DNA of 11,602 nucleotides from an uncultured archaeon. Its GTDB lineage: Archaea; Asgardarchaeota; Hermodarchaeia; Hermodarchaeales; Hermodarchaeaceae. This document shows, piece by piece, positions 1 to 11,602 of this stretch. The stretch is from NCBI GenBank assembly GCA_964347045.1, contig CAYFXC010000012.1:31819-43420 (forward strand), in the 5' to 3' direction. Positions within the stretch are counted from its first letter, which is position 1. Each line of letters opens with the position of its first letter. The translations under genes and the position numbers were made by a program. The notes under the pieces are model-generated. The model made no database searches. It was not told the origin of the DNA and worked only from the letters and a program-made list of their open reading frames with translations.

Positions 1-365
1 ATGCCGATTGGATCGAAGCCACTCCCTCCTGACATAAGAAGTGGAATAACCATCGCGATAATCCCAATAATTAGCATTAGGAAGGTTAGTGTGAATATAA
101 CAATGGCAACTGGAATGGCACCCCAGAGGCTTCGTACAAATAATCCAGTAATGAAACCGATTATCGCCCAAATAACGATGTTTGTTGTGAAGTTGAGGGG
201 GTTGGCGAAAATAAGGAACAGGTACATTAGGAAAAAGCGTAGCCAAGGGCCAAAGTAGGGTGCAAGCCATAAAATGATGTTATTGTATTCTACGGGAATC
301 ATGGCAAAGGCTATTGAGATGGTGAGTAGAAAGCCGACTGACAGTCCGATTAATTTTCGTCCCAT
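1..365 (-). CDS. Multi-pass membrane protein of unknown function (5' part only; runs off the left edge)
   Basis: Manual translation from ATG at 365: MGRKLIGLSVGFLLTISIAFAMIPVEYNNIILWLAPYFGPWLRFFLMYLFLIFANPLNFTTNIVIWAIIGFITGLFVRSLWGAIPVAIVIFTLTFLMLIIGIIAMVIPLLMSGGSGFDPIG..., open to the window edge with about 4 hydrophobic segments. It is absent from the ORF track because there is no stop in the window. The + ORF 1..258 is its antisense shadow. Confidence 0.85.
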   Translation of the reverse strand, partial: MGRKLIGLSVGFLLTISIAFAMIPVEYNNIILWLAPYFGPWLRFFLMYLFLIFANPLNFTTNIVIWAIIGFITGLFVRSLWGAIPVAIVIFTLTFLMLIIGIIAMVIPLLMSGGSGFDPIG

Positions 366-619
366 AATTCTACATCCTTACCAGTTTTGTGTTGATTTGG
401 TTCTCCAAAAACACGCCTATTAAGGCTACGGTATTTGTGTAAGAACGGTTATAGTACTGTGGAAAGCTAATTTAGCAGCGTCATCGTGGCGCGAATATAA
501 AGTAACACCAAAAACATTAATGTCCTAACAGAAAAAGCAGTGGCTCACGGTATTTGCACAGTAGAATTCATTATTGGAACTGTAAACAGGAGTACAAACA
601 GCCAGCTTGGCAGGTCTAA

Positions 620-1000
620 CTACGCAGCTTCTTCTTCTGCAACGATTCCTCCGATGAGAACGAAGAGTCCACCAATGGTCATGATGGAAAGGATTCCCAA
701 GATGATGAGCCCAGCGCGGTAACTACTAGGTTTGTCTCGCCACATGAGCGGTAAAACCCCGAACAGTATACCTAAAATACCAACCACAATTATGAATCCA
801 CCCATCATCGGGTAGTAGAACATTGGCATGTGATCCATCATCCAAGGACCCATCATCATCCAAGGACCCATCATCCATCCGAAGCCTCCGAAGCCTAGGA
901 AGAAGGATATGACGAAGATGGAGACCATTCCTATTGCAAGGATTAGGTTAATGAGACCACCGATTAGAACAAGCGATCGTGCCGTATCTTCTGAAGTCAT
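620..1000 (-). CDS. Small membrane protein (3-4 TM segments) with a Met-rich loop; possible Cu(I)/Ag(I)-binding protein
   Basis: 126 aa with hydrophobic segments flanking WMMGPWMMMGPWMMDHMPMFYYPMMGG (11 Met). AAGGAG RBS at 1010-1015 and TATA-like TTTTAATA at 1063-1070. Metal binding is an inference. Confidence 0.85.
   Translation of the reverse strand: MTSEDTARSLVLIGGLINLILAIGMVSIFVISFFLGFGGFGWMMGPWMMMGPWMMDHMPMFYYPMMGGFIIVVGILGILFGVLPLMWRDKPSSYRAGLIILGILSIMTIGGLFVLIGGIVAEEEAA
836..896. repeat. In-frame tandem duplications inside the Met-rich gene
   Basis: CATCATCCAAGGACCCAT x2 (836-853, 854-871) plus a partial third copy, encoding the MGPWMM repeat. CCGAAGCCT x2 (879-887, 888-896), encoding GFG-GFG. 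Confidence 0.9.
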
Positions 1001-1009
1001 TTCTTAAAA

Positions 1010-1070
1010 CTCCTTTTGATTGTTTTTCTGGCAAAATTGACAGCTTGCTCGCCCCATGATTGTATTAAAA
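1010..1070 (-). promoter_or_regulatory. TATA-like box and Shine-Dalgarno of the Met-rich membrane protein gene
   Basis: Minus strand: an A-rich stretch followed by TTTTAATA (1070-1063), and AAGGAG (1015-1010) 9 nt before the ATG. Confidence 0.5.
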
Positions 1071-1456
1071 TTTTTTTAATTTTCCAATCCTGAGCGGCCC
1101 GAGATTTTAAGGGTGAGTAACTCTTGAAAAACGACCTGATCGACTCGGGACCATATGAGTTTCATTTGATGGACTTGGATGTGTATCCCGTCAAAAACAT
1201 CTGGACTGACCAAGTGAATTTGCGGTTCGTCTCGTCACATATCCAATTCTTTGAAACAAAGTTTTTCAGATATTCCCATTGGTCTTGATTCATTCTTTCT
1301 CATATCCGTTATCTCTTTGCGATGGTCGTTCACAATTCCACCAATGGGAACTGTCCCATTCTATTGTTTTGGGAGAAAATAACCGTTCTTCCTGAGGACT
1401 GGTTATTAAGGTTTCTTGCCGACAAAATCCCCAATATAAACCAGTACGTTAATCTC

Positions 1457-1483
1457 AATAAAATTGTAAAAAAGGAACGAAAA
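1457..1483 (-). terminator. U-rich archaeal terminator after eL41
   Basis: The minus strand reads TTTTCGTTCCTTTTTTACAATTTTATT immediately after the TAG, with T6 at 1473-1468. Confidence 0.55.
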
Positions 1484-1552
1484 CTATTTCTGCTTTTTAC
1501 GGCGTTTTCGCCGGATTTTTCGTGCACGTTTTTTCTTCCACTTCTTTCGCAT
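1484..1552 (-). CDS. rpl41e: Ribosomal protein eL41 (L41e, also called eS32)
   Basis: Manual translation MRKKWKKKRARKIRRKRRKKQK* (22 aa). It aligns without gaps to human eL41 as I recall it ([25 protein letters not shown]), with 13/22 identities including MRxKWxKKR and RKRRK. GGTGA RBS at 1560-1556 and a U-rich terminator downstream. Confidence 0.93.
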   Translation of the reverse strand: MRKKWKKKRARKIRRKRRKKQK

Positions 1553-1618
1553 ATCTCACCAGCCCAGATACGAGTGATTCTGTTGTCAAACTAGGTCTTC
1601 AGCAATAAAAATGATATG

Positions 1619-1665
1619 AGATAAGCATTTATCTTAATCGAAATATTGGGCAATAATATTAAGAT
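1619..1665. promoter_or_regulatory. Palindromes upstream of eL41 (possible operator)
   Basis: AGATAA-N4-TTATCT (1619-1634) and ATCTTAAT-N19-ATTAAGAT (1631-1665), just upstream of a TATA-like TTTTATTG on the minus strand (~1610-1603). Confidence 0.3.
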
Positions 1666-1753
1666 GAGCCCCTACCTCATCCATTAAATTATGACCAACG
1701 AGTTGAGCTCTTGAGTTAGGTTCGGGATTTTCTAGTTTCGCTCGTTTCGTCAT
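1634..1753 (-). CDS. Putative 39-aa small protein downstream of the TPR-nitrilase gene
   Basis: MTKRAKLENPEPNSRAQLVGHNLMDEVGAHLNIIAQYFD*. The ATG at 1753 is 28 nt after the TPR-gene stop, with AGGAG at 1769-1765. No recognisable family. Confidence 0.3.
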   Translation of the reverse strand: MTKRAKLENPEPNSRAQLVGHNLMDEVGAHLNIIAQYFD

Positions 1754-1781
1754 AATTCCTAGAACTCCTAAATTTTTGGTC

Positions 1782-4466
1782 CTATCGTGTGCTTTGAATA
1801 AAAGATCGTGTCTTATTTTGTTTGCGTTCCCATTCCTTCCGAGCAGATCGCAATTCGAACAAATTGATATCTTTGTAAATGATGTCTTGTTTACCCGGAG
1901 GGACGGTTCTTTCTGCTCGTTCTTTTTCAGGTGTGTAAATAAGTGAGTCACCAAATTCAGCTACATTAACGAAGAAGCTGTATGCGTAGATGGAGCGGCG
2001 AGCATCAAAATGAGTGGCTTTGAAATCAGCGGTAACTGGTGTGAAGGCTGGATTGATAATGACATCAATGGGAGGTTCGTGGTTCTTTAATTCCACACGT
2101 AGATCCATATCCAGGAAGTCACGACAGATGATTATGGCAATTCGCCCATATTCGGTATTAGCTACGGTTATTTGTGTTGGTGATGTATCGGCGACTATTC
2201 CTTCAATTATGCGCTGTTTCTGGAAATGAATTGTTGCCGGAATGCGCTTCGTTTGTTGCCAGAGAATACCTTTTGGGGAAATTATTGTACTAATGTTCTG
2301 TCTCGTGTCAAGGTTGTGATATGACCCAGGAATAATGTACATATTATAGGTCATTGCTAATGCTAAAACAGAGTCTAGTAGTGCCTTGGAATTAAGATCA
2401 ATTGTGAGTTCAGGGAATGCCAGAATTTTGATATCGTATGTTGAAGCTGTTTTCACCATTTTTTGTAGTGTGGTTTGAATTTCAGGAATTTTGTTCTCAC
2501 GAAGTCTGAAAAGACCCGGTAAATCCTCTTGGTAGAATTCGCTAAGGATGTCACCAGTTTGTGATAGCCCAATCTGTGCTATACCAATCCTGAAGTTCGA
2601 CTGCTCGTGTTGATGATTTTCTCTCAATAAATCAAGGTAAACTAATTTGTATTTTTTCTCAGATTCCGGTCGAATTATTCCTTTCTCGTCCATCAGATCA
2701 GTGACGGTCTCCTGTATCATTCGCTCAAGTAGGTCATCGAGTTTGGTGAGTGCTATCATTTCTTGTTTTGTAGGATTCTCTTTGATAATGGAAGCCCATT
2801 TTTGCATTTGCATATCGAGGATGTTTCTTTCTTCTAATAGAGTTTTGGCTAGTTTTTCTAATCCTGTCTCATCCGCGATTGCTTGTGCTTGTGTGAGTAA
2901 CTTGTTTGCCTTGCCCATGTCCATTTCGACTAGAGCAAGCTTTGATTGAAGTAAGTAGGTTTCAACTAGCAAGGAGTGAGAAGACTGTTGCTTTGCGATT
3001 AATAAGAGTCGATTTGTAAGTTCTGATATATCACCAATCAGTTCAGCTTCACCTGTTAATTTGAGTTCAGATAACAGTAAATCGCAAAGATGGATCATTG
3101 CCGTAACAGTCAGAGAATGATCCACTACATCTTCTGCAACAACTTCTTCAAGAATTTCTGCTGCTTTAAGCTTCTGACGGGTCCGTTTACCTGTTTTTAG
3201 AACTAGGGCTTGGGCTATCCGGAATCGTTGATTGATGATTCGATTATTAGCACGAACATTGATTGTTTTGAGTTGTTGAAGAGATTTGTCAACTAGAGGT
3301 GAATCTCGTCTTTCTAAAGCAATCCACACTAGCTCCAACAATACAACAGCTTTTAGGTATTCATTTCCAAGTTTATCAAAGATCTCAAGGCTTAGTTGAT
3401 AATATTTTTGGGCTTGCCTATAATCACCCTTCTTCCGATACACTCCACCCACATTGGACAACAACAAGCCGGTATATTCTTTTATTCCCAATTTTTCGTA
3501 AATTGCCAAACTCTTTTGAAAACACTCGAGGGCTTGATCCAAATATCCTTTCAATTCGTAAATATTTCCAAGATTGTTGATTGCCAGAGCGACATTTCTT
3601 TGGATTCCTGTCTTTTTAGCAATCTCTAAGCTTTGCTGATAGTAGTTTTGAGCCTCTGTGAGGTCTCCCTTTAACTGAAACACTGAACCCAAGTTAATGA
3701 GAGACAAGAAAATATCACGTTTGAGACCATATTCCTGTCGGATAGTTAGACTTTGTTGTTGATATTCAAGGGCTTTCCCAAGATCACCGGTTCTTACATA
3801 ACAATTGCCAAGGTTGGAAAAGATAGTCGCAGTCCTTCGTCTATTACCAATTTTTTTGTTAGCTTCGAGTGCTTTTTGAAAGAACTTTATCGCTTGATCA
3901 TTATCTCCCTTCGACCAATATACAAGCCCTAAATTGTTTAATGATCGGCCGATACCTTCTTTATCTTTCAAGGCTTCTTTGAATTTAAGGCTGTTTTTGT
4001 GGTAGTCTATGGCAATATCAAGGTCGCCTTGATACCAGTAGACAATGCCACCATTATGGAAAAGATCTCCCCTTCGTCGGGCGATTTCCATCTCTAATTC
4101 CTTATCAATACCATCTAAAAGTTTGAAACCAGTTTCTATTGATTCAAGAGCTTTATCCATGTTTTCTGAGCGCCAATAAATCTCCGCCTGAAAAATCAGA
4201 ATGTCAACTTTAAACAAGGGATTAGCAGTTACTAATTGAGATTCCTCGAGTTCATCAATTATTGAATGAGCTTGGTTTAGTTTTCCAAGATCGAGTTGCA
4301 GTCTACATTCAAGTAATTTATACGAAAATTTGTCCTTCGGAGATAGTTTTTCAATGGCAATAGAGCGCATTTGCTTTAATGCGTCTTTATATTCACCTTT
4401 CTCTCTTAATTGATTAATTGACGATAAATGCTTCCTAATCGTCTTTGACAAAGTCGATTCTTCCAC
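1782..4466 (-). CDS. TPR-repeat protein fused to a C-terminal carbon-nitrogen hydrolase (nitrilase superfamily) domain
   Basis: GTG start. About 6-7 TPRs with a 40-aa period (e.g. GRSLNNLGLVYWSKGDNDQAIKFFQKAL, ALAINNLGNIYELKGYLDQALECFQKSL; nt ~3330-4075), then a helical block, then from aa ~625 the nitrilase fold: FRIGIAQ, ILAFPE (E686), NISTIISPKG, QTK (K740), GRIAIIICRD (C781), DVIINPA, FVN..GDS. Confidence 0.92.
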   Translation of the reverse strand: MEESTLSKTIRKHLSSINQLREKGEYKDALKQMRSIAIEKLSPKDKFSYKLLECRLQLDLGKLNQAHSIIDELEESQLVTANPLFKVDILIFQAEIYWRSENMDKALESIETGFKLLDGIDKELEMEIARRRGDLFHNGGIVYWYQGDLDIAIDYHKNSLKFKEALKDKEGIGRSLNNLGLVYWSKGDNDQAIKFFQKALEANKKIGNRRRTATIFSNLGNCYVRTGDLGKALEYQQQSLTIRQEYGLKRDIFLSLINLGSVFQLKGDLTEAQNYYQQSLEIAKKTGIQRNVALAINNLGNIYELKGYLDQALECFQKSLAIYEKLGIKEYTGLLLSNVGGVYRKKGDYRQAQKYYQLSLEIFDKLGNEYLKAVVLLELVWIALERRDSPLVDKSLQQLKTINVRANNRIINQRFRIAQALVLKTGKRTRQKLKAAEILEEVVAEDVVDHSLTVTAMIHLCDLLLSELKLTGEAELIGDISELTNRLLLIAKQQSSHSLLVETYLLQSKLALVEMDMGKANKLLTQAQAIADETGLEKLAKTLLEERNILDMQMQKWASIIKENPTKQEMIALTKLDDLLERMIQETVTDLMDEKGIIRPESEKKYKLVYLDLLRENHQHEQSNFRIGIAQIGLSQTGDILSEFYQEDLPGLFRLRENKIPEIQTTLQKMVKTASTYDIKILAFPELTIDLNSKALLDSVLALAMTYNMYIIPGSYHNLDTRQNISTIISPKGILWQQTKRIPATIHFQKQRIIEGIVADTSPTQITVANTEYGRIAIIICRDFLDMDLRVELKNHEPPIDVIINPAFTPVTADFKATHFDARRSIYAYSFFVNVAEFGDSLIYTPEKERAERTVPPGKQDIIYKDINLFELRSARKEWERKQNKTRSFIQSTR

Positions 4467-4663
4467 ACAGATGAGTTATTTGAACCCTATTCACAGGGAA
4501 TCTTATAATTGTTTGAATTGGAACAATATTTGAAATCAGTATCTCGAATAATGATTCATGCCCAGTTCCCTATTCAATCAATTGGTAAACTCGTCAACTT
4601 TTAGAGCAGCTAAATTAGGTAATCTTTCTCGATTAGTTATGAACTTGATTAGGAGTATGTCAA

Positions 4664-5661
4664 TTGCCAAATATTTGGAAACCTGAAATGCCTCAAATAA
4701 AAAGGGGAAAGCCAAATCACTTCGGGGGATGGTACTATAAGAACGTAGATGCCAATGAAGAAAATGCAATTGCGATTATTCCAAGTGTCTCTTTTGGAAA
4801 GAATCAGGAGGAGAGTCATTCATTTGTACAAGTCTTTGATGCGATAAACTTAGATTCATATTACTTTACATTCCCCATTATTGAATTCAATAGCAATCGC
4901 AAACAATTTGAAATTTCTATACAAGAAAATGAATTCCGGTTAAATGGTGCTAGTCTAAATCTAGATGATGGTAAAAACAAAATATCTGGTTCTCTTAAAT
5001 TTGGAGAACCAATTCCATGGCCAGTTCGACTCTTCAACCCTGGAGCTATGGGGCCATTTCGTTTTGTTCCAAGAATGCAAACTCAACATGGTATCCTTAG
5101 CTTTGATCATGACATTCAAGGAAAATCAAAATCAATCAACGTGTGATTGATTTCTCAAATGGCCGTGGTTACATCGAAAAGGATTGGGGTAAAGAATTTC
5201 CTTGTACTTGGATTTGGATGCAATCCAACCATTTTGACTTTCATGGCATTTCCTTCACCGCATCAATTGCGAATATTCCGTGGATAAAGTGATCATTCAC
5301 TGGATATCTAATCGGTCTCTTCTATAATGGAAAGGTGCACAGATTCACCACTTATACAAGAGCAAAACTTTCTGCTCTCCAAGTTTCTGATCATGCTGTG
5401 ACCTTTACTATTCAAGATAAGCGATTCTTAATTGAGGTTAATGCACAACGTTCGCACGGAGCTATGCTTCGATCTCCAGTGGAGGGCTTGATGACGGGAC
5501 GGATAATAGAGGGTCTCGATAGTAGTATTCATGTTCTATTCTATTCATTAGGCAAATCCAAAAAAGAACTCATCTTTGAAGGTATGGGTAGAAATGCTGG
5601 TCTTGAGGTTGTCGGTGACTTCTCCAAGATAGGAGCAGTTGAGGTTCAGACGATTTATTAA
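4664..5661 (+). pseudogene. Tocopherol cyclase family protein, disrupted
   Basis: TTG start with AGGAG at 4651-4655. Motifs FxGWYYK, MGPF.F.P.M...HG, GRGYIEKDWG..FP..WIWMQSNHF, SIANIPW and GRNAGLEVVG are spread over two frames. A 1-nt deletion in the A-run at 5122-5125 shifts the frame (adding one A restores QG-KIKINQRVIDFSNGRGY). There is an in-frame TGA at 5290-5292 (IPWIK*SFTG). ORFs 4664-5146 and 5335-5661 are fragments of this one gene. Confidence 0.88.
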
Positions 5662-5664
5662 AAG

Positions 5665-5672
5665 TATTAAAA
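5665..5672 (+). promoter_or_regulatory. TATA-like box for a probably leaderless DUF362 transcript
   Basis: TATTAAAA about 28-35 nt upstream of ATG 5700, with no SD in between. Confidence 0.4.
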
Positions 5673-5699
5673 AAGTACGCAGCAGATTTCTTCTTTAAC

Positions 5700-6491
5700 A
5701 TGGAATTAGTTGCCCTAGTCAATGCTGATCATGATTTCGTTACGATACTTAAAAAGGGACTCAATTTAATCGGTAGTTTTGGACAGTTAAAATCCCCTGT
5801 GATAATCAAACCAAACATTTGCACGATTTCTGATAACACTGGTTATTCTGTAACGCATGCTATGGTGGTAGAAGCACTTCTTGAATTACTTTTTCAACAA
5901 AATCCTAACCTTTCTGTAAGAATTGTTGAATCTGATTCCCAAAGTAAATGGGCAAATGAAGCTTTTACAAAATATGGGTATACTGATCTTACTACAAGAT
6001 TTCAGAACAAAAAGTATGATGTGGATTTAGTAAATCTGAGTGAAAGAAAAACCGAACTTGTACTTTTCGAGGGTGATTATTTTCAGAATCCTGAACTTCC
6101 CGATGTTCTAGTGAATCCTGGATATGTTATTTCTGTGGCGCAGGCAAAAACCCATTACCTAACATCGATTACTGGTGTATTGAAGAACCTCTTTGGGCTC
6201 CTTCCACGCAAGAACCAGAATTATTATCACCCCAATATCCATGAAGTCATTAGTGATTTGAACAGAATCATTCCAACTAGTCTTGCTGTAGTGGATGCCC
6301 GAGTGGGTGTCAAAGGATGGAACGGACCCAAAACGACTCCTCTTAACAAATTTATTTTAGGGCATCACCCGGTTTCAGTTGATGCGGTACTTGCGCAATT
6401 AATGAAATTAGAACCTGAAGAAATTCAGCATTTATTACAATGTCATAAATATGGACTTGGAACATTATCTCCACAAATCCTTGGTGACTAA
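5700..6491 (+). CDS. DUF362 domain-containing protein (no C-terminal ferredoxin module)
   Basis: Family motifs VIIKPN, VTH..VVEAL, IVES, SVAQAKTH...ITGVLKNLFG, VVDA, HPVSVDAVLAQLM and GLG....I.GD. Confidence 0.9.
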   Translation: MELVALVNADHDFVTILKKGLNLIGSFGQLKSPVIIKPNICTISDNTGYSVTHAMVVEALLELLFQQNPNLSVRIVESDSQSKWANEAFTKYGYTDLTTRFQNKKYDVDLVNLSERKTELVLFEGDYFQNPELPDVLVNPGYVISVAQAKTHYLTSITGVLKNLFGLLPRKNQNYYHPNIHEVISDLNRIIPTSLAVVDARVGVKGWNGPKTTPLNKFILGHHPVSVDAVLAQLMKLEPEEIQHLLQCHKYGLGTLSPQILGD

Positions 6492-6996
6492 GGAAGCGAA
6501 AGAATTGAAGGAAAGTAGCCATCGACAGGTGTACACGGAACTCACATTCTATCTCTGGAGAGTTCGATGGAAATCCAATGACGAATGGTTCCCAAGAATC
6601 ATGATTAATGGTTCAAAGAACGCATTATCCGTAATGTATGATGCTATTCAATCGATGCGTGAAGATTTCAGGACCTATGGAAAAAGTACACGTAAATTTT
6701 TATGTAACCCACCTGAGGACATAGATGTTATCAGATACGCAAAGGAAAACAATGCAGAAATTGAATGGCAAATTTGGCTTATTCTGCGAATGGAACCAGA
6801 CGTTTATAATGACTCATCCTATGAACTAAAAAACAAAGCCGTCACACTTCGATTAAATGATCAAATGGCTGAGAAACTTCTACAAACACTTGATGCTTAT
6901 CGTGAATCAATAACTCCCATTGGAATGGGATTAGCAACTCTCGGAGGTCTGTTTTTTACAAATGATTGGTTAGGCATTCAACAAAAGTCGAATTAG
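6484..6996 (+). CDS. Hypothetical protein, probably translationally coupled to DUF362
   Basis: Open frame 6451-6996 with globular alpha/beta-like composition. The GTG at 6484 overlaps the DUF362 stop by 8 nt, which is more plausible than the ATG at 6451 (41-nt overlap). The start is uncertain. Confidence 0.7.
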   Translation: MTKEAKELKESSHRQVYTELTFYLWRVRWKSNDEWFPRIMINGSKNALSVMYDAIQSMREDFRTYGKSTRKFLCNPPEDIDVIRYAKENNAEIEWQIWLILRMEPDVYNDSSYELKNKAVTLRLNDQMAEKLLQTLDAYRESITPIGMGLATLGGLFFTNDWLGIQQKSN

Positions 6997-7060
6997 AACC
7001 ACCAAGAGGTAGTTTAGCGGAACAAATAGACATAGTAAAAAATAAAGAAAGGAACGAGAA
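6997..7060 (-). terminator. U-tract and small hairpin after the acidic micropeptide (convergent intergenic region)
   Basis: Minus strand TTCCTTTCTTTATTTTTT after the TAA at 7066, then AACTACC-TCTT-GGTGGTT (7014-6997; 7-bp stem with one G-U pair on the minus strand). Confidence 0.5.
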
Positions 7061-7065
7061 GGCTG

Positions 7066-7149
7066 TTACCAGTCCTCCTCGTCCTCATCCTTGTATTCTT
7101 CTTCCCATTCTTCCTCGTCATTTTCTGGTGGATATTTAGGAGGTAACAT
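7066..7149 (-). CDS. 27-aa Pro-rich/Trp-acidic micropeptide
   Basis: MLPPKYPPENDEEEWEEEYKDEDEEDW*, with 14 Asp/Glu and 2 Lys. Strong archaeal SD GAGGTGA (7161-7155) 5 nt before the ATG, and a U-rich terminator after the stop. Confidence 0.75.
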   Translation of the reverse strand: MLPPKYPPENDEEEWEEEYKDEDEEDW

Positions 7150-7277
7150 GTTTTTCACCTCATTTGATTCGTCATGACGTTGTTCGACAGCTAACCAGTC
7201 AACCTCCACCCATCCAGAGTTACTTACGTACCATTCTTGTTCTTTGAGTATAGGTCTAGTCTGTTTGGGAAAGTTCT

Positions 7278-7315
7278 CACTGGAAAAAATTCACTTCTTT
7301 GGTTTTTTTCCAGTG
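7278..7315. other. Perfect 12-bp inverted repeat (RNA hairpin) with the UGA stop of the basic micropeptide in its loop
   Basis: CACTGGAAAAAA (7278-7289) and TTTTTTCCAGTG (7304-7315). The 14-nt loop 7290-7303 contains the stop codon at 7293-7291. Confidence 0.8.
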
Positions 7316-7356
7316 GAGGTCTTGGTCTTTTTCTTTGAAGATTTCTTTTTAGCCAT
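7291..7356 (-). CDS. 21-aa Lys-rich basic micropeptide
   Basis: MAKKKSSKKKTKTSTGKKPKK*, with 11 Lys and no acidic residue. ATG-GCT start, with GTGAT (7365-7361, the 3' part of the archaeal SD consensus) 4 nt before the ATG. Confidence 0.65.
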   Translation of the reverse strand: MAKKKSSKKKTKTSTGKKPKK

Positions 7357-7441
7357 GAGAATCACAGCAATTGATGCCTGTGGTCAGTTCTAAATCAAAA
7401 TTTTTTGAGAATGAAAAAGGATAATAAAAGGCAGAAGAACC

Positions 7442-7557
7442 AAATTGAGCTTTTATATTCCTCTTTTTTTAAAATAAACATCTTGTTCCATTTAAACTAA
7501 AAATTTGGGAATTAATGGTCAGTTTCAAAGAAAAAGAGGAGATTATAAGCTGAATTT
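7442..7557. repeat. Imperfect 29-bp inverted repeat bounding a 116-bp segment
   Basis: 7442-7470 AAATTGAGCTTTTATATTCCTCTTTTTTT versus the reverse complement of 7529-7557 AAATTCAGCTTATAATCTCCTCTTTTTCT: 23/29 identical. Confidence 0.6.
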
Positions 7558-8405
7558 CAAGTGTCACAAATTTTTAGCTGTTGATGGACCCTAGTTATTG
7601 CCAATGCAACACGACTCGCGATTTTGGTATAATCCATACCAAATTCATTTCTAAAAAATTGTGTAACTTTTCTAAGTAATTTTAATTGTAATTGTAATCG
7701 CAATAAAGCCATCTTATATGATTGTGATTGATTGTGTTTTGTTTGGGAGTTTTTTATTTCCAGATAAATAGAACGACATTTATCAACAATTCGTTGTGCT
7801 CTTTTTTCGATATTTGATTGAATCAATTGAGAGATAATCTCATCGGCGTTTGCCCCTAAGAGCTCAAGCCGAGGAGCATACCATACCCTAGCACCTAATT
7901 CAATAATTCGTGAAAGAAATTCACTTGGACGAATCAAAGATGTAGAATAGAGGCGAATACGTTTCGTTCGAATCTGAGGAAGCAGTATTACCCCAGATCT
8001 AATTCGAATCATAGGCGTACGTTGAACTAGGCGCGATAGTGCTCTACGTTGAAGAGCATTCTTTACAGGATCATATAGAACTATAATGTACCGCCTTGGA
8101 TTTGTAACAAATGAATTGGATGTATTTCTTGTGATTTTTGTAATATCGCGACGAGGAACGAAAGTAAGAAGATTTGAATTGTGAAAAATATGAGTATATT
8201 TTTCGAATTTCTTTTGTTTAATTTTTGCAAATACTCCAGGTCGTAAACAGATAACATTAGATTGCGTGGTAGGGGATTTCTTTTCAATTTTCTTAGCAAT
8301 AAATAGCTTGGAAAACCCCCTTAGGAGTATTGCGCCCTTTGGTCTTAGCTCCACTAGGTGCTCAGTATTTGAGTAAATCACACCATCCTTCGGGATTGAT
8401 GTCAT
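7557..8405 (-). CDS. Highly basic protein with a ChrB N-terminal / PaaX-like (Cas2-like fold plus helical bundle) domain; possible nucleic-acid-binding regulator
   Basis: 282 aa. RYIIVLYD....ALQRRALSRLV....IRIRSGVILLP, then EFLSRIIELGARV and long amphipathic helices, follows the ChrB-N/PaaX-middle pattern. The CDS is confident; the family call is tentative. Confidence 0.7.
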   Translation of the reverse strand: MTSIPKDGVIYSNTEHLVELRPKGAILLRGFSKLFIAKKIEKKSPTTQSNVICLRPGVFAKIKQKKFEKYTHIFHNSNLLTFVPRRDITKITRNTSNSFVTNPRRYIIVLYDPVKNALQRRALSRLVQRTPMIRIRSGVILLPQIRTKRIRLYSTSLIRPSEFLSRIIELGARVWYAPRLELLGANADEIISQLIQSNIEKRAQRIVDKCRSIYLEIKNSQTKHNQSQSYKMALLRLQLQLKLLRKVTQFFRNEFGMDYTKIASRVALAITRVHQQLKICDT

Positions 8406-8518
8406 ATTGCTAAAAAGGGGCTAAAATCTTGCTTATTCTGACCCCCCACTTACTCCTATTTTATCTTTTTTGTATAGATGAAAAGGGATTGAACTTAACG
8501 CGGTATTCATGAACGCGG

Positions 8519-11446
8519 CTAACTCGACCGTACCGTTAGGTAGAAGTATTCGGTTTCTGTGTGTACTCCATCAACAATGATTCGAAGTTCGATAATAAAT
8601 GTCGTCAGGAGAACACCTGGATCAAGGTTTTTGGCATGGATAGTAATTGTGCCACCCATCAGGTCCATTGGATACATCGTGGACATGCCAACATTATAGA
8701 GAAATACTCCACTCGAGAATGATGAGGTCACATTTGTATTATGGTAATAGATGTCGAAGTTAGGACTATAGACTGCGAGTTGGATGATAACATCGTTAGT
8801 AGAGCTATTCCCATTTTTAACAAGGTAATTGAGGGAGGCATCTTCACCCACATCAATGTCAAAGGGATCGAGACTGGTTTCCACAAAATTTACTCCAGTC
8901 ACAGTTTGATTGTAACCGAAGAAGAACTGAGCATAAGCCTCTGCGGCTGTGGCACCATACGCGACGTGATTGATATTTTCAGCATCCACCATTCCAACAA
9001 ATACAAGGGTTTCAACAAGAGATTGTCCTTGTGCTTGTTCAGCGTATACAGGAAAGAGGTAGACAAGTCTTTCACTGAGTGTCATGAGCAATCTGTTACC
9101 AATTCGATAGGGCTGAATAAGTACTAGGTCAGAACGGGCTTGTTGTTCAAAACTTTCAACTGCAGCATCGACTCCAAAGACAGGGCTTGTAGGTACTTGG
9201 GTTGTCGGATCGAGTGTGCCAGCACGAGCAAAAACTCCAGTTCCCACGTTCGGTCCATTTTTGAAGAGATAGAACCCTGCCATTTTTTGAGCTTCATGGC
9301 GAATATATCGGACAGCCTGATAACCGACCCAGTGAAGACTACCATTGAAAGGAAAGAGAACGTAGTGGATGTCAGGCTGGCTATGTGGTTTTTCAAAAAA
9401 GTCCGAATAGTTCCGCCATACCCAAGGATCAGTTACATGGTAGTAAAAATCTACAGCTAATTGGAAATCAATTAACTCTTCAGGATATCGAAGCTGATCT
9501 TCAAGCCACGCGGGAACATCAACCCAAGGATACCAGTTTTCATACAAAGATTCTATGAAGAACTGGGCTGGATCCGCATTGGGGTTGCGCACCCAAGTAA
9601 TTTCACCATTGGCAGAGTTTATCACAGCAAATCCGAGGAGTCGAAGATAGGATGATTGTGCGTATTGTAGCTGCATGGGATATCCACTGAAAATTGGGAC
9701 ACAGTAGAAAGCTTCTCGGTCAATACGATTGAATACCAAATAGGGATCATTGTCAGTATACATGAATGGTAAAAGAATTGCTTCCACACGGTTTTGTATA
9801 TCACGGTGAATTAGCATATTGGCGACAGGTTCATTAAAGGCAAGCCATGTAAAGCTTAGATCTTCAATACTCCAGATTAGTTTCTTTAGAGCAAGTTCAG
9901 CACCTGAGAGTCGGTAGTCGGGTTCTCCTTCCCAACTATACACTCCAGTCTCTGGAGCAATTGTTGTGTCCACGAGGACAAAGCCTTCAAATCCATTATT
10001 ATATGCAGTAGGAGGAGATTCACCATAGTAAATCGGAAAGTTAGCATTCACTCCAAAGATACTGAGAAATTGACTTCCTGTAAGAAACTCACCCGTAGCG
10101 CTACTGGCATCTAAAGCAGAGGCACCTTCAGCATGTGTATAGAGAATATACTCTTTATGAAAATCATCGCGACTTGGCGGTGTGAGAGAATAGGGAGTTA
10201 TCCAGTATTCTCTTCCACCAACATATACAATATCACTATCGGAAAGCGACATCCAATTTGCGATGGTTTGACTTCGCATCTTATTACGGCTTGCTTCAAA
10301 ATCCCAGAGTCTCGAATGTCCAAGAACTTCTCCGTCAGAGACACCAGAATTATTTACTAGCTCCTCATAGGGCAGTTCAGTGGTATCTGGTCCACCAGCC
10401 CAATTTGTGAATTGAATTTCTTTTGTCACGAGTGGATTCCAGTGCCAAGGTTCCCACATTTGACCTTGAATCGGTCCCGCAACAAGATAGCCTGTGTAAA
10501 GGGCTGGTCCGACAATGAGAGCAATTGCTACGATACCTAATCCTACATAGACACGTCGATTCATCCGCGGAACTTCACCTGCGCGGCCAAAACGACCAAA
10601 TATGGTTAATCCAAATGAAATGGCACATATTGTCACAAAGAAAACGAAAAGAATGAGAATTTGAAGAACGAAAAATTGAGTACCTACATCTACTTCTATA
10701 TAGGGAACTCCAAGTAGAATCCAAAAGAGAGCTAACACAACGATAAAAGAAATGGAGGCAAGGACGCGAATTTCAGGATACTCTGTTGACCGTCCAACAC
10801 GACCAAAGTAGTGGATGAGATCAAACACAACTCGAACTCCAATAATAATTAGAAAAAGTGTCGTGAAGGTAAAGAATATGGTATATTGAACCTCAATAGT
10901 CGAGATTAGGTTTGCAACGACATTGGTGGGAACCATGGGATTGAAAATGAGTTGAAATACTGCAGGCACCTGACTCCAGTCACCAACCCCAGAGGCTGAA
11001 CTTTGAAACAATAATGCCACGTAACGCATATTCTCTGTGAAAATGAAAGTTAACACAAGATAAGATCCAACAAAAAGGATGGCTTTCCACGCCGCAACAA
11101 TATACCATTGAGGGATTCGCCGGCTACTGAATCGATCACTCATGTAGACTAGATTTAACGTTTTTGATTCCCAGGGTAACCCAAAAAAAGTAATAATTAT
11201 CGCCATCGGAATGCCTACAAAGAAGAGCAGTCCATTAAGAGAATAGGTGGCCCACCAGGACACACCTGCTTTGTTGAGATACATTATATCCAAAATCTTC
11301 CAATCTAAAAGTAGATTCTGAATGCCAATCGATGCAACCGCAATTATAACGATAATAATGATTGCAACAATAACTCCTACGAGTATCTTTCTTTGCGAAC
11401 GGCCAACTGATATCATTCGTCGTGATTCATAATCCAAATACGACAC
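8519..11446 (-). CDS. UPF0182 family (COG1615) membrane protein with a C-terminal Ig-like domain
   Basis: About 8 N-terminal TM helices, then the motifs SRLWD, LYTHAEG, IYYGE, HRDIQNRV, DNDPYLV, LRYPEEL...Q....YHVTDP and GNRL. The last ~125 aa are beta-rich with N-x-S/T sequons. Start is GTG 11446 or ATG 11416. Confidence 0.92.
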   Translation of the reverse strand: MSYLDYESRRMISVGRSQRKILVGVIVAIIIIVIIAVASIGIQNLLLDWKILDIMYLNKAGVSWWATYSLNGLLFFVGIPMAIIITFFGLPWESKTLNLVYMSDRFSSRRIPQWYIVAAWKAILFVGSYLVLTFIFTENMRYVALLFQSSASGVGDWSQVPAVFQLIFNPMVPTNVVANLISTIEVQYTIFFTFTTLFLIIIGVRVVFDLIHYFGRVGRSTEYPEIRVLASISFIVVLALFWILLGVPYIEVDVGTQFFVLQILILFVFFVTICAISFGLTIFGRFGRAGEVPRMNRRVYVGLGIVAIALIVGPALYTGYLVAGPIQGQMWEPWHWNPLVTKEIQFTNWAGGPDTTELPYEELVNNSGVSDGEVLGHSRLWDFEASRNKMRSQTIANWMSLSDSDIVYVGGREYWITPYSLTPPSRDDFHKEYILYTHAEGASALDASSATGEFLTGSQFLSIFGVNANFPIYYGESPPTAYNNGFEGFVLVDTTIAPETGVYSWEGEPDYRLSGAELALKKLIWSIEDLSFTWLAFNEPVANMLIHRDIQNRVEAILLPFMYTDNDPYLVFNRIDREAFYCVPIFSGYPMQLQYAQSSYLRLLGFAVINSANGEITWVRNPNADPAQFFIESLYENWYPWVDVPAWLEDQLRYPEELIDFQLAVDFYYHVTDPWVWRNYSDFFEKPHSQPDIHYVLFPFNGSLHWVGYQAVRYIRHEAQKMAGFYLFKNGPNVGTGVFARAGTLDPTTQVPTSPVFGVDAAVESFEQQARSDLVLIQPYRIGNRLLMTLSERLVYLFPVYAEQAQGQSLVETLVFVGMVDAENINHVAYGATAAEAYAQFFFGYNQTVTGVNFVETSLDPFDIDVGEDASLNYLVKNGNSSTNDVIIQLAVYSPNFDIYYHNTNVTSSFSSGVFLYNVGMSTMYPMDLMGGTITIHAKNLDPGVLLTTFIIELRIIVDGVHTETEYFYLTVRSS

Positions 11447-11485
11447 CTTTCTAACAACGGGTTCTCTTTGAGTACTCTACAATAT

Positions 11486-11493
11486 CATTAAAA
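11486..11493 (-). promoter_or_regulatory. TATA-like box upstream of the UPF0182 gene
   Basis: Minus-strand TTTTAATG about 40 nt upstream of GTG 11446. Confidence 0.35.
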
Positions 11494-11602
11494 GTTTAGG
11501 CTTAAGACTTTTGAGTTGATACTAGAGGTAACAATTGCAAAAGGATTAAGTTCATCTATTCTGATTGGCTTGCAGAACCGGCGGAATTAAAATGAGGCAG
11601 AA

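What the first reader, a model, noticed from the sequence alone, without database searches (positions are those of the whole stretch)
1782..4466. TPR scaffold fused to an apparently active nitrilase-superfamily enzyme
Seen: 40-aa TPRs with a repeated Asn ladder (NNLG, SNLG, INLG), a helical block, and a C-terminal C-N hydrolase domain with the full triad E686/K740/C781. Known: Asn-ladder TPRs grip extended peptides (LGN/GPSM2, RRNPP receptors). Nitrilase domains are usually stand-alone or fused to metabolic enzymes, but they also act on proteins (yeast N-terminal amidase Nta1) and occur in anti-phage RT-nitrilase (DRT1) proteins. Inference: a ligand-gated or substrate-recruiting amidase, either a protein/peptide-modifying enzyme or a sensor-effector for signalling or antiviral defence.
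Basis: partly seen in the sequence, partly recalled or inferred. Interest (0 to 1): 0.7.

Follow-up and report, generated by a model that had tools for sequence, protein, structure and literature searches.

The report
TPR scaffold carrying effector-type nitrilase
This Asgard-archaeal (Hermodarchaeota-type) gene joins a peptide-binding helical-repeat scaffold to an intact amide-cutting enzyme whose nearest relatives are anti-phage effector enzymes. Both halves are swappable modules, so it is probably a self-contained switchable enzyme, but its trigger and substrate are unknown.

Summary
ORF 1782-4466 (-) encodes 894 aa: an unbroken TPR/alpha-solenoid (aa 1-562, five 40-aa repeats with an N-L/V-G Asn ladder), a flexible conserved linker, and a C-terminal nitrilase-fold module. 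The module has E686/K740/E755/C781 intact and an invariant FIQSTR-COOH tail.

It is neither a one-off nor an artefact. More than 850 homologues exist, mostly in Asgard archaea, and two lie on closed bacterial (WOR-3) chromosomes.

The module is a tight clade. Its nearest outside relatives are defence-type nitrilases (RT-associated, UG5, DRT1, CARF). The genome's own four housekeeping nitrilases are far more distant.

Modularity runs both ways. The nitrilase is also attached to FIST, STAND, giant-solenoid and signal-peptide/beta-helix/TM receptor parts. The same TPR scaffold instead carries a Ser/Thr kinase or a KaiC-like ATPase.

Best reading (about 0.45): a single-chain, sensor-gated effector amidase.

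An antiviral role is not shown. The gene is syntenic within its genus, has no defence-island context, and its TPR is well conserved.

The scan noted this family before on other DNA. The searched literature does not describe it.

The parts
1782..4466 (-). Whole gene: 894-aa TPR-nitrilase protein. GTG start; the stop codon TAG is at 1782-1784.
   Evidence: orthologues of 885-900 aa in 12 of 14 genomes of the genus
4077..4466 (-). aa 1-130: N-terminal helical cap of the solenoid. This is the most variable part, with mean pairwise identity 0.33 in 55 full-length relatives.
   Evidence: weak TPR_MalT match at E 5e-5
3312..4076 (-). aa 131-385: canonical TPR array of 40-aa repeats with the Asn ladder (N177/N178, N218, N258, N297/N298, N338).
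   Evidence: The ladder is invariant across nitrilase, kinase and KaiC forms. Best structural match is the LGN/Pins TPR.
It is highly conserved (0.56-0.59 identity, with aa 451-510 at about 0.77) and is diagnostic of this scaffold family.
2661..2780 (-). aa 563-602: conserved but low-confidence linker (two short helices, pLDDT 30-48). The junction where outputs are exchanged lies at about aa 590.
1785..2660 (-). aa 603-894: nitrilase-superfamily module (alpha-beta-beta-alpha sandwich) of the effector-type clade.
2409..2411 (-). Codon of catalytic Glu686 (FPEL).
   Evidence: invariant in 55 full-length relatives
2247..2249 (-). Codon of catalytic Lys740.
   Evidence: invariant in the 39 module representatives
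2202..2204 (-). Codon of Glu755, the second Glu of the nitrilase catalytic tetrad.
   Evidence: invariant
2124..2126 (-). Codon of the catalytic nucleophile Cys781 (IICRDFLDMDLRVELKN, the most conserved stretch).
1785..1802 (-). Invariant C-terminal tail FIQSTR-COOH (aa 889-894). It is unstructured in the monomer model.
   Evidence: In DRT1 the conserved C-terminus covers a neighbour's nitrilase site (PMC13275509). The analogy is inferred, not shown.
4501..4510 (-). AATTATAAGA, a TATA-like box about 35-45 nt upstream of the GTG. Possible archaeal promoter element.
   Evidence: read from the sequence; inference only

Best explanation
The gene encodes a cytosolic, single-chain sensor-effector protein. 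The 560-residue TPR solenoid is the input part. Its Asn-lined groove binds an extended peptide or protein segment that is conserved across hosts. The C-terminal module is the output: an active Cys-Glu-Lys-Glu amidase of the effector-type nitrilase clade, tethered by a flexible conserved linker. The most likely control is by assembly. Nitrilase-superfamily enzymes need homo-oligomers for activity, so ligand binding to the scaffold would bring nitrilase modules together or release them. The invariant FIQSTR tail would then complete or uncover the active site. The enzyme would hydrolyse an amide (or nitrile/carbamoyl) bond in a target common to archaea and bacteria, most likely a universal metabolite.

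Shown here: the architecture, the intact catalytic residues, the clade membership, two-way modularity, autonomy (no conserved partner gene) and presence in both domains of life.

Inferred: gating by oligomerisation, peptide binding, and the kind of substrate.

Biological role: a stress, conflict or immune-type response, or a signalling output. This is undecided.
For: (1) Catalytic residues. E686 and C781 are each kept in 38 of 39 module representatives; K740 and E755 are invariant. E686, E755 and C781 are invariant in 55 full-length relatives, and K740 is kept in at least 90% of them.
(2) Closer to defence nitrilases. The module hits PADLOC CARF_nitrilase, RTasNitrilase and RT_UG5-nitrilase at E 1e-12 to 5e-10, against E 1e-3 for Pfam CN_hydrolase.
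(3) Nearest outside relatives. In an exhaustive search of 1.8e9 representatives the family is a tight island of 48 clusters at E<1e-30, followed by a gap. Of the next 67 relatives, 55 match RTasNitrilase, 46 match RT_UG5-nitrilase, 45 match CARF_nitrilase and 30 match Drt1a. Their partners are LRR, nSTAND3 and HEAT.
(4) Distance from housekeeping enzymes. The module HMM scores those relatives at 33-102 bits but the genome's own four housekeeping nitrilases at only 14-17 bits. In the tree the module is monophyletic (SH-aLRT 100) and groups with the LRR- and HEAT-nitrilases.
(5) Closest solved structure. The module profile aligns to the DRT1 nitrilase (9yfd) over the whole domain up to the C-terminus (E 4.7e-6). 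In DRT1 and UG5 the nitrilase Cys is needed for defence, and assembly controls activity (PMC13275509; PMC13436386).
(6) Output-domain behaviour. The same module (52-62% identical) follows FIST, a giant solenoid, a P-loop protein and a STAND AAA_16. It also follows signal peptide + beta-helix/PKD ectodomain + one TM helix + a K/R-rich stretch. In that receptor topology the N-terminal part cannot be presenting the substrate.
(7) Input-module behaviour. The same scaffold, aligned up to aa ~590, carries a Ser/Thr kinase or a KaiC-like ATPase instead.
(8) Conservation gradient. Identity rises from cap 0.33 to TPR 0.49, helical block 0.56 and nitrilase 0.67.
(9) Autonomy and transfer. There is no shared neighbour in Hermod, Hod, Thor or WOR-3 loci. 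Full-length copies lie on two closed chromosomes that have bL19 and lack eS8, so they are bacterial.
(10) Patchy distribution. The module is in 12/14 genomes of the genus and 2/4 of the sister genus, but only 1/22 of the other genomes of the phylum, and that one has three copies.
(11) Flexible tether. The full-length model shows two rigid parts joined by a low-confidence tether (pTM 0.64; linker pLDDT 30-48).
Against: No ligand, substrate or oligomeric state is known. A TPR scaffold about 50-60% identical across phyla and domains is much more conserved than typical pathogen sensors. Within the genus the gene sits at a fixed, non-mobile locus between housekeeping-looking genes, usually as a single copy. 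There is no defence-island context, and the module was not found in viral contigs. Kinase and KaiC-like alternatives on the same scaffold fit ordinary signalling or protein modification equally well. TM-anchored forms could reflect localisation rather than gating.
Confidence: 0.45

Rival explanations
1. Substrate-recruiting protein- or peptide-modifying enzyme, comparable to O-GlcNAc transferase. The Asn-ladder TPR superhelix threads a protein segment and hands it to the tethered nitrilase. The nitrilase would deamidate a side chain or N-terminus, or remove an acyl group from an amine.
For: The TPR part matches the LGN/Pins peptide-binding TPRs best, and also OGT and SPINDLY, which are TPR superhelices with a C-terminal protein-modifying enzyme. 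The same scaffold carries a Ser/Thr protein kinase at the same position. The Asn ladder is invariant whatever the output. The scaffold is strongly conserved, as expected for a conserved cellular partner. From established knowledge, nitrilase-superfamily members do act on protein-linked amides (Nta1, biotinidase, Lnt).
Against: The same nitrilase module sits behind a transmembrane helix with the repeat domain outside the cell, and inside a STAND NTPase. There the N-terminal part cannot present substrate. Nta1 is the weakest structural match in the superfamily (Z 18.2). The nearest sequence relatives are defence effectors, not protein amidases. A KaiC-like ATPase as an alternative output is not a substrate-modifying enzyme.
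Confidence: 0.25
2. Dedicated antiviral abortive-infection protein. The TPR recognises a viral protein, and the nitrilase then destroys an essential metabolite and stops the infected cell, as proposed for DRT1.
For: The nearest relatives are RT-, CARF-, STAND- and LRR-linked nitrilases listed in PADLOC. The nitrilase Cys is required for defence in DRT1 and UG5. The phyletic spread is patchy, some genomes hold multiple copies, and the gene has crossed between domains. Related scaffolds form tandem arrays (L015).
Against: The gene is syntenic and mostly single-copy in the genus, with flanks that look like housekeeping genes. No known defence genes lie beside it in five contexts. The TPR is conserved rather than diversifying. 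No NTPase, RT or CARF is present. No phenotype is available for any member.
Confidence: 0.15
3. Constitutive housekeeping amidase. Its TPR merely anchors it in a complex or at a place in the cell.
For: The locus is stable within the genus. Both halves are well conserved. Databases annotate the family as a predicted amidohydrolase.
Against: The genome already has four canonical nitrilases, and this module is only remotely like them (14-17 bits). The module was not found in 21 of 22 other genomes of the phylum that were searched. N-terminal parts are swapped freely, and one paralogue, P0145, has lost the Glu and the Cys. No metabolic operon surrounds it.
Confidence: 0.1

Closest known systems
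Nitrilase effector domain of DRT1 (UG1) and of UG5/DRT11, class 3 UG/Abi reverse transcriptases (PDB 9yfd; PMC13275509, PMC13436386)
   Same: A C-terminal nitrilase-superfamily domain with an intact catalytic tetrad, used as the output of a multidomain protein. The module profile aligns to the DRT1 domain from the catalytic Glu region to the C-terminus (E 4.7e-6). PADLOC RT-nitrilase models are hit at E 1e-12 to 5e-10. Both have a conserved extreme C-terminus. The substrate is unknown in both.
   Different: There is no reverse transcriptase, no protein-primed DNA and no alpha-repeat/RT scaffold here; the input is a TPR solenoid. Sequence similarity is remote. An anti-phage role is shown for DRT1 and UG5 but not for this family. 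The motifs differ (ICRDFLDMDLRVELKN, FIQSTR).
CARF-nitrilase ancillary proteins of type III CRISPR systems (PADLOC PDLC01989)
   Same: A sensor domain fused to a nitrilase of the same broad clade (E 1.1e-12). 45 of the 67 next-nearest relatives hit this model.
   Different: No CARF domain and no CRISPR context. The expected ligand is a peptide or protein, not a cyclic oligoadenylate.
LGN/GPSM2/Pins TPR domain, and the O-GlcNAc transferase TPR-plus-enzyme layout
   Same: 40-residue TPRs with an inner Asn ladder forming a superhelix (Foldseek E 8e-12, 21-25% identity, TM to target 0.5-0.6). OGT and SPINDLY also join an N-terminal TPR superhelix to a C-terminal enzyme.
   Different: The catalytic domains are unrelated. 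Peptide binding is not shown here. The solenoid is longer (about 560 aa) and continues into a block specific to this family.
Avs/STAND (NLR-like) sensors with TPR domains, and MalT-type regulators
   Same: A TPR_MalT-like sensor region joined to an exchangeable enzymatic output. One relative, P0120, does carry an AAA_16 STAND NTPase.
   Different: This protein has no NTPase domain or Walker A motif. The output is C-terminal to the TPR, whereas in Avs the effector is N-terminal.

Membership tests
Nitrilase (C-N hydrolase) superfamily | Four-layer alpha-beta-beta-alpha sandwich fold | tested here: met
   The AF2 model has pLDDT 92. Foldseek gives E 2e-14 to Nit2 with TM 0.69. VIA gives Z 18-26 to 24 superfamily entries, and the next fold scores Z 8.
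Nitrilase (C-N hydrolase) superfamily | Catalytic Glu-Lys-Cys triad plus the second Glu | tested here: met
   E686, K740, E755 and C781 are present and conserved in relatives.
Nitrilase (C-N hydrolase) superfamily | Pfam PF00795 at or above its gathering score | tested here: not met
   The score is 18.5 bits against 23.2 for this protein. Several close homologues pass at 24-40 bits. The family therefore lies at the edge of the model, not outside the superfamily.
Nitrilase (C-N hydrolase) superfamily | Homo-oligomer needed for activity | tested here: inconclusive
   The homodimer prediction gave no verdict.
Defence-type nitrilase clade (RT-associated UG1/UG5/UG6/UG29, CARF-nitrilase) | Closer in sequence to these than to housekeeping branches | tested here: met
   
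DRT1 / UG5 systems | UG/Abi reverse transcriptase fused to or next to the nitrilase | tested here: not met
   No RT domain is found in the protein or in any ORF of the window that was scanned.
DRT1 / UG5 systems | Protection against viruses that depends on the nitrilase Cys | not testable with these tools
   This needs an expression and challenge experiment.
CARF-nitrilase | CARF sensor domain | tested here: not met
   The PADLOC match covers only the nitrilase part of the model (positions 218-415 of 457). The N-terminus is TPR.
STAND / Avs NLR-like proteins | P-loop NTPase (NACHT, NB-ARC or AAA_16) between sensor and effector | tested here: not met
   There is no Pfam NTPase hit and no Walker A motif. 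The model is all-helical repeat up to aa 562.
LGN-type peptide-binding TPR | 40-aa TPR repeats with a conserved Asn ladder on the inner face | tested here: met
   
LGN-type peptide-binding TPR | An extended peptide bound in the groove | not testable with these tools
   No ligand is known. The protein's own linker is not confidently docked (pLDDT 30-48).
Nta1 N-terminal amidase branch | Nta1 is the nearest branch of the superfamily | tested here: not met
   Nta1 (5b62) is the lowest-scoring superfamily member (Z 18.2 against 25.8 for Nit2). It is absent from the sequence hits.

The most novel reading that the evidence does not exclude
The nitrilase module is a previously unrecognised signal-transduction output domain, on a par with kinases and cyclases. 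A family of Asgard and bacterial receptor-enzymes (cytosolic TPR, FIST, P-loop and STAND forms, and true single-pass transmembrane receptors) would switch on an amidase. That amidase would make or destroy a small-molecule messenger, or deamidate a universal protein. The same TPR input is wired in other organisms to a Ser/Thr kinase or a KaiC-like ATPase.
Probability: 0.15. Interest if true: 0.85.

Novelty: new variant of a known kind. Interest (0 to 1): 0.55.

Why it matters
Nitrilase effectors are a recent and unexplained addition to prokaryotic immunity. Their substrate is unknown even for DRT1.

This family offers the same kind of enzyme in a much simpler, RT-free, single-gene form that is present in closed bacterial genomes. 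That should make the substrate question easier to address experimentally.

The family is also one of the more abundant multidomain families of Asgard archaea. It shows two-way domain shuffling (one input with several outputs, one output with many inputs, including transmembrane receptors). This bears on how receptor-enzyme architectures arose in the lineage nearest to eukaryotes.

Tried and rejected
- Homodimer prediction of the module (two copies, alignment A1): score 0.37 against a mark of 0.42, so no verdict. I do not use it either way.
- A single-sequence search of PDB found only a weak Nit2-like hit. The profile search was needed.
- Neither structure library listed the DRT1 structure, so no fold-level comparison with DRT1 was possible.
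- An earlier scan note on the 1277-aa form proposed that the protein's own linker plugs the TPR groove. Here the linker (aa 567-602) has pLDDT 30-48 and is not confidently placed, so I found no support for a plug in this form.
- The small C-terminal domain of the ~730-aa scaffold paralogues looked roadblock- or longin-like to me. Pfam and a PDB profile search gave nothing significant, so I dropped the assignment.
- P0126's P-loop region gave only a faint Arf match (E 0.076), so I do not call it a GTPase.
- The viral-contig scan found no relative (two short patterns only, so this is weak negative evidence).
- Literature searches for nitrilase together with Asgard, STAND, TPR, conflict systems or Lokiarchaeota found no description of the family.
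- The look-up of sequencing runs and the protein-atlas search were closed, so I have no expression data and no atlas look-up.
- dN/dS was not attempted. Orthologues are about 60% identical, so synonymous sites are saturated.
- Assembly artefact was rejected. The same architecture occurs on closed chromosomes and in hundreds of independent assemblies.
Full report
**1. The observation**

The window holds one long ORF on the minus strand, 1782-4466, of 894 aa with a GTG start.
- A TATA-like AATTATAAGA lies about 40 nt upstream.
- N-[LV]-G motifs fall at aa 178, 218, 258, 298 and 338, exactly 40 residues apart.
- Pfam gives TPR_12 at E 3e-78 and TPR_MalT over aa 256-535.
- Pfam CN_hydrolase is only a sub-threshold match (18.5 bits against a cut-off of 23.2), but the fold is secure. 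The AF2 model of aa 603-894 has pLDDT 92. Foldseek matches Nit2 at E 2e-14. VIA gives Z 18-26 for 24 nitrilase-superfamily entries, and the next fold scores Z 8.

A fourth catalytic residue, E755, and an extreme C-terminal tail FIQSTR are invariant in relatives.

The full-length model (pLDDT 84, pTM 0.64) has three parts: an unbroken alpha-solenoid at aa 1-562, a low-confidence linker at aa 567-602, and the nitrilase at aa 606-882. There is no TM segment and no Walker A motif.

**2. Not a one-off**

A search with the module found 858 proteins of 491-1565 aa. The 120 best listed are 60-77% identical in the module, and most are ~890-aa TPR-nitrilases from Asgard MAGs.

A scan of one genome per species found 276 loci.
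- The nearest are Hermodarchaeota MAGs, so the window is very probably from a Hermodarchaeon.
- The top 80 are almost all Asgard (Loki/Prometh-, Hermod-, Hod-, Thor- and Heimdall-archaeota).
- Two closed 'WOR-3' chromosomes also carry it. They encode bL19 and lack eS8, so they are genuine bacteria. The whole fusion has therefore crossed between domains of life.

**3. Where the enzyme belongs**

An exhaustive search of 1.8e9 cluster representatives gives a tight island of 48 clusters at E<1e-30, followed by a gap.

I scanned the next 67 relatives as a set.
- 55 match PADLOC RTasNitrilase, 46 match RT_UG5-nitrilase, 45 match CARF_nitrilase and 30 match Drt1a.
- Only 17 reach Pfam CN_hydrolase at 1e-5.
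- Their partner domains are LRR, nSTAND3, HEAT and PUA.

The query itself hits the PADLOC nitrilase models at 1e-12 to 5e-10.

The genome has four ordinary stand-alone nitrilases at 90-211 Pfam bits. The module HMM scores them at 14-17 bits, against 33-102 bits for the defence-type relatives.

In a maximum-likelihood tree rooted on those four, the module is monophyletic (SH-aLRT 100). It groups with the LRR- and HEAT-linked nitrilases at moderate support (88).

Against PDB sequences, the module profile finds Nit2 (partial) and DRT1 9yfd (whole domain to the C-terminus) at about 5e-6.

Published work shows three things (PMC13275509; PMC13436386):
- UG-associated nitrilases form one cluster.
- Their Cys is required for defence.
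- DRT1 activity is controlled by assembly and by a conserved C-terminal lid. Its substrate is unknown.

**4. Two-way modularity**

The module (52-62% identical) is attached to several other parts:
- a 1276-aa solenoid;
- FIST;
- a protein with a P-loop region (P0126);
- an AAA_16 STAND NTPase plus alpha/beta hydrolase, with the module inserted after Walker A (P0120);
- a signal peptide, beta-helix/NosD/PKD ectodomain, one TM helix and a K/R-rich stretch (P0143, P0144, P0147). This is a single-pass receptor topology with the enzyme inside the cell.

Conversely, the scaffold block aa 385-610 finds proteins 55-60% identical that align with P0001 up to aa ~590 (...LLERMIQETV). These then carry a Ser/Thr kinase (P0283, P0297, P0323) or a KaiC-like ATPase (P0271, P0301, P0317). 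One kinase form lies beside trmD-rplS, so it is bacterial.

The Asn ladder is invariant across all three outputs.

More distant (30-40% identical) ~730-aa scaffold paralogues end in a small unassigned alpha/beta domain. They form tandem arrays in other Asgard genomes.

**5. Genomic setting**

The genome has one copy of the module and one of the scaffold.

The module occurs in 12 of 14 genomes of the genus and 2 of 4 of the sister genus. Among 22 other genomes of the phylum it occurs in only 1, and that one has three copies.

In five genomes of the genus the gene lies in the same place, between a 208-aa gene and DUF362, two orphan genes and UPF0182. The flanks are 80-86% identical, against 60-64% for the gene itself. 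A variable 0.24-1.2 kb spacer sits on its 5' side. In three other genomes the context differs.

Hod, Thor, WOR-3 and bacterial-kinase loci share no neighbour with one another and show no recognisable defence genes.

Identity rises along the protein: cap 0.33, TPR 0.49, helical block 0.56, nitrilase 0.67. For aa 781-840 the per-position conservation (frequency of the commonest residue) is about 0.93.

**6. Mechanism**

The receptor and STAND forms show that the module is an output whose N-terminal partner need not touch the substrate.

Nitrilase-superfamily enzymes are active as oligomers (established knowledge, restated). I therefore favour control by induced assembly or release, with the invariant tail acting at a neighbour's site as in DRT1. 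This step is inferred. My homodimer prediction gave no verdict.

The gene works without a conserved partner and exists in both bacteria and archaea. Its ligand and substrate should therefore be common to both, and a universal amide-bearing metabolite is the simplest guess.

The OGT-like alternative, in which the TPR presents a protein to the enzyme, stays open for this particular architecture. LGN and OGT are the best TPR matches, and a kinase can replace the nitrilase.

A specifically antiviral role is possible but not supported by the gene's context or by how conserved the TPR is.

**7. Novelty**

I found no description of the family in the searched literature. Databases call it 'TPR repeat protein/predicted amidohydrolase'.

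Earlier notes of this scan describe orthologues and the giant forms on other DNA. I re-tested the clade placement independently.

New in this report:
- the kinase and KaiC swaps on the same scaffold;
- the transmembrane receptor topology;
- synteny within the genus;
- the conservation gradient along the protein;
- proof that the bacterial copies are bacterial.

It is a new variant of a known kind, a sensor fused to a nitrilase effector.

Noticed in passing
window 4467-5699: The spacer between the TPR-nitrilase gene and DUF362 varies between species of the genus, from about 240 bp to 1.2 kb. Here it holds two orphan ORFs (4664-5146 + and 5335-5661 +) with no match in relatives. G008 has an unrelated 278-aa gene at this spot.
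   Followed up: partly
window 8519-11446 (-): A 975-aa multi-pass membrane protein of family UPF0182. It is 84-86% identical across the genus and is the most conserved gene of the window. Its function is unknown.
   Followed up: no
window 5700-6996 (+): A DUF362 gene (263 aa) is followed by a 181-aa orphan ORF that overlaps it by about 40 nt. Both are conserved in the genus (70% and 50% identity).
   Followed up: no
window 3-365 (-): This is the start of a conserved 208-aa orphan gene downstream of the TPR-nitrilase, 80% identical in the genus. In G008 it is followed by a 614-aa zinc-ribbon protein and, 5 kb on, by a tyrosine integrase.
   Followed up: partly
L015 1463-13213 (G036:C148): Five tandem ~730-aa paralogues of the TPR scaffold (30-35% identical in the helical block). 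Each ends in a ~130-aa alpha/beta domain with no Pfam or PDB sequence match. That genome has 14 copies and G021 has 9. The same small domain opens P0126, ahead of a P-loop region and the nitrilase module.
   Followed up: partly
P0120 (1090 aa, Zixibacteria-labelled): The nitrilase module (aa 128-419) is inserted inside an AAA_16 STAND NTPase, between the Walker A region and the hhhhDD Walker B. A helical region and an alpha/beta hydrolase follow. Here the FIQSTR motif is internal.
   Followed up: no
P0145 (534 aa): A close paralogue of the query's module has the catalytic Glu changed to Asp and the Cys changed to Gly, so it is probably an inactive copy.
   Followed up: no
P0190, P0193, P0197, P0201, P0202, P0206 and others (about 600-640 aa): Many of the next-nearest, defence-type relatives carry two nitrilase domains in tandem in one chain.
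   Followed up: no

Follow-up and report, generated by a model that had tools for sequence, protein, structure and literature searches.

Two micropeptide genes of opposite charge and the structured spacer between them in one family of Asgard archaea

The locus and its orthologs

On the minus strand of the window—by which we mean the whole stretch of 11,602 nt that was analysed—two short ORFs follow one another as a micro-operon, and all window coordinates given below refer to that strand. ORF1 (7291..7356; ATG at 7356, TGA at 7293-7291) encodes a basic, Lys-rich micropeptide of 21 aa, and ORF2 (7066..7149; ATG at 7149, TAA at 7068-7066) an acidic one of 27 aa with the C-terminal end ...DEEDW. 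The two ATGs lie 207 nt apart and in frame, and the linker of 47 codons, or 141 nt, that separates the ORFs contains no stop in that frame. The TGA of ORF1 is located in the loop of a hairpin, hereafter H1, whose 12-bp stem, 14-nt loop, and run of six U residues had been pointed out, along with the two ORFs and the open linker, in a preliminary description of this DNA; all these features are indeed present, on the minus strand. The stretch 7045-7460 recurred with 0 differences in an independent Logan assembly of a public run, which run is probably the source sample.

Some 33 nt upstream of the ORF1 ATG we found a promoter-like motif of the TATA/BRE type, TTTTGATTTAGAAC (7387..7400), which motif occupies the same distance from ORF1 in every genus-1 locus and, to judge from its sequence, is the presumptive promoter of the micro-operon. 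Just 5' of this motif, at 7400-7425, lies a T-rich/A-rich dyad (TTTTTC-N6-8-AAAAA or GAAA) that is also present at the corresponding place in L005, L012, and L013, and that could be an operator of the micro-operon. The ortholog comparison further delimited a Shine-Dalgarno-like GTGAT ahead of ORF1 (7361..7365)—either GTGAT or GGTGA being found 4-5 nt before the ATG in every locus with an intact ORF1—and the Shine-Dalgarno sequence GAGGTGA of the acidic ORF (7155..7161), hereafter SD2.

The comparison comprised 19 distinct loci, the window included. The 18 orthologs, which came from the two genera of one Hermodarchaeota-type family and from metagenome contigs, were obtained from 13 other genus-1 genomes, from two of the four genus-2 genomes, and from three further distinct metagenome contigs; the GTDB order of the host contains 19 genomes, in one family and two genera. 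The gene order was fixed, with a UPF0182 gene, the gene for a 282-aa protein, and the micro-operon in succession, and with a convergent 181-aa gene plus a DUF362 gene. Because the flanking 282-aa protein is just 34-58% identical between loci, these ortholog comparisons are deep ones. ORF1 was intact in 16 of the 19 loci, the start having been lost in L006, L008, and L077; among the orthologs the basic ORF measured 21-27 aa, and the acidic ORF, starting with either ATG or TTG, 25-38 aa. The gene of the 282-aa protein (7557-8405, minus strand) lies directly upstream of the micro-operon and is always linked to it, genus 2 included, while evolving fast; a functional link of that protein to the micropeptides is possible.

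The search of Pfam returned no family for the translation of the linker plus the acidic ORF, nor for the 282-aa and 181-aa neighbour proteins. An HMM of the acidic peptide, run over 400 genomes of the phylum, recovered the locus in genus 1 only, and missed the known genus-2 copies as well. In L056-L061, which belong to genomes of another family of the phylum (f6), proteins of 265-347 aa matched positions 4-15 of the acidic profile weakly, through a segment resembling Y-P-P-E-D-D-E-E-E-W, which matches may represent chance low-complexity similarity. A simple scan of the genome for paralogous pairs of Lys-rich and acidic micro-ORFs found none; another Lys-rich ORF of 24 codons with a TGA stop is present on the plus strand at G000:C9:22470, for which ORF the same kind of scan gave no acidic partner.

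The stop codon and the linker

For the UGA that interrupts an otherwise open 96-codon frame, the preliminary description had proposed three competing explanations: a programmed readthrough, a translation-coupled attenuation, and a recent nonsense mutation within one gene. Judged by the description's own criterion, both the first and the last of these are refuted by the orthologous linkers, which carry stops and frame-breaking indels, as well as by the variable relation between the frames: the offset from ORF1 to ORF2 was 0 in three loci, 1 in seven, and 2 in six. Nor did the UGA itself prove to be conserved, since the stop of ORF1 is TAA in nine loci, TAG in four, and TGA in only three (the window, L005, and L074), with the bases that follow varying too. 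The position of that stop, after ...K-K, is the same in 16 of 16 intact loci and across two genera, none of those orthologs having a sense codon there. The readthrough frame met with one to five stops in 14 of the 19 linkers and was open in the other five, versus 1.85 expected; among all 19 loci, the open readthrough frame is that of the acidic ORF in the window only. In L074, the nearest relative of the window, the linker is interrupted by five stops when read in the readthrough frame, and by a TGA when read in the frame of the acidic ORF. An open run of this kind had been roughly estimated to arise by chance in a few percent of cases, which estimate was borne out by dinucleotide shuffles of the linker, 3.5% of which were free of stops in the frame in question.

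The two micro-ORFs, for their part, bear the marks of coding sequences. The acidic ORF is preceded in 19 of 19 loci by its own Shine-Dalgarno sequence (AGGTGA, GGAGG, or GAGTTGA), 5-9 nt before the ATG or TTG. In independent pairs of loci the differences at the first, second, and third codon positions were, for example, 2/3/11, 1/1/7, and 1/2/9 in the acidic ORF and 0/1/8 and 1/0/5 in the basic one; such a third-position bias, along with indels in multiples of three only, characterized both. The linker tolerates indels of 1-2 nt, and in five independent close pairs displayed no codon periodicity (4/5/4, 3/2/0, 5/6/6, 6/7/6, and 6/5/6). A third ORF within the linker was considered and rejected, there being an ATG in L012 only and no conservation of the frames. 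The ENA metagenome protein P0001 (67 aa) is a gene call that has its probable start at a GTG within the spacer and continues through ORF2, and, judged by the orthologs, is probably an over-extended call of a 25-aa acidic peptide.

Purifying selection at the level of codons, for which the preliminary description had proposed to examine the linker, was thus not in evidence in those five pairs; one lineage differed. When the window was compared with L003, L004, and L005, the 3' two-thirds of the linker exhibited a codon-like pattern, with 7/2/15 differences by codon position and a dN/dS of 0.15-0.35 in the acidic frame as against at least 0.6 in the other frames, whereas the first 15 linker codons exhibited no coding pattern. 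It is also through this region that P0001 was called. Against the translation of that stretch stand the lack of a conserved start codon and of any other independent pair with a codon-like pattern; L005, moreover, is frameshifted ahead of the acidic ATG. The codon-like stretch coincides with both arms of a second hairpin, H2, from whose region the amino-acid-like conservation of the linker stems, and we read the pattern—though it is unexplained—as a coincidence on a single branch, superimposed upon a constraint at the RNA level. We have little doubt that the two micropeptide genes are separate and that the UGA between them is an ordinary stop; the 96-codon open frame is an accident of the window genome, in which the spacer happens to be 3n nucleotides long and without stops in frame.

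Throughout the genome TGA is a regular stop, closing 336 of 1351 long frames; continuation in frame beyond it is not overrepresented. The neighbouring 282-aa gene also ends in TGA. A reassignment of TGA to Trp, at which a change from TGG to TGA in L074 had hinted, was rejected on the grounds of that genome-wide stop usage. Stop recoding occurs in some Asgard lineages, and selenocysteine insertion in lineages other than the present one (PMC9723677). In the present genome, which is 89% complete, the best candidate for a tRNA-Sec scored 31 bits versus a cut-off of 47 bits, and SepSecS was not found; with TAA or TAG in the orthologs in addition, a selenoprotein with a SECIS element was likewise rejected.

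RNA structure in the spacer and at the operon end

Hairpin H1 (7271..7323) consists in the window of a perfect core of 12 bp, formed by the 5' arm CACTGGAAAAAA (7315-7304) and the 3' arm TTTTTTCCAGTG (7289-7278), plus outer pairs; the 14-nt loop includes the TGA, and the 3' arm starts with a T6 run that begins 1 nt after the stop and is base-paired inside H1. The predicted energy was -16.5 kcal/mol, corresponding to z = -2.72 with respect to dinucleotide shuffles, of which 2 in 200 folded as well. This 2.58-Mb genome contains only 11 perfect hairpins with a stem of 12 bp or more and a 3-20 nt loop, versus 1-3 in shuffled genomes. Over the 19 loci the z value against dinucleotide shuffles was negative in 18 and averaged about -2.4, the modest values being those of L003 (-1.0), L010 (-0.9), and L039 (+0.5). 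The geometry was more regular still: in the minimum-energy folds of 19 of 19 loci, 17-31 predicted pairs enclose the ORF1 stop and the 3' arm sets in between -1 and +5 nt after that stop, while in all 16 loci with ORF1 the final codons of that ORF make up the 5' arm. The apical loop, at whose 3' edge the stop is found, ranges in size from 4 to 23 nt among loci.

The arms differ from locus to locus—CACUGGAAAAAA/UUUUUUCCAGUG in the window, AUCCAAGAA/UUCUUGGAU in L007, CAGCAAA/UUUGCUG in L010, and AAGCCC/GGGCUU in genus 2—and yet pair with each other. When arms were swapped between loci, the cognate combinations reached -18.4 kcal/mol versus -12.8 kcal/mol for the non-cognate ones (permutation p < 5e-5). 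With the sequence-only MAFFT alignment and a structure taken from one relative, pairing was found in 58% of cells, versus 54 +/- 1.6 in shuffles and 37-48% in slid controls, and the covariation amounted to 0.230 versus 0.181 in shuffles, 5 of 500 of which reached that value; the covariation also exceeded that of the slide controls. Compensatory changes, by which the preliminary description had proposed to judge the stem, are thus in evidence, both in the advantage of the cognate arms and in a covariation above the shuffles. From a MAFFT alignment that spanned the entire spacer, RNAalifold returned no consensus structure, owing to a misalignment of the 3' arms; the support for the structure comes instead from the folding of each sequence, the arm-swap test, and the counts for named structures. 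By eye, no convincing K-turn, C/D box, or H/ACA box was recognized in H1 or H2.

The U-rich character of the 3' arm is explained by its partner strand, which consists of Lys codons. Within that arm the T-run varies: it reaches at least 4 in 11 of the 19 loci and only 2-3 in the other eight, T6 being present in the window and in L074, while runs of at least 5 were found, among the 16 intact loci, only in the window, L074, and L012, and in addition in the ORF1-less L006. The three loci without the start of ORF1 retain H1 in its most stable forms (-29 kcal/mol in L006, -32 kcal/mol in L008), together with H2 and ORF2, which persistence indicates that H1 is independent of ORF1 translation and, the acidic ORF and its structured leader being intact there, that the acidic peptide can occur in the absence of the basic one. 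In this clade (L006:1670-1762, L008:1673-1765, and L077, the last from a metagenome), the start and the 5' half of ORF1 have been lost, and the promoter-like motif, here TTTAGATTTGCAAC, now adjoins H1.

The spacer, of about 140 nt, contains at least two hairpins with covariation, H1 being the first. Its length is conserved, at 134-148 nt throughout genus 1 and at 107-110 nt in the genus-2 loci, and its elements follow in the order H1, H2, a GTCGAAC motif, and SD2. Hairpin H2 (7202..7255), about 40 nt downstream of H1, received stronger support than H1 did: in the sequence-only alignment A4, pairing was found in 67.4% of cells versus 58.9 +/- 1.8 in shuffles, the covariation of 0.326 versus 0.218 was reached by none of 500 shuffles (0/500), and both sides had changed in 12 of 19 pairs. 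The window itself has a weak H2 (z +0.73), of which the outer stem alone (7255-7245 paired with 7212-7202) is well kept. The single-stranded motif GTCGAAC (7182..7188), in the 3' part of the spacer, is kept in most genus-1 loci irrespective of the reading frame. A search of Rfam 15 at a permissive E-value yielded nothing better than matches of 11-22 bits (E > 1), and the families matched were without exception eukaryotic and unrelated.

The operon ends in a third hairpin (7037..7086 inclusive of its T-run), recognized by folding and by compensatory changes, in which about 16 bp are formed within 7086-7049 and a T-run follows at 7046-7037. Its 5' arm is the last six codons of the acidic ORF, whose Trp codon and TAA lie in a CUG-GUAA-CAG apex, that is, in a GUAA tetraloop of the GNRA type closed by CUG/CAG; directly after the apex comes the 3' arm, and then T5-T8. 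The energy amounted to -20 to -23 kcal/mol in 14 of 16 genus-1 loci, with weaker values listed for L039 (-13.3), L009 (-14.8), and L063 (-8.6); L007, L011, and L009 contain compensatory changes. The operon-end sequence TGGTAACAGCCTTCTC hardly varies within genus 1, even though the identity of the neighbouring proteins is no more than about 35-58%. Apart from L012 and L063, the genus-1 loci possess T5-T8 within about 25 nt past the acidic stop, as is expected of a terminator with four or more U residues, so that, from its sequence, the operon-end T-run qualifies as a candidate archaeal intrinsic U-tract terminator. Hence the stop codon of both cistrons sits in a hairpin loop.

From the combined folding, arm-swap, and covariation results we consider it very likely that H1 is a selected, conserved RNA structure. 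The idea that a functional hairpin accompanies a constrained linker has accordingly survived in an altered form: the constraint does exist, but is one of RNA structure and not of codons.

Interpretation and comparison with known systems

The explanation that we regard as probable, albeit with some reserve, is that of a small two-gene operon with a plain stop and a cis-acting mRNA structure, H1. In it the two cistrons are translated independently into the Lys-rich 21-aa and the acidic 27-aa peptides, with the UGA acting simply as a termination codon; for cistron 1, H1 would provide a structure of the 3'-end type, and H1 and H2 jointly would form one at the 5' side of cistron 2. In such an arrangement H1 could block exonucleases, or else act as a weak point of internal termination or processing—the weak termination possibly applying in the lineage of the window and L074, with their T6—and the amounts of the two oppositely charged peptides would then be set separately at the level of the mRNA. 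That H1 is of the 3'-end type is suggested by cistron 2, which likewise stops in a hairpin loop followed by a T-run, and H1 has what distinguishes an intercistronic 3'-end stem-loop, namely a stable hairpin at the end of the upstream cistron that is conserved as a structure. A role of H1 in stability or in 3'-end formation specifically is, nevertheless, a more tentative proposition. Termination in archaea depends on U-tracts and not on hairpins, so that a terminator role for H1 would be unexpected from the hairpin alone (PMC8716108), and the U-tract of H1, in not being conserved, also counts against that role.

Among the alternatives, those that would make a single gene of the locus are the least probable. 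That a recent nonsense mutation split one 96-aa gene has hardly any likelihood: only the in-frame arrangement of the window genome speaks in its favor, while the invariant place of the stop after ...K-K in two genera, the lack of an ortholog with a sense codon there, and the differing frames all oppose it. Scarcely more credible, in our judgement, is a programmed recoding confined to a subclade, by UGA readthrough in the window and L005 and by a +1 shift at AAA-TAA-C in L003 and L004, which events would generate a basic-linker-acidic fusion. This possibility could appeal to the codon-like 3' two-thirds of the linker, to the excess of open readthrough frames, and to the recoding of stops in some Asgard lineages (PMC9723677); but close relatives would need different mechanisms, the first 15 linker codons lack a coding pattern, the open frame matches the acidic one in the window only, L074 has stops in frame, L005 has a frameshift ahead of the acidic ATG, the genome yielded no Sec machinery, and the stop lies inside the hairpin, unlike the known stimulators, which are 3' of the stop (PMC3159437). 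At the other extreme, H1 might be a functionless by-product of purine-rich Lys codons that meet a pyrimidine-rich spacer by chance. The Lys codons do dictate the composition of the arms in part, and the z values of L003, L010, and L039 are modest; yet shuffles that preserve the dinucleotide composition fold worse in 18 of 19 loci, cognate arms outpair non-cognate ones, the stop is in the loop in 19 of 19 loci, and the hairpin survives, in its strongest form, where ORF1 is lost, all of which makes a by-product improbable.

Two regulatory alternatives deserve more weight, each being unlikely without being implausible. In the one, which corresponds to the attenuation of the preliminary description, a ribosome on the Lys-rich ORF would melt H1 and expose its U-rich 3' arm, so that termination or processing by aCPSF1 at the U-tract would hinge on ORF1 translation and set the acidic:basic ratio. 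This proposal withstood the comparison of orthologs because the stem is conserved and its arms covary; the constant placement of the 5' arm in the last ORF1 codons and of the stop in the loop are in keeping with it, as are the U-rich 3' arm and the T-runs of at least 4 in 11 of the 19 loci. In Methanococcus one U4 tract has a median termination efficacy of about 43%, and aCPSF1, including a Lokiarchaeal one, which behaves alike, binds single-stranded U-tracts (PMC8716108), both of which properties would suit such a switch. The T-runs are, however, just 2-3 long in 8 of the 19 loci, H1 persists in the three loci that lack the leader ORF, a conserved alternative helix was not observed, and by thermodynamic prediction the accessibility of SD2 and the AUG stays the same when a ribosome footprint is masked; ORF1, moreover, evolves as a conserved peptide and not as a mere run of sensor codons. 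In the other alternative, H1, H2, and GTCGAAC would act upon the acidic ORF as a translational operator or as a leader that binds a protein, possibly subject to feedback by the basic peptide or an RNA-binding protein. The conserved spacer length with its two covarying hairpins, the conservation of GTCGAAC regardless of frame, and the retention of the leader where ORF1 is lost would all fit, whereas the lack of a match to known RNA families in Rfam 15, and an SD2 that, by prediction, is roughly half open in the majority of loci and not systematically sequestered, argue to the contrary.

Returning to the two-gene operon, this Asgard locus, conspicuous as a possible case of recoding, is thereby explained without readthrough, selenocysteine insertion, or gene decay at the UGA, and a hitherto unannotated micro-operon emerges in one archaeal family, with a covarying structured spacer RNA that is absent from Rfam. 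Gene-calling programs overlook the two peptides or else, as in the case of P0001, predict a longer, spurious ORF that extends across the spacer. To our knowledge, almost nothing has been established experimentally about post-transcriptional control in Asgard archaea; if the hairpins do control the ratio or the lifetime of the messages, the locus would offer a compact model for such control. Should attenuation prove true instead, the closest prokaryotic relatives of eukaryotes would possess a ribosome-sensed switch that couples or uncouples the two peptides co-transcriptionally.

Regarding known systems, the structures that stimulate readthrough—the MuLV pseudoknot and the stem-loops of alphaviruses and of Drosophila hdc—lie wholly 3' of the stop, behind a spacer of 7-12 nt, and resemble the present locus in the conserved stem of about 12 bp near a UGA and, in the window genome, in the open frame beyond (PMC3159437). 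In those systems the downstream frame is conserved as coding, whereas here the stop is in the hairpin, its type varies, and the frame is broken in relatives; furthermore, with the 5' arm of H1 upstream of the stop, a terminating ribosome would have already melted H1, which is the wrong geometry for a readthrough stimulator. In selenocysteine insertion, the bacterial SECIS is a hairpin that follows the UGA and the archaeal one is located in the 3'-UTR. A UGA by a stable hairpin, in a phylum with Sec recoding, is reminiscent of that system (PMC9723677). Unlike with SECIS elements, however, the UGA here is in the loop, not upstream of the hairpin, and the orthologs have TAA or TAG.

In the leader-peptide attenuators of trp, his, and pyrBI, the 3' end of a short ORF pairs with a U-rich strand upstream of a gene, and here, too, a short ORF overlaps a hairpin strand with a U-rich partner ahead of another gene; but the present locus showed no antiterminator pairing, its U-tract lacks conservation, H1 is kept without ORF1, and the leader is a conserved peptide. 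As to the U-tract terminators of archaea, which act with aCPSF1/FttA and usually without a hairpin (PMC8716108, PMC7515710, PMC2253867), the T6 after the ORF1 stop in the window and the canonical-looking T-runs at the operon end are similar; unlike those terminators, the internal T-run is paired within H1 and shorter than 4 in 8 of 19 loci, and strong hairpins are present at both cistron ends. Lacking defining features of each, H1 falls outside the classes of readthrough elements, SECIS elements, and classical attenuators.

Intercistronic stem-loops, such as those of the Rhodobacter capsulatus puf operon and the REP sequences of E. coli malEFG, confer differing stabilities on the segments of a polycistronic mRNA. 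H1 shares with those hairpins the stable stem placed directly where the upstream cistron of a small operon ends and a structure more conserved than its sequence, and, like them, plausibly sets unequal amounts of co-transcribed products; it departs from them in the stop within the apical loop, the coding 5' arm, and the Asgard host. By analogy, then, H1 would work most like the intercistronic stem-loops of bacterial operons, and the element adds a new, family-restricted case to a type of cis-acting mRNA structure that is already known; what is unusual in it, and consistent, is the placement of the stop codon in a hairpin loop at both cistrons.
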